In this document: piece by piece, positions 1 through 64,000 of the stretch
Position numbering within the stretch: the stretch's first letter is position 1
Layout: the number at the start of each line of letters is the position of its first letter
NCBI GenBank assembly: GCA_965112155.1
Contig: OZ218099.1
Origin: Podarcis liolepis
Taxonomy: Eukaryota
Strand: one strand, 5' to 3'
Length of the DNA: 64,000 bases
Notes under the pieces: generated by a model
Database searches by the model: none
What the model was told of the DNA's origin: nothing
What the model saw: only the letters and a program-made list of their open reading frames with translations
Made by a program: the position numbers and the translations under genes

Positions 1-367
1 TTGCCTAATACTATTCTAAACCAGTAATTTCTAGATTGGCCTAATTACAAAAATAACATTTCTTAATAGATCTGAATTATATTGAACATACTGTATGAAA
101 AGATGAAAAAGGGACAGCAACAAATAGTTACCCAATTTGTCTTGCTTTTGTTGTGGTTTTTGATCTGCCACATCTCAGTTTTGTAATGTGTTTGTGTGTT
201 GGGAGACACTATTACTTTTTTCATCCCAGTTTGCTTTGTTATGTAATGGGGCTGAACTTTTACTTTATGCTAATCTAGCTGTGCAAACAGATTGTAATGC
301 TACAGTGTTTAGAATTTTTGCATTTTAAATAGCATTGTCCTTATAGTTTAACTTTGTGTTTTTACAG

Positions 368-610
368 GCTCAGTCAGCTGTTCCAGGGCCGGTTGGTACA
401 GATTTCAAACCTTTGAATAATGCACCTGCAACTACCACCGAACCCCCAAAACCTACATTCCCTGCTTACACACAATCTACAGCTTCAACCACTAGTACAA
501 CAAACAGTACTGCAGCTAAGCCAGCTACTTCTATAACAAGTAAGCCTGCTACCCTTACGACAACCAGTGCAACCAGTAAGTTGATCCATCCAGATGAGGA
601 TATATCACTG
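368..610 (+). CDS. ZNF207: ZNF207/BuGZ internal coding exon (Thr/Ser/Pro-rich, ends ...SKLIHPDEDISL)
   Basis: ttttacag acceptor at 366-367, CTG|GTAAGT donor at 611, 243 nt in frame; KLIHPDEDISL matches the ZNF207 GLEBS (BUB3-binding) region. Confidence 0.96.
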
Positions 611-1133
611 GTAAGTTAAATAGGATTTCTCCTTGCTCCATAGTTGTGAGGAAATGATCAAACAGTTGTACCGTTTATGTAGCAGCTCTGCTTCCCACCT
701 CTTCCCTCACCATTTAATGTGTCTAACATGAATTATAGCAAATTTAGAATTGCTTTGTTTTCTGTGGTATACTTCTCAGAGCCCAATACGGGTAGTGTTA
801 AAACTCATGTCAGACTGCTTCATATTTATTGGTGTGCTTTATGAACTAGATTTTCAGACTACAGTATAATGGCACAATCCATAATAACTGAATAATCCCT
901 AAATCCTGCTTTGAAAGTACTAGAAAAAGTTAATGCAGAAGTAGAAATTGATAATGTAACATTTTGTTATACCAGAATTTACATGCTATAATATGTATCT
1001 CCATAAGTTTGAAGATGAGATTTAATTGGTTGAGTAAGCCAATTTAAATAGTCTAAGCTGTACTTGTGTCTCAAACTGACCTTTGATTTGATCTCATATT
1101 GTTGAAATTCTCCCTGTGTGCTTCCCTTCATAG

Positions 1134-1296
1134 GAAGAAAGAAGAGCACAGTTGCCTAAATATCAGCGTAACCTCCCTCGACCTGGGCAGGCATCCATGG
1201 GCAATCCACCAGTTGGACCAATGGGAGGTATGATGCCACCGCAGCCGGGAATGCCCCCCCAGCAACAAGGAATGAGACCTCCAATGCCACCCCATG
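1134..1296 (+). CDS. ZNF207: ZNF207 penultimate coding exon (EERRAQLPKYQRNLPRPGQ...MPPH)
   Basis: cttcccttcatag acceptor, G|GTAAAA donor; continues DISL-EERRAQL in frame. Confidence 0.96.
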
Positions 1297-1492
1297 GTAA
1301 AAACACACTAAAGCTTCTTGAAATCCTATACAACTTATGTATTTAATTATTTCGCAGCGTCTATATGCTACTTGATTGTAATACGAGCTTGAAGCGATTT
1401 ACAAAAATACGCAAGTTGATTGCAGCCTAAATGCTTTACTAGCAGTAGTATTGCTTAAAGGTGTTTGTAAATTTGTTTTTTTACCTTCACAG

Positions 1493-1653
1493 GTCAGTAT
1501 GGTGCTCATCACCAGGGCATGCCAGGATACCTTCCTGGTGCAATGCCTCCATATGGTCAAGGGCCCCCAATGGTGCCTCCTTATCAAGGTGGACCTCCTC
1601 GACCGCCAATGGGAATGAGACCGCCTGTAATGTCGCAAGGTGGCCGCTACTGA
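1493..1653 (+). CDS. ZNF207: ZNF207 last coding exon (GQYGAHHQGMPGYLPG...MSQGGRY*)
   Basis: ttaccttcacag acceptor, phase-1 junction compatible with the previous exon, TGA at 1651-1653; C-terminus matches recalled ZNF207. Confidence 0.96.
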
Positions 1654-1904
1654 TGCTACTGCAAACGCTCTAATAGGTTTGGAGATTAAACCTTTTCTCA
1701 TCTTGTGCTGTTAATATAGCCAAGCTTCCATCAATTAAAACTTCGTTGTGACTTTTAGGGGAGGAAAAAAAAATCTTTCCACATACAAGGAACTTTTTGG
1801 ACATTCTTATTTTACATGGCAAAATTTGTTTAGAATAATAAAACAGGAACTTTCCCTGATGTTGCAATTTATACTGTATGGCTTCTTTTTCATGTTTCAT
1901 CTAG

Positions 1905-1984
1905 GTTTTTAGAAGTGAAGTATAGTAAATATGGTTCGTTAAATTGTGAAGGCGCTGGAAATACATGAACGTACCATCTTAAAG
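1905..1984 (+). other. Candidate 3'UTR/alternative exon of ZNF207 with GC donor
   Basis: Pyrimidine tract ttctttttcatgtttcatctAG (AG 1903-1904); AAG|GCAAGT at 1984/1985. Confidence 0.5.
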
Positions 1985-2023
1985 GCAAGTTCTGTAACCT
2001 TACGTTGCTGTTCATAAAATCAT

Positions 2024-2084
2024 GCCTTCACAGCACTTCAGGTGCTGTTGGACTTCATGTCCCCAACAATAGTTTGGTGAGGGC
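2024..2084 (+). promoter_or_regulatory. Predicted four-way-junction RNA element, copy 1
   Basis: P1 GCCTTCAC/GTGAGGGC closes three hairpins: AGCAC/GTGCT, GGAC/GTCC, AAC/GTT; a related copy lies at 5445-5519. Confidence 0.65.
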
Positions 2085-2222
2085 TTTTATTGTTACCATC
2101 TACTTGTACACTTAAGTCTGAACGTGTAACGATATTTAATGTATTTAGAGTTTCCTGTTGCAGGGTTTATAAAATTGACCTACTAAGTTCACGTGACTTC
2201 CTGTACTGTTAAACTTTATTGT

Positions 2223-2228
2223 AATAAA
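2223..2228 (+). terminator. Candidate proximal polyadenylation signal of ZNF207 (others at 1837-1842 and 2321-2326)
   Basis: AATAAA followed by T/GT-rich sequence. Confidence 0.55.
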
Positions 2229-5200
2229 ATGAAAGAAAAAAATTGTCTTTTTATTCATGACCAGCTGTGGACAACTGCCTGAAGGTTTGTACTGATGCAT
2301 GCTATGGTAGTTTGTGGTATAATAAATACAGATTTCCTGATGCTACATTGATATATTCTGAATTATTTGAACTTCAAAGTCACTACTTTAGCTGTATGCT
2401 GTAGCTGACTCCTGAACAAGTAAATAGACCTGTACACTTATTAAGCAGTTGCAACAAAGTCTTGGGCTTAAGAAGACATGTTTTCCCCCCTGAATGGTGC
2501 ACTTTCTTAAGACTTCTTCATAGCTCACTGGTTATGATATTGGTGTGCTCTTATGTTTCCTATGTGTAAATGTGCTTCTACTAAGAAAATGCTATTGTAG
2601 AGCACATTTTTTGACCTTGCTTCGGTTCTTCCTCAGTTTAGAGACCTCAAGCTACTTAACCTAACATTTTTTTTAAAAAACATTTTTTATTAAAGATTTC
2701 TCTTTATAAAGCTTAGGTGCAAGCATTGGCTTCTGTAATAAAGGTGACCAGCCGAGAGGGATTCACCATAAAACATAGGTTGCAAAATATCAGATTAATC
2801 TTAATCAATTGATCAATTAATCTCTATCTGGGCATAGCAAAAAGCAGTCTGGTTAAAAACTACAGCTGAAGCTGCCCTGTGTGATTCAAACATTGTCCTC
2901 ATTTTGCCTCATGTCTGTGTGTCAAGAAAACGGCTGTGGCGAGGTTTCAGCTGTGTCTTTAACTGGACTCTGTCCCATTTATAAAACCTAGCAGGAAAGG
3001 GGGTAAAATTATCTCCTTGGATGACTGAGCAGTTGTTTCTCTCAAGGGGCATGATGTGTTTGTGAGGTTTTGCCTCAGCATTTTGAGCCTTGTTTCTTTA
3101 TATGCAGTACAAACCAGATCTCTTTTTTATTGCTTTCTGTTGTTAGCAAGATAAGTATTTCCATGGGAGCTGGGAATAGCAAAACTCCTGTTCCTACTTC
3201 CATCGGTTGATTTATAAAGACAAATTCTGTTACTGTCATTTTTGCACTCCACCCCCAGCTAATAGTAATATTGCATGTTAACAGCACCAATTTGTAAAGT
3301 AAAAACTATTTCCGATTTGCGTACAGTCTACTTCAGTCCTTTGCTTGGTCTCAAAAAACTTTATTGTTCATGCTTGAAGTTCCTTTGCTGCTTTCTGTAC
3401 ATCCTCTTTTTATATTTTCGTAACTTTCAAAAATGTCCTGCCTTCCATTAGAAACTTTGGCTTTGTGATCTTCACTCATTGTTTTAAGTTGTTTTAAATT
3501 TTCATTTTGAGAAATTTATTTTGCTGGAGTACTGTGTATTAAATGTCTGAGCAGTGTTACTGACACTTTGAATTTGCTTTCTGTTGACTGGCTACCCATT
3601 TCCCCAAAAGGTACTTCAGAATATGCAGCCATGTTCACTGTTTTCTAATTACTTCACCCCTTTAGCTGTTCATTTATTTCCTTTTGCACTATTATGATGG
3701 CAATTGTGCAATTATACATACCTATTGACCATTATCTGAAGAGGTTATGCTTGTTTTTCTCATTCATGAAAACACATATCTGAAGTTTTCTTTGACATTA
3801 CTGTCTCTATAGATCCCAGTACTAAAGAGGCAAACCATTTTGGCAATGGGCTTGCTTAAGCATGTGCTGGTAACTTTTCCTCAGTCTATGGCAAAATTAA
3901 ACACAATGATTCTTGTAACATGCTTCATTCCTAATGAGCCCATTAGAAAGCCTTTTGTAGCCCATACTGGCCATTTTACATTTAAAAGAACTAGTGTACA
4001 GTTTGTACCAGTTGCATCCAGAGGCTCCTGCTGGACAGAGGGGTAGGCAAATTTCCTCTTCAGCTCCTGCACCACTTTCCACATGGCTTCAGAGCTCATC
4101 AGAGCAGCTTTGCAAGAGGAAAGAGAAATTGGTACAGATCTCCTCCCCCTTTGTCCAGCAGGAATATGGGAACTCTGGATCCAGTAGATAGAATTTGATC
4201 AGAAATTTACTAATTTCTACTGTAGCCTTGTATTGCCCCTTTATATTACCTGGAGTGGCACAGGTTCCCCATCCCTGCTGTAGAGATTCACCTGTGCTGT
4301 ATGCTTGGGTTAGAGATAACTAATTCCGACCCCCTCGCTGGAGGCAGGCATTCTGAAGCCCGTAGGCCCCTCCATCTTCTAGATAGAGGCTTTGAAATCT
4401 ATTTGCTCTCGGGGGAAGAGTGCCAATCAGTTTCCGTCCTGCTTCCACTGAGAGAGGGTGCTCTTGCATCTGTTGGAGGTGCAAGGGAACAGCTTATTAT
4501 TTTCAGCATATATTCAAGGCCTTTATGTTGAACTTTCTGAAAATTCTGAATACAAGCTTGTTTTTAGAATAAAAAGTTCCGTAGGTGTTGCTAATCCATA
4601 GGCTGGGGTCATTCATGCATGTAAGCAAACCATGGTCAGTTATGAGAATGAATCTCAAGTCTCTTGTGATTTCCTCCATTCCTTCTCTTTTGTGCCCACA
4701 AGGAAGGAACAAAAAACTTAGTTCCTTGTGATATCTGAACATGGGGAACTGTTACTTGTTTACAGTATTTGTAATAAGAAGTGATGATCCAACCATGGTT
4801 TTGAGTTAATTGAAAGTAGAAGCTTTTTATCTCCTTGAGAGTCGCAAAAGCAGTAGGGTGCACAAAAGCCCATGGCTCACTCTCCAAATTGGAGACCATG
4901 GTTTCCTGCTACATCTAAACTTGGCCATTATACTTTATAATGATACTTTAACAAATTCGTACCTCTGACATTAAAAAAATGATTAATACAGTTGTCTTAA
5001 TAATTGTACTGGTCTAACTACTATGCAAGAGTGATGTAAAGTTTCTGAACAGCAGATTCGTTTTTTTACATTTTTCACTTTTACTGCATTAGTTCAGAAT
5101 ATTTTATCACTTGTAGGGGAAACACCCACTTTCTACTGAGTGTCATATAGCACTGGTCAAGCTGGAAGGTGAGCACTCTAGTTGGGGTTTTTTTTCTATA

Positions 5201-5363
5201 CATTAATTCTGGTTTACAGATTCCATATCTGATTTGTGTGGAGCTTAAAAGTTGAGACCAAATCTGTGCTTGATCATTGGAATTTTGTTAATTTTGATTG
5301 CATGTATTTTTAACTTAATTGGGTTGTGTTTTTCTAAAATTTAAATTTTTCTTCTTCCTATAG

Positions 5364-5418
5364 CCCTGCCATAGGACAGGCTGAGGCAGAGTCTCAGTGT
5401 TGCCCTGTTCAGTCTGAG
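5364..5418 (+). other. Candidate non-coding ZNF207 3'UTR exon with GC donor
   Basis: CTAAA branch-point-like motif, tttttcttcttcctatAG (AG 5362-5363), GAG|GCAAGT at 5418/5419. Confidence 0.55.
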
Positions 5419-5444
5419 GCAAGTGGGATTTATTTTATTCATTC

Positions 5445-5519
5445 TAGGGGCTTTCACAGCTTTATAGCTGTTGGATATTCATGTCCCCAAACTTGCAGCA
5501 AGTTTGGTGAAGGCTCCTA
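5445..5519 (+). promoter_or_regulatory. Predicted four-way-junction RNA element, copy 2
   Basis: 13-bp P1 TAGGGGCTTTCAC/GTGAAGGCTCCTA closes hairpins AGCT/AGCT, GGATA/TGTCC, AAACTTG/CAAGTTT. Confidence 0.65.
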
Positions 5520-8504
5520 TCTTTAATTTAATTTAGGATTTTTATAATCTTTTGATGGGCTCTATATTAATATTGATACTCTGACTTTAGTGCTTAAATT
5601 TATTGTTGTTAGCAGTCAGAAATCTTAAAATGAGTCAAAACATTTCCTGTTCAATTGTTAATCCCTCCATCACCTTACCCTCTGAAACTTGGTGTAGCGA
5701 TTCCATCTTTTAACAGCAAGATGACTGCCTTTGAAATGGTGCTGTGAATTTTAAAAGTCCAGGAGTTTTGTTGGCAGTGTTTAGTATTGTTAAGAAAATG
5801 CCTGTGTTGAAATCAGTTTTTCTCCACTGATACACACCTCTGCAGTTGGGGGTCAGTGACATCAACTTAACAGAAATTTACCTGAAACAATTACCTTATC
5901 ATTAAATATGTTATCTGTCATAAGTTAATATTAATGTAGAGCCCACAGAGTGGAGAAAAATGCAGTTGTGAGTTTCATAAGATGAACAAGTGAGATAAAT
6001 GTTTAGTAGGAAACATGATTCTTTCAACAGCCTGACTTTAAAGGTAAACAACTTGCCATATTTATGTGCACTGGAACATAAATGAGCATAGACGTTTAGG
6101 TATTCCTAGTGTAAGCAATTTTCCATATATTATGCACAGAACATAAAACAAACGTTTAGGGGTTTTGGTGCCATTTGAATCCTTCCGAGAAAATGTATTG
6201 CTAGACATGTGAAAACACATGCATTACTTTAAAAGAAAGATTTAACATTCTGAGGAAAGCTGCTGATAAAAGATTTTCAAGAATACTTGAGAATTTACTT
6301 CTACCCGCAACTCTTGCAACAAATCTAGTTTTCGTTTGAGAGAGTTTGAAGCTTTCACAAGGCACCTAGATTTTCTGGGTGGTCCCTTCAGTTTGCACTT
6401 GCAGAGCCTCAAACTGCTTCTTAAACTCTTACTTAGTTTTTTAAGAGTTTGGGAATTTGGTGTGAGAGGCTGTTTTCCCTTAATTCAAGGGATGGCCCTC
6501 CATAAGTTGTTGGGCTCCAAATCTTATCAGCACCCAGCCACTATTGTCAGTGATCAAGGCTTGCATGAGTTTTAATACAGCGTCATTTGGAGGGCTAAAA
6601 GTTCTCCATCCCTGTCTTACACAGTCCTCTCACCCAATCCTCAAAGTGCTTTTCCAAATTCAAGTGTCGATTTGTTTTCTGTGGCATCTATTAGCTCTGG
6701 CTGTAACTCATGTTTTCGTGGTTGCAGTTTTAAAACGCTTACTTAGAATTACCTTTGTCGTAATACCTAAGCAATACAATCAGCTGCCTGTCACTTCTCT
6801 CACATGCATGCAGAACCCTCTGCAAGCTTCTCATTTTCTCGAGAAATTGTAATCCAGAGTAAAGTTCACTGTGACTACCTCACATCTGAACGTAAACTGC
6901 ATTCAAATCCTCAATTCAGTGTATTGTCATTGTGTGTGACGTGACTCTTGACAATAATGGTGAAGATGGACTCCGCACTGAAGATGGAAAATAGCAATCA
7001 GCGTTTCTTCTACAATGTCCTCTGCTCTTGAGATCTGCTTTTTTCAATGTTTCCCCACCCCCCTTGGTCAATAGCCAATTTATTGAAACATGCTTTGTTT
7101 GGAGGGACTTGAAATAGAAGGGTTGTATTCATGGCTTCTGTTATCTTTTTGAGTATCCATGAAAAAATAGCTTGGGTGTTAGGATGCCTTTACTGTGTCA
7201 CCCTGTAATAAAATAGATTAAATAAATGAGTGCCTTGATCCAGTTGCATGATTTTAGACAGGAATCACTTGATAAGAGAACATGTTTAGCTTTGAATATT
7301 CCCTTCATCCAATCTGAGCCTTATTTTTTTTTACACTTCTGCAGCTGTCCTACAATCACATTTTCTAGCATATACCTAATGTAACTTTATGGTTTATGAA
7401 GAACTGAGAGATACTAGGATTTTGAACAAATGTATGTGCCTATTTCTTTATAATTACAGAGCAACATAAAAGTCGGTATGAATGTACTGCAAAGGAGATC
7501 CAAAGAGGTTTCATTGCTTTCCTTTGCTACAGCTTTCTAAATTTTGGCTTTAGTTCAGAAATTCCTCTACCTGCAGTACACCTATTTTCAGGACTTCAAT
7601 AGTAGTCTCAGGTGGTTCTTGGGGCATTGTGCTTCATTCATTCTGATCTCTTGACGTGAGACGCACGACCAAGTTGAACTTCAAAAAAATAAATTTAGAA
7701 TTAAGATTTAAATTACAATTCTGAATTGCAGTTCGCCCAGATGTTAATTTTTTTCTGCCATCACAGAACTTCAATATGCTACCCAAACTCTCGCATTGAA
7801 AAAAGAAGTTTTGGGATTTTGTACATTAGCAATTCAAAGGAAAACTGCCGTCATTGCTTACATAGTATTCGGTCCCCGCCCCCAGTTGCCCTTTAAGAGC
7901 TCTCGTGCAAAATTGTCAAATTGATTTTTCAGTGAAGAAGTCAATAAGCAGCAGTTTGAGAGTTCTCTGAGGCCCCTGCGGAGTGGAAATACTTTAGATA
8001 AGTTTGTGTACATCCATATGTCATGCAGAGTCATGTCTTAATTCGAAAGTGGGAAGAAAACAGGTTCCAGCTGTGTCTGGCTACCGTTTTCCTCTGGTCT
8101 GGGGTGCTGCTATTTGAAGTACTCCGACTTGACTGAAGTGTATTCAAGTAGATACAAGTAGTTAAATCAAAACTATAGATCATTTTGTGTCATAGGCATA
8201 CACTTGAGTTAATTTATACTTACAGTTTGGCAACTGCAAGGTGGCATTAATTCTGGCCACTCTTGCTATATTAGTATTATTTCAGTTTTAACTGAGGCAG
8301 CACTACTCGCTTTAAAATTATATGCATCTGAATCTTTTGATGGATGTTTATTGTTAAATGAAACCACACAATCACTTCACATCTTTTGTATAATAAAACA
8401 TTTAATATATAATTCAGTCCATATTGCTTGTTGACCACTGTGACTCGTAAATTTGTTTATAAAATATTTGATCACAGAATAATGTCAATTTAAGGAATCT
8501 TGTT

Positions 8505-8648
8505 GGGTAACGCAATAGCTCAGTCAGTAGAGCATGAAACTCCTAACTGCAGGGGTGTGGCTTGGAGCCCCAAGTTAGGCAAATGATTCCTGTATTGCAT
8601 GGGTTGGACTAGGTGACCCTCGTCCTTTCCATCTTTACAATCCTATGA
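8505..8648 (+). mobile_element. tRNA-Lys-derived SINE with CR1-like tail (lacertid POM/P.s.1-type), diverged
   Basis: TAGCTCAGTCAGTAGAGCATGA head, then GGTTGGACTAGGTGACCCTCG...CTATGA CR1-type tail. Confidence 0.8.
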
Positions 8649-11600
8649 ACACATGGTTACATTGTCAGTGCCAGCTATTAAATGTGAAGTAACTTGCTAG
8701 AACAGAGAGCATTGCAAAAGCATTGCAAGTGCTTTTTTTAGGTTTCAAGCTGCTTTTAGGTTTTTGAGAGATCATACATTTTGGGCATTTCCTATTCTGA
8801 ACTTTTGTAGTCTGTTTTGGTCAACTTAACCATTTGTTGTCCTGGGAAGCATACTTAAGAGAGCCATGCTGAAATGGGGGGTGGGGGACGGGACGGGATG
8901 ACGACACTCAACATAGAATCTCACTTCCATTCTTTTTGGCCTACTGAGTCTGCGCTGCCAACTTAATAGATTGGAATGTCTCACTGCACTATTTCCATAC
9001 CTTGTTCAGATAACGTATTTGCAGTGGAGCATTCTTACCAGTGTCTGGCACGACTAAATAAGTTGTTCCCTTCCTTAATTATGTTCCCTTAATTAAAAAT
9101 AAATGTGAAGGCACAAAAATGCCTTCACTAAAATGGCAGTTTTGAATCACTGATGTGTGCCTGGCAAGCACTGTTTTCAAAATGTCACACCTCTACTTCA
9201 CACAACAGTTGCTAAAAGTTAGGAGTTGAAGTTCAGTATAAATTTTACTCTTGTGCTTAATTTTAAGAATAGTCAACTCAGCTAACATAAAATATTTTAT
9301 AATCCTTTAGAAATTCAGCCAGCATTTGAAGGTTCAGTTATATTTTGCTTTCTCGGACTGTTAGTAGTAATACAAGTACAGGGCTTTCCAGTTCATTTTC
9401 ACTGATACCCTTGAAAGAACGCTACATTTTTTTTGGCAACTTGCACTGTGACCCTTTAACATTTGAATTGGTTCAATAAGTATATTTCAGAGTTCAGTTT
9501 GACGGACTACTTAGGAGTTAACAGTTGCTATAAAAAAGTGCAAGAATTTTGGTTTGTGTTTCGAAATTTAAAACTAAATTATGAATTAAGCTTTTTGGTT
9601 TAATATAATTTGTGTTTTTGTTGACTAGCAGCAGAATTTCAGCATTTGCTACTTACTGGTAGAGAAGAAAAAAATCCCACAGCACTGCCAGTACAGGTTA
9701 GTTTAATCTGTAAGTACCTGATGTTTGTTTGAAATCCTGTACTACAAATGCCATCTTAGTACATGAGGATGGAGCCATAAGTTATCTGGAGAGGGTTGCA
9801 TCTTACTACACCTAAAAGGGATAAATATTCACAGGCTCCGATTAAGAAAGGGAAGGGGAATTACAGTAAATAACCAATTTGGGTTTAGTGTATCATGTGG
9901 TGGCATTCCAGTCAGGGATCCAGTAATGCACTTTTTTTCTAAGTGGGAAATCATTTGACTAAGGTTGATTGGAAAATAACCTCAATCACATCTGGGGTGA
10001 ATGGGTGTTTATGCTATTAACAAAACGAGTAATTAAATATTCTGATTCTTTCTTCTTAGCAGTCCTTACAAACACCCATCAGCACAACTTTGTTAACTGA
10101 TGAGCACATCTTTTGTGATGGGCATTATTGATACGAAATGCTGTGTCCTCTGAAACCCTTGAATCTCAACACTTTAAAGCCTAGATAATTTTCTTAGGTA
10201 GTCCCTTCTCTCTTCAGTGGGTTCTGAATATTCAGTGTTCTTTGGTTATTTCTTAAAGTCGACTATGCATTTCTGTAGTGCTGCTGTTTTGCTTAAACTG
10301 GTGGTTTGTGCAAAAATGTAGTTGCATCTTAATTAGAACTGCATGTTTCTGTATCTTTAATTTTCTGCTGCCATGTTTACTAGCCAACTTAATTTGGTAA
10401 CATGCTTTTAAAAACCTGCTCTCAAAGTGGCAAACTAAAGCTGTTGGCAGTCAGTCATTCAAGTAAATAAAGTTGAGAAGTGGTCACAGCCCTTACACAG
10501 AAATATCAGCTTCTCCCACCAACTCTAGGTAAATCTGTTGCTTTATTGATTGCTTCATCAATATGAGACTGCTGCTGCCTCTGTGCCATTGCAGTCTCTC
10601 TCTTAATGCCACCTTATATTCATGTTCAGCAATCCTGAAACTTCTTTTTAGAATTGCCAAAATCTCATTGGAGCAGCTTTAGAATGCTTCTTAAGACCTC
10701 CTTGTTTTGAGCTGGGCTTGTTGGCTTAGAGTTAAGCTAGCACAGGGTTACTGGTCTCCTACATTTTAGTTTGATCGAAAAAAAATCCAGTTAATTGGTT
10801 CATTCTATGGTATTGGGTGTGTTACGGCATAAAAAGCCTTTGGATTGGGGAGTAGGCTACAACTAAAAATGATATTTTGTGATCAGCATGAGAAAACAAA
10901 GCTATGTATCATGCCTACCAACTTGTGGATAATGGAAATGCTTCTTAAAACTACAACAGATGTGGAAATTTAAATCTAGCTGCATTTCATAGTAAAGGTT
11001 GAAGAACCCAGAAGAACAAGTAGTCACTGTAACCATTCAATATATGAATCAAGAGTGTTGTTTAGAATGTCTTGGTCCCTTGTTTTTCTAGTATTTCTCA
11101 GTCCCATTTCTCTAGTGGTCAATATATAGTATTTTATAAGGATGAAAATCTTAAATCTGCCAGCTCTGTACAGTTCAGGTTATTTTGGGGCAGTGGGCAA
11201 GTGGACAGAACAAACAAAACTGAAACCCAACCGCTACTGTTGGCATTCAGTAGTTCAGCCACAAGAATTGAGTTGACCTAGGCATCATGTTAAAAATTTT
11301 GAGTTGCCCAAAATTAATTCACCTGCAAGAGAAACTATGAACATTAAGAACCTGCCATTCATTTAGGAGACTCTTTTTTTAGAACACATCCACTGTGCTT
11401 GTATTGAAAATAAGGGTATCTTGTAAACATAATTAAAATTTTGATAGTTTCTGTGTCTTAACTTTCCTTCTGTGCCGTTTACTTTCCTTTATACTAGGGA
11501 AAGTTAATACTTAAAACTACTTTGTTGATTACTAAGATAACCTGGTAATGCAGTTGTCACTGAAATCCCAAACTACATAGACACCTAATCATATGATTAT

Positions 11601-14426
11601 CCCCTAGTGATTTGTACAGGGCTCAGCTATGCCAGGGAAACACCTAATTCTTAAGGTGTGTGGTAGGATATGCCGCTTCACACAAGCACAACACTACACA
11701 AGGAGTGGCAAATGCAGTTTAGAACCCTAGCACAAGGAGTATCACCAGGATCATATTTATTTCTCCTCTGACTTGTGGATGTAGCTTGTATTTCAAGCAA
11801 TGCCTTAATGCTGACTAGATCATTGCTACTTGGTATAAACTGGTTAACCAGATCTAAATGGCTTTGATCATACACAGCAAGCTTGAATTTTCTGGAGGGA
11901 CGCACTAAACACTTGGGCCTGTTGATATATTGGATTGCATTTATATTTGTAAACAGCTCTACATAGTATGAAGCAGCTGGCTTTTGTCCTGCTTATTGCT
12001 GTGCAGCTGGAGTGACCTAAGTGGAGTATGTTTTCAGTTCCAAATACTGTAACAGATCCTGTGATCTTACTCTGATCATATGAAAACAACTTGTATAGTC
12101 CTGCAGACACCAGGAGAACCAGAAAGGGAGGGAACGTATTTCTGATCTGGCAACTTGGTAAGTATCTAGCCTCTTCAATGTTTTTTGTTGGTGATAAAAA
12201 ATAATCTGTATTTCATTCATGTAGCATTTCCCTGATGAATGGCATAAAGATGGGGACAGACAACTTGCTTATATGCTTTTGATTAAAATTATACAAATAG
12301 CATCGGATGTACGCTTAAGTAAAGCTGTGTATCTTTCATTCATTAAACTTTGAACCAGAGTTAATTACTGTGCCTGTCTGTTCTTTGGTCCTGAAATATT
12401 TGCACAAAATTGCCCCACATGGAATTGTATTTCATTGCGGGGGGCGGGGGTTGTCTTCATTTGAAAAGTTATGTAGTTGTAGAATTGCACTTACATTTTA
12501 TTTATTGAAAAATTACACCCTCCTTTCAATCAGATGATTCCCAAGTTGGGTTTACAAGCAACAGGCAGTGATGCTAAATCCCTAACGCACACATGTGTGT
12601 ATGCTAGGGTTGCCATATTTTCAAAAAGTAAAAACCAGGAAACCCCCCAAACCCCTTTCGGAAATTCCCCCCCGGACATCAATTCCGCCTTTGAAATTCT
12701 GGTAATGGCCAAGAAAATCCGGATGTATGGCAGATACCAGCAGTCTTAGTCCTCTTGACTGGTGGAAGAGGCTGGGACATGTTTCTCTTCTGCTTTGCAG
12801 CCCTAGGGCAACTGGAAAGTTGGCTGATTGCACATGTGAAAATTATATAAAGCTACTTAGGATGCAATCCCATGCACACTTAATTGGATGTAAATACCAT
12901 TTAACTCAGTGGAATTGACTTCCAAATAAACTTGCACTGAATTCAACTGTATTGAGTGAGAAAAGGCAAGACACTGGCTGAGAAGAACTCTAACGTTGCT
13001 TTTATCTGCACAATTGCACATGGTTATAAAGGCGGAAATGCATGTTCTCACGCAATGCAGTTGTGGGGGGGGGGAGCACAATTACAAAAGGGCTGGCCGC
13101 AATTGTGAAAACACTCCTTAAGAGAGAAATAAGGAGCTTGGCTTCCAGATATCATCCCATAAACCCAACAATAGCAGTCCCTGGAATTTAATGGGAACAG
13201 TGCATCTCCTTTGTACAAAGGCAACATAAAAAGCGGCTGGTGTATTGTGTCACAGTTGAAACTGGAAATCAGTATCTGAGAGGTGTCTTCTATCTTTCCA
13301 TATGCAATGTCTTCTCACTATGTTAGGATTTAATCACATATTTTTATAATTGTATAGCTAGAAGTAATACCAAAATTGCAGTTTCCCTCCAGAGTTTTAT
13401 ATTTGAAGGCATTTATTCGTGTTCCCTTGGCACCTCTTTTAACTTGAGTGCAGCAAGAGCTCTTGCTACCAGGTGGAAGGAGTGAATGGGTTGTGTAACA
13501 CTAGCAGTTAATAATACCTGGTCTGGAACAAATAAGATGGTGTCGCACATTCTTGTTAAATGCAACTGACTAAATCTGCATAGCTGCCACTCGCTAGGGA
13601 CCTCAAAAGTTGGAAGTTGCTCTGGCCTCCCTAGGCCTGTGGGGAGGGCGGGCTTGACTGTGCAGTTTGACTATGCTAAGAGTCGGCCTCATTGTCATAC
13701 ATAGTGGCTGCCAAATCACAAAACGGTGTTTGGAAATGTGTGTTGGAAAATAAAATATTGATCACTTGCCAGTGATGGGGCCAAGTGAACGTTGACAGGG
13801 CATTCCACTGCCTTGGCACCACTACAGAAAAGGCCCCCTTCCCTGCTGTTTCACAAAGGTACTCTGCATTTGAATAATAATATGAAAACTCTGAGCTTTT
13901 AGTTGACTGAAGAATGTAGCCAGCTTGGGTATATTGGGGCATTGCAAAGGGAGTGGAAGGGCTTTGTTTCTACTTGTGCTCTTCATTTCATAGACCAGTC
14001 CGTTCCCCGAATGTGAAGTGGGCATAGCATATTTACTAACTGCCTATAGAATGGCAACTGCCAGAACATGGAAATGGTTACAAATATTGAACACATGCCA
14101 CAGGTAATAGCATAGTGTTACAGACAGTGTTGTTAGAAAAATGGTCCTCAAAAGAGTGAGAGTGGCAAGAGGACAAGAGAAACATGACAACTCTGATGCT
14201 GTCTGGCATGATTTGATTGACTACAAAAATGTTGAAGCTCATGGAAGAGAGGAGTCAACAGTTTATAGCAGAGTTTGGTGTTTATAGCTCACCCCCTTTT
14301 GAGAGTAAAAGTGTGTCTTGCAATTAAAAGGAATTGGCAATATGTTCATGAACAAAGCTAAGCTAATCAGAAGTAATAAAACATTCCTTACCTGACCCAA
14401 TCTGTCTGCTTATTTTGAAAAACACT

Positions 14427-14665
14427 GCAACCAGACAGAGGGCCTTCTCGGTAGTGGCGCCCGCCCTGTGGAACGCCCTCCCATCAGATGTCAAGGAAAT
14501 AAGCAGTTATCCTATTTTTAAAAGACATCTGAAGGCAGCCCTGTTTAGGGAAGTTCTTAATATTTAATACTGTATTGTTTTTAACACTCGATTGGGAGCC
14601 GCCCAGGGTGGCTGGGGAAACTCAGCCAGATGGGCAGGGTATAAATAATAAATTATTATTATATT
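14427..14665 (+). mobile_element. L2-type LINE 3' fragment
   Basis: AGGGCCTTCTCGGTAGTGGCGCCC...GAGCCGCCCAG...ATAAATAATAAATTATTATT; the same tail recurs at about 18090 (-) and 30285 (+). Confidence 0.75.
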
Positions 14666-16215
14666 ATAACCACTGCCATGTCCTCTCGGGATCCAGTTTG
14701 TAGAAATACTGATTTTATGTTTTATTCTGTATACATAAATGTAAGCTGTTTTGTAATTTACTCTGTTTACTTTGACAAATGGAAAATTGGTTAAATAAAC
14801 AAACAAACAACAATATGTGATTTAGGTAGTTTCCAGGAAAGGAGGAAGTTTATAAATAACTCCAACCTAGTGTTTCATTACTGAGCTGCCCTTTCCTCCT
14901 CCTCTCACCTAGTGGTCTAAAATAGAAAATACCCATTTTTCCTATTGTTACAGTGTAACTTCCTGCAAATGAAGAAGAAGAATATTTGTAAGATTTTCCA
15001 TGTTGTATTAATCTAGGCAGACACCGTGGGAGCTGTCTGGATAATGTGGTTCGTTGCAATTCTAGTTCCAGACAGAAATGCAGCACTCCCAAAAGACATA
15101 ACCACATGACCTAAAGTACTGTCATTGCTCCATGATCTATTCTAAACTAATGTGCTTGTTGTATATGTTACTACTGTGGTGCAGGTCTCTATGAAAAAAT
15201 CACCTTTTAAAATACGTTTACAATACGAGGCTTGTTTTATAGGTGCAATGTGGGGGGCATGCAAGGTTTAAATTTTAAAAGTGTCCATCCCATTTGATTA
15301 TCCAGTTATGTAAGTACCTAAAGTTGGTCTTGGGAAAGCAGTAGTTTTATATACTGTGAGAGAGAATTGTAAAATTAACCTTACGATTGGCTTATTGGGC
15401 AGAAACTCTGGGTTACTCACTGGACGGGAAAAGTGGGAAGTCTACATCATGCTAATCCAATTGGCTGAAGGCAAGGTGGCTGAGACATAAGTCTATTCTA
15501 CTACTGTTGAGTAACAGCAGAGACTGCTGACCAGAGGAGGAAGGCTTGCTAAGAAGAAAAATCTGATGGAGAAGCCAGATGTCTGGAAGGAGGTGGGAGA
15601 CAGGCAGGAGGCTATTCCGGCTAGATATATATTATGCCCCCAAAGAGCTGAATCACTGGCTTAAGCTGAAGATCCAGCAGTGAGGAGAATTCAGAAAGGA
15701 GCTTCTGGAGCTGCCCGGAGAATTGCCTTGAAAGCCTTTCTCAAATGAAGCCAGCTGAAGTCTGCAGTTCCTGGTGGTGAGATTGACTGGGGAAGAGGGA
15801 CTAAGGGTAAATGGAACGTAAGTTAAAACAGGTTAGAAACCAAGTTTTGTTGGTCAGCTGGTCATTTAAAGACACTCTAACCTTATTACAGCAGATGTAC
15901 CATAAGTCTTGAAACAGTAACAACTTTAGTATTCATTTCATAGTTTATAATAAAGAATATATTGATACTTCTAATTATAAAAGTGTGGCTAGCTGGTTTT
16001 TTACCATGTCTATAATACTGTTTCTAGTGGGATATGGCATTGGCATCATAGATATTAAGAGGCAGTAGTTAAGAAGGTGAATCAGTGGTACAGTTGTAGA
16101 TTAAAGCTTCATTGCAGCATGACAAGCCATATGGTGTTTTGAACTCCAGGGCAGTGGTAAGGCTACCTGAATTGCACAGCAAATAGGCAAATTCTACCTG
16201 GTAGACGACAAGAGT

Positions 16216-16216
<1 letters not shown>

Positions 16217-16258
<42 letters not shown>
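16217..16258. repeat. (GT)21 microsatellite
   Basis: Read directly. Confidence 0.95.
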
Positions 16259-16259
<1 letters not shown>

Positions 16260-16771
16260 CGTGTGTGTTCTAAATATATAATGTCTGAGATGTTGAAACT
16301 ATCCTGTCAATAGTAACTGATTTTAAGAACCTAAGGAGCTCTTCTGCATCAGACCTAAGGCCGGACAGCAATCAAACAGATGTCTCTAGGAAGTCCTCTA
16401 GCAGGGTGTTTTATATCACAGTCAGACTGTAATGTGTAAAAAGCTGCATGAGTTCTCAACATGCAAACTTGGTAGTGGGCACCAGTAAATTATCAACTGA
16501 TAAGATCTTTTTCCTGCCTTTCAGCAAAAGCGTCTAAATTGGAGAACAATAATATTTAAAATTCAACCATTAACATGAGCTTCAAACAAAAGCACATTTT
16601 GAAAAATGCAAAACAACAAAGCAGCTGTAAAAGCAGAGAGATGGCAAGAATAAAAAGATTTATTAAAACCTGGGAGAATACATCATTTTCAGCAGAAACC
16701 GTATGTATGTCTGTTGGTTAGCAACAGAAGAGTGGCAGGATCTGTCCATCTGTGGTCATGGAGATTTAAAC

Positions 16772-16980
16772 CATAGAATCATAGAATCATAGAGTTGGAA
16801 GAGACCACAAGGGCCATCGAGTCCAACCCCCTGCCAAGCAGGAAACACCATCAGAGCACTCCTGACATATGGTTGTCAAGCCTCTGCTTAAAGACCTCCA
16901 AAGAAGGAGACTCCACCACACTCCTTGGCAGCAAATTCCACTGTCGAACAGCTCTTACTGTCAGGAAGTTCTTCCTAATG
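16772..16980 (-). mobile_element. CR1 LINE 3' end
   Basis: Tandem ATAGAATC terminal octamers followed by the reverse complement of CR1 3' sequence (GTCAGGAAGTTCTTCCTAATG). Confidence 0.85.
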
Positions 16981-18055
16981 TGCCATAAAGCATTCTATAA
17001 GAATTTAGAAGTGAAATGTTTCTGTTTTGTTTCATGCTGAACGTGCTAAAGAGCAGCCGTGCCATGATGGTCTTGATCCTTTTATGAGAAGCCATTTATT
17101 ACTATTGTGCATGCATTTGCTGGGGAGCGAGGAAAGTACCACAGCGCACATGCTCAGTTGTGGTGGTGGAATAGCAATGAACCAATCCGCAAAGCAGCCA
17201 AGGAGGAACCACTGTGGCTAAACATGATCAGATATAACCATTTCACTGAGTATGAGTAACAGTGGTTGAATGTGTTTCTCCCTGATGCAGAATTTGCTGA
17301 AGCAACAGCAGTCAAAAGCTGAATCCCTCCCCCCCCATTACAATAAGATCTGTAGGGTCCACAGGTGGAGTCCCCAGTACTACCTTCCAGGCTATATATT
17401 CTCTTCCCCAAAAAGTGTTGTTTTGCCCCTGAAAAAAAAACAACAACTTTGGCTCCTGCACCTCTTTTTCTGGAAAAAAGCACTGCACCCAACTATCTTA
17501 ATGTTCTTAAATGACAGAATCACCCACTAGGTGGAGGTATAGCTTAATCACTCCCAATATATAGGCAGTCTACTGCTGCTTGTGTGTTTTGAGATAGCAG
17601 TTGATCCTGTGTCGAAGCTTCCGTAGAAATGAAAACGGCAGTGGTGATTTCCTTGTGAAGTCTCCAACCCACGCACCCAGGGTTTGCGCCTTAGTTAATT
17701 CATCACTCCTCTGAGCTGACATTTGTTTGGAAAATGTGAGGTCATGCTGCTGTGGTCTGGGAAGTCAAATAGGCTCATAGAGAGAGGAAAAGGGGAATCC
17801 CAGCAGGACTTTGTGATTTCTAAACAAATGACCCATGACTACAGACACAGTTCCTCCGGACAGCATGTCAGCTGAGCACTTATGACGGAATGAGAGGTTG
17901 TACAAGACTACATTTCTTCTTTTGAGTATTCAAGAAGATGATTATAGAATGCCAATTGTATAATTGGTATTCAACATTCCAATGATGTGTGTGCATGTAT
18001 TTCCTAACCCTGAGGATCATTGTTTGAAACATGCCTGCATAACCACTAGTTTTAG

Positions 18056-18088
<33 letters not shown>

Positions 18089-18250
18089 ATTTATACCCCG
18101 CCCATCTGGCTGGGTTTCCTCAGCCACTCTGGGCGACTTCCAATCGAATATTAAAAACAATACAGCGTCAGACATTAAAAACTTCCCTAAACAGTTGTCT
18201 TTTAAAAGTAAAATAGTTGTTTATTGCCTTGACATTTGCCTTGACATATG
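18056..18250 (-). mobile_element. L2 3' fragment with (GTA)11 microsatellite tail
   Basis: Reverse complement of the element end at 14530-14650. Confidence 0.75.
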
Positions 18251-19587
18251 TCCCTGCAGTCATGGATGCTTCTCTGCAGGGGGGGGAACTACATGGCCTC
18301 CACCTGTCTTGGTCCTCTTCCCCGCTACCTTTTACCAAATTGCATCTTTTACTTGTTTAAGATTTGCAGCTCTAAGCTGAGAGAGTGTCACAATTTGTTA
18401 CCACGAGCAGAAAAGCACTGCAAAACTCATCAAATGCCAAAAAATGAAGAAGAAGAAATCTAAACGTAAAGCCCTTTTTGAGATTCAGAGCCCAGGCCAA
18501 ATGACCCTCCTGCCACCTGCCTCTGAATAGTACTGATCTCACATGAGAAAAGGCTGAGTCTGTCAGCATCGCAATAGCTCACCGGTGCAAGATATCTTTT
18601 CAAAGGGCTTTCATGCTAATCGCTTTCATCCTTCTAGAGGTAGAAGAAATAGATCTTGCAAAGGGTTTCAGGGTTAGTTGCCATATCCCAAGGCTGTAAA
18701 CGGAGCAAGGAGGTGTTGCCAGAGTTAGCTGCTGTATCTAAAAATAGCAAAGCTAAGTGAGAACAAAGATTCACCCTGCCTACGCACAGTACATTTAAAA
18801 CACATTAGAAGCACATTATTTCCCTCAAGTAATTCTGTATCTGCAGTTTGTTAAGGGTTGCTGAAAACCGTAGCTCCGTGAGAGGTAAACTCGAGCGACC
18901 AGAACGCTTGGAAGGCAAAATATGCTTCAAATGCGCTTTAAAGCTGCTTATAATGAACAAGGCCTTCTTAATGTGCTTGGCGTCTTTTGGAAATCTCTAA
19001 CCGTTCCTGCCAGTTTCAAAGATGTCAGATATGCAGCAACCACAGGAGAGTTGCAATAAATAATGTCTTCTCTAAATATTTCAGTTCTAAGCTGCTGGGT
19101 CTACTGATGGAAAGAAAATGTTGAAACCCACAACCGCATGTGATCTCCATTATAGATTAAAATATTTCGAAATACTTCATGGCTAAGCACCCATATTGAG
19201 AAAACGACATTAAAATGGCAGTCATCTGGAGTTCCTATAGCAAGGGATACTCAAAGCCATAGTACACAGTGCCACAACACTATTTGCATTTGCTGTTTGC
19301 CTATTAAGCAGTTTTGTGTTTTTTATATTGTAGCTTTATGTTGAGATCTGCAGATGAAGGGCGGCATGCAAATTTAATAAACAATACTAAGTGAGAGCAG
19401 CTATATCTGAAGAGTTGCATTCTTACAGCGCAGTGCTTAGGCATGTCTACTCAGAAGTAAGTAATTGACCCAGACAGGGAAATATTTCCTTATGGCCAAT
19501 TAGTGCATTAATAGCAGAGGTGAGATTAGAACAGAGGACTTTGGGTTATTGTTCTGTCGGCCACTATGCTACACTGCTTTTATGATG

Positions 19588-19740
19588 TAGAATCATAGCA
19601 TTGAAGAGTTGGAAAGGTACCACGAGGGTCATCTAGTCCGACCCCCTGCAATGCAGGAATCTTTTGCCCAACGTGGGGCTCGAACCCACGTCCCTGAGAT
19701 TAAGAGCCTTGTGCTCTACCAACAGAGCTATCCCAGTTCC
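19588..19740 (-). mobile_element. tRNA-Lys(CTT)-derived SINE with CR1 tail (POM-type)
   Basis: Minus strand reads TAGCTC..GGTAGAGC..CTCTTAATCTCAGGG..GGTTCGAGCCCCACGTTGGGC, then a CR1-like tail. Confidence 0.88.
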
Positions 19741-20137
19741 ATTCTCAGAGCTGCATTTCTGTTGCAAGCAGAGGGTTCCCACTCTAGAGACTGTTAAGTG
19801 CACCCCACTTCCCTGAGCAGGAAGTAATTCCAGAGGCAGTGCTTCAAGCTCAGGTTTCCTTTGATGCGAGAGCACAGGAGGCATAGGGTGTCTCCGTAAT
19901 ATTTGCTTTATTGATAAATACACACAGCATAAGCAGAGGCAAACAAACTCCTAAGAAAGGTTACAAAACCCTGGCCCTGCATCAGATTTCCAGCAAACAG
20001 CTGAATCCCATGGGTGGCTTAACCTAGCCAACTCCACTTCAAACCAATAAATCCTTTTCTCTGCCTCTCTCCCACACTTCAATGCCTGTAGAATTCCAAA
20101 GACGGCAGGAAATTAAGGGCTGTTAAGTCCCTAATCA

Positions 20138-20488
20138 GGGACGCGGGTGGCGCTGTGGGTTAAACCACAGAGCCTAGGACTTGCCGATCAGAAGGTCGGC
20201 AGTTCGAATCCCTGCGACGGGGTGAGCTCCCGTTGCTCAGTCCCTGCTCCTGCCAACCTAGCAGTTCGAAAGCACATCAAAGTGCAAGTAGATAAATAGG
20301 TACCGCTCTGGCGGGAAGGTAAACAGTGTTTCCGTGTGCTGCTCTGGTTCGCCAGAAGCGGCTTAGTCATGCTGGCCACATGACCCGGAAGCTGTACGCC
20401 GGCTCCCTCGGCCAATAAAGCGAGATGAGCGCCGCAACCCCAGAGTTGGCCACGACTGGACCTAATGGTCAGGGGTCCCTTTACCTTT
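20138..20488 (+). mobile_element. Sauria SINE (Squam1), full length
   Basis: GGGACGCGGGTGGCGCTGTGG head, B box, (ACCTTT)n tail, perfect 15-bp TSD TTAAGTCCCTAATCA at 20123-20137 and 20487-20501. Confidence 0.93.
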
Positions 20489-21937
20489 AAGTCCCTAATC
20501 ACCCCATAACTTTGATAAGCAAAATTGTAGCAATTGGCTCACTCGTTTTCATGCAATCGGCAAAAAGTCCTTGCAAAGTACAATCCAATGAATAGTCCCA
20601 GGGGTGCCAACTTGAATAAAATATTGTGGGGGCCCAGATAAGCCCCGCCTCACATAATCAGTCACATGCTGCAATGTACACATACCATTTGAATGGGAAT
20701 GCCCATCAACTTTCCCCCTCAAATATTTTATTGTGAAGGCCAAAGACCCCGGCCCCTAGGAGTTGGCTCCTATGCAAAGTCCAGTTGGTGTAAAAATAAT
20801 CACTTTCAAGTTACCTTGACTTTGTCTTCCCAAGTTCTGTTTTCTGTCACCGTATTCGTGAATCTTTTAATTCAAGCCTCCAGTCTAAGGAACCTCAGGA
20901 CAGTTTACAGATGTGCGTTTCTCTAAACAAATCGCACTAGGAGGGATTGCTGCAGAAGATTTCCACAAAATAGGAAGGAAGTCACTGTTGCGTCATGGAG
21001 TATGGGGATGGCATGGGATGGGGTGGAGGGTGTGCAATATCTCAGTGAAAGAGCAAATAATTTACATGGAAAATGTTGCAGACTCGGTACTCAGCCTCCT
21101 CAAACTTAGCTGGCAATCCCCACTACTCGTCAGTAGACATTGCTGATGTCAGTGACTCGGAACAAGGCCGTTTCCTATGTGAGGTTGTGTGCTTTTCATA
21201 GAGGGAAATCTCTATGAAGGAAGTGGGAGCAGTGAACTGTTGCTTCAAATAAAAAAATCATAGCTGAATTTAGTTTTTTTTTAGGATAGTCGCTTCCTTT
21301 TTAAAAGCCAGACATACCTGACAATGAATTATTCTAATCAGTAAGTACATTGATGATAAAGAGTTTGTACTGAAAATCTGGGATATAATTATTTGTATGG
21401 CTTTAATGTACTGTATTTTAATAAATATATATAGAAAGTTTTAATTCTATCAGTGTTTAATTCATTTTTAATTATTTCCCTCCTATGTTTCTAGCTGTTC
21501 TTATTTTTATCTGTAAGCTATCTTGAGTACTTGACCGGGGGGTGGGGGTGGATACGTAACACTGAGTACTAGATTATTTATCTGCATGATTATTATTCCT
21601 TCTTTGCTGCTTTGAGAGATTTTGCCATCCTATATATAATAGTCCAGTTGACTTTATATGCATACATTAGCATATGTACTGGTATATTTTACATAAATGT
21701 GTAGTTTGTCCTCTTTTCATTACTAATTTTTATTTCAGCAATTTGTATCACAGTTTTCTCTGAGCGGTGTACGGGAGACCCAATACAACAAGACAAAAAC
21801 GAGTTAAAACTTTGAAATAAGAATTCAATGAAAAAGAATCATAAATTCTGCTGGAACGACGACAACAAAAGCCTTCAGTAAGTGCTGGGAGTTCAACAGG
21901 GAGCAGGGCCCTGTCTGACCTCCCTTGAAGCCCTCAC

Positions 21938-22409
21938 CAGTGGTGTAGCGTGGAGGGGAGCAGGAAGGTCAAGCCCCTGGGCCCAAATTTATGAGAGGGC
22001 ACAATGAGGTGCCCCCACAACAGGCTCCATCATCTAGACCGGGGCCATCGGGAGGCAAGCAGTGTCCAGGTGGGGCTTTGGCAGCAGTGGCAGGAGCAAC
22101 ACCTTCTCATGACCGATGAATGGGTGCTGGCATGCGCCCTGCTGCTGGGCCAGCCAGGAGGAAAAGGGCACTGCCACTGCTGCCACCCGCCAAAAAAGGA
22201 GGGAGGAAAGCACCTGCAGGGACAGGAGGGTGAGGCGACACAGCAGTGCTCCTGGCTTTGTGTTTCTCTGCCTTATCTCTGCTCCTAGGTTGGGGCCAGT
22301 TTGCAAGGAGACACTCCCTTGATTAGACACTGGCCAGCGAAGGGACTGGCTGTTCACCAGTCCAATACTTGTCCTGCCCTGCGCTCCGGCAACCCACGCT
22401 ATGCCCCTG
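21938..22409. mobile_element. Non-autonomous hAT-like DNA transposon
   Basis: TIRs CAGTGGTGTAGCGTGG / CCACGCTATGCCCCTG; degenerate 8-bp TSD gccctcac/gacctcat. Confidence 0.65.
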
Positions 22410-23576
22410 GACCTCATTGACTGAGTAGGGATTTAAGGGGCCAGGTGGATTGATAGCAAAACCACTCGGCAAAGTTCCTCGGCTATCTGCTTGCCCTAAA
22501 ATAGTGTTAACATTTTGCAGCAGTTTAATGAAATCCAGTGAACCGCTTCTTAAACAACAGTGAAACACTGGCAGTGAAAATTACACGCCGGTCAGGCTGG
22601 TTTACCCAGCTACTGTTTGATAACATTGGCACAGATAAGCATGGAGTGTTGGTGACTTCCTCTTTGCATTCTTTATTTGCTTCAGCTTTTGTATTCTTTG
22701 CCGACCATATTACCAGTTAAATCTCAGTCTCACTTTCCCAGCTACACTCATCATGCCTTTATTACGTAGCTAGGTATGTAAAGGGCCCAGAAAACACCAC
22801 CCTTAAAGATAACTCAGAGGGCATCTTGCAGGTAGCCACGGATTGTGTGCTTTGCATCACTACCGTTCCCTATCAAAGTATTCCACGTATTTTGTTGGTA
22901 TGGTGAGCAAGCATCCTAAAAGCTACCCCGTGGCTCACATTCCACCCACCTTTCATATCTCAGGTCTGTATCATTCCCCTCCACCCTGCATGCCACATTG
23001 GAATTCCTGAATGAGATCCCAGAATGCAGCTCACCCCCACACTTGTGAAATACCGAATTGTTTTGGATGGTAGCGGTGGTAGCCTAGAGTGGGTTTAATG
23101 CAGGTATATTGGCCCTTCCCCTTCAGATAGGGGAAGCTGTTCCATTCAGTGGCGTAGCGTGGGTTGCCAGAACCTGGGGTTTGGTCCCTGGCCCCTCCAG
23201 TTATGAGGATCAAGAAGCAAATTAGGGGGAATAACTCTTCCTGAGATGCTGGGGAGCTATTGCCAGTCAGAATAGGCAATGCTGGTGTAGACGGACAAAT
23301 AATCTCACCTGCTATTAGTTGGCTTCCTGTGTACAATATCCCATGCATAGTCCAGCATCCCCATCCTTGATGGCATTGCTCTCTTCCTACATATCAGTGG
23401 TGGGGAACCACTGACCCTCTGGATATTGCTGGGTTACAACTCTCCCCGACTTTGTATGGGAGCTGCCCTACTTGACCAATAAACAGGCATATCCAGTGCA
23501 TATCCAGTGCTGTGGTGCAAAGCTTCTTCTTCCGCCCCACCCCCCGCTTCCCAGAGTTTTTTAGGGAGAGAGATAA

Positions 23577-24165
23577 AACTTTATTCGCATTAGCCAATGG
23601 CCATAGCAACAGTAAAACATTACAGTATATGCAGAAAAGGAAATTTGATATAAAAGCACAATTAAAAGTCCTGAATCAGCAGTCAGTTAGTGGCCCTTAT
23701 TCTGATTGCCCCTGCTATGAACCTAGCAACATTTGCTGTTGTCTGCTCATTTTGATCTGATAGAAGAAAGGACATTGTGGCAGTGGTTGAGCGCCCTGGG
23801 ATGGTTAGTACAAGTGGGGTGATGATCTCATTCCTCAGGTCTTTGTAGAGAGTACAGGACAGGAGGACGTGTGCCGATGTTTCGGTGCTACCATCTCCAC
23901 AAGGGCAAAGACGTTTCTCAGACGGGATCTTTTGGAATCGACCCTCAAGTACCGCAGATGGCAAAACATCCAGTCTTGCAAGTGTAAAAGCACGCCTGTA
24001 TTTTGGGATAATAAGTTTGTGCAGATATGGAGCCAGAGAATCAAAATGGAGAGGTGGAAACTGGACATACCAAGGGCAGAATTTCCTTATAGTGGCCAGG
24101 TTGTTCTGATGCTCAGTATCTTTTAGACGTTGACCAATTAGACTGTTTGCTTTATTGAGGCCCAT
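23577..24165 (-). mobile_element. Non-LTR retrotransposon 3' end (RTEX-like), ORF C-terminus still open for about 160 codons
   Basis: GRF..EKRLCPC..ETSAHVLLSC..Y..LR CCHC-type motif; short 3'UTR ending in AATAAAGTTT. Confidence 0.75.
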
Positions 24166-24504
24166 AGTGAGTAGGTGTTGTGGGGATAGGCCAGAAGAGT
24201 GACAGTGCTGCTGGCAGGACTGGAGGAGGCGGGCAGTGGCTGGAGGGCGGCTCCTACAACTGGGAAAAGGCAGAGGCTGGATGCAGTGCCTTTTGGCTCA
24301 GCTGGCCACTTCATGCCGCTGTGGCAATGGCAGATGGAGGCTCCGGGCGCGGCGCTGCTTCGGTGCGGCATGGCAGAGGCAGGAGAGGGCAGCAAGCTGA
24401 TGCTGGGAGGCACCACGTCCAGCCTCTGCCTTTTCCCTGGTGCCCTCCAGAGCTTGGCACCCTGGTGCCCTGTGTCACTAGCCTCTATGAGTAAGACGCC
24501 CCTG

Positions 24505-24782
24505 TAAAGGTAAAGGGATCCCTGACCATTAGGTCCAGTCGTGGCCAACTCTGGGGTTGCGGTGCTCATCTCGCTTTACTGGCCGAGGAGCCGGCGTTTG
24601 TCCACAGACAGCTTCCGGGTCATGTGGCCAGCATGACTAAGCCACTTCTGGCGAAGCAGAGCAGTGCACGGAAACGCCGTTTACCTTCCCGCTGGAGCGG
24701 TACCTATTTATCTACTTGCACTTTGACGTGCTTTCGAACTGCTAGGCTGGCAGGAGCTGGGACCGAGCAATGGGAGCTCACC
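24505..24782 (-). mobile_element. Sauria SINE (Squam1), 5'-truncated
   Basis: Reverse complement of the 20138 element. Confidence 0.9.
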
Positions 24783-26111
24783 TCCCTTTTTTGAGAGGAA
24801 AGGTGGACAGCCAGTGACAACAAAGCCAAGGGATTCCAAGGGCTGACTCCAGGCCCTAGTGGGTGCCTAGCATTACTGACCGCTGATGCCAGCCCTGCAG
24901 GTAGGAAGGTGTAGCTTACCCAGCAGGTTTAGGAAAAGATGCATGCAGCAAAATTCCATCTTCCACACAACAGCTGTTAATATACTGCTTTCATTCCAGA
25001 ATGGTTTCTAAGCAGTTTGCAAGCATAAAAGCAATTGCAGAATCGATACACAGCAAAACAACCTCACCAAAACATTAAATACATTCATATTTAAATTTTA
25101 CAATAAAACAAACCCATAAAAACCAACACTTTAAAAAGTTGGCTCAGGATGGTTAGGGGAATGCTTGCGTAAACAGGTGCATGTTCAAGATACGAAAATA
25201 AGCTAGCTCGGTGTTTCCAAATAGTCTTCAAAAGGTAGAGAGAATATATACTAGCTCTGCCTTACTTTGGGGCAGGTCATCCTACCTATAATGATTTCTG
25301 ATCATCTAATGTACATCTGATAACTTTTCGTACACCTGAAGCAGTTTTCTGCCAGAAAGCGGGGGAATCGTTTTACGCACAGGGAAATTTGAGGCTAAAT
25401 CTAATGAATACTTGATTCCTTGGTATGAGCAACAAAAAGATCAGACTTCCTCGGCTGAGACGGAGAAAATAGTACAAGCAGCTAAAACTGCATCTGCACC
25501 ACCCAGAACCTTCAGCAGACATTTCCCACAGGTGTTGCTTTGCAAACATGCGGGTTATAAACTTGCCGTTTTCAAAATGACGGCCGTGCTTTAGGGAATA
25601 CTGAGTTCTGAATGCAGATGCCCTAAATTCCCCAATATGAACTCCGGTGAAATGGGTAAGACTGGAATCTGACACACTCTGGGGGTGCTCAGACAAAAAA
25701 CAAGGGTAACCACCACCCATACCAACAGCATGAAGAAACTGTCTGGTGCTATCAGGGTAGGGTTTTTGGGGAGATGTCCAGGGCCCCAGTTAGCAGGGAC
25801 ACCCCATCCCACAAGCAGAGGACATTTTGAAATAAGCAGAGTAATACACGTTACCATCTGAAGCACAGCTTTCCGAACTTTGCATGTCGGTGGCACACTT
25901 TTTAGACATGCATCATTTCGTGACACAGTAATTCAGTTTTACTAGTAAACCGGAGGTTAAACTAACCCCTTTCCACCCCTGGAAGGAGCGTGGGGAGTAT
26001 TCGCACGACACACCTACACCCAGCAGCCAACATCCTAACGTGCCACAACACCCAGTTTGGAAAGCTCTGATCTGACTGCATATATACAGAAGCAATGTAC
26101 AAAGGTTAATA

Positions 26112-26588
26112 CAGTGGTACCTTGGTTTACAACCATAATCCGTTCCAGAGGTCCGGTTGCAAACCAAAACAGGTTGCAACCCAAGGTGCGCTTTTGCCAA
26201 TGGGGCCTAAAAAGGGGGGGCGGTTGTAATCCCCCCCCAAAAGGGTTGTAATCCAAACAAAGGGATACGCACTTCTGGGTTTGACATGGTTGTACAGTGG
26301 TACCTCTAGATGTGAACGGGATTCATCCAGGAGCCCCGTTCGCATCTAGAAGCAAACATAACCAGCGATGGCACGCCTGCGCACGCGCGTGTCACTTTTT
26401 GCTGCTTCTGCGCATGCGTGTGACGTCATTTTGAGCATGTGCACATGTGCAAGCGGTGAAACCTGGAAGTAACGTGCTCCGTTACTTCTGGGTTGCCGCA
26501 GAGCGCAACTCGAACGCGCTCATCCCGAAGCACATTCAACCCGAGGTATGACTGTAATCCAAAATGGTTGTAAACCAAGGTACCACTG
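26112..26588. mobile_element. Tc1/mariner (Tigger-like) MITE containing a nested second MITE at 26295-26554
   Basis: Outer TIR CAGTGGTACCTTGGTTTACAACCA and its complement, TA TSD; inner TIR CAGTGGTACCTC / GAGGTATGACTG, TA TSD. Confidence 0.88.
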
Positions 26589-27249
26589 TACATTAGCAGT
26601 ATTTTAAAAATACTTGTAAAGACATTATGACTGGACAATAAGTCATTTTAATGATTTGATAATTTAAAATGGACATGTGGTATGATGATAAACAATGGAA
26701 CCAGGGAAGGGAATAGGGGGAAGTCAACTCTATTTTTTCGATGTTTGAATATGTATTGTTTTTATTTTATTTTTTGTTTTTGGATAATTAATAAAATATT
26801 TTAAAAAGGAAAGCCCTGGTCTAAAGGGGGGGGCGCAGCTCTATAGTGCTGCTTTTGACCTATAAAGCTTTAAATGGCCCAGGACCGCAATATGGAGTTG
26901 GATTTAGAGGAGTGCAACCATTTGGCCACATTGGGTGCAGAGCTTCAGGGACAGCACAGCTATGAGGTAGAATGAAAAGCAAAAGGCTGGAGTGCCAAAT
27001 TTTGGCGTCACACGGTGCTGCTGAAATTTGAGACCCCCAAGTGTGCCATTGCACAATAGCTCAAGGACTGCCTCTCCCCATATGAAATGACCTGGACCTT
27101 GCAATCATCACCTGAGGCCCTTCTTTGTGTGTCTCCTCTGTGAGAGGTCCGGTGGGTGGCAACACAAGAATGGGCCTTTTCTGTGGTGGCTCTCTTATTT
27201 GTGGCATGCTCTCCCCCCAGGGAGGCTTGCCTGGCGCATTCATTACATA

Positions 27250-27454
27250 AAGTGGTACCTTGGGTTACAGATGCTTCAGGTTACAGACTCCGCTAACCCA
27301 GAAATAGTACCTCGGGTTAAGAACTTTGCTTCAGGAGGAGAACAGAAATTGCGCAGCGGGAGGCCCCATTAGCTAAAGTGGTAAGGTTAAGAACAGTTTC
27401 AGGTTAAGAACGGACCTCCAGAACAAATTAAGTTCTTAACCTGAGGTACCACTG
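27250..27454. mobile_element. Tc1/mariner MITE
   Basis: TIRs AGTGGTACCT / AGGTACCACTG-TA; homologous in inverted orientation to 28458-28720. Confidence 0.85.
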
Positions 27455-27644
27455 TATCTTTAGGTGCCAGGCGTAAACATTTCCCTTTTTCCAGGCCTTT
27501 GGCTAATTAAATTATCTTGTCCTTTTTAACTGTATGTGGGGGGTATTGCTTTTCTTTCTTACTATGGCATGTATTTTTATGTTTTTATATCGTAAAATGC
27601 CCTGTGATCCTGGATGATGGGTGGCACAGAGAATGAACTGATTA

Positions 27645-27646
<2 letters not shown>

Positions 27647-27690
<44 letters not shown>
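27647..27690. repeat. (AAT)n microsatellite
   Basis: Read directly. Confidence 0.95.
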
Positions 27691-27745
27691 TATACAGCTT
27701 GGGACCAGGGTACCTGAAAGATTGTCTCATCCCTTATATTCCCCC

Positions 27746-27892
27746 CAGTGGCGTAGCGTGGGGGGTGCAGGGGGGGCCGGCCGCACCGGGCGCAACATCT
27801 GGGGGTTAGGGTTAGGGGACGCAAATCCACGGGTTAGGGGGCGCAAATTACTTGCCTTGCCCCGGGTCCTGACAACCCACGCTACGCCACTG
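27746..27892. mobile_element. hAT-like MITE with internal TTAGGG repeats, inserted in an L2 fragment
   Basis: 17-bp TIR CAGTGGCGTAGCGTGGG; TSD attccccc/actccccc. Confidence 0.85.
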
Positions 27893-28149
27893 ACTCCCCC
27901 TCAACCACTGCGCTCTACAGGTGAGGGCCTCCTGAAGTAACTATCTTACTGGAAGGTCAATTTTGTACAATGCTTTTAGCCTTGAGGCACCTGCTCTGCC
28001 CTGTGGAATCACCTTCCCACGTACATCCGCTTGCGGCAGACCTTCCTCTTCCAACAAGCCTTTCCAACTGAGAATCGTTCCTAGTCTGTGCCTGGGACCG
28101 TTTTAATTTTAGTTTAATAGTTTTATCACTGTTGGAGATGCAGTAGGGA

Positions 28150-28940
28150 TAATGCTTCTCTACTGAAAGATTTTTGGCAGAAGATAACTGAAACTATCAA
28201 CAGAACCGTGTGGAACAACCTTACATTTACAGAGCAAAATATCCTCTTGAATTACGTATATACCTAGCACATGGAACCTTACAAAAGGACAATACAGGTG
28301 GACTCTCCGTGCCCTTATCTCAGCAAAAAGACTGATCCTGATGAACTGGAAAAATCAAAACGTGGCTCCCTTCTACGATTGGATTGAAGTCTTATACAAA
28401 CTTGCAACGTATGAACAACTTGCATAAGCGCAGACTTGCCATGGGCAAATTCAATTACAGTCGTATCTCGGGTTGGGTTAAGTACTTAATTCGTTCCGGA
28501 GGTCCGTTCTTAACCTGAAACTGTTCTTAACCTGAAGCACCACTTTAGCTAATGGGGCCTCCTGCTGCCGCCGCGCTGCCGGAGCACGATTTCTGTTCTC
28601 ATCCTGAAGCAAAGTTCTTAACCCAAGGTACTATTTCTGGGTTAGCAGAGCCTGTAACCTGAAGCGTATGTAACCTAAAGCATATGTAACCTAAAGCATA
28701 TGTAACCCGAGGTACCACTGTATATTTGGAATCCATTCTTACAAATACTGTAATAGGTTACGGTCTGGTGAAATACAGTAACAACCTTGTAAAGTATACA
28801 TTTTGGGGGATTTCCCCCTTCCCCCTTTATTTTTCCTTTCTACAAGTGTTCCGTTTCTCTTTCTTTTCTTTACGTCTCACTATGTTCAGTGCGCATATAA
28901 TCATGTACTCTTTGACCTTTCAGTACAGAAATTTAAATTT
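28150..28940 (+). mobile_element. Degenerate L1/Tx1 ORF2 C-terminus and 3'UTR, interrupted by a MITE
   Basis: AKRLILMNWKN..FYDWIEVLYKLATYEQL resumes as ..IWNPFLQIL* after the MITE; boundaries approximate. Confidence 0.7.
28458..28720. mobile_element. Tc1/mariner MITE
   Basis: TA-CAGTCGTATCTCGGGTT ... AACCCGAGGTACCACTG-TA. Confidence 0.87.
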
Positions 28941-29069
28941 GTTGTTTTGTCACTTGTTTGTCGCCTTGGGCAACTTTGGGAAGGCTCTATCCACCTCACC
29001 AATCCACAAAATAAAACGCACACCTCCTCCTCCGGGGGAAGCAAATCCCACCAAGTCCAGAGTGTACAG

Positions 29070-30200
29070 AGAAACGACGGCACCCCCCCCACCCCTACCG
29101 AGAGAAAAGCAGGGGACTTTTTCGGGGGGTTGCTAAGGCGGGCGGGGGTGGCAGCAACAAGTGAAAAGCGCAAGGGAAAGTGCGCGCTCGCGGCCAGCTG
29201 GCTGCCTGTGGGGCCCCCGGAGTCCTTCCTTTCCTGTTGACTCCGACAGAGCCGCTTCTGGCTGAGCCCGGCCCCTTCCCCTGTCCCCCCCCCCCCCCCG
29301 CCGCTCACACTTTCCCCCGTTTCCATCACATGACGAGCAGCTGGGAGGAGGGGGGGGGAAATGAGCCGAGTTCTGGAGAAGTGACGCGAGAGGCGGGTCC
29401 CGCCAGTATAAGACGCCCCGCCGACGCGGCGCTCCGCTCACTGCTGCCAAGTTGGGAAGCGCGCGCTGCTGTTTGTTGGCTCGACGGCCCTTGGGGACGA
29501 GGAAGTCGTTGGACGGTAAGAGAAGCAACACCCCCTCCTGCCCCGAAAAAAAAAACCCCAATGCAAACGACGAGAAGTTTCTCTTTTACCTGAGGGAGTG
29601 GAGCCTTCGCTCTGCGGGCGGGAAGCGCTTTTACGCGGAGAGGGAGAAACGCGGACTTGTGAGGGGCCTGAGGTGGCGCCTCACGGTGACTCAAAAACGG
29701 CCTTCTGGGGATCTTTCCAAAAGTTCGACCACTTTGGGCAGAACTATTTAAGAAATGCAGCTCAACAACTTTGCCCCCAAACCGAAAAAAGCTCAGAAAC
29801 TTTCCTGTCACTGTTGGGAATATGGCAACCCTCCCCTCCGGGTCTGGAGTTTCCTTCCTCCCCTCGCCACGCCTTGAAGGCTCTTGAAATCTGGCTTTGC
29901 CTGGGGAGGAAGGGAAGGTTGGGGTGAGGTGGGGAGAGAGGAGCGTTTGCCCGCCGTCAGCCTTCGACGAACCCAGAAGCTGTTGCGGAAACTGCGAAGT
30001 TTTTTTTTGCGGCTGAGGGAAAGGGTGGGCTGCTGCACACCGCCTAAAGAAAGGGACACTTTCCTCTTCCCCTTCCCCTCGCCATAACGACGAGTATAGA
30101 GTTGGCCTTGTGTGTGTACTGCTGTTAAGGTTGCCATGTGACTGGCTGAGGGGGAGAAGAACGGGGCGGACTCCGGGGGTGGGGGCAGCTGCCCCCACCT
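29070..30200 (+). promoter_or_regulatory. CpG island / CD63 promoter
   Basis: High GC and CpG density, GC boxes, TCACATGAC M-box at 29326-29334, TATAA at 29407, Inr-like CTCACT near 29440. Confidence 0.8.
29440..29515 (+). other. CD63: Probable non-coding exon 1 of CD63
   Basis: Lies downstream of TATAA/Inr and ends at ACG|GTAAGA; next acceptor ttgcAG at 30865-30866 precedes the ATG; start approximate. Confidence 0.6.
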
Positions 30201-30881
30201 AAATCAAGTAAAATAAAAATGCTTAACTAAAAGTAGAAGGGGAGTTTTTAATGTCTGTTTGATCGTGTTTTTAATACTCTGTTGGGAGCCGCCCAGAGTG
30301 GCTGGGGAAACCAAGCCAGATGAGTGGGGTATAAATAATAAAATTATTATTATTATGGAAATTGTAGAAAGATTTTTGACGGGTTTTTCTGAGCGCATGG
30401 GGTCAGAAGAAAGTAATTTTAGCTTTCGAATCTGCTAGGCAAAGGTTGATGACAAGTGGGTGTCCTGCCTCCCCCCCCCCAAAAAAAAATTCTGGCTACC
30501 TGCCTCCCCCCCCCCCGTAAATCCTGGTTACGCCCATGGGGTGGAGAGAACTGGGGCAGAGAAAGAAGGAAGGCCAGGCACAGTCCTGCTTCCTTTTAAC
30601 AGTCTATTTCTAGGCTGATGCACTTGTGAAGGACTTTCCCTCCCTGGAGGGAGTTGTGTTTACAATGACTGGGATCGTATCCGCTTTCTTCTCCCACGCA
30701 CCCCGTTCAAGGCTGACTCCTGCAAGCTTCCTGCTTTTCTCTGCCGCCGCCCCCCAACTTCCCTTGTGTTTATAATCCCCACCTCCTCCTCTCTGATATG
30801 TACCTTCTGTGTCGTTTATGCTGCCTAAGTCTGTTGGTTCTGACTTTCTTTTTTTAAACTTTGCAGGGACAGATACGCAAA

Positions 30882-30947
30882 ATGGGGGTCGACGGTGGTA
30901 TGAAATGTGTTAAATTCCTGGTTTTTTTCTTCAACTTCATTTTCTGG
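30882..30947 (+). CDS. CD63: CD63 coding exon 1 (MGVDGGMKCVKFLVFFFNFIFW)
   Basis: GGMKCVKFL N-terminus typical of CD63; TGG|GTAAGT donor. Confidence 0.95.
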
Positions 30948-32518
30948 GTAAGTTGATTTGGAGGGCCTTGGTGCTTGAAACGGCGAGGAGTAGCAGTTAC
31001 TTCTTGCCTACTTAAGAAAAAAACTCCTCAAAACTGTGGGGAAGGCGGTGTTCGTACAACAAAATTTATGTATCTTGACTGCTGGTATTTTCTATTTGGC
31101 AGAGAAGCTGGATAGCGGGCTTATAGAGCCTTCACATGACTATTTTAAATTCTGTTCATTTCGTTTGAACTTTTTCTTTAACGGCTTGACTATACTCCTT
31201 GTAGGGGCTACTTGTTGCCAAAAGTCTCGGGCTTCTGTAAGCACTAGCAAACTTTCCTTCCAAGTTCTGCCGGACTTGAGAGGTGGTGTGTTTTGAAGAG
31301 TCTGACTTGGCTTCCTTGGTCTGTGTTACATTTTTATCAGGCTTTCCTGTAAATGATATAATCTGAGGCATATCTGAATTACATGGCTTGGTCTTCTCAA
31401 ACCAGTAGCTGCCCTGGCTTCCTCTCAAAGACCCTGGGAGTTTAGCTTTAGAGATGCTGATAATCTTTCTAAAGAAACAGCTGGGGGCTTCACGGAGCTT
31501 TAGTCTCCCCCCCCCCCCCCCATCTCACGTCTCCAGGATGGTTTGGGAGTCTGATAGACAAAACTGATGTTCCTATTGATTCAGAAAATAGTAGTGATCT
31601 TTGTGTTACTCAGGTCTACAGGCACTCATGGTTTCGAGCAAGTAGCTTGCTTCCACACAACTGGAACACCCAGTGATTTGGCAAACCTAACTTGCATCTG
31701 TTGTTTGCAGTACTAGGGACTCCCTTTCAGACAACTGTGTTCCATGTGTGTTAAAGAGCAGAGCTAGTATGTGCAAGAAATGTGTGAACGAGGCTAATAT
31801 AAGTATTGAATGTGAATGTTCAGGATTGTTTAATCCTCCTCCCCGCTTGGGAATAGGAAGTCTGGAAATCACTGTCCAGAAATGCTCCTATTTGTCCTTT
31901 GAGGGTGCATCCAGCCATTGGCTCTATGACCCTGGGATGTTTTGCATGCAGGTTGGTGATTGCCTAGTAGCAAATGTGATTAATGTCAACGGGCAGTTCA
32001 GTAAACAAGTACATTGGTTATCATTGGTTATCTGGCACTTTCTAGGAGGGAAAAGGGTTAATGGGTTCTTGTCATTCATAGAATCATAGTGTTGGAAGGG
32101 ACCTAAGGGTCATCTAGTCCAACTCCCTGTGAAAAAAGTATATGGAATGCAAGGTATGCAGCATGTGGTGTGTATTAGAAAATAAAGAACAAACTTTCTT
32201 TAAGGACCAGTTCAGTCCTACTGCCTCTTAAACAGAGATGTCAGCTCCTGGGGGCCAGCCCTTTGGGGACCCCTAAATATTTTTGAGGTTTGGACCCTCA
32301 ATTTTCAAAAAGGGCAGTGTGACTCCTCCTCCTGCTGCCACGTAAGAGGAGAGTCGAAGCAGCCTCCCACTGGTGTTGGTACCAGCAGGAGCCGTCCACT
32401 TGCCACATTTGGCTTCGCCCCAGCTCCTCCTGAAGTCATGACATAGATGCCACGCGTGGTATCACACACTCAACATTGCTCCCCCTCCCAATCACCCTCA
32501 GAAGCTGGCAGGGTACAA

Positions 32519-32562
32519 ATTATTATTATTATTATCATCATCATCATCATAATCATCATCAT
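32519..32562. repeat. (ATT)n(ATC)n compound microsatellite
   Basis: Read directly. Confidence 0.9.
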
Positions 32563-33317
32563 CTCTGCTCTTAAAGCTGTGTGGGTGAAGGACTTTGCTT
32601 GTACCACGCCAGCTGTCATGGTGGTCTAGGACTAGTGGGGACTGACATATCTACATATAGTGAACAGCAGCTTCTGGTGGTGGAACAAAGCAGACAGGTT
32701 TCCTTTGCAATGCCTTCTGTACTCTGGAAGGTGAGGTCAGGGTCTTAATGCACTTTTAGTGATGCAGGATGAATCACCCACCCACATGAAATTTGTGGAA
32801 ACGGCCTTCCTGTTGCTCAACAGCAGTGCCCAGCTCATCTCACTGCTCCTTACAGACACCAGCTATTGCTCAGTCTCTGACGAAATTCCTGTGTTGCATG
32901 GAGCCAGGGGTAGCCAGCTTGCTGCATTCCATATAATTCCCACTTCTCATCAGCCCCAGCCATTATGACCAGTGGTCAGGTCTATTGAATTCATTAACTG
33001 CTTCTCACAACAGAATGCCCCAATGCAGTTTAGAAGAATAATTTACTTGGGGTAAAATGAAGTGACAAAAGGAGCTGTAGTCCATCAACATCTGGAGGGA
33101 ACCACATTAACTACCCTGCCATCAATTTAGTATGGGAGCCAGGAAAGAGGATAAACCTAAAAACAGAGGATGGAAGACTTCCAGTGGAATTGGAAGAGGC
33201 TTGGCTTGGGTGTCAGGAATCATGGACAGAATTTTTAGTGATGCCCTGTGATGGGTTCAGCATACAAGGGAAATATTTTTCTCCTTTCTCTTGATTGTTT
33301 CTCCCTTGGCACTGGAA

Positions 33318-33452
33318 CAGCCTTTCTCAACCCTGGGTCCCCAGATGTTGTTGGACTGCAACTCACATCATCCCTAGCTAGCAGGACCAGTGGTTAGGAA
33401 TGATGGGAGTTGTAGTTCAACAACATCTGGGGAACCAAGGTTGAGAGAGGCT
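33318..33452. mobile_element. About 135-bp palindromic hAT MITE
   Basis: Long terminal inverted arms, same family as 41263-41398. Confidence 0.8.
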
Positions 33453-36400
33453 TCAGAATGGCAGGTGTGGCAAGGGTAGGAGCATCCGCTGAATGGATGA
33501 GTGGGGCGAAAAGAGTGAGAAGAGATTGGAGGAGATGATTTGCAGCAGGAGTGGGAAACTGGTTCCTTCAGGTGTTGCTGGGCTATGGGAAGAATTCAGC
33601 ATCTCACTTAGATTATTGTTCCATCAAGGTAAGTATTTTGGCTTGCTTGATGGAACACATACACACACACAGCCCTCTCCTCTCTCTCTGAACTGTTCCA
33701 GGGGCTTTCCCAAACTGTCCACCCTGAGCCAATTTTGGGAGCTGCATAAGGAGAGGAGGAGAAGCCAAATTGCAAAAGCGGAATCCTTTCCACAGGGCTT
33801 CCATCAATGAGATTTGTTGGTTGAATCCTGCCTTCTAACTCCCATTCTGCTTGACATTGGCCATGGCAAATGAGGCTGACGAGAGTTGGATCACACCTGG
33901 AGGACCACTGGCTTCCCGTCCCTGGCTTAGAATCATGATAAGCAGTTATTTCTGGCGGGTGGCCACTTTTAAGAATTATTTGGTTGGGGTGGCAAGGCAA
34001 GAACAATTTCAGTTTCAATCTCAATCTCTTATTTCTGTAGCTATGAAGCAAACTGAAGCCTAAGATTTCTGGCATCTTGACCTGATCTCTAGTGGTGTCT
34101 GTCTGTCTCTGTGTGTCACATGATACCATATCACATGAATATAGCTAAACTGAAGGATGCATTCACCCAGCTATATTTGCCTACGTCGATTGACAAAGAA
34201 AATGTCCCACAAAATAGTCAAGTCTTATTGCATAGGATCCTCACCTCTTTCTCTTTTGCTTCTGGGCAGCAACTGGGCATGGGGGTGGGCACAGCTGCCA
34301 CCCACTGAAGGGATTGAATTGACTCAAAGGGCTCCTGTTGTTACTCCCTCTAAACCTGGGATCTTTTGGGATTATTCAGTAAACAAGAATGTTTTACATC
34401 TGTCTTGTTACACAGAGGTAAAACGTTCCTTGCCAGGTGCATCCTGTTGCTGCTATCAAGCTAATCACATTAATATCTGTAGTCAAAACAGCAACCCTGA
34501 TGGGGTGTTATTATGCTGGGAAGAGGAGAACCAACTTTTTAAAAGTCACATGGCTTTAGTGTTGGAAAAAGATTGACTAGCTATGCTCACATTTTCACCT
34601 TTCTTTGTGTCACGCTGACCAGGTTCACACATGCTAAGGTGAACCATGACTTGGCATGAACATGCAAGTCTGTGGGCTCTGGGAGGTTATGCTGCAGGTA
34701 CGTTGCTTCTCTGTCTTTTTGCTGCTGTGTCACAATGAGCTTAAGCCATGGTTTGGCTTAGCATCTTGCCTGGGCTTGTGGTTTAGCTCACCTCAGAAAC
34801 CATGAGCTGTAACCTATTGTTACAACTCGTGGTTAGTCTGGAGAGCACTTAAGTCATGAACCTGAGTTCAGACAACACATTAATTCGAACCACAGCTTAG
34901 CTTAGTGTGGAACAGCAGCAAAATTTTGACTTGGGCAGAAGTGAAGCAGCTACAGTCTCCTCTGTAGGTGCCCATGCATCTGAGTTCAGTTGTGGTTTGG
35001 CTAAGTGTGACGTGCAAACCAAGCCAGTGTTTGTCTTGCCAGTCATAAAGATGGGCGAGTTAGCAACATGTTTGATTTCCCTGTTAAAGTGATCAGAATG
35101 GTAAATACAGCCTGTGCAAATGGAGAAGGGGTGGTGGTTACATGTAACTCTACTGAAGTTAAAGGATCTAGAATCCAAGCTCCATCCTGGACCCTAGAAT
35201 CTGAAATGATTTGTTCACTTGTTCCTAGTATACACACCAAAACTTGAATTTCAAAACCCCCACTAATTCTAAGTTCTAAATGCGTGTTTCCATTAGTCTC
35301 AGGCAGTTTATCTTGTGGCTCATCTTTTCCACCAAGTTTTTCAGACTCTTGAATCGCATGCTTCGAAGTCTATAAAGTATACATACAAACTCCAAACTCA
35401 TATTATATTTTAGGTCTTTCAAAATGTTATGTGATTAGTATTTGTTAGGATCCCACTATTCAAATAGAGCTGAAAGAACTGAGCTTTTCTCAAGTTTTCT
35501 GTTTTGCATGTAGAAACCATATGAAAATATAGGCTGTTGCCAGTTTGAACATACCAAATAAAAAAGTGTGCTATTGTTAGGATGCCGCTTGGTGCGATCT
35601 GTGTTATGATACAAGCCAGGAAGTGGCAGAAACTGTGGCTTCGCCCCTGCTTGGGTAACGGAACTGCAGTGTGAAGCATTTCCTGGGTTCGGAGGGGGGA
35701 CCTTCTGTATGTGCTCCTTTTATATTAAATATTCTCATATTTGGCCTAGCTGCTGCTGTGCCTTAAATACCAAAGCTGCCAGGATTGTTTTATGCATGTC
35801 TCCTCTCTTCAGTGGCAGTAGTGTAACTATTTTAGCTATGATAGCCAGCTCAGCTAGAGTCCTGGGGAACCTTAAGGATTAACCACCTCGTTGTGTCATG
35901 TTTTGTACGGTGGAGCCTTATTTGCCACACCCAGAAGTTTTATCCTCAGGCTATTTATTTTGTTAAGCAATCGCATTTCTATCCCTTCAAGGAGCTCAGG
36001 CAATGTCCGTGGTTCTCCCTTTGTTTTATCCTGTTATTCATTCATCCCATACTTTTAAATGCATTTCATCATGGCTTTACAAATTGCAAAATGTCTGGGG
36101 CTTTTTAAAAAGTATATTTGTTGCACTAGGGCGACAGAGCACTTTAATGTCCCAGCATGCACTTCAGTCCCTCTCACAAAGTCTGGAGGAACTCTATATA
36201 TTTAAGTTTATTCATCTCGCCTTACCAATTCTTCACCAATGAAAAGTGGGCCACTCACACCCACCTTGATTGGGTCTCATTTACACCTGTCTCTGTACAC
36301 CTGATCTCTGAATTGCTGGTCTTTGTGCCCTAATTTTTGTAAACATTTCTTCCTCTGTATGTGAGTGAGAGAGATGAATATACCTTACCAGTTCAGGACA

Positions 36401-38029
36401 ACTCTTCATGTATCCGGCATAGTAGGCTGCAAATCACAAAAGCTTATTTAAAGATGCCACAAGACCTTGCTTTCTTCCGATTACCAATGTGAGAAATGGA
36501 GGGAACTGACTTGGCACTGCTTGTGAAAACAGCCCCATGTTATAAAAACAATTATGCTTGGAGTTACCATATGGTTCAGGAAGGATGAGGTGGGGAAATG
36601 TGTGTTTGGACTAGGACTACTTGCAGAAATTGGCTTAGACTGGGGTTTTTTGTTGCTGGTGTTGTTGGCCTGCGGTGCGCTTAGCTGCCTTTCGCGTTTC
36701 CACTTCCTGTGCCTTGGGAAAGCATGCTTTCCCCAGAAAACATTAACCCGAGTCGGCATATGATCATTGGAGTTGATGGGATGGTTTGCTTTGGTCTAAT
36801 GTAAACAGCAGCCAGATGTCCCTTGGATCTGCTGGGAGAGACTTATGAAGGAACAAAGATATTAGCCTGGAGGGTGTGGCTTGGGGGCAGAAAGCCAGTA
36901 ATTCCTGCTTTCTGTGGTGACTGCTGTTCCAGAAAAGGTTTCCAGCATAAAATGCCCTATTGTTGAGTCCAGGCGACATCTTCCTTCTGTAACATGAACA
37001 GGAAACGGTGTGACAGAAGAGATAGCAACTAATGAGACTGCTTAGTCTTAGCGTAACCCTTCCTGATTTTGTGAACAATTGCTATACTGCCTGCACTGTG
37101 GCCTGTTTACCGCAGCACTTTGGGTGGGATTTGGCACAGGAATCACGTGGAGGTTATACAGAACAGCCCAGCTGCAGAGAGCAAGTGAAGTCGGAGGAGG
37201 GATTTCTGGAGACACCCTAAAGCTTATTCTTGCACGCAGAAACTCACTAAAAGCTTTTGAACCATGTGCACACCTCACACCTGTTGCAATGAGGCAAATA
37301 ATAAAAACCATTTTCTTTTGACACTGGCTGTTTGTCTCCAGGAAGGAAAGGGGGAAATGGCATGTGTGGCTGAACCACTCCTGCAAGACAAACGGGCATC
37401 GCCCTGTTTTTAGTGCCTCCCAACAGTTTCTGCGTTCTCTGGTGCTCTTTTGTGAACGCCCCTCCATCCATCCACATACATACCCACCTCACATCAGAGT
37501 TAGCCGATTTCCCCCTCATATTGAGCCAGTGGGAATATCCACAACTTGCCACCCTCGCGAGTGATGGTGGTCATGGATCTATGCTGATCTGCCTGCAAGT
37601 TCAAAGCTTGCTGTGGGTAATCTGGAAACTGGGCTTGGGCCTCTTTGCCTTAGGTGGATCCACCCTGCTGTGATAGGGCAAGGTAAATATCAGCTCCAGG
37701 AAATGCAGCACCTATTTGGGAACTGGGTGGGAATTTGACCCTACAGCTGTGCTGACTCAGTCCTGAGCTAGGTGCCTTCATCTGATCTTGCTTATAATGG
37801 TCTCTGTTTACTCTGACTTTCTTGGTACCTCTCCCTACCTCTCCCTGATAAATAACTGCCCCGTTAAGACTATCTTGCTACAGTTGTCATTCTTCTGTTT
37901 TGGTCTCTCTTTCTCATATATGTGACCTGCTGCCAAATCTACAGTAACTTGTGGGTGGCAATTTGATGCTACTGCACATGGTATCAGTGCCAAAGTGCCA
38001 TGAATTAACGTACCCTGCCATTTTTAAAC

Positions 38030-38390
38030 TGATATATTTTATTGAATGTTCATAAAGTTTCACATAAACATTCCAATACATAATAGGTTATTATTGTATA
38101 ACAGTAATACAGTAATATCCAATTCCTTCTGTTGCTCATAGTTCACGTCCTGCTCACGAATTCAACATGCTAGAATATTTCTTTACATTATCCAAAAAAA
38201 GGCTTCGGTTCTTCCATAAAACAATTCCCCATAGTCCATCACTTTACTTATCCATTCTTATTTGGTGGGAAATACTCCCATCTTTCCATTTTTATGCATA
38301 AAGAATCCTAGCTGCTGTCATTACATACATAAACAACTTAATCGTTTTTTATTGAACTTCTCTCCCTATAATCCCTACCCTGTCTTTTTT
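38030..38390 (-). mobile_element. Degenerate L1-like 3' fragment
   Basis: Minus strand resembles the L1 ORF2 end and AT-rich 3'UTR; boundaries approximate. Confidence 0.5.
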
Positions 38391-38391
38391 T

Positions 38392-38424
38392 AAACAAACA
38401 AACAAACAAACAAACAAACAAACA
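38392..38424. repeat. (AAAC)8 microsatellite
   Basis: Read directly. Confidence 0.92.
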
Positions 38425-38884
38425 GCAGCTTTGGTTTGCTCTGGACTGTTAATTATGGTGACCCTATTATCATAACTGCACTTTGCTAGTATATCTTTCA
38501 AGTAAAAGAGCAAGCAGGGCATGTTTAAAATGCATGTGACCAGGCCCAAACTGCATCCAGTTGCAACATACCAATGTGCTCCTTCCCTTCTCATTCCTCC
38601 ATACTCACAGACCCTGAGAGTAAATGTTACTTAATGAGTTATCTTTTTTGAAAGAAAGAAAGAAAAATGGCTTGGTCATGAAAGCCACAAGGACAGGATA
38701 TTGCAGAATAAGCGTACACAGCATCTGGGGTGGAGAAGCCTTTTATAATCAGCCTGTTTGGATTAGGGAAAGGCAGGCTGTGAGCCTTGTTGTGGAAATG
38801 GAGGTGTTTTTAAGAACACAAATGTGTCACTTTTACCTGTGAGTGTTGGGAAGGTATGCCTTCAATAGTATTAAAACTCTAGGC

Positions 38885-39020
38885 CAGGCTTCCTCAACCT
38901 CGGCCCTCCAGATGTTTTGAGACTACAATTCCCACCATCCCTGACCACTGGTCCTGCTAGCTGGGGATCATGGGAGTTGTAGGCCAAAAACATCAGGAGG
39001 GCCGAGGTTGAGGAAGCCTG
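38885..39020. mobile_element. 136-bp palindromic hAT MITE
   Basis: TIR CAGGCTTCCTCAACCTCGGCCCTCC; 8-bp TSD ctctaggc/ctctagga. Confidence 0.9.
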
Positions 39021-39652
39021 CTCTAGGAGCTGAATTCATCCCTATTCAGTATTAAGGGCCTACACGCTTAGAACCATGTGAGGCAGAGATAGGAAACTTG
39101 TAATGCCCTCCAGATGTTACACTCCACCTGTGATCACTGGCCATGCTGGCTGGGACTGATGGGTATCTGAGTCCAACAACATCTGGAGGGCTGCAGGTTC
39201 CCCATCTCTGATGTAAGGGGAGAGCAGTGCAAAGGCATATTTGCTATCCCCATCCCCTTCTGTCATAGTCCCAGGAGCCTGGACCTGCAACCCCCCACCC
39301 CCATGCCTTTGAGCCCCATTTATGTGCTGGGGGAGACCTGCTCTTACTTGGCTCCCTGCTAAGTTTAGAACTTCAGACACACAGGCTTCTAAACTGTGTA
39401 GGGAGCAGAGAACGGCAAGTTCCCTGCTGAAGACCTTCACCCTCTGAATACATGGTAGATGGTGGGACAAGACAATGAGGATGCGATATGAGTCCTTTAA
39501 CACCTGATAGCACTTTCCACCCCTTCTAATTCAGATGCCTTATTGCTGGCAGAAACACTTGGTGGAACCTGCATTTAAACATGGATGCAGCAGGGTTTGA
39601 AATTAGCAGGGTGCCAGGCAAATTTCGCGCCTAAAGTTTCTCCATTTGCGAA

Positions 39653-39984
39653 CGCTGTGGGTTAAACCACAGGGCCTAGGACTTGCCAAACAGAAGGTCG
39701 GTGGTTCAAATCCCCACGACGGAGTGAGCTCCCGTTGCTCGGTCCCTGCTTCTGCCAACCTAGCAGTTCGAAAGCACATCAAAGTGCAAGTAGATAAATA
39801 GGTACTGCTCCAGCGGGAAGGTAAACGGTATTTCCGTGCGTTGCTCTGGTTCGCCTTAGTCAGGCTGGCCATATGACCCAGAAGCTGTACGTCTGCTCCC
39901 TCGGCCAATAAAGCAAGATGAGCGCCGCAACCCCAGAGTCGGTCACGACTGGACCTAATGGTCAGGGGTCCCTTTACCTTTACC
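39653..39984 (+). mobile_element. Sauria SINE (Squam1)
   Basis: Closely similar to the 20138 element; ACCTTT tail. Confidence 0.92.
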
Positions 39985-40868
39985 TAAAAAAAGTGGCTGC
40001 CATTTTTTGTGCCTGGCACACTCAAGGATTACTGAAATGTATGTGCTTTGAACCCTCACAGTGTATGTTAAGGATAGGCAATATGTTAAGGAGTTTAACA
40101 AACAGGAGAGTGTTTTGAATACTGAAGTATGGTATTTTTTTAAAAAAAAATTTGCAGACAGCAAATTAAACAGTATTAACAGTTTTAACAATGTATGTTA
40201 AAAATGTCATATTAACAATGTGTCACTTATATGAATTGCATATTGGTTCAGGATTATCAAAATAAAATGTTGCCGACCCCCCTCCCCAAAATGGTGACTA
40301 GACAAATCTGTTTTGGCGCCCACAACCCAGGTCCCAGGAGCCATTTGGCTCCTAGCTTTTCTACCCTGGTTTCTAACACTGCATTGGATGGTGTATTTGA
40401 GCCCAGCTTTAGTTGTTAACAGACTGTTACCCCCTTGTTGCTTATTACGAAGCTTTGCTGAAGTATTGTCTTGAAACTCTTCCTTTTTATTTGAAACCAC
40501 GATGCACACCTTAAGGTCAAATCAGTGGTGATTTCACACTGCAGAGTAGCTGGCAGTGCAAATTTTACTTCAGAATGAAAAGCAAATGTTAACTCTGTTC
40601 TAGTGTCTTGTAGTGAACAATACCTGTAAAGTTTTTTGTACTTTGATTTCATTATATGTGTTGGAAGCCGCCCAGAGTTATATATTATTTATAATATATA
40701 AATAAAATAAACAGAATAAATAATAAAATTATTATTAGTTATTATCCCCCCCCCTTTGGTGCAATTGTGAATCTTGATGCAATATTCTGCCCGACTCCAG
40801 TGGTGCAGTTCTTGTTGGTTATGCATGGACAATTCCGCCACTAATGGTTGGGTTTCTCTTCCACACAG

Positions 40869-41057
40869 CTCTGCGGCATTGCTCTGATCGCCTTGGGCAT
40901 TTATGTACAGATTGAACTCAAACACACCCTGGTGATGACCAGCGCCTCTGCTTCAGGCCCTCCCATTGTCATCCTGGCTGTTGGAGTTATAGTCTTCTTC
41001 ATCTCCTTCTTTGGCTGCTGCGGAGCGTTAAAGGAGAACTACTGCATGGTCACCACG
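40869..41057 (+). CDS. CD63: CD63 coding exon 2 (LCGIALIALG...GCCGALKENYCMVTT)
   Basis: cacacAG acceptor, ACG|GTGAGG donor, 189 nt, tetraspanin GCCGA.KEN motif. Confidence 0.97.
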
Positions 41058-41262
41058 GTGAGGAGAATGAAGGGGAGCTAGGCATTGGAATCGCAGGGTG
41101 GGAAGCTGAATTCTTAGATCTGACTGGCTGGAGGGAGCTAATATAGCTTAGTAGTCGGGACTGCAACCTCTAAAGTTCCATCTAATCCAGGCACCTGAGC
41201 CTTTGGCACCCCACCCTTTCTAGAGCTTGAGAAATTGAAGGCAGTAAGGATAGCGAATAAAC

Positions 41263-41398
41263 CAGGCATAGGCAACCTTCGGCCCTCCAGATGTTTTGGA
41301 CTACAATTCCCATCATCCCTGACCACTGGTCTTGTTAGCTAGGGATCATGGGAGTTGTAGGCCAGAACATCTGGAGGGCCGAAGGTTGCCTATGCCTG
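41263..41398. mobile_element. 136-bp palindromic hAT MITE
   Basis: TIR CAGGCATAGGCAACCTTCGGCCCTCCAGATG; TSD gaataaac/gaataagc. Confidence 0.9.
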
Positions 41399-42134
41399 GA
41401 ATAAGCCGTGCTTGCAAAGTACGTAAGTTACGCTTCGTTTTACTGCTGATCTAAGACCTGTGTTGTTAACCTTGCCCTGGTACAGGTCTCAAAACCATCT
41501 TGCCCAGGGGTAGTCAATATGTTGCTCTCCATATGTTGTGCTACGGCTGCCACCAGCATGATAAGGGTTTCATAATTTTTGAACACGAAACATGGGTTGT
41601 GTGTGCACGCTATGCAAAAATCACAAAGCAGGAAAAACAATGAAGCCAGCCAATGTCTCTACATACTTCATCCTTATTTAAGACATTGTGATACTTCAAT
41701 ATATTGCAATGTTTAGCTGTCGCTCAGACCTAGCCTCAATTAGCATGGCCAATGGGTGATCAGGGACATTGGGAGTTGGGGGGCACCACATTGGCAACTA
41801 CTGTTCTAGCTTGTCATCGTTTCCCATTTTGAATATTGGGAGTCAGGATGGGGCAAATCACTGGCTTCACAGAACAGATTTGATAGGCTTTGAATAAGAA
41901 TGGGTTCTGTCTCCTCTGGCTGGCTAGGCCACTGCAGACAACAGGGCGGGAGAGTTATTTAGACAAAGCTCTCCTTTTCAGAGGTAGGGCTGTTTCTTAA
42001 GTGGACACAGTCTTTGCTGTCAGAAGGTGAGATTCATATGAATAAGGGTGAAGGCCCAAAATGAAGAGTGGCAGTGAGGCTGGGATCAACAAGCACTCCA
42101 TAGATATTATTAACAATTGCATTTCCTTCAATAG

Positions 42135-42209
42135 TTTGCTGTGTTGCTGACACTGATCTTCCTGGTGGAGATTGCAGCTGCCATTGCTGGCTACATCTAC
42201 AAAGATGAG
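42135..42209 (+). CDS. CD63: CD63 coding exon 3 (FAVLLTLIFLVEIAAAIAGYIYKDE)
   Basis: AG/GT boundaries, 75 nt, third transmembrane helix. Confidence 0.96.
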
Positions 42210-42324
42210 GTAAGAGATACTTCTGGGTCCCATTGTTGTGGGTAAAGGGTGGTTCTGCTGTTATCTCCAGATGTTTGCTGCAACCCCCTGGAGCAGTGGT
42301 AGCCAACATGGGGGTCTCCAGAGG

Positions 42325-42845
42325 TTTTTTTCTTCCATATTTTTTATTGATTTCAGAGGTTTTGCAAATTTACTTAAATTTCAATATGTTTTACTTAGAA
42401 TTTTGACTTTTTATTTTTTTTATTCAATTTTCTGTTTTACAATTTAGGATATTCATTTAGACAACTTCAAAATATCAGTGACTTCCCTTCTCTTTCCATG
42501 GTTCATTTTGCATAGCATAAACCACTGCCTGTTTTATATAAACTAAACCATTCAGTATTTCATTTTCACTTCCATCAGAACTTATTTACACTGTTGAATT
42601 TATCTTAACGTTGCCAGCGTTTTCAAGTGTACACAATTTCCCCCATATATTCAATAAACATTTTCCAATCTTCTTTAAATGTATTTTCTTCTCGTTCTCT
42701 TATTCTATATGTTAGATCCGCAAGCTGCGCATATACCATCAGTTTAAGTTGCCATTCTTCTTTGGTTGGGACCTCGCTCGTTTTCCATTTTTGGGCTAAC
42801 AAAACACAGGCCGCTGTAGTGGCATACATAAATAACCTTTTTTAA
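42325..42845 (-). mobile_element. L1 3' fragment (ORF2 C-terminus and 3'UTR)
   Basis: YATTAACVLLAQKWKTSEVPTKEEWQLKL..EDWKMFIEY; T-rich tail on +. Confidence 0.8.
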
Positions 42846-43950
42846 AATAAAATTTACTTCCCACCCTTACCTCCATGATGTTTTTATTCCCACCCTTTAT
42901 CTACTGCTTTATATAACATATTTTTATCTGATACAATTATCCTCAGTTTCACTTATCGTTGTTTTCTTTCCGCTGCTTGTAATTCAAACCCTGCCCACTT
43001 TTTTTAAACCAGAATAACTTGTTAAAATAAAGTTTCTTTAGTCACATGCAGACACTTGTTATCAAGATTCAGTCATCATAGTTCAAGTGTCAGACAATTA
43101 AACAAATCACTTCTTCCAAACATGGCACAAGAAGTTGACCCCATCAAAGCAGACCACAAAATTTAAGCGTTTGTTTGATGTTCTTCCATACATGTTGAGC
43201 TTCTTCAGGTAGCAGTCTTATTGAGTGAAATAATAGAAGCATTATTCTTGTATGTGTGTGTTTTCTCAATGTCTGTTAAATGTCAGATTTGATCCAAAGG
43301 CTTCCTCTTGCTTCCATTTGCTCCTGGCGGGCTTACGCCAGGTCCAGCTTCTTCTGCGTGACCGCCAGCTGGTCCTGCAGCCGCTTCTTCTGCCAGTCGA
43401 GGTAGCGCCTCCGCGCCCTGTTTGCCTGCCAACCCACCAGCAGCCCCGAAGCGAAGGCCAGCACTGCCACCTTCACAGAGCGCTCTGAGCGCAGCACCAT
43501 GTTTCCCCCCCCCGCCCACGTTTTAATTTGACTGTAGCAGTTCTTCAGAGGGTCTCCACTCTTCCATAAACAGTTTGTCACTTTGATCTGCTATTTCACA
43601 ATTTCCACATAGTCCATTAAACTTTTGAAGTCATTCCTCTTTGGTTAGTACCTCTCCTCCTTTCCATTTCTGCGTGTACAGGATTCTGGCGGCTGCTGCT
43701 GTTGCATAAATGAATAGCTGAACCATCCTTTTTGGGACCTCCATCCCTATTATCCTTTGGTAGAAAAGCTTCGGGGCTTTTGGGAATAACCAACTTGAAT
43801 TTTTTTCTTCAATTCATTATGTATCATTTCCCAAAAGTCTTTAGCGTTTTATACATGTCCACTACATAGGATAAAATGACCCTTCAGCATGTTTGCATTC
43901 CCAACATTTATTTGACACATTCTTACACATCTTAGCCAGTTTGTTTGGTC
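42846..43950 (-). mobile_element. Second L1 3' fragment, split by the MTLN retrocopy
   Basis: CWECKHAEGSFYPM*WTC zinc-knuckle remnant; ..SQIKTWAG|FEL reads through when the insert and one TSD are removed. Confidence 0.75.
43333..43500 (-). pseudogene. MTLN: Mitoregulin (MTLN/MOXI/SMIM37) processed retrocopy with open 55-aa ORF; whole insert about 43004-43509
   Basis: MVLRSERSVKVAVLAFASGLLVGWQANRARRRYLDWQKKRLQDQLAVTQKKLDLA* closely matches recalled mitoregulin; 15-bp TSD (13/15), TT|AAAA site, short A-run. Confidence 0.9.
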
Positions 43951-44328
43951 AGCAGGTGATTTTTAGCTAGAACATCCCTCGCTTCTGCCATTGGCCCTCC
44001 TGGATGAGGTTGATGAGAGTTGAGCGTCCCAGCAACAAATAGAAGTTGTATGTTGGTCACACCTGCTCTAGAGAGAGATAGGCAGAGGGAATATCTAAAG
44101 AGAAACACTTTTTAAAAAAATCACTGGATTGACCCTGAGATTGAAGACCATCACTAGAGAATTCATCCAGAAGTTCCTCATGTTCTCACAAGGGGAGGAA
44201 CTTCCTCAGGCACGCTTAATTTACCCATGTTTTTGGTCTTGGCTAAATCTTAAGGAGGCTTAGTCACCCTCATCAGATGTCCTAAATTTAATTCTTCCCT
44301 TTCCTTTTCTGCTTGCTTCCTCTTCCAG

Positions 44329-44424
44329 ATCAAAACGGTGATTGACAAAGAAATCAGGGCAGAAATAGCAGTCTACAAAAGTAATAAAGAAGTTAAGAAT
44401 TTGTTGGATGACATGCAGCAGAAG
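44329..44424 (+). CDS. CD63: CD63 coding exon 4 (IKTVIDKEIRAE...LLDDMQQK)
   Basis: Long pyrimidine tract with cAG, AAG|GTGAGT donor, 96 nt. Confidence 0.94.
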
Positions 44425-45279
44425 GTGAGTGTAACATAGAAGGCCTGCTTCCTAGATCTAATTGTTGGGGAGGCAATGCTGGCAGGGGATCGTCCTTGTT
44501 TTCTGATGGCATCTTCTGCTAAGAGCTGGGAACAAAACCCCACCCATAATTTGAAGGGTAACTTTGAACATTTTCAAGGGCCAAGGTGTACCCAATGGGA
44601 TTCTTCACTTCTCGGCAGATCCCCATGTCATATCACAGACTCCTTCTGAAAGTGCCCTCAGTATTATAATAGTTTTGCCAAGTAAAGCTGTCTTGGAGAT
44701 ATGGATCTGTTGGTACATTAGATCCTCCCATTTTAAAAATGGCATTGTTGTGTTAATATCCCCCTTTCCTCTTTAAAGACAGTAAGTCAACCACTGAAAG
44801 GTTGAATCAGTGCTGGGGTGGAATCAGTGGTCATGGTGCATGTTGGTGCCAGTGACATGGGGAAATAAATGGAAGGTCCTGGAAGCAAAATCTAAGTTAT
44901 TAGGTAGATTGTAGAAAGCCAGGGCCTTCAGGGTAGATTCCTCTGAAATGCTGCTGGTTCCACACAAGAGATTGCTTTCTGAAACCTTTGTCTACACAAG
45001 CAAGCAGGTACAACCAGGCAGAAATGGTCCAGTTTCTTTTGGGGTGGCAATAACAGCTTTGTAACACTGCAAAAGAACAACAACAATGAAAAAGGAGTTA
45101 GATTAAATCACTATAAATTGGTGATTCAGAGGTTTAATTTGAAATCAAGCTGGATTTGGTATCTCTGGTAACCTCTCTGTTAATGTTGGCTGTATGATCC
45201 GTATTGTTTTATTGGTACTGTTGCTGCAGATTTGTTATGGCCTTTGGCTAAAACAATAAACTTACATTGATTGGTATAT

Positions 45280-45975
45280 GTAAATGGACAATTGCCAACA
45301 AAGACCAATAGAAGTCACATTTGAATTCAAAAAAAGAAACTTCCCGAAAATGAGGGGTATAGTAAAAAGACGGTGAAAGGGAACCTGGTGGAGATAGTTG
45401 TTCTTCAACAGTATGCTATTTTCATGGTTGACAGTCTACATAATTGATAAAGAGGATGGGCGCAAAGCAGAATGGACGACCAGAGGAAATTAGACTCTAT
45501 CAAGACGAATGACGGTGCAGCCCCTGTACTGGTTTTTGACGAAATTGAAGCTGCCATCGGTGCAAATGAGATGGCGAAATAACAAAGAAATGTTTTAGAA
45601 AAGGGCAACCAAAATTATCAAGGCAGTGGCGCAATTCGCCTACGGTGAATGGTTATGACATGTGGTTTTCAGTTTTGAGAAAAGGCAACTGAGGAGGGGG
45701 CATGTGTACGTTGATGCCTGGTGTGGAGAAAGAGAATGGAGAAGCTTTTCTGTCTCATAACATTAGAACTCAAGACATCAAATGGAGCTGATCATTGGAA
45801 TATTCAGGGTGGACAAAAAATACATACTCTGCATGCCTCTGAATATCAGTTTTTGGGAATCGCAAGTGGGAAGAGAGTGCTTGCCTGCTTCCTATGGGTA
45901 TCTGATTGGCCGCAGTGATAGTAGTAGGCTGTTGAACTATAATGGGTCTTTGGCTTGATCCAGGAAGGCTCTTAC
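45280..45975 (+). mobile_element. Patchwork of degenerate LINE fragments (CR1 plus a probable RTE-like piece)
   Basis: AAAAGGGCAACCAAAAT..GAGAAAAGGCAACTGAGG CR1 ORF2 end; EIEAAI-type linker. Confidence 0.55.
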
Positions 45976-46212
45976 ATTGTTATTAAAGGCTGTTGAACTT
46001 GAACCTGGATTCAGTGATTCAACGGGTAGTTTTGTGCAGATCACTACAGTTGCCCTCTGTTCCCTATTTGCAAAATGGGAGTGATGGATGGATTACCATG
46101 CAGAATACTTGGGTATGTTAAGGAAATGTTCTCCGTTCTGGGAGTTAACAATCCCTGTTGGCCTGGAAGATACTAATCTCTCTCTCCCACCCTCATCTCT
46201 CTCCAATTGTAG

Positions 46213-46347
46213 TATAGCTGTTGTGGAGCCTCCAATTACACGGATTGGTTTAACGGAACTACGCCCTCAAATATACCTTCATCCTGCTGCAAACACAATG
46301 ACACCGATTGCCAAAGTAATCCAACCGTAGAAAAAATCAACCAGGAG
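46213..46347 (+). CDS. CD63: CD63 coding exon 5 (YSCCGASNYTDW...PSSCC...NQE)
   Basis: CCG and PxSCC motifs of the large extracellular loop; AG/GT boundaries, 135 nt. Confidence 0.96.
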
Positions 46348-46441
46348 GTATGATTGGATGAGTGCTGGGGAAGGAGAGCTTTGTTCCTAGCATGAGGGTT
46401 TGGGCGGATGCTATAAAACCTTGTTCCCTCTCTCCCTGCAG

Positions 46442-46525
46442 GGCTGTGTAACAAAAATAGAAGCCTGGTTGAGAAAACACATCATCATTGTGGCTGGAGT
46501 GGCATTGGGCATTGCCTTCTTTGAG
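46442..46525 (+). CDS. CD63: CD63 coding exon 6 (GCVTKIEAWLRKHIIIVAGVALGIAFFE)
   Basis: ccctgcAG acceptor after a 94-nt intron, GAG|GTACCA donor. Confidence 0.96.
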
Positions 46526-47766
46526 GTACCAAGAATTATAATAGATTATGGGGAACTGTGGGTGGGTGGGTGGGTGGGTGGCTGGGTGCGCATACATGCA
46601 CATCTGCACCATGATGTTGTTATGCTGGGGCAAACTAGTAACTACAGATCTGTCTCTATTCAGTGCTTTTCTTTTTTAAAAAGAAGTTTTGACATTAACA
46701 TCTGGATCTTTCAACCCGGATAAGTGATCTGGGTTAAATATTTCCATCATCCTGGATTTTAGTATCTTTAGTTAGCAGCAATGGAATCTGCAGGACTCTG
46801 AAACCCAACTTGTGGCTTCTGGGCAAGCCTGCTTTTGGGACTTCACCCAAGCATTGCCCACCTATTTCTCCAGAGTTTTGTTCACAGTCTTAAAAGGTTT
46901 AGAAACGGCTCCCCCTGTCATCCAAACAAAAGGAGAAGATACTTGAACTTGGCACCATAGGTCCATTCCATGTAGAACTTGTGATTCAGTAATCCAATGT
47001 GCATCTGATGTACACAGAGTGTTGCGTTGTATCCTGTGTCCCATCTGTACTGCTGACTAGCAGACTAGTGTGTAGTGTTAAGCTGCGAAGTAATGCTACT
47101 AGTGTTCTGCAGAGCTCTTCCATGCCACTTTGCTCTAGCTCAGAATATTCCCCCAGCTTGTCAAGTCTATACTGTGGGCGGTAGAAATGTGTTGGCCCAC
47201 GTTTGATTCACTAAAGCAAATTGCAAGCACTGGAGAGATACCGGTACTGCTTGCTGTCATTACAACCGTGGTGGATTGTGCCCTTCATTTGGCAGTCTAG
47301 TGCAGAGCTCGGGGCATGGGGATTGTTACGGGGAAATGGGCTACCTGAGTAAACAAAAGTAGCTTGTGAGCTATATAACTGGTTCCTGTGGCATGTGCCA
47401 ATGCAGGCTTGAACTGTTTGGACTGTAGAGGGATTGCCTTGCTGCCAGTTCCCCTTGCCTGCAAAGTTATGACTGCCTAAACAATCACCTGAAGTGGAGA
47501 CCTAAAGCTCCATAGGAGAGTATCTGCTTTGCATGCAGCAAGTAAGCAAATAACGGCTCTGCATGTAAAAGTTAAGCAAATTTGGTGGCACATTTCAAAG
47601 AGCTGAGCAGGAAAAATTTCTTGCACACGCGCACACCCTAGGAAAGGATGGGAGAAGTGGTTGCATGGGCTCTATTCCTTGTAGGGCCACTGTGTAGTGA
47701 AACATTCACTTACTTGCAAATTACACCTCACAGCTGATACAATTTTCTTGTAACTTCTTTCCTCAG

Positions 47767-47832
47767 CTCCTGGGCATCATTTTTGCTTGTTGTCTCATGA
47801 AAGGAATCCGCAGTGGCTACGAGGTTATGTAG
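47767..47832 (+). CDS. CD63: CD63 last coding exon (LLGIIFACCLMKGIRSGYEVM*)
   Basis: C-terminal GYEVM lysosomal sorting signal, diagnostic of CD63; TAG at 47830-47832. Confidence 0.97.
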   Translation, partial: LLGIIFACCLMKGIRSGYEVM

Positions 47833-48459
47833 CCGCATCTCATCTTATCACATCTGGTTACTGCAGCAGCAATCACAGAACCCCTGGGATATTTCTGTCT
47901 CCTTTTTCTGGGGGTACAACTGACCATTATATATGCCTGTAGAACAGGCGCTGGGTGAATGTCTCCTCTTCTGTTCCCTTTCTTGAACACATATGCCACC
48001 CTCCCAAGGATTCACACGTTGCCTTATCTCCCCCCACCCCAATCCCCTAATGGGATGTTTCCCTCAAAGTTCCTATCTTCTGTGCCTCATTCAACACTCC
48101 ATTCCTACTTCAAAAGTTGCATTAGCTTTCATGCTATACTTCACGATCTAGTGAGCATCTTGTGATAAACGACTGCTATTGTATTCCAGCAAATTTTCTT
48201 AGTCCCTTTCATAGGCCAGAGCAAGAACCTTTGAACTTTTGCTTCTCCCAGATTCAATCTTCAAGACTTCTGGACCTGCAGCATTTCCCCCCGACACCTC
48301 ACCTAATAAGTAGACTGCTTATATACTTTAGGATGCTCCTTTCCCCCCCCTTGGAAAGACTGTCTGTTTAATCAAGTGAGCATAGTTGTTTTGGAAACCA
48401 CAACGGGATGGAAAATTGTGGGGATTTTGTTTTTTTAGCCAGTAATTCATTATTTGGAA

Positions 48460-48465
48460 AATAAA
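48460..48465 (+). terminator. Probable CD63 polyadenylation signal
   Basis: AATAAA about 630 nt after the stop, followed by GT/T-rich sequence. Confidence 0.7.
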
Positions 48466-50294
48466 GACATTGTTTCTCCCATGTGTTCTGGCTTATTTAT
48501 GTGCTATCTCCATCCTGATTTTGCATTTGTCTGCATTGTAGATAGATGGCAAGCTTCAAACAGAAATTTCCTTGCGTTTGTCATTACGTATTTAAATCTT
48601 CCTGATGCCTCTTCGATTTCTCTGGAAGCAAATCACTCTATAATCTTAAACTTCTATCATCTCCTTACCTGCTCCTGGTTTTTAACTGGCCTTTAGTTCT
48701 GGGCAATGGATCACTTTTACTCCCATGTTCTGTCCAGAACCTTTTGGAGGGTGTGGCAGGGATTTTTCTAATTCGCACTGCAGCTGCAGTTTACTTACCC
48801 TTGTATTATCTCAACTGTGTCAATATATTGCCATTCTGACCTTTAACGTAGCCTACAAAAGCAGACAGAACTTGGGCTGAGTTGTCTGCTGTGATGAATA
48901 AGTAATTTGCAGCCTGCTAGGAGGAACTTCTGTGTAGCTGAAATCTCCCTGGGTTGAGGTCACAGGAAAGGGAACTATGGCTATTCTGGAGAACACATGA
49001 GCTCTTCTTCTTTGCAAATAATAATAATAATCCCCTAGCCACCAGCTATTTCAGTATTCTCATGTGATGAATAACCATGCATTCTTACGCAAAGCACAGT
49101 TATGCATTTATGGTAGGATTATTCATGCTTTTTATGTCTTTGGGTATCCTGCCTCTCCAAAATTACGAATGAGTGCACGCATGCTTCAGTAGTGATGTCC
49201 ATCTAAAAACCTACGCTTTGGGGCTAACTGTGCCATTGATTGAGGCCCCAAATAAGACAAAAGAAAGCAATACAGTACAGGTCTTGTTGCTTTCCCCTCA
49301 TTTTGTGCTTCACTGGTCCTGCTTGCTCAGCTCCTTGCAGCTGGGATGTCTTCGCACCTTTGGGGGAAAGACCCGTGCTCTACTGCTGCAGTGGAGAGAT
49401 GAAGGGTTTCAGCTTGGCTGAAAATTCTGACTCCCTAATTCTGCATATGTGATACGCTCTGCCTCTGCACAGGACCAGCCCCTCTCAGTTGCGCATATTC
49501 AACTGGGGTACAGTTGTCTTTTTATGCGTGTTAGCTAACTAAATTTATCTATCCCCTTTCCAAGTAGATCCTGGCCATCTTAAGATGAGATGAGGAGCCT
49601 TTTCTATATCAAAGGCTGCATTTCTTGCGGGCGATTTTAACTACCCGCATGCATTTAAACAGCCCTGGGCCCCCTCCAGGGTGCCACCTGGTGTCTCACA
49701 TGGCTGAAACATCTAACTTCCAAGCTATATAGTCTGGGTTAATCCCTGAGGTCCTTTGGAAGTTTGGGGGGGGGGTTGGAAGAGAAAGAAGAGTTTGAGC
49801 TTCCCTGAATCCGCTTCCGTACTCTGCAACTATTGCCCTGTAATGTGTTGACTCGTGAAAGTGCTATGAATTTCGTGGGCTAATGTAAAAGCCCATCACC
49901 CTCAGCAACTGCCCTGTATAGCGTTCTCTTGATCCTCAACCTTCGAGGATTCAATGCCAAACTGTCAGGAGCATCTCTTACAAAATGTTGCTTTAGAAAC
50001 CTTTAAAAAACCACTTCCCTAGACAGTTCAGCTGCTGCAATATCCTCTGCTTCTAATTTTGCACTGGTTGACCAGCTCACAATGAAAGCTGCAAGTGTGG
50101 TTTCTCCCTGATCGTGCTCCCAGTCTGGATTATTGTTCCCTTCTATATGGTTGGTGCCTGGCTTAGAAACACCATGATCTACAATAATCATGCTTTTTTG
50201 GAGTACTGTTGAAAGTTTCCATAACACCCTTTGATCTGCGGAAGAGGAGCAAGCAGGCTGGGCAAACAGCTTTTTTCCTACTGACAATGACACT

Positions 50295-50300
50295 TTTATT
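50295..50300 (-). terminator. Probable RDH5 polyadenylation signal
   Basis: AATAAA on the minus strand about 100 nt after the stop. Confidence 0.6.
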
Positions 50301-50396
50301 TCTTCATAGTTCTTGCGAAGAAATGTGGTCTGTCTGATTGACAGCTGGTTCACAGGCTTGGTCCTGGAGAGAGGCGAGGTGTGAGGTTCGGGGAGT

Positions 50397-50620
50397 CTAG
50401 CGAGCCCGATGGGCTGGCTTGGGTAGGATGGTAGCCAAAACAATGTCCACCATGAAGGCAGGTAGATAAGAGACTGGCAGCCACACAAACTTGGCATCCC
50501 AGCCAGCGCTATAGCGGGTGCGAGGGTATTTGGCCTGAAGGGCATGCTCCATGCAGTTGGTCACTTTGCTGAGGTCTGGGTCGCAGATGATGTTCATGAT
50601 GAACTTCTGGACTTTCAGGT
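50397..50620 (-). CDS. RDH5: RDH5 last coding exon ([20 protein letters not shown]...PKPAHRAR*)
   Basis: ctctcaacAG acceptor; ICDPDL.KV and PRTRYS.GWDAK motifs. Confidence 0.95.
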
Positions 50621-51046
50621 CTGTTGAGAGGCAAGTATAATTGCAGTCATCAAAAACACAAAGAGGGACCATTTTACGAACTGCCTGCCTGCTTACCTTT
50701 GCCTGCCCAGTGCATCCATCCTAATTACTATCTACCCTCTTCCTCCTCCTCACCCCTGGTTCCCCTGGTCTTGGACCTAGTACTTCAGATCGAAATCAGA
50801 ACTTTTATGCACATGCTTGGCATTTTTTAAAATTTGCATCTGTGTTGGAAGTCACATCTGCACAATCCTTTTTTTTTTTTGGAGTGTATGTAACCCTATG
50901 GCTCCAGAGTACTTTGATGGCTTTCGGAACATTGTTAAACTCAGAGGAACTAGTAACAGGCTCTGCGTGCATTACGAAACATGTATCTCGGATTGCACCA
51001 CGTGTTGGTTTTGCCCAGGGGACATGACCTCTTCTTATCTGAACAG

Positions 51047-51250
51047 AGGCACAGTGTGGTGTAACGGTTAAAAGTGTTTGACTGTGACCTGGGAGACCAG
51101 AGTTCGAATCCACACTCCTCCAAGAAGCTCAGTGGGTGACCATTCACTGTCTCTTGGCCTAATCTACTTCATGGGGTTGTTGTGAGGATAACATGGAGAT
51201 GGAAAAACCTTGAGCTCCTTAGTTGTGTGGGGAGGGGGGGTATAAGAATG
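51047..51250 (+). mobile_element. tRNA-derived CORE-type SINE (Squam3/MIR-like)
   Basis: A box TGGTGTAACGG, B box GTTCGAATCC, GGGTTGTTGTGAGGATAA core; related copies at 55390-55615 and about 59510-59640. Confidence 0.7.
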
Positions 51251-51757
51251 CAGTGAGGAAATTAAAAATGCAGTCACCTCTCTCCTGTGGCAGTTGATTT
51301 TCCCCTAATCCCATGCCTCTAAATAAGTGTACACCAAGGATTTGATCCTTTTATAAGCCCCATTATGAAACTGGCAGATGTCTTCATGCCTGAGCCGAGC
51401 TGCCCAGCTCCAGTCTTAGAAGGTGAAAGATTAGCTTGAGCTTAGAGTATGTGTCTTCCCTCCCTCCCACCTCAATATGAGAAGTTGTGCATGCCAAGAC
51501 ATTACCACCAAAGGAAGGATGGAGGAAGGGAACTCTGCAAGCGCCAGCAGTCCTAGCAAGTTGTAGTGTGGGTTTAGGGATCCAGCGCTAGCTCGTGTTG
51601 GGAGCCTCTACCAAGGAACTAAAGCACATACTTGAACCATGGAGAAACCATGGCAGGATTATGCTGCTTAGGAGCTGACAGATGAAAGATAAAAGTGATG
51701 GTTAAAAAGAAGAAGCTGAAACAGGGTTGGAATTTGCTGCAAGTAATTGGGTGTATA

Positions 51758-52116
51758 GGGACACGGGTGGCGCTGTGGGTTAAACCGCAGAGCCTAGGAC
51801 TTGCCGATCAGAAGGTCAGCGGTTCGAATCCCCACGATGGGGTGAGCTCCCGTTGCTTGGTCCATGCTCCTTCCAACCTAGCAGTTGGAAAGCACGAAGT
51901 GCAGGTAGATAAATAGGCACCGCTGTGGCGGGAAGGTAAACGGCGTTTCCGTGCGCTGCTCTGGTTCACCAGAAGCAGCTTAGTCATGCCGGCCACATGA
52001 CCCAGAAGCTGGATGAGCGCCGCTTTACATGACCCAGTAAAGCGAGATGAGAGCCGCAACCCCAGAGTCGGCCACGACTGGACCTAATGGTCAGGCGTCC
52101 CTTTACCTTTACTTTT
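51758..52116 (+). mobile_element. Sauria SINE (Squam1)
   Basis: Similar to the 20138 element, with a small internal duplication. Confidence 0.92.
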
Positions 52117-52263
52117 AATGAGGTGTAGGGGAGAAATAGTATGGATAGGAAAATTGGCCTTCCATGTGTTGTTGGACTCCATCCTCCATTAGTCCTGGCC
52201 GGCATGGCTGATAGTCTGGGTCTATGGGAGGTGTAGTTCAGCAGCTTCATGAGGGCCACAGGT

Positions 52264-52535
52264 TAGAATCATAGAATCTTAGAATTGGAAGGGACCCAAG
52301 GTCATCTAGTCCAACCCTCTTCAATGCAAGAATCTCAGCTAAAGCATCCATGACAGATGGCCATCCAGCCTCTGCTTAAAAACCTCCAAGCATTCTCCCT
52401 CTTCCATGTGACAGCTCTTAAGGCATTTGAAGATGGCTATTATATCTCCCCTCTGTCTCCTCTTTTCCAGGCTAAGCATACCCAGCTCCTTCAAGCGTTC
52501 CTCATAAGGCTTAGTTTCCAGACCCTTGATCATTT
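52264..52535 (-). mobile_element. CR1 LINE 3' end
   Basis: [32 protein letters not shown]1 ORF2 motif plus ATTCTATG-type tail. Confidence 0.9.
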
Positions 52536-52699
52536 TGGGTCTGGAAACTTAGGTTAGCCATTCTTGTGCTAGGGCTTGAATTAGGTTCTTGCTGCTCTGT
52601 GCCTGTTCTGTTCTTTTGTACAGCTAACGGCCCTGTATTTCAGAAACAAGATCTAACCTTGCTTTCCCTCCAGCAGTCAGTGGCTGCACTGGTACTCAC

Positions 52700-52863
52700 A
52701 GTTTGGAAAGAAGTCTTCACCATAGCTCTGCCGAGTCTCGGGGCTCAATCGGTCCCAGAGTAGCCTTAAGGAGGCTTCTATTGATTCAAGGTTGGTCACA
52801 GCCGTCTTGAAGAAGCCCGGCTCCACAATAGAGACCTTTACCCCAAAATGGTACATATCCCTC
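52700..52863 (-). CDS. RDH5: RDH5 coding exon 3 ([27 protein letters not shown]...)
   Basis: tttttAG acceptor, T|GTGAGT donor, 164 nt, phases compatible with neighbours. Confidence 0.95.
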
Positions 52864-54561
52864 CTAAAAAAGAGAAAAAAAGAGGAGTTTCATATTCCAT
52901 ACTCACCATTGCAAGGATTAGGAACACACTCCATGAGCTTGCCATGAAGGGGTTGAATAATAGCGAGACTGGAGACGCCAGTATGTTGCAATTTCAGCTG
53001 AATTTGGGCAAACCGCTTGAAGCATCCTTTGTGTAGAGCTATTTCCATTGCTTTTTGTTTGATTTGCTCATTGCAAACAGCTGAAAGTCTGTCAATTCTG
53101 ACAATAAACCTGATTTGCAATGGAGAGGGGTTGAATAAATTTGATTGCAACTGTAAAGGTAAACACAGCCTATATCAAGTGATCGTGAACATGTGTCTGT
53201 GTACATATGTCTTCCACCTTTTTTTACTGTCTGGGCTTCTACCTTTACTTTTTGCATAAAATAAGCTTAGGGCTCTTTATTTCTATTATGGGGGAAATGC
53301 AACTGCTGAACCTATTATTGTGCAGTGGCTAAAAGTACAGGATTGCTGCCAGCAAAAAAAAAAACTTGGCAACTCCAATGTTCGGCCAGCACAAAGAGGG
53401 AAGCTCAACACCCAAGCAGCTTCCTGTTGTGGGAAATCTGCCCCTCTGTGATGCCACACTTGACTTTTGTCATCAAAACAATTCCTTTTTCCTATATTAC
53501 TTTACGTCGCAGCTTAAAATAATTCGGAGCCCTAGCGTGATTGCACTGCTAGAACCTGGATGAAAACCTGGGTAAAAGCCATTATCAGTGAACCTTCTCC
53601 TTCCTGGCAATTGTAGCAGCTGTGGTATGGGAACACAAGATGGAAAAGGCGATGAAGAAGCCTCTTGCACCCTTCCATATCTAAAGATCCGCTTTTTAAA
53701 AAAAACTGATTTAATGTATACTGTATACTGCCACCTGTTATGTGATTTCACTCGTGCTCTCCTGTTAGGTTCTGGTTTAGCCCAGGGTGGTGATGCAGAG
53801 AATTGATACACTAATTAATTGGCAACCAGAACAGAAGATCGCTTCCACCTGTTTGGATGGGAGTGCCATGCTGAGACTCGCTGAACTGCAGGATGGGAAG
53901 AGACTGAATTGGCTTCCCCTAGGTTGAAGCTGCAGAGTGTGTAGAACGAGATCTGAAAAGGCATAGCTTGAGATTGGGCTTTGTCTCAGCATCTAGTTTC
54001 GAAGTGTGGAGGTCTGGAATTTATGCTGAGGACAGGCACCAAATGGACTGATGCATTGCCCAATTGCAGAAGTGTGAAATCCATGGGGTTCCATCCAACA
54101 TTAGTCACTCTAACAGTAGACCTGTTGAAAACCACTAATTTAAGCCCGTTAATTTCAAGCGGTCTACTCTGAGTAACACTTAGTTGGCTACAACCCATCC
54201 TTTCTAGATGTGGGACACTGACTGTGTTCAGATGTGATGCTAAATCCATGGCTCAGAATGAGCTACAACACATCAGAACTGGGCATTATCCTTCCAAAGG
54301 CAAATACTACTCCTTTCCCACCAGCAGGAGGAGCAGTTGATCTAAGGTGTTTCTCCCCTCTGGCAGTCCGGCTGCTGGCAAAATTCAGCTATAAAAGGAG
54401 CTTGAGGCTGAAGGAATTGTCAAAAGTTGTTGAGGTGGTTTTTTATTTTTTAAAAAAGGTTTTTGTTTTGACACTGCCGACATAGGTTGCCATACATCTG
54501 GATTTTCCTGGACTTTTTTCTTTCTTTGTCTATTTTCACCTGAACACTGCTTCCAGCTGCA

Positions 54562-54906
54562 GTAAAAAGGTAAAGGTAAAGGACCCCTGGACGGTTAAGT
54601 CCAGTCAAAGGCAACTATGGGGTTGTGGCGCTCATCTCGCTTTCAGTCCAAGGGAGCCAGCGTTTGTCCACAGACAGCTCTCCAGGTCATATGGCCAGCA
54701 TGACTAAACCACTTCTGGCACAACAGAACATTGTGACAGAAGCCAGAGCGCATGGAAACACCGTTTACCTTCCTGCCGCATAGGTACCTATTAACCTACT
54801 TGCACTGGTGTGCTTTCGATCTGCTAGGTTGGCAGGAGCTGGAACAGAGCAACGGGAGCTCACCCCGTCAAGGGGATCGAACCTCCAACCTTATGATCGG
54901 CAAGTC
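54562..54906 (-). mobile_element. Sauria SINE (Squam1), different subfamily
   Basis: (AAAGGT)n tail on + and reverse-complement SINE body. Confidence 0.88.
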
Positions 54907-55389
54907 AACTGCAGTATTCCGGCTATGTCTGCAAACTTCTAGGTGTATAGGGTGCCACAGAATTGAGCAGAACAGAAGGCAAGTGGTGCGGGTGCCAATT
55001 TTTTTGCCAGGCACAGGGCACTGCTGAAATATGAAAGACCAAAGTCCACCCCATATTAAAGAAGAGGGGGCTGGGCTAGCCCAGGACATGTTGTTGCTTG
55101 AGGGCAACAATCCCTATGGCCACTCTTTCTGCTCAGATCCAGGCCCACTCTCTTCTGCCATTTCCTCCCCTGCCATACCTGTGCTGCTGCACCCCCAAAC
55201 CCCCCACCCCCCGCCACTGTGCTGTGGTGGCGGGAGGCAAGGGCATGGAGAAGGTGGCAAGCAGCAGTACAAATTAGCTGCATGCTCCCTGGACCCGGCT
55301 CTGCCACCTGAAGCGACTGCCTTACTTTGCCTCATGAGTGGGCTGGCCCTGTGAGAGGATGTCTACTAGAATAAAGTAGGCTTACCATG

Positions 55390-55615
55390 GAGGGCAATGT
55401 AGAATCAGTGCCACACAGTTGTTAGGGTGTCAGGAAAGGGGACCTGGGAAGCCAGGGTTCAAATTCCCCTCCCTCAGCCCTGAAGGTCATTGGGTAATCT
55501 TGGTCTCTCAGCCTAACCAACCTTGCAGTGTTGTGGCAAGGATAAAATGGGAAAATGGGAGAATCATTTACATGAGCTTGAGCTCCTTGGAGGAAAAGTG
55601 GGATATAAATATAAA
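55390..55615 (+). mobile_element. tRNA-derived CORE-type SINE (Squam3/MIR-like)
   Basis: GGGTTCAAATTCCC B box, TGTTGTGGCAAGGATAAAATGG core, GATATAAAT end. Confidence 0.65.
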
Positions 55616-55763
55616 AGAGAGAGAGAATGTGAGGAAATGAGGAAAGCAGGAGGAAAAGGGATGGAAGAGAATACAAGGAAGCAAAGGGCTATGAGAATCA
55701 GATGTGGGAAACCTGACCGCAACTATGGGGTGAGCACAAGCAAAGCCCTACCTGTTCTCCTAC

Positions 55764-56022
55764 CTGAGGCTGTCGGAGAAGGCCTCAACGGTGTATTTGG
55801 AAACACAGTAGCCACCGCCATTGGCTGAGAGGCGACCCAAGACGCTGGAGGTGTTGACCACTCGGCCACGTGCCCGTTTGAGCAACGGTAGGAAGGCCAG
55901 AGATACCTCGATGACCCCAAAGGTGTTGACAGACATGACCTTGCGGTAATCCTCCACGCTCATCCATTCTGTGGGGCCAATGGGGTTGGCCACACCTGCG
56001 TTGTTCACCAGGCCAAAGAGCC
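55764..56022 (-). CDS. RDH5: RDH5 coding exon 2 ([11 protein letters not shown]...[15 protein letters not shown])
   Basis: NNAG and catalytic YxxxK (YCVSK); [10 protein letters not shown] is characteristic of RDH5; 259 nt. Confidence 0.96.
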
Positions 56023-56362
56023 CTGGAGAGGGAGAATTATTGGGGAGGAGGAAAAGGGACAGATCACACCTTGGCTTTATAGCATCCTGTGTTTTTCGCT
56101 GTGGGGAAAAAAAGATGCTACGCGAAGTTGCCTTATAATGAGTCAGACTGTTGTCTCAAATGACCTAGTACAGTGTACCGTGCTTGCCAGCGTCTCTCCC
56201 AAAATTTCAGGTGGAAATTCAGCCTTACTACCCCTTTTTAACGGGTGATATCAAAGATTAAGCCTGAGATGTTTTGTATGCAAAGGTTTATTATGGGGGA
56301 TAAAATGCTGAGTTGTTACCAACATCTTGTAGCCGAAGCTTAGAGATCTGGGTTTAAGAGTA

Positions 56363-56579
56363 TAGTCATACCTTGGATCTCGAATGCCTTGGCTCCCGAA
56401 CAAATCGGCTCCCGAACGATCGAAACCTGGAAGTGACTCTTCTGGTTTCCGAACAATTTTTGGAAGCCAAATGTCCGATGAGGCTTTCGCGGCTCAGAAG
56501 CCGTGCTTTGGTTTTCGAATGTTTTGGAAGTCGAACAGATTTTTGGTACGGATTCCATTTGACTTCCAAGGTATGAGAG
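56363..56579. mobile_element. Tc1/mariner MITE
   Basis: TIR remnants TCATACCTTGGA / TCCAAGGTATGA with TA flanks. Confidence 0.7.
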
Positions 56580-57163
56580 TATACATTATTCTATCTCACT
56601 TCCCTACCTGTAAAATGGGTATAATTGTGACCTATGTTGGGATCGCAATATAATGAGTACACCACACTGTAAATTAAAGCTAGTAATAATAAGCTGCAAC
56701 TCGAGCATTAATGAGCACATGTCGTGCATGCAGAACGACCTAGTTTCAGTCTCTAGGAGACTGGGGAAATACTCCTGTCTGAAACAATGAAAAGCCACTG
56801 CCAGCCATTGTTGACAGTATTGGGCTATCTGGATCAATGGTCCAATGGAGCAACAGCAGCAAAGCAGCAATTATACTAGCAGTTGTGCTGCTGTCTTAAT
56901 CCTTAAGCACACTGGTGCCCAGCCAGTTAAGCTGCCCTGTGTTTTTGAGTAACGCAGTCTCAAAACCCTGCTCTTTTCAAGAGCTTTTCCTGTTCTGGCT
57001 AGTACTGCATTGGCTGAAAGCTGCAGTTTTAGAAAGTTGACTTCAGTGTCCAGAACTTTGACTTTTCTCCTCCGTGTTTTCTGTAGAAGCACAACACACA
57101 CTCAGACCTGACTCACCCCACTGCCCCCCACCCTCCGGATCTCTACCGGGGCGAGAGACTCAC

Positions 57164-57479
57164 CTTTCTCTCCCACTTCACCTTTCACCCACTGCACGGC
57201 TTTAGAGATGCTCTCGGAGTTGGTGACGTCCAGCAGGATGGTGCGCAGGTTTGGCGAGCTGGACCGCTGCAGGTTATCAGCCCCCTTCTGGGTTAGGCAA
57301 CCTGCCAGCACCTGAAAGCCCTTCTTGTCCAGGCGCTTGGCCAGCATGTTCCCGAAACCCGTGTCGCAGCCTGTGATGAAGACATACTTGTCCTTGTAGG
57401 AGCTCAACGTCTGCCGGTCGCGCAAGAACCACACCACAATCCAGAGGATACTGAAGAGCAGCGCATAGCAACACAACAT
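57164..57479 (-). CDS. RDH5: RDH5 (11-cis retinol dehydrogenase) first coding exon (MLCCYALL...TGCDTGFG...GEK)
   Basis: Hydrophobic N-terminal anchor, LRDRQ.L, SDR TGxxxGxG; acceptor at 57500-57501, G|GTGAGT donor; spliced CDS is 963 nt (320 aa); convergent with CD63 as in mammals. Confidence 0.95.
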
Positions 57480-59366
57480 AGTAGAGTCTCGACGAAGACC
57501 TGCAGGGTAAGGGAAAATGGGCAAGGTGGGCTGAGCACAAGTAAGTGCTGAATTCTGCTTTTTGTTTTCAGGTCAACAAGGAAGATCCATCTGTCCTAAT
57601 CACATAGGCCAGGCTCTAGTGGGAAACCTGGTGTGTTCCTGGACTACATCTCCTATTACCCTACACCAGGGTTTCCAGTTGTGTGTGGTTTTTTTGGACT
57701 ACAGCTCCCATCATCCCTGACCACTGGATGATGGGAGTTGTAGTCCAACAGCTGGAGGCCCATGTTTGGGAAACCCTGTCCTAGATCATTGGCTGTACTG
57801 GAGGGCAGGAGATTCCCAATCCCTGAGAATCAGTAGGCTTCTGAATCTAGAACGAAGCTGTCTGTTGATATTGTTCTACTCTGCTGTTACCTAATCAGTC
57901 ACGTTAATCACTCTTGGGAGATTCTCAACCCTGGCCTTTGGCAGCTAAGGTATTTTGTTTTGTGAGGTCCACCTCTTTGGCTGAATTTATATCATTTTGT
58001 AATGGTTTAACTTGTTTTTTAAAATGTCGCTGTTTATCTGTTTTTATACAGGTATATACAGTAATGTTGTTACATAACCCATTCTTGGGCCTTATGGTGA
58101 AGGGCCAGTAAGAAATACATAGAATAGATTGTCCTTTCTATATTTTGAGGTAATAGGAAGAGATGATGAGGAAACAAACAAATGCTTTAATTAATCCTCA
58201 ACATATTTTAACCCATTTTAGGCTCTTCCAAAGAGGTAATTGTAAACGAACCAGCACACTAAGGGCCAAACTAAACGTAATGCTACATTTTTCACCTCAT
58301 GTGGCGAGTATTTTATTTTTTAAAAACAACAGCAAATAACTGGTACTGAGGCATCCTTGGTGGATTGGGAACATAATGTGGGAGGAAGGGAGATCTAATA
58401 ACACTTCCTCCTAAATGGAGGTGAGGGAACGTGACCTAACCAGGTCTAGGAATACAACTCTGTGATCTTCACCCCTCCATGCATTAACTAGCTTTAAGCT
58501 TGTTATTTATATTTGACAGCAGTTTCCCATGTGGTTTAGCTCTGAACTGGTCTGGAGGGTCGAGGGAAGACCATTCTGTGTGGCAAGCAGAAATGCTTAT
58601 GCTGATGGATTGATTGTATTCGTGTGACATTCAGTTGCACCCATTGTGCATGTAGTCTTAGGTTTCCTGTGGACATGATAAGTTACAGCATCTGGACGAA
58701 CTCTGCTCAACACAGAGATGGAGAAGCTACAAGTCTCAGGGGAGCCAGGGATTGGGAATCTTCCAGATCAAATCCTGCGACTTGCAGTGCTCTCATGAGG
58801 AGTCAGCCTTGTCCTTGTATATATATCACCACTTAACTCTCTGAGGTAGATGCAAGCAAACTCTCTCCAGAGGTATTGCATCTAGCGGGAGAATTTGGCA
58901 GTGCAGTCCAAGAGCAGGACCTGGTTGTTCTCACAGCTCTAAGCAGGGGCTCATACACACATTTTACGCCACACATTCCTCTACATCCTTCCTGCTCTAG
59001 CAATTGCCATGGCGACCTGCCCTAAACTAAGCCACAAGCCTGGGTGTGACTGAGATTAGATGGGATAACAACAGCAGCAGCAGGTTTCCAACTTCGTGTC
59101 TTAGTTCTTTGGACAAACATAGGCATAATGTAGGGTTGTACTCTTTTATGCAGATATATTTGAGGCACAGAGCAAAAACCTCTTAAGTTTTAAAACGGGC
59201 TAATTAATACAGACTCGTCGCAATAGAATATTAATATACTTTAAGCCGGGGGTCTATACAGTTGTTGCTAGACTACAAGTCCAGTCATCCCTGGCTGGAG
59301 CTGATGGGAGTGGAAGTCCAATAATATCCCTCCTTAGGTAATATTAACATGTCGTAGCGAATAGAG

Positions 59367-59502
59367 CAGGCATAGGCAAACTCGGCCCTCCAGATGTTTT
59401 GGGACTACAACTCCCATGATCCCTAGCTAACAGGACCAGTGGTCAGGGATGATGGGAATTGTAGTCTCAAAACATCTGGAGGGCCGAGTTTGCCTATGCC
59501 TG
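59367..59502. mobile_element. 136-bp palindromic hAT MITE inserted into the head of a CORE-type SINE
   Basis: Perfect TIRs; TSD gaatagag/gattagag. Confidence 0.9.
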
Positions 59503-60010
59503 GATTAGAGTCACCAGCTAGGACTGGGGTGTCCCAGGTGCAAATCCCTTTTCCGCCATGAAATTCACTGGGTGCCTTTGGGCTAGTAACACTCCCCAGT
59601 CCTTATCTACCTCACAGGGGTGTTGTGAGGAGTTTGTGTGTGTTTCCATGTCAGCCAAGCTCACCACCAGGCGCTCTGAAGTTGCTTCAAAAACCCAACT
59701 GTGTGAGGCTGGCTGGACCCACCTTTGTGGTAGACCCCTAATGGGTATGAAATTAATTCCTCCGTGGATTTCACCAACTGCCACACCATCACCAGCAACT
59801 GATTTATAATACTAAAATAAAAATCACCCAAACTATTCTTTCCAGCAATTACTAAACCACAGAATGTGTGTGCACATTTGGCCTCATACTTTACATGTCA
59901 TGTGGTTAAGCAACAACAGAAGCACAGGACCCTGCCATTCTTTACGTGCATACTTGTGGGAGAAGAGGGAGTTCTAAGCTGTGCTGGGAAACTTGTCAGC
60001 AAAGAAAGCT

Positions 60011-60501
60011 TGTTGTTGTTTAGTCGTGTCCGACTCTTCGTGACCCCATGGACCAGAGCACGCCAGGCACTTCTGTCTTCCACTGCCTCCTGCAGTTTGG
60101 TCAAACTCATGCTGGTAACTTCGAGAACACTATCCAACCATCTCGTCCTCTGTCGTCCCCTTCTCCGTGTGCCCTCAATCTTTCCCAGCATCAGGGTCTT
60201 TTCCAGGGAGTCTTCTCTTCTCATGAGGTGGCCAAAGTATTGGCGCCTCAGCTTCAGGATCTGTCCTTCCAGAGAGCACTCAGGGCTGATTTCCTTAAGA
60301 ATGGATCGGTTTGATCTTCTTGCAGTCCATGGGACTCTCAAGAGTCTCCTCCAGCACCATAATTCAAAAGCATCAATTCTTCAGCGATCAGCCTTCTTTA
60401 TGGTCCAGCTCTCACTTCCATACATCACTACTGGGAAAACCACGGCTTTAACTATACGGACCTTTGTTGGCAAGGTGATGTCTCTGCTTTTTAAGTTGCT
60501 G
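60011..60501 (-). mobile_element. BovB (RTE) LINE, 5'-truncated
   Basis: VPWTARRSNRSILKEISPECSLEG..EKTLMLGKIEG..HGVTKSRTRL, (CAA)n tail, TSD AAAGAAAGCT at 60001-60010 and 60502-60511. Confidence 0.95.
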
Positions 60502-63500
60502 AAAGAAAGCTACTCTGGACTAATTCATGAAGAGTGCAAGGCTGTGAGTTTGCAAAAGTAGCTTGTCATTTGCTCCCCCCAACCCCCAGGCAGTAGATGG
60601 GGAAGCAAAGCAAGGCATCCTAGCTGTCAGACTTCGTTTGGGATCGTGAAACAAAATCAACAGCCACAAATGCAAGTGTGCTGTATCCTTTGGGAAATCT
60701 CTGTCAGCAGGCACTATGTTCGGCCTCGAATCCAAATCTGAACTAATCCAGCAACAAGCACGGTACCTATTTGACATCTGCTACCTGACATGGATAAGAC
60801 AGCGGTACCTTATTAATTCCAGCTCAATTCTTGGGGAATTCAATGCCTGACTTTCTCTCACACGGAAGCTCAGTCCATACATTTGAGACTCCAGTGGCTG
60901 GGTACTAGAGGATTTCCCCCTTGCTCCAGAATGCAAGGATCAGGGGAGCTTTCATAACCCAGTTTTGTAAGTGGCCTGGTCCCGTTCAGGGTCAAGGACC
61001 GTGAGGCCCGCATTTCATACCATATGATGCAGCTCTATATTTTCATCTAGCACATAAAGGTCAGGGGAGGACTCGTGTGCTCAAAAACAATTCATAAGCA
61101 TCTGTCTGCTATTCACTTAGACAGGCCAAATAAGGGATGGTGAGTTAAGATTTCTTCCCTTTGTCCTAGCAGTTGTGGCAAATGATAGTAATGCTTATCG
61201 GTCTTTATTTTAAATGTAATTTAAATATAAGCACATTCACTCCTGCAGTACTTCTAGCGCAGAGATCACATGGATAAACACCGATCAGTCTGAGGTGTTA
61301 AGTCTTATGTATGATTTACCTTGCAGGCTTATTAGCTTTGACTGGACTTGACCAGGGGTCCTTTACCTTATACCTTTACTTCACCTGGTACAGAGCAGAG
61401 GTCACACTCTTTTCGCAAAGCAGAGGGTCAAAGGTGATTATGTCTAGAGATGCAGAACTGGCTAGGCTACTGTTCTTTAGTAGATACTACAGTATAATTA
61501 AATTTTAGGGCAGGGATAGAAAATCCTCTGGCCCTTTGGGTATTGTTAGGACATGAAAGGTGATCACAAATGTTCTTTCTCACCCGCGGGCTGTACATTT
61601 CACTCTACTGCCGCAGAGTTTTGCCACCTCATTCTACTGCATGTGTAGACCAGGCCAAATATTTACAAAAAAACATTCCCACCTCCTCTCAAGAGACCCT
61701 CTGCAGTCACTTTATGGTGCCCCATCTACATGGATCCATAGGTCTTCTGCATAAACTTTGGGTTGTGATCCGACACCATTTCAAAGAGAAAGGATGCGGA
61801 ACTTGGATTGCCAGTGGCTCTTTGTTCCAAGGCAAGTGTGAAGACATCCCCAGGGGAGGAAGAAAGTTGTACGAATCGGGCTCAGGGTGAAAGATCTCGG
61901 GTCCAGTTAAAGGCAGAGAGGCTTTGTACATGTTACTGGCTTAAAATGCAGCTAGGCTGATCTTTCTCCCCCTCAATTTGGATCAAAGCTAGTTTGGCGG
62001 TAGATGCATCAAACCACAATTATTTCAGAACAAACAGCAGCATAGATGTGGAATGCAGCTAATGCCGTGTGTATGCCACTTCTCAAACCCAGTGGTGAGA
62101 GCCCACCAGATGCAGAGGAGATGGGCATCTGTGCATTGGCACAGCCACAGTGGCTGAAGCCAACACAGAACTCAAGATTTCAAAGAGCAAGCTTTTAAGA
62201 CATTCCGGAACTGGGTCTTCTCTTCCAGAGTTGGAGCTTAGGAGCCTGAATTCCTAACTCCACTCCCGTCTTGCATGTGTGACTTCAGCTCCCTCAAGAA
62301 GAGAACAGCTGCTACTTGCGCTGAAGCAGACAGTAAGTTTATTCAGGTGTCAAGACCACACTCGGATTTCAGCTCTTCCCGTTAGACACCCCCCAGCTTC
62401 CTGAACTGCAAGACGGACTGATCAGCGGCACACCTTGCCATTCACAGGGTTGCAGCCATGCAGAGGAAGATGGTTCAGGTTTGTTCCGTTAAGTTCCTGG
62501 GACTTAGGTGGAGTGCAATACCACCCCACCCACCCATTGTCCTCCTTACCTTCTCACCAGATGCAGCTGTTGATAAACTTGGCAGACTCCAGCGGCAGAA
62601 GCAGCAGCTAGTCTCTGCTGGGTCTAGGACTATTTACCCTGCTTGGCTTCTGCTGTACAGAGCGGACAAGAGTTCTGCTCCTAGCCAAAGTCCAGGAGGG
62701 CAAGAAGCCAGAGCATTTGCCAATCAGCTTCCCGGTGGACGCTAAGGGGCAGGGACACAGCCTCAGCATTAACCCTTGATGCAGCTGCAAAGCAATCTGC
62801 CCGGTTAACCTCCACTCAGCTGAATTCCAGTTAAATCTCTCAGGAGATGTGTACTGGGGAATCGGAGAAATCTTAGACTTAAAGGGCTGGACTATGATGA
62901 AGAAGCTGATACAAGGATACAAGAGTTGCATTTCCTTGAAACCCGTCCTCACGGACCATGCTCGGGGTGGAACAAGACTATTTGTTAAAAACAATTTCAT
63001 TTATGTGATAACCACCCTTCTTCTTAAAAGCTGCCCGAGGCAATGCACAACATAAAACATACAATAAAACTCTTGAGAAGGGAAAACAACCGGAGGGTGT
63101 GGTAAGAGGAGAGCTGGTACTGAAAAATCCTTCCGTAGTTTAATCACATCAGGGTAAATCAGATGCACATCTGAAGTTTATTTAAAATATTTTGCATCCC
63201 ACCTTTCCTTAGGGAAGTTCAAGTGTCCACCACGCTGCCCCCATTGCGAACCGCATCTCAAGATCTGCTGCATCTGTGGCACACTCAGTGGTATGTCATA
63301 GTCGCCTTGTTTATGGGACTGAGATAAGTTCGCATGCCCCCACTTGTTGTCTTTTGGACTTCGGTTTTTAAGAAAACATAGGGTGGTAATCAATACAATT
63401 GTTACTCAAGAGTAGAACTGCTGAAGTCAGCAGCCGCGTCTAACTTAGGTTCATTAATTTCAATGGGCCCTGGCTGAATGTAGCCTGTTATGTTCTGTGT

Positions 63501-63599
63501 GGCCTTTGGACTGGAGATGGCTAGGTAGTCCCTGTCCACTGCCATTTTGTGAACGAGCTATGAGTTGCATTTTATGGTACTGTTTGGCAGGAGGGCTGT

Positions 63600-63897
63600 C
63601 TACCTGTGAAATTGATAAAATATTAGTAGAAATGGAGGATCAAGAAGACAAATTAAAAGAGGTGTGGGAAAAGGAGACAACAGGGCAGATAGATAGTCAA
63701 AGCTGGGGGGAAATATGGGAGAATCTTACACTGAAAATGTTGTCTATAAGAATAAAAGAAAATTATTATAAATTAATTTAGAGATGGGATTTAACACCAG
63801 TCAGATTAAATCAAATAAACAAGGAATATCGGTGTTATGTTGGAGGGGATGCCAGGAAACAGGGAATTATATTCACATGTGGTGGGGGTGTAAATAT
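63600..63897 (+). mobile_element. L1/Tx1 ORF2 fragment (zf-RVT region)
   Basis: WGEIW..IKENYYKLI*RWDLTPVRL..CWRGCQETGNYIHMWWGC with a stop and a frameshift. Confidence 0.85.
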
Positions 63898-64000
63898 GGC
63901 AGGAGGGCTGACTAAAAACAAAAAAACACCACCAGCGTCCAAGCATGCAGCATGGAAAGCAGTGTAGCGATGAGCGTTAAGCACCTCCTGCTCCACCAAA

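Follow-up and report, generated by a model that had tools for sequence, protein, structure and literature searches.

Two predicted cloverleaf RNA folds in the 3' region of ZNF207 from Podarcis liolepis, each following a conserved GC-type splice donor motif

Layout of the ZNF207 3' region

We analysed a 64-kb window of genomic DNA from Podarcis liolepis, to whose numbering all positions given below refer. The window harbours the last coding exon of ZNF207, whose translation is the same as in snake ZNF207 proteins at 52 of 52 residues. Behind this exon two regions are found which exhibit, in the same order, a pyrimidine tract, an AG, a short exon-like stretch, a donor motif of the type AG/GCAAGT and a sequence predicted to fold into a cloverleaf. 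The ZNF207 gene of a distant sauropsid, present on the metagenome contigs L004 and L005, served as orthologue for comparison. The features under study are the following, with a slash marking the putative exon-intron boundary:

1493–1653, plus strand: last coding exon of ZNF207, ending in ...MSQGGRY, with the TGA stop codon at 1651–1653
1854–1904, plus strand: pyrimidine-rich tract ending in AG (1903–04), resembling a 3' splice site, in the 3'UTR; 50 of 51 positions identical in L005
1905–1984, plus strand: exon-like stretch 1, 80 nt from the AG to GC donor 1; 96.2% identity to L005
1982–1990, plus strand: GC-type 5' splice-site motif 1, AAG/GCAAGT, putative intron start at 1985; 9 of 9 positions identical in L004/L005
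2024–2084, plus strand: predicted cloverleaf copy 1 (four-way junction), 61 nt, in the 3'UTR; stems P1 2024–2029/2079–2084, P2 2030–2037/2041–2048, P3 2050–2053/2059–2062 and P4 2063–2067/2072–2077
2223–2228, plus strand: conserved poly(A) signal AATAAA, unchanged in L005
2321–2326, plus strand: second AATAAA, not conserved (AATGAA in L005)
5330–5363, plus strand: pyrimidine tract with AG (5362–63), resembling a 3' splice site; 34 of 34 positions identical in L004
5364–5418, plus strand: exon-like stretch 2, 55 nt; 55 of 55 positions identical in L004
5416–5424, plus strand: GC-type 5' splice-site motif 2, GAG/GCAAGT, putative intron start at 5419; 9 of 9 positions identical in L004
5450–5514, plus strand: predicted cloverleaf copy 2, core of 65 nt, 5445–5519 with extended P1; stems P1 5445–5455/5509–5519, P2 5456–5461/5466–5471, P3 5473–5477/5482–5486 and P4 5487–5495/5499–5507

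An earlier, sequence-only reading of this DNA had proposed that the two regions share one architecture, and the positions of the AGs, exon-like stretches, donors, AATAAA signals and TGA all turned out to be as it had described them. The cores of the two cloverleaves start 3,426 nt apart (2024 versus 5450), both right after the ZNF207 stop. Copy 1 with its 61 nt precedes the AATAAA at 2223, while copy 2, comprising 65 to 75 nt, is located 3.2 kb past it, again behind a GC donor motif.

Genuine GC-AG donors closely follow the consensus at their remaining positions. With the sole exception of the C at +2, the two ZNF207 motifs fit the consensus from −2 to +6 so that, by sequence, the near-perfect match typical of a functional GC-AG donor (AG/GCAAGT) is found at both sites. 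The C at +2 is retained in all four sites, that is in both motifs of both species, although a T would create a perfect donor. From donor to fold the spacing amounts to 39 nt in copy 1 and to 31 nt in copy 2. An occlusion of the donors by RNA structure was considered and rejected, as the segments composed of exon and linker fold no better than shuffled sequences (z from −0.3 to −1.4). The claim that exons and flanks of the two regions are not similar holds true: outside the fold their likeness is confined to the shared 8-mer AGGCAAGT, whose presence near both folds is to be expected by chance, according to our estimate, in a few per cent of such pairs.

Position 1984 is situated 331 nt past the TGA of ZNF207. 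As this exceeds 50 to 55 nt, the geometry of a 3'UTR intron triggering nonsense-mediated decay (NMD) is present if a junction is formed at 1984. The conserved poly(A) signal follows donor motif 1 at a distance of about 240 nt; near module 2 no poly(A) signal is present, and downstream of 5418 no acceptor or terminal exon was identified. Splicing from 1296 to 1905 would lead to the alternative C-terminus ...PPHGF followed by a stop codon. This candidate was discarded since such an isoform occurs in none of the 188 retrieved ZNF207-family proteins, just as none of these 188 has an alternative C-terminus pointing to the acceptor at 1904. Named ZNF207 orthologues were recovered, among others, from bird, snake, platypus, frog, shark and lamprey.

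Structure and conservation of the folds

The predicted structure of both copies consists of a stem P1 which closes three hairpins. That both adopt the same cloverleaf, as the sequence-only reading had it, agrees with their folding z-scores (−3.1 for copy 1 and −4.5 for copy 2, none of 200 shuffled sequences being as good) and with the recovery of copy 1 by a covariance model of copy 2 only (26.6 bits, E about 3e-4). The predicted fold of copy 2 has an energy of −30.4 kcal/mol and is retained in a context of 162 nt. Local alignment of copy 1 with copy 2 yields a score of 45, compared with a maximum of 28 for shuffled sequences and with 27 for the best of the other tile pairs within 1660–8000. 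A covariance model built from four sequences scores copy 1 at 56 bits and, with filters off, detects no third copy in the 64-kb window; a search of this kind had been suggested beforehand. The assertion that the pair carries no signs of a transposon likewise withstood inspection, as there are no terminal repeats, flanking repeats or tails and two copies only in the 64 kb.

The fold contains G-U pairs and is specific to the sense strand, the covariance model scoring the reverse strand at 18 to 21 bits versus 106. Across the four sequences 97% of the cells are paired compared with 35% to 54% once the partners are slid, and the pair changes comprise two pairs altered on both sides and eight additional pair types, in a sample that in effect represents two paralogues in two species and whose covariation is weak when taken alone. 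The sequence and the pairs adjacent to the junction are invariant between the paralogues and between the species. Distally, P2 and P4 are of unequal length in the two copies, P4 comprising 4 to 5 bp in copy 1 versus 9 bp in copy 2. The two folds are an ancient tandem pair of paralogous sense-strand RNA four-way junctions.

Only two blocks align between the window and the sauropsid orthologue, namely 1662–2369 in the 3'UTR and 5267–5578 around copy 2. Within them the identity amounts to 98–100% for the tracts resembling 3' splice sites, 96–100% for the exon-like stretches, 100% for the GC donors and 95–98% for the folds. The UTR upstream of the tract at 1854–1904 is 86% identical to L005, and the linker and the 30-nt flanks of copy 1 are 79–80% identical to it. 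Conservation in an orthologue, which the sequence-only reading had named as a check, thus extends over the entire modules (95–100% in this one distant sauropsid), including the C at +2. Beyond block 2 no conservation is visible in 1.2 kb of L004. Well-conserved 3'UTRs also harbour stretches that are conserved for other reasons.

Copy 1 shows no substitution in L005 and a single 1-nt deletion within a loop. Copy 2 differs in L004 by four substitutions, one of which is located in the P3 loop and three of which are located in stems. The latter convert A-U to G-U, U-A to U-G and G-U to G-C; hence, pairing is kept, on the plus strand only. A human origin of L004 and L005 was ruled out, since they lack Alu k-mers and their exons are 92–100% identical to bird and reptile ZNF207 but 82–96% identical to primate or other mammalian proteins. 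Besides this orthologue, no further locus was found in the metagenome, genome and viral scans. Three additional metagenome matches (L001–L003) proved to be chance matches in GC-rich bacterial DNA, and fold-pattern scans of genome contigs and viral contigs yielded nothing.

Prior description and the protein ZNF207

The sequence-only reading knew of no description of this element. This has to be corrected since both folds had already been reported from the earliest genome-wide survey of conserved RNA structures (EvoFold; Pedersen et al. 2006, PLoS Comput Biol 2:e33, Fig. 6), which ranks two "clover-shaped folds" of ZNF207 first and fourth among the long clover-shaped predictions and assigns no function to them. 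According to the same paper, an alternative splice variant carries the longer fold in its intron, substitutions across vertebrates support the folds, and the central stems are nearly identical with compatible or compensatory changes while the loops differ by substitutions and indels. The pair described here is found in the same gene and in the same layout, with two folds after the ZNF207 stop, a shorter one in the 3'UTR and a longer one downstream (61 nt versus 65–75 nt), and its copies likewise display near-identical central stems along with differing loops. It represents the sauropsid orthologues of the ZNF207 clover folds of 2006, the match comprising gene, layout and stem pattern. Exon-like stretch 2 is consistent with the splice variant mentioned by Pedersen et al. 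(2006). In contrast to the present analysis, that paper contains neither a function nor GC donors, upstream tracts resembling 3' splice sites or a link to U1. In the searchable literature we found no function for the ZNF207 clover folds, twenty years on, and no link of these folds to GC donors. Hence, while the fold pair has been known since 2006, the location of each fold just after a conserved GC-type donor looks new.

ZNF207 itself was reported to be an auxiliary factor of U1 snRNP, which it binds through its zinc fingers, and to control poison exons of the U1 cofactors LUC7L and LUC7L2 (Behera et al. 2025). This role provides a rationale for the suggestion of the sequence-only reading that ZNF207 regulates itself. 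The further suggestion that it does so by binding the fold fared less well: in the 2025 paper on ZNF207 its RNA binding is largely devoid of sequence specificity, which speaks against a direct binding of ZNF207 to the fold.

Possible function in 5' splice-site recognition

We propose tentatively, and with a confidence that stays a little short of an even balance, that the folds are cis-acting pre-mRNA elements setting the use of the GC donors by U1 snRNP, possibly with feedback by ZNF207. Each fold would belong to a module made up of pyrimidine tract, AG, short exon and GC 5' splice site, being placed 31 to 39 nt into the would-be intron, and would set the frequency at which U1 snRNP engages the GC donors. 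Donor engagement would in turn determine which of two outcomes prevails: either the transcript is cleaved and polyadenylated at the AATAAA at 2223, giving the normal mRNA that carries fold 1 in its 3'UTR, or it is read through and spliced from 1984 to 5364 and onward. The latter would drop the poly(A) sites and put an exon junction 331 nt past the stop, and the resulting isoform is predicted to be NMD-prone or to possess an otherwise different 3' end. Given its role as cofactor of U1 snRNP, ZNF207 may limit its own abundance by a negative feedback, which would operate via U1 at the GC donors and not via binding of ZNF207 to the fold. We infer the use of these exact donors, the effect of the folds on them, NMD and feedback alike. 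A more far-reaching version, which we regard as rather improbable, sees the folds as intronic elements whose dedicated task is to enhance or switch 5' splice sites of the GC type, and which since early vertebrates would have formed a homeostatic loop with U1 snRNP and ZNF207: high activity of U1 and ZNF207 would cause the donors at 1985 and 5419 to be used, the poly(A) sites to be bypassed and an unproductive ZNF207 isoform to be made. Overall, the element is real and already known, and its mechanism is plausible but unproven.

Several known systems offer points of comparison. The USSE is reportedly a splicing enhancer of SNRNP48 and RNPC3 which binds U11 snRNP and activates an upstream acceptor by exon definition. 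Like the ZNF207 arrangement, it features tandem conserved motifs resembling 5' splice sites towards the 3' end of a gene whose product associates with an snRNP. It recruits the same snRNP, giving rise to an NMD-prone or long-3'UTR isoform and to feedback, which in the case of ZNF207 we only infer. The USSE has two close U12-type motifs without any four-way junction, whereas the ZNF207 donors are of U2 and GC type, 3.4 kb apart and each accompanied by a fold. Polyadenylation is inhibited by U1A through the polyadenylation-inhibition element (PIE) and by U1-70K through sites resembling 5' splice sites, for instance in the late 3'UTR of BPV. In these systems a structured or 5' splice-site-like element, located in the 3'UTR of a gene for a U1-associated protein and ahead of its poly(A) signal, controls 3'-end formation, as may hold for ZNF207. 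The PIE, however, mimics stem-loop 2 of U1 and directly binds U1A, while the ZNF207 fold shows no Rfam match to U1 and the RNA binding of ZNF207 is reportedly not sequence-specific. The autoregulation of TARDBP, SR proteins and LUC7L/LUC7L2 resembles the present case in its highly conserved non-coding exon-like blocks and in a junction, putative in ZNF207, more than 50 to 55 nt past the stop; to our knowledge, none of these depends on a paralogous pair of four-way junctions behind GC donors. The cloverleaf at the 5' end of enteroviruses is an H-type four-way junction which binds PCBP2. With it, as with mascRNA and menRNA, the ZNF207 folds share a compact four-helix junction inside a longer Pol II or viral RNA but neither a T or D loop nor any resemblance in sequence, so that the analogy is one of shape only.

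The same arrangement may be read differently. The GC motifs could be docking sites of U1 snRNP which are rarely or never spliced, U1-70K inhibiting poly(A) polymerase at 2223 and exon definition possibly activating the AG at 1904 or 5363, while the folds present or stabilise the snRNP; 3'-end processing or nuclear retention rather than NMD would then set the output. Such mechanisms, of U1-70K on poly(A) polymerase and of the USSE, are established in other systems. A donor-like motif about 240 nt ahead of a conserved poly(A) signal, the persistence of C at +2 where T would give a perfect donor, a conserved pyrimidine tract and AG before each motif and the role of ZNF207 as U1 cofactor all suit this explanation. 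We nevertheless judge it unlikely, as a poly(A) signal is lacking in the vicinity of module 2, GC donors with such a consensus are normally functional splice sites and Pedersen et al. (2006) mention a genuine splice variant surrounding the longer fold. Of a similarly low probability is the alternative that the folds are protein platforms of the finished mRNA, affecting stability, localisation or translation independently of the GC motifs. Copy 1 would then serve in the 3'UTR and copy 2 in an isoform whose 3'UTR is longer, the splice-like signals nearby being coincidental or serving another purpose. This alternative is favoured by the place of copy 1, which belongs to the canonical 3'UTR and precedes the conserved poly(A) signal, by the invariant junction-proximal sequence as would be needed for sequence-specific recognition, and by the Znf207 3'UTR segment which Frith (2023) lists, among RNA-binding-protein genes, as conserved across bilaterians. 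Yet it leaves unexplained why copy 2 is found 3.2 kb past the poly(A) sites in a discrete exon-like block of 100% conservation and why the distance from the GC donor motif to the fold is maintained in both copies.

Very improbable is an excision of the folds as tRNA-like structures by RNase P or RNase Z, as in the release of mascRNA from MALAT1, which would produce a small RNA and leave the transcript cleaved and destabilised. In spite of the cloverleaf shape with its closing stem of 6 to 11 bp and the precedent of mascRNA and menRNA, ARAGORN in its standard mode finds no tRNA, the sole call in its permissive mitochondrial mode was off-register, concerned one copy and fell on the opposite strand, and at neither copy is there an Rfam match to a tRNA or a mascRNA-type RNA at E values up to 10. 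Moreover, the junction is almost free of linker bases, sequences resembling T or D loops are absent and the length of P4 varies between the copies. On the basis of these ARAGORN and Rfam results, an origin from a tRNA or a NUMT was rejected. Still slightly less probable is a conservation at the level of DNA, as an enhancer or other regulatory DNA, or a descent from tRNA-derived repeats, the RNA fold being incidental in either case. Block 2 does form a discrete conserved non-coding island and cloverleaf shapes are known from SINE heads, but the required G-U pairs imply that pairing works on the sense strand only, the substitutions within and between the copies preserve pairing, and supporting substitutions across vertebrates were reported by EvoFold (Pedersen et al. 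2006). In addition, terminal repeats and tails are missing, and there are just the two copies in 64 kb with no others in the metagenome, genome and viral scans.

Returning to the proposed setting of donor use by the folds, each orphan fold is now placed in a larger conserved module with a GC splice donor, and this module, together with the role of ZNF207 as U1 snRNP cofactor reported in 2025, provides a concrete hypothesis for an orphan structure. If the proposal is false, the folds are still a 3'UTR element of strong conservation, with a binding partner yet to be found. If it is true, a structured-RNA layer would be added to the self-regulation of the machinery which recognises 5' splice sites. 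A switch of the GC donors would be the first function for the top-ranked clover folds of EvoFold, and these would be the first structured RNA known to gauge the activity of U1 snRNP.

The two fold-bearing modules

At its start, the window carries the three final coding exons of ZNF207. Downstream of these, the sequence-only reading had described two modules about 3.4 kb apart, each consisting of a pyrimidine tract with AG, an exon-like stretch, a GC donor and a segment resembling that of the other module, as well as two AATAAA hexamers. All of these features are present in the sequence where it had located them:

1493-1653, +, final coding exon of ZNF207, ending ...MSQGGRY, with TGA at 1651-53
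1903-04, +, AG after the pyrimidine tract of module 1 (sequence)
1905-1984, +, exon-like stretch 1 (sequence)
1982-1990, +, GC donor 1, AAG/GCAAGT (exon/intron; sequence)
2024-2084, +, look-alike segment of 61 nt, copy 1 (fold)
2223, +, first AATAAA (sequence)
2321-2326, +, second AATAAA (sequence)
5362-63, +, AG after the pyrimidine tract of module 2 (sequence)
5364-5418, +, exon-like stretch 2 (sequence)
5416-5424, +, GC donor 2, GAG/GCAAGT (exon/intron; sequence)
5450-5514, +, look-alike segment of 65 nt, copy 2 (fold)

Folded alone, each copy adopts a four-way junction in which a closing stem (P1) encloses three hairpins (P2, P3 and P4) connected by single-base linkers. The fold energies amount to -25.9 kcal/mol for copy 1 (z-score -3.1) and -30.4 kcal/mol for copy 2 (z-score -4.5), and none of 200 shuffles folded equally well. 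The fold of copy 2 is retained within a 162-nt context and its P1 can be extended to 11 bp (5445-5455 with 5509-5519). Since G-U pairs form part of the pairing and since the covariance model assigns 18-21 bits to the reverse strand compared to 106 bits, the cloverleaf is a feature of the sense-strand RNA.

Local alignment of the two copies gives a score of 45, compared to a maximum of 28 among 300 shuffles and of 27 for any other pair of tiles within 1660-8000. In addition, when copy 2 is the sole input of a covariance model, the model recovers copy 1 at E ~3e-4. As judged from these sequence comparisons, the copies are related beyond chance. An unfiltered search with a model derived from all four available sequences revealed no third copy within the 64 kb, and no further copies emerged from two scans of genome contigs and one of viral contigs.

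Conservation in a second sauropsid

Five loci in metagenome contigs matched in a pattern scan. Two of these, L004 (Ga0065711_1038586) and L005 (Ga0181612_101445), harbour the 3' end of ZNF207 from another vertebrate; the remaining three are chance matches in GC-rich bacterial DNA. Human origin of L004 and L005 is rejected, as they lack Alu k-mers and their coding exons are nearer to bird and reptile than to primate. With ZNF207 proteins of palaeognath birds and snakes these exons share 92-100% identity, compared to 82-96% with those of primates, pig, bat, dog and platypus. Hence, the contigs are taken to be sauropsid. In the last ZNF207 exon the window is identical to snake proteins and L005 to those of tinamou and kiwi; we infer that the two species probably stand on opposite sides of the lepidosaur-archelosaur split. 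L004 and L005, contigs of 8-18 kb which represent the same locus and are identical across the compared stretches, originate from two unrelated JGI metagenomes and are presumably host or contaminant DNA.

Within 1660-14000 of the window only two blocks align to this orthologue, 1662-2369 (87%) and 5267-5578 (91%), plus a 31-nt island. Nothing else aligns between the blocks, and 1.2 kb of L004 downstream of the copy 2 block contain no more conserved blocks. The island (4993-5023, 93.5% identical in L004/L005) lies isolated about 340 nt upstream of the copy 2 block. The AATAAA at 2223 is conserved, in contrast to that at 2321-2326, which reads AATGAA in the orthologue; similarity extends past the latter to about 2369. 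The remaining 3'UTR is 83-86% identical, and the module elements compare as follows.

Identity of module elements in the orthologue
Pyrimidine tract and AG: module 1, 98%; module 2, 100%
Exon-like stretch: module 1, 96%; module 2, 100%
GC donor including the C at +2: module 1, 9/9; module 2, 9/9
Linker from donor to fold: module 1, 79%; module 2, 100%
Cloverleaf: module 1, 98%; module 2, 95%
Flank after the fold: module 1, 80% (30 nt); module 2, 73% (41 nt)

Copy 2 differs from its orthologue by four substitutions, one within the P3 loop and three within stems, all three of which preserve pairing (A-U to G-U, U-A to U-G and G-U to G-C). Across four sequences, i.e. two paralogues from two species, 97% of cells are paired, compared to 35-54% with slid partners, and two pairs are altered on both sides. 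With this sample the covariation evidence for the folds is supportive but thin. The cloverleaf feature is genuine, and selection on it is strong.

Alternative pairings and other sites

Within exon-like stretch 1, the 9 nt TGTGAAGGC (1945-1953), unchanged in L005, are perfectly complementary to the P1/P2 5' strand of cloverleaf 1 (2024-2032). Their pairing would dissolve this cloverleaf and loop out GC donor 1. A match of this length occurred in 12 of 500 shuffles and, as module 2 lacks any equivalent, a switch of this kind is only a thought. In copy 2, the P4 5' strand ACTTGC (5491-5496) complements the GCAAGT at +1 to +6 of GC donor 2 (5419-5424), and the P4 3' strand is another GCAAGT. Chance alone readily yields a match of 6 nt (345 of 500 shuffles), and copy 1 has no such complementarity.

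Hypothetical joining of the donor after 1296 to the AG at 1904 reads G-F-stop (TAG at 1910-1912) and would cost ZNF207 its final 53 residues; none of 188 retrieved proteins of the ZNF207 family has the resulting C-terminus. Between the modules, the non-conserved sequence contains an inverted repeat (4026-4047/4142-4163; 22 nt, 91% complementary, 94-nt spacer). An Rfam tRNA match at 19673-19730 (-), covering model positions 8-63 of 71 at 30.4 bits and thus barely above the gathering score of 29, is not called by ARAGORN and may be a tRNA-derived repeat or pseudogene. In sequencing runs X1-X14, which comprise only 72-145 million letters, 47-71% of the words sampled from a 5.8-kb stretch are found, introns and intergenic sequence included. 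For random shotgun data this is unusual; it might reflect conserved-element capture or pre-mRNA-rich RNA.

Published clover folds and possible function

The sequence-only reading knew of no description of this element. A full-text search revealed, however, that the cloverleaf pair is the ZNF207 pair presented by Pedersen et al. (2006; EvoFold) in the section "New Clover-Shaped Folds" and in Figure 6, where it is put forward as a new family of functional RNA. As an object it is therefore not new. The searchable literature yielded no other paper connecting ZNF207 with clover folds; Frith (2023) places some Znf207 3'UTR segment among bilaterian-conserved non-coding DNA. Neither the consensus-like GC donor, which precedes each fold by a short and constant distance, nor the conserved 3' splice-site-like tract and short exon-like stretch preceding each donor appear in the text of Pedersen et al. 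(2006), and any novelty may lie in their association with the folds.

According to Behera et al. (2025), ZNF207 is a U1 auxiliary factor whose zinc fingers bind U1 snRNP, which regulates LUC7L and LUC7L2 poison exons, and which contacts RNA largely without sequence specificity. In view of these properties, a reading centred on U1 is attractive, in which the GC donors would serve as sensors and the folds as cis-acting helpers or gates of them, the outcome being either polyadenylation at 2223 or read-through with 3'UTR splicing, which would place an exon junction 331 nt after the stop codon. Feedback would thereby run via U1 rather than via binding of the fold by ZNF207. That the modules act in the choice of GC donor and poly(A) site is a serious possibility to which we give slightly less than an even chance; the complete U1/ZNF207 feedback loop we consider unlikely.

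Several other explanations have to be weighed against the U1-centred reading. U1 may dock at the donors without splicing and either inhibit polyadenylation or work through exon definition in the manner of the U11 USSE. The folds may also act as a platform for a protein in the 3'UTR of the mature transcript. A tRNA-like RNA excised from the transcript is poorly supported: Rfam returned no match at either copy even with E up to 10, ARAGORN predicted no tRNA at either, and its permissive mitochondrial mode made a single call, off-register, on the opposite strand and at one copy only. A DNA-level or repeat origin of the conserved copies is contradicted by the strand-specific pairing and by a copy number of two in 64 kb. 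We regard the association of the folds with conserved GC donors in the gene of a U1 cofactor as a hypothesis worth pursuing, and one directly testable on existing public data.

What the first reader, a model, noticed from the sequence alone, without database searches (positions are those of the whole stretch)
42989..43524. Mitoregulin (MTLN) retrocopy with an open ORF, antisense within a CD63 intron
Seen in sequence: a minus-strand ATG (43500) to TAA (43333) encodes 55 aa matching the mitochondrial micropeptide mitoregulin (AFASG..GWQANR.RRRYLDW..RLQD.LA.TQKKLDLA). It is followed by about 330 nt of UTR-like sequence and a 7-nt A-run, and flanked by AAAACGTGGGCGGGG (43524-43510) and AAAAAGTGGGCAGGG (43003-42989) at an L1-type TT|AAAA site. 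The abrupt GC-to-AT shift at CCAG|GAG just after the stop may be a spliced junction. Relative to recalled human MTLN (56 aa) it lacks one residue in the hydrophobic segment and has Q for R (CAG, consistent with CpG decay), hinting at neutral drift, though many CpGs and the frame survive. Inference: a fairly young processed pseudogene or possible retrogene that annotation pipelines would probably miss; it implies germline expression of MTLN.
Basis: partly seen in the sequence, partly recalled or inferred. Interest (0 to 1): 0.7.

Follow-up and report, generated by a model that had tools for sequence, protein, structure and literature searches.

The report
Silent mitoregulin retrocopy in CD63 intron
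An intron-less DNA copy of the lizard's mitoregulin messenger RNA sits backwards in a CD63 intron with its reading frame still open, but the real gene lies on another chromosome, the RNA reads sampled match that gene, and the copy is likely an ordinary decaying pseudogene.

Summary
The feature is real, and it is an ordinary processed pseudogene. The 55-aa ORF is mitoregulin (Pfam MTLN, E 9e-25). The parent is a two-exon gene at G000:C3:107.096 Mb, next to an NPHP1-like exon; the copy lacks its 688-nt intron (junction 43328|43327). The 15-nt duplication is a true target-site duplication: other copies of the surrounding old L1 fragment carry the motif once. The insert is at the same place in DNA runs of 4 of 4 other organisms laid, so it predates their split. 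Against its 60-aa parent the copy lost 5 residues (12-nt and 3-nt in-frame deletions at repeats). It took 6 replacement and 5 silent changes (omega 0.6, range 0.18-2.1) while the parent took none and one, and its poly(A) signal decayed. In two RNA runs (156 and 1312 reads laid) the diagnostic sites read the parent's letter almost throughout, and the copy's own 5' end has no cover; tissues are unknown. An open frame is expected by chance (about 0.3-0.4). One oddity: a truncated second copy on C19 shares the decayed poly(A) signal, a weak hint that it came from this copy.

The parts
43510..43524 (-). 5' copy of the 15-nt target-site duplication, opening at a TT|AAAA site
   Evidence: the base at 43513 that differs from the 3' copy matches it in runs X2 and X11
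43501..43509 (-). remnant of the parent's 5' UTR (7 nt before the ATG match exactly); no parental promoter carried along
43333..43500 (-). open 55-codon MTLN frame plus TAA; 12-nt deletion near 43492 and 3-nt deletion near 43460 against the parent
43327..43328 (-). exon 1 / exon 2 junction; the parent's 688-nt GT-AG intron is absent here
43006..43332 (-). copy of the parent's 3' UTR, 14 substitutions in 317 aligned exon-2 bases
43033..43038 (-). decayed poly(A) signal (AAGAAA; AATAAA in the parent), derived in the copy and shared with the C19 fragment
42999..43005 (-). 7-nt A-run, of which 5 nt lie inside the 3' duplication
42989..43003 (-). 3' copy of the target-site duplication
43525..43948 (-). 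decayed 3' end of an older L1-clade ORF2 (host element, part upstream of the insert)
42860..42988 (-). continuation of the same L1-family element downstream of the insert
42600..42843 (-). separate, younger L1-clade 3' fragment (other copies 90-93% alike); 42600 is only the edge of the query
42135..42209 (+). CD63 exon upstream of the host intron
44329..44424 (+). CD63 exon downstream of the host intron
   Evidence: AG and GT ends; no Pfam hit on its own

Best explanation
This is an intron-less copy of the spliced mitoregulin mRNA lying antisense in a CD63 intron inside an older L1 fragment, likely pasted there by L1 reverse transcriptase and likely silent and drifting, with its frame still open by chance. 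Shown: parent on C3, intron loss, target-site duplication, single motif at uninterrupted family copies, presence in four other organisms, lineage-specific decay. Inferred: L1 endonuclease nicked the TT|AAAA site and target-primed reverse transcription copied the mRNA to within 7-9 nt upstream of the ATG in a germline or early-embryo cell of a common ancestor; having no promoter it is read only passively, on the wrong strand, as part of CD63 pre-mRNA; the two deletions arose by slippage at 12-nt and 3-nt periodic repeats, which keeps them in frame.
For: Parent: G000:C3:107096235-107097433, two exons, 688-nt GT-AG intron 5 nt after the stop. Only 2 matches over the Pfam cut-off in the genome, parent and this copy. 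Parent protein is identical to database mitoregulin entries, has a CpG-island upstream (o/e 1.05 against 0.25 upstream of the copy) and an exon 14 kb downstream whose best PDB match is nephrocystin 1. Empty site: 20 of 25 printed rows (33 loci given; four pairs of rows are one place each) match both flanks, and in e.g. L032, L033, L034, L046, L049 the left flank runs into the right across one copy of the motif. Insert bridged at both junctions in 4 of 4 DNA runs laid. Polarised: copy 6 replacement + 5 silent, parent 0 + 1; 7.3 replacements expected if neutral, P(6 or fewer) 0.29; omega 0.60, 0.18-2.1, rejects 0.1 (2dlnL 7.98), not 1 (0.68). The R-to-Q change hits a column with R in 39 and K in 1 of 40 homologues. 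RNA at six coding diagnostic sites: X24 44/44, 41/41, 44/44, 42/42, 44/47, 36/36 parent letters; X22 949/949, 950/954, 952/957, 955/955, 693/694, 431/434; depth 0 at 43473-43607 in both. Chance of an open frame 0.27-0.44 under assumed frameshift rates.
Against: Both coding indels are in frame; given two indels that has a chance of 0.02-0.11 if repeats are ignored, and only 4 of 8 short repeats in the parent CDS have an in-frame period, though the longest (8 nt, period 12) is the one deleted. No frameshift in the coding part of 4 of 4 other organisms, but they add few independent changes, and up to 1, 1 and 2 substitutions in runs X2, X7, X6 were not listed, so a stop there is neither shown nor excluded. 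The omega range reaches down to 0.18, so moderate constraint is not excluded. RNA: only 2 raw-read runs, 12% and 6% of each read, tissues unknown, one species label; no intronic CD63 background was seen either, so low expression would be missed (95% upper bound on the copy's share 6.6% in X24 and 0.3% in X22). The C19 fragment shares one derived base with this copy.
Confidence: 0.88

Rival explanations
1. It is a tissue-restricted functional retrogene making a shortened mitoregulin variant, for instance in testis, driven by a promoter recruited from the L1 fragment or intron upstream.
For: ATG, good start context, stop and frame intact; both indels in frame; frame without gaps of frameshift length in 4 of 4 other organisms; the Trp needed for self-association in human Mtln (PMC11732159, passages) and the basic tail are kept (net charge +6 against +7); omega point estimate 0.6.
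Against: Six replacements against none in the parent; R-to-Q and V-to-L are seen in none of 40 homologues; hydrophobic span shortened by one residue in this genome and three others but not in X11; P0027, the presumed orthologue, shows two more replacements and no Met (protein only); poly(A) signal decayed; no copy-specific reads in 2 of 2 runs; upstream CpG o/e 0.25.
Confidence: 0.05
2. It is non-coding but active: as CD63 pre-mRNA carries about 500 nt antisense to MTLN mRNA, the excised intron could pair with the parent's mRNA or yield small RNAs that tune it, or the copy was once transcribed in sense enough to seed the C19 fragment.
For: Antisense position in a host gene and 91-93% identity to the parent; C19 fragment shares the derived AAGAAA base at 43036 that parents in this genome, X22 and X20 lack. 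Regulation of parents by retrocopies is a reviewed theme (PMC8071448, search listing only).
Against: No reads with the copy's letters on either strand and almost none in the flanking intron; at 43088 the C19 fragment sides with organisms G and H against this copy and the parents, and at 43099 it keeps the parent's letter; its tail starts at 43019, 13 nt earlier than this copy's.
Confidence: 0.06
3. It is the relocated, only functional MTLN gene, or an assembly artefact.
For: None beyond the open frame.
Against: Intron-containing parent intact on C3 and supported by the RNA reads; both junctions bridged by contigs in four independent DNA runs from three studies.
Confidence: 0.01

Closest known systems
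L1-mediated processed pseudogenes (retrocopies), as catalogued across vertebrates including squamates (VGP Phase I, PMC13320880, passages)
   Same: Continuous match across a parental exon-exon junction, far from the parent, target-site duplication at TT|AAAA, 5' end cut just above the ATG, A-rich 3' end; that paper reports that about 10-50% of retrocopies keep coding potential and only a fraction of those show selection.
   Different: Tail is vestigial (about 2 nt outside the duplication); it sits inside an older L1 3' end within an intron; it is shared by several organisms, whereas that paper finds about 70-98% of retrocopies outside mammals, birds and turtles species-specific among its (order-level) sample.
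Mitoregulin (MTLN, LINC00116 product; Pfam PF22002)
   Same: Family match at 86.7 bits; single hydrophobic segment, Trp and basic C-terminal half kept.
   Different: 55 aa against 60 aa in the parent and most squamates; carries residues seen in none of 40 homologues at three columns; no evidence of expression.
Antisense intronic retrocopies exapted into host genes (Baertsch et al., PMC2584115, passages)
   Same: Retrocopy inserted in the antisense orientation inside a host gene.
   Different: No sign of exonisation into CD63: no reads with the copy's letters and no joints (the CD63 exons were outside the stretch laid).

Membership tests
Processed pseudogene (L1-type retrocopy) | Intron-containing parent elsewhere in the genome | tested here: met
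   G000:C3 two-exon gene
Processed pseudogene (L1-type retrocopy) | Precise loss of the parent's intron | tested here: met
   exon 1 and exon 2 matches abut at 43328|43327; two substitutions lie in the 5 nt before the junction
Processed pseudogene (L1-type retrocopy) | Target-site duplication with single-copy empty site | tested here: met
   13/15; motif once in paralogous L1-family copies. An orthologous empty allele was not found: all 4 DNA runs laid carry the insert
Processed pseudogene (L1-type retrocopy) | Endonuclease-type TT|AAAA site | tested here: met
   sequence at 43526-43521; that this is the L1 endonuclease preference is recalled
Processed pseudogene (L1-type retrocopy) | Untemplated poly(A) tail | tested here: inconclusive
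   about 2 A's outside the duplication, and the parent's DNA has three A's at that place
Processed pseudogene (L1-type retrocopy) | Non-functional: neutral evolution or disablement | tested here: inconclusive
   no stop or frameshift; omega 0.60 (0.18-2.1), compatible with 1, not with 0.1
Functional retrogene | Own transcription | tested here: not met
   no copy-specific reads in 2 of 2 raw RNA runs, tissues unknown, partial reads
Functional retrogene | Purifying selection (omega significantly below 1) | tested here: not met
   2dlnL 0.68 against omega 1 on 11 changes; low power
Functional retrogene | Open reading frame kept in orthologues | tested here: inconclusive
   no frameshift gaps in 4 of 4 runs; 4 substitutions at most are unlisted
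Functional retrogene | Translation or protein product | not testable with these tools
   needs Ribo-seq or proteomics
Mitoregulin family (PF22002) | Score over the curated cut-off | tested here: met
   86.7 bits against 27
Mitoregulin family (PF22002) | Mitochondrial localisation, cardiolipin binding, self-association | not testable with these tools
   properties from abstracts and passages of PMC13019689 and PMC11732159
Host gene CD63 | Tetraspanin domain and C-terminal GYEVM motif | tested here: met
   PF00335 on 4 of 6 exon peptides given; GYEVM before the stop; motif per PMC7704260. No named-orthologue search was run

The most novel reading that the evidence does not exclude
The copy is, or was, transcribed in the lizard germline: it seeded the second, truncated copy on C19 (shared decayed poly(A) signal) and makes a shortened 55-56-aa mitoregulin variant that co-assembles with the normal protein in sperm or oocyte mitochondria, which would be a microprotein retrogene born inside a dead L1 in a housekeeping intron.
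Probability: 0.06. Interest if true: 0.55.

Novelty: new member of a known kind. Interest (0 to 1): 0.2.

Why it matters
As read here it matters little: it is one more retrocopy. It is of practical use in two ways. It warns that a 55-codon frame can stay open for a long time without selection, so an open microprotein ORF is weak evidence of function and can seed a false gene model (probably P0027). And the insert, its 3-nt deletion and the C19 fragment are clean presence/absence markers for lacertid phylogeny. If germline transcription and a daughter copy were shown, it would be a rare case of a microprotein retrogene in a reptile.

Tried and rejected
Relocated gene: rejected. Idea that the parent gained 4 residues: rejected, 60 aa is the squamate norm. 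Idea that C19 shares three derived states with the copy: two of the three (the 5-nt stretch at 43109-43113 and 43091) proved to be changes in the parent. A joint skipping the insert in X7 (42995 to 43521, side 24 letters) is taken for a paralogous L1 copy, not an empty allele, since the same run bridges both junctions; not proven. Promoter scan is for bacterial promoters and says nothing here. Pfam gave no family for the L1 ORF2 tail; the PDB search did. Protein atlas gave no answer. No remaining 5' part of the C19 copy in 10 kb upstream and no clean duplication around it. The tally includes four 3' UTR sites whose state in the copy of organism F was not listed, so the report uses only the six coding sites. 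No paper on an MTLN retrocopy appeared in the listings (20 of 58 listed; 15 of 290 listed); listings only, so this is a weak negative. No structure was predicted.

Full report
Observation. The minus-strand frame 43500-43333 is open and gives 55 aa that match Pfam PF22002 mitoregulin at E 9.4e-25. The two 15-mers at 43524-43510 and 43003-42989 agree at 13 of 15 bases; 29 of 2,009,010 pairs of 15-mers at least 100 nt apart in the intron do as well, and this pair brackets the parent-matching stretch. The host gene is a plus-strand tetraspanin (PF00335 on 4 of 6 exon peptides) ending in GYEVM, the CD63 lysosomal motif according to passages of PMC7704260. The copy lies antisense in the intron 42210-44328.

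Parent. A DNA search of the own genome gave 4 matches: the window, two pieces on C3 and a 131-nt piece on C19. The C3 pieces are two exons parted by a 688-nt GT-AG intron that begins 5 nt after the stop codon. The C3 protein has 60 aa and is identical to database entries named mitoregulin of Podarcis; 60 aa is the usual squamate length. C3 has a CpG-rich upstream region (o/e 1.05) and, about 14 kb downstream, an SH3 exon whose best PDB match is nephrocystin 1 (E 1.5e-15); that MTLN neighbours NPHP1 in mammals is recalled. The family search found 3 places, of which only C3 and the window pass the cut-off.

Insertion site. Both flanks are repeats. Translated, they match the tail of an L1 ORF2 from elsewhere in the genome, which in turn matches human LINE-1 ORF2p (E about 1e-13). 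Of 33 family loci given, 25 rows had a right-flank hit and 20 of these also a left-flank hit (four pairs of rows are the same place); in copies such as L032, L033, L034, L046 and L049 the left flank runs into the right across one copy of the duplicated motif. So the 15-mer is a true target-site duplication, and the copy landed in the 3' end of an older L1 whose family members are about 70-85% alike. Only 7-9 nt of 5' UTR came along. The end of the 5' duplication resembles the parent's 5' UTR, which fits junction microhomology (recalled mechanism). Five of the seven A's belong to the 3' duplication, so the tail is vestigial.

Age. The run search listed 24 runs; 14 hold half or more of the words, under six organism labels. 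I laid 4 of them (organisms B, E, D, F; three studies). Each has a contig across the 5' junction (43299-43578 or further) with 4, 1, 4 and 5 other letters and one across the 3' junction. The 12-nt deletion is in all; the 3-nt deletion is absent in F, which also keeps the parent's letters at 43496 and 43465. RNA contigs of organisms G and H differ from both the copy and the three parents seen (this genome, X24, X22) at 43254, 43088 and 43081, while those three parents share changes at 43411, 43234, 43150 and a 5-nt loss that the copy, G and H lack. The simplest reading (inference) is insertion after the split from G and H and before the parents diverged. On the copy's own line I count 6 non-CpG changes in 317 UTR bases, about 2%. 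No absolute date was computed.

Selection. Against the parent the coding part has 12 substitutions and two in-frame deletions. Polarised with the homologous proteins and the RNA letters, 11 fall on the copy (6 replacement, 5 silent; 6 are CpG transitions) and 1, silent, on the parent. With CpG, transition and transversion classes kept apart, 7.3 replacements are expected if neutral; omega is 0.60 with a range of 0.18-2.1, which rejects 0.1 but not 1. The R-to-Q change hits a column holding R in 39 and K in 1 of 40 homologues; V-to-L is in none of 40. The chance that 11 such changes spare the start and make no stop is 0.73, and with an assumed 0.5-1 frameshifts expected the frame stays open with chance 0.27-0.44. 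Against neutrality: both indels are in frame (0.02-0.11 given two indels). Both lie on repeats of period 12 and 3 in the parent, the former the longest of 8 short repeats, of which 4 are in frame. P0027, a 51-aa UniRef entry without Met, has the copy's L, Q and V, keeps both leucines and adds two more replacements; I take it for a gene model on an orthologue of this copy, but did not see its DNA.

Expression. Two raw RNA runs under F's species label were laid at 85% likeness: X24 (bulk, about 12% read, 156 reads laid) and X22 (single cell, about 6% read, 1312 laid). At the six coding sites where F's copy is known to equal this one, the parent's letter was read in 44/44, 41/41, 44/44, 42/42, 44/47, 36/36 and in 949/949, 950/954, 952/957, 955/955, 693/694, 431/434 reads (overlapping reads, not independent). 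Depth is 0 over 43473-43607, where only the copy could lie, and 38 and 935 reads leave the copy at 43463 with the parent's sequence. Upper bounds on the copy's share are 6.6% and 0.3%. Limits: tissues unknown, X22's alleles differ from X24's, and no intronic background was seen. Upstream of the copy CpG o/e is 0.25, and its poly(A) signal has decayed to AAGAAA.

The C19 fragment. It is 131 nt of 3' UTR, 98% like the window copy and 93% like the parent, preceded directly by a SINE and followed by an A-rich tail starting at the place of 43019. Two of its three shared states with the window copy are parent-side changes. The third, the AAGAAA base at 43036, is absent from the parent here, from 14 of 14 X22 reads and from H; G does not cover it. 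But at 43088, a CpG, C19 sides with G and H, and at 43099 with the parents. A daughter copy needs a repeated CpG loss; independent copies need a parallel transversion or a transient parental allele. One site each way: unresolved, I put the daughter or conversion reading near 0.3.

Comparison. It meets the tested hallmarks of an L1-type processed pseudogene and fails the two testable marks of a retrogene, with low power. Passages of the VGP paper (PMC13320880) report retrocopies in all 579 assemblies, 10-50% with coding potential and a minority of those under selection, so an open frame is common. Passages of PMC11732159 say Mtln self-associates through a Trp that the copy keeps, which is the only route by which an expressed variant could matter. 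No listing or 54 names an MTLN retrocopy; I read listings only and opened no supplements, where retrocopy tables (VGP, RCPedia) might list it. Earlier findings of this scan held nothing on this sequence and one other retrocopy inside an older LINE in this genome (unchecked).

Verdict. Real, correctly named, ordinary: a new member of a known kind, interest 0.2.

Noticed in passing
G000:C19:8698426-8698556 (-), L004:1501-1631: Second, 5'-truncated MTLN 3' UTR copy abutting a SINE, with an A-rich tail; shares the decayed poly(A) signal with the window copy but an ancestral CpG base with organisms G and H.
   Followed up: partly
window 43323-43327, parent acceptor at L003:2363: The parent appears to use two splice acceptors 4 nt apart in its 3' UTR intron (4 letters left out in 31 of 47 X24 reads, 6 of 119 X22 reads).
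   Followed up: partly
L071:7968-8603 (+), about 1.1 kb upstream of the MTLN parent: Intron-less HMG-box (HMGB-type) sequence with acidic tail split over two frames: likely another processed pseudogene.
   Followed up: partly
P0027 (UniRef A0A670HQ02) and P0065 (A0A670K3W4): Two extra database mitoregulin models for one species: one carries the copy's residues and lacks Met, the other differs from the parent only at the N-terminus; possible false gene models.
   Followed up: partly
run X7, window 43012-43173: Summed contig depth 51-56 against 8-16 for single contigs; organism E may hold more copies of the MTLN 3' UTR. Depth of contigs is no copy number.
   Followed up: no
window 55763-57572 (-): Exons of a short-chain dehydrogenase (PF00106), RDH-like, tail to tail with CD63; that RDH5 neighbours CD63 in mammals is recalled.
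   Followed up: partly
window 42600-42843 (-): A second, younger L1 3' fragment directly downstream of the host L1, with many copies 90-93% alike.
   Followed up: partly
L068:7100-L069:3700: LTR-retroelement-like stretch with long open frames about 7-14 kb downstream of the MTLN parent, among the NPHP1-like exons; label by eye only.
   Followed up: no
one search list: Several 'mitoregulin-like' entries in bats and ground squirrels (P0020, P0031, P0051, P0057, P0059); these may be independent retrocopies or duplicates.
   Followed up: no
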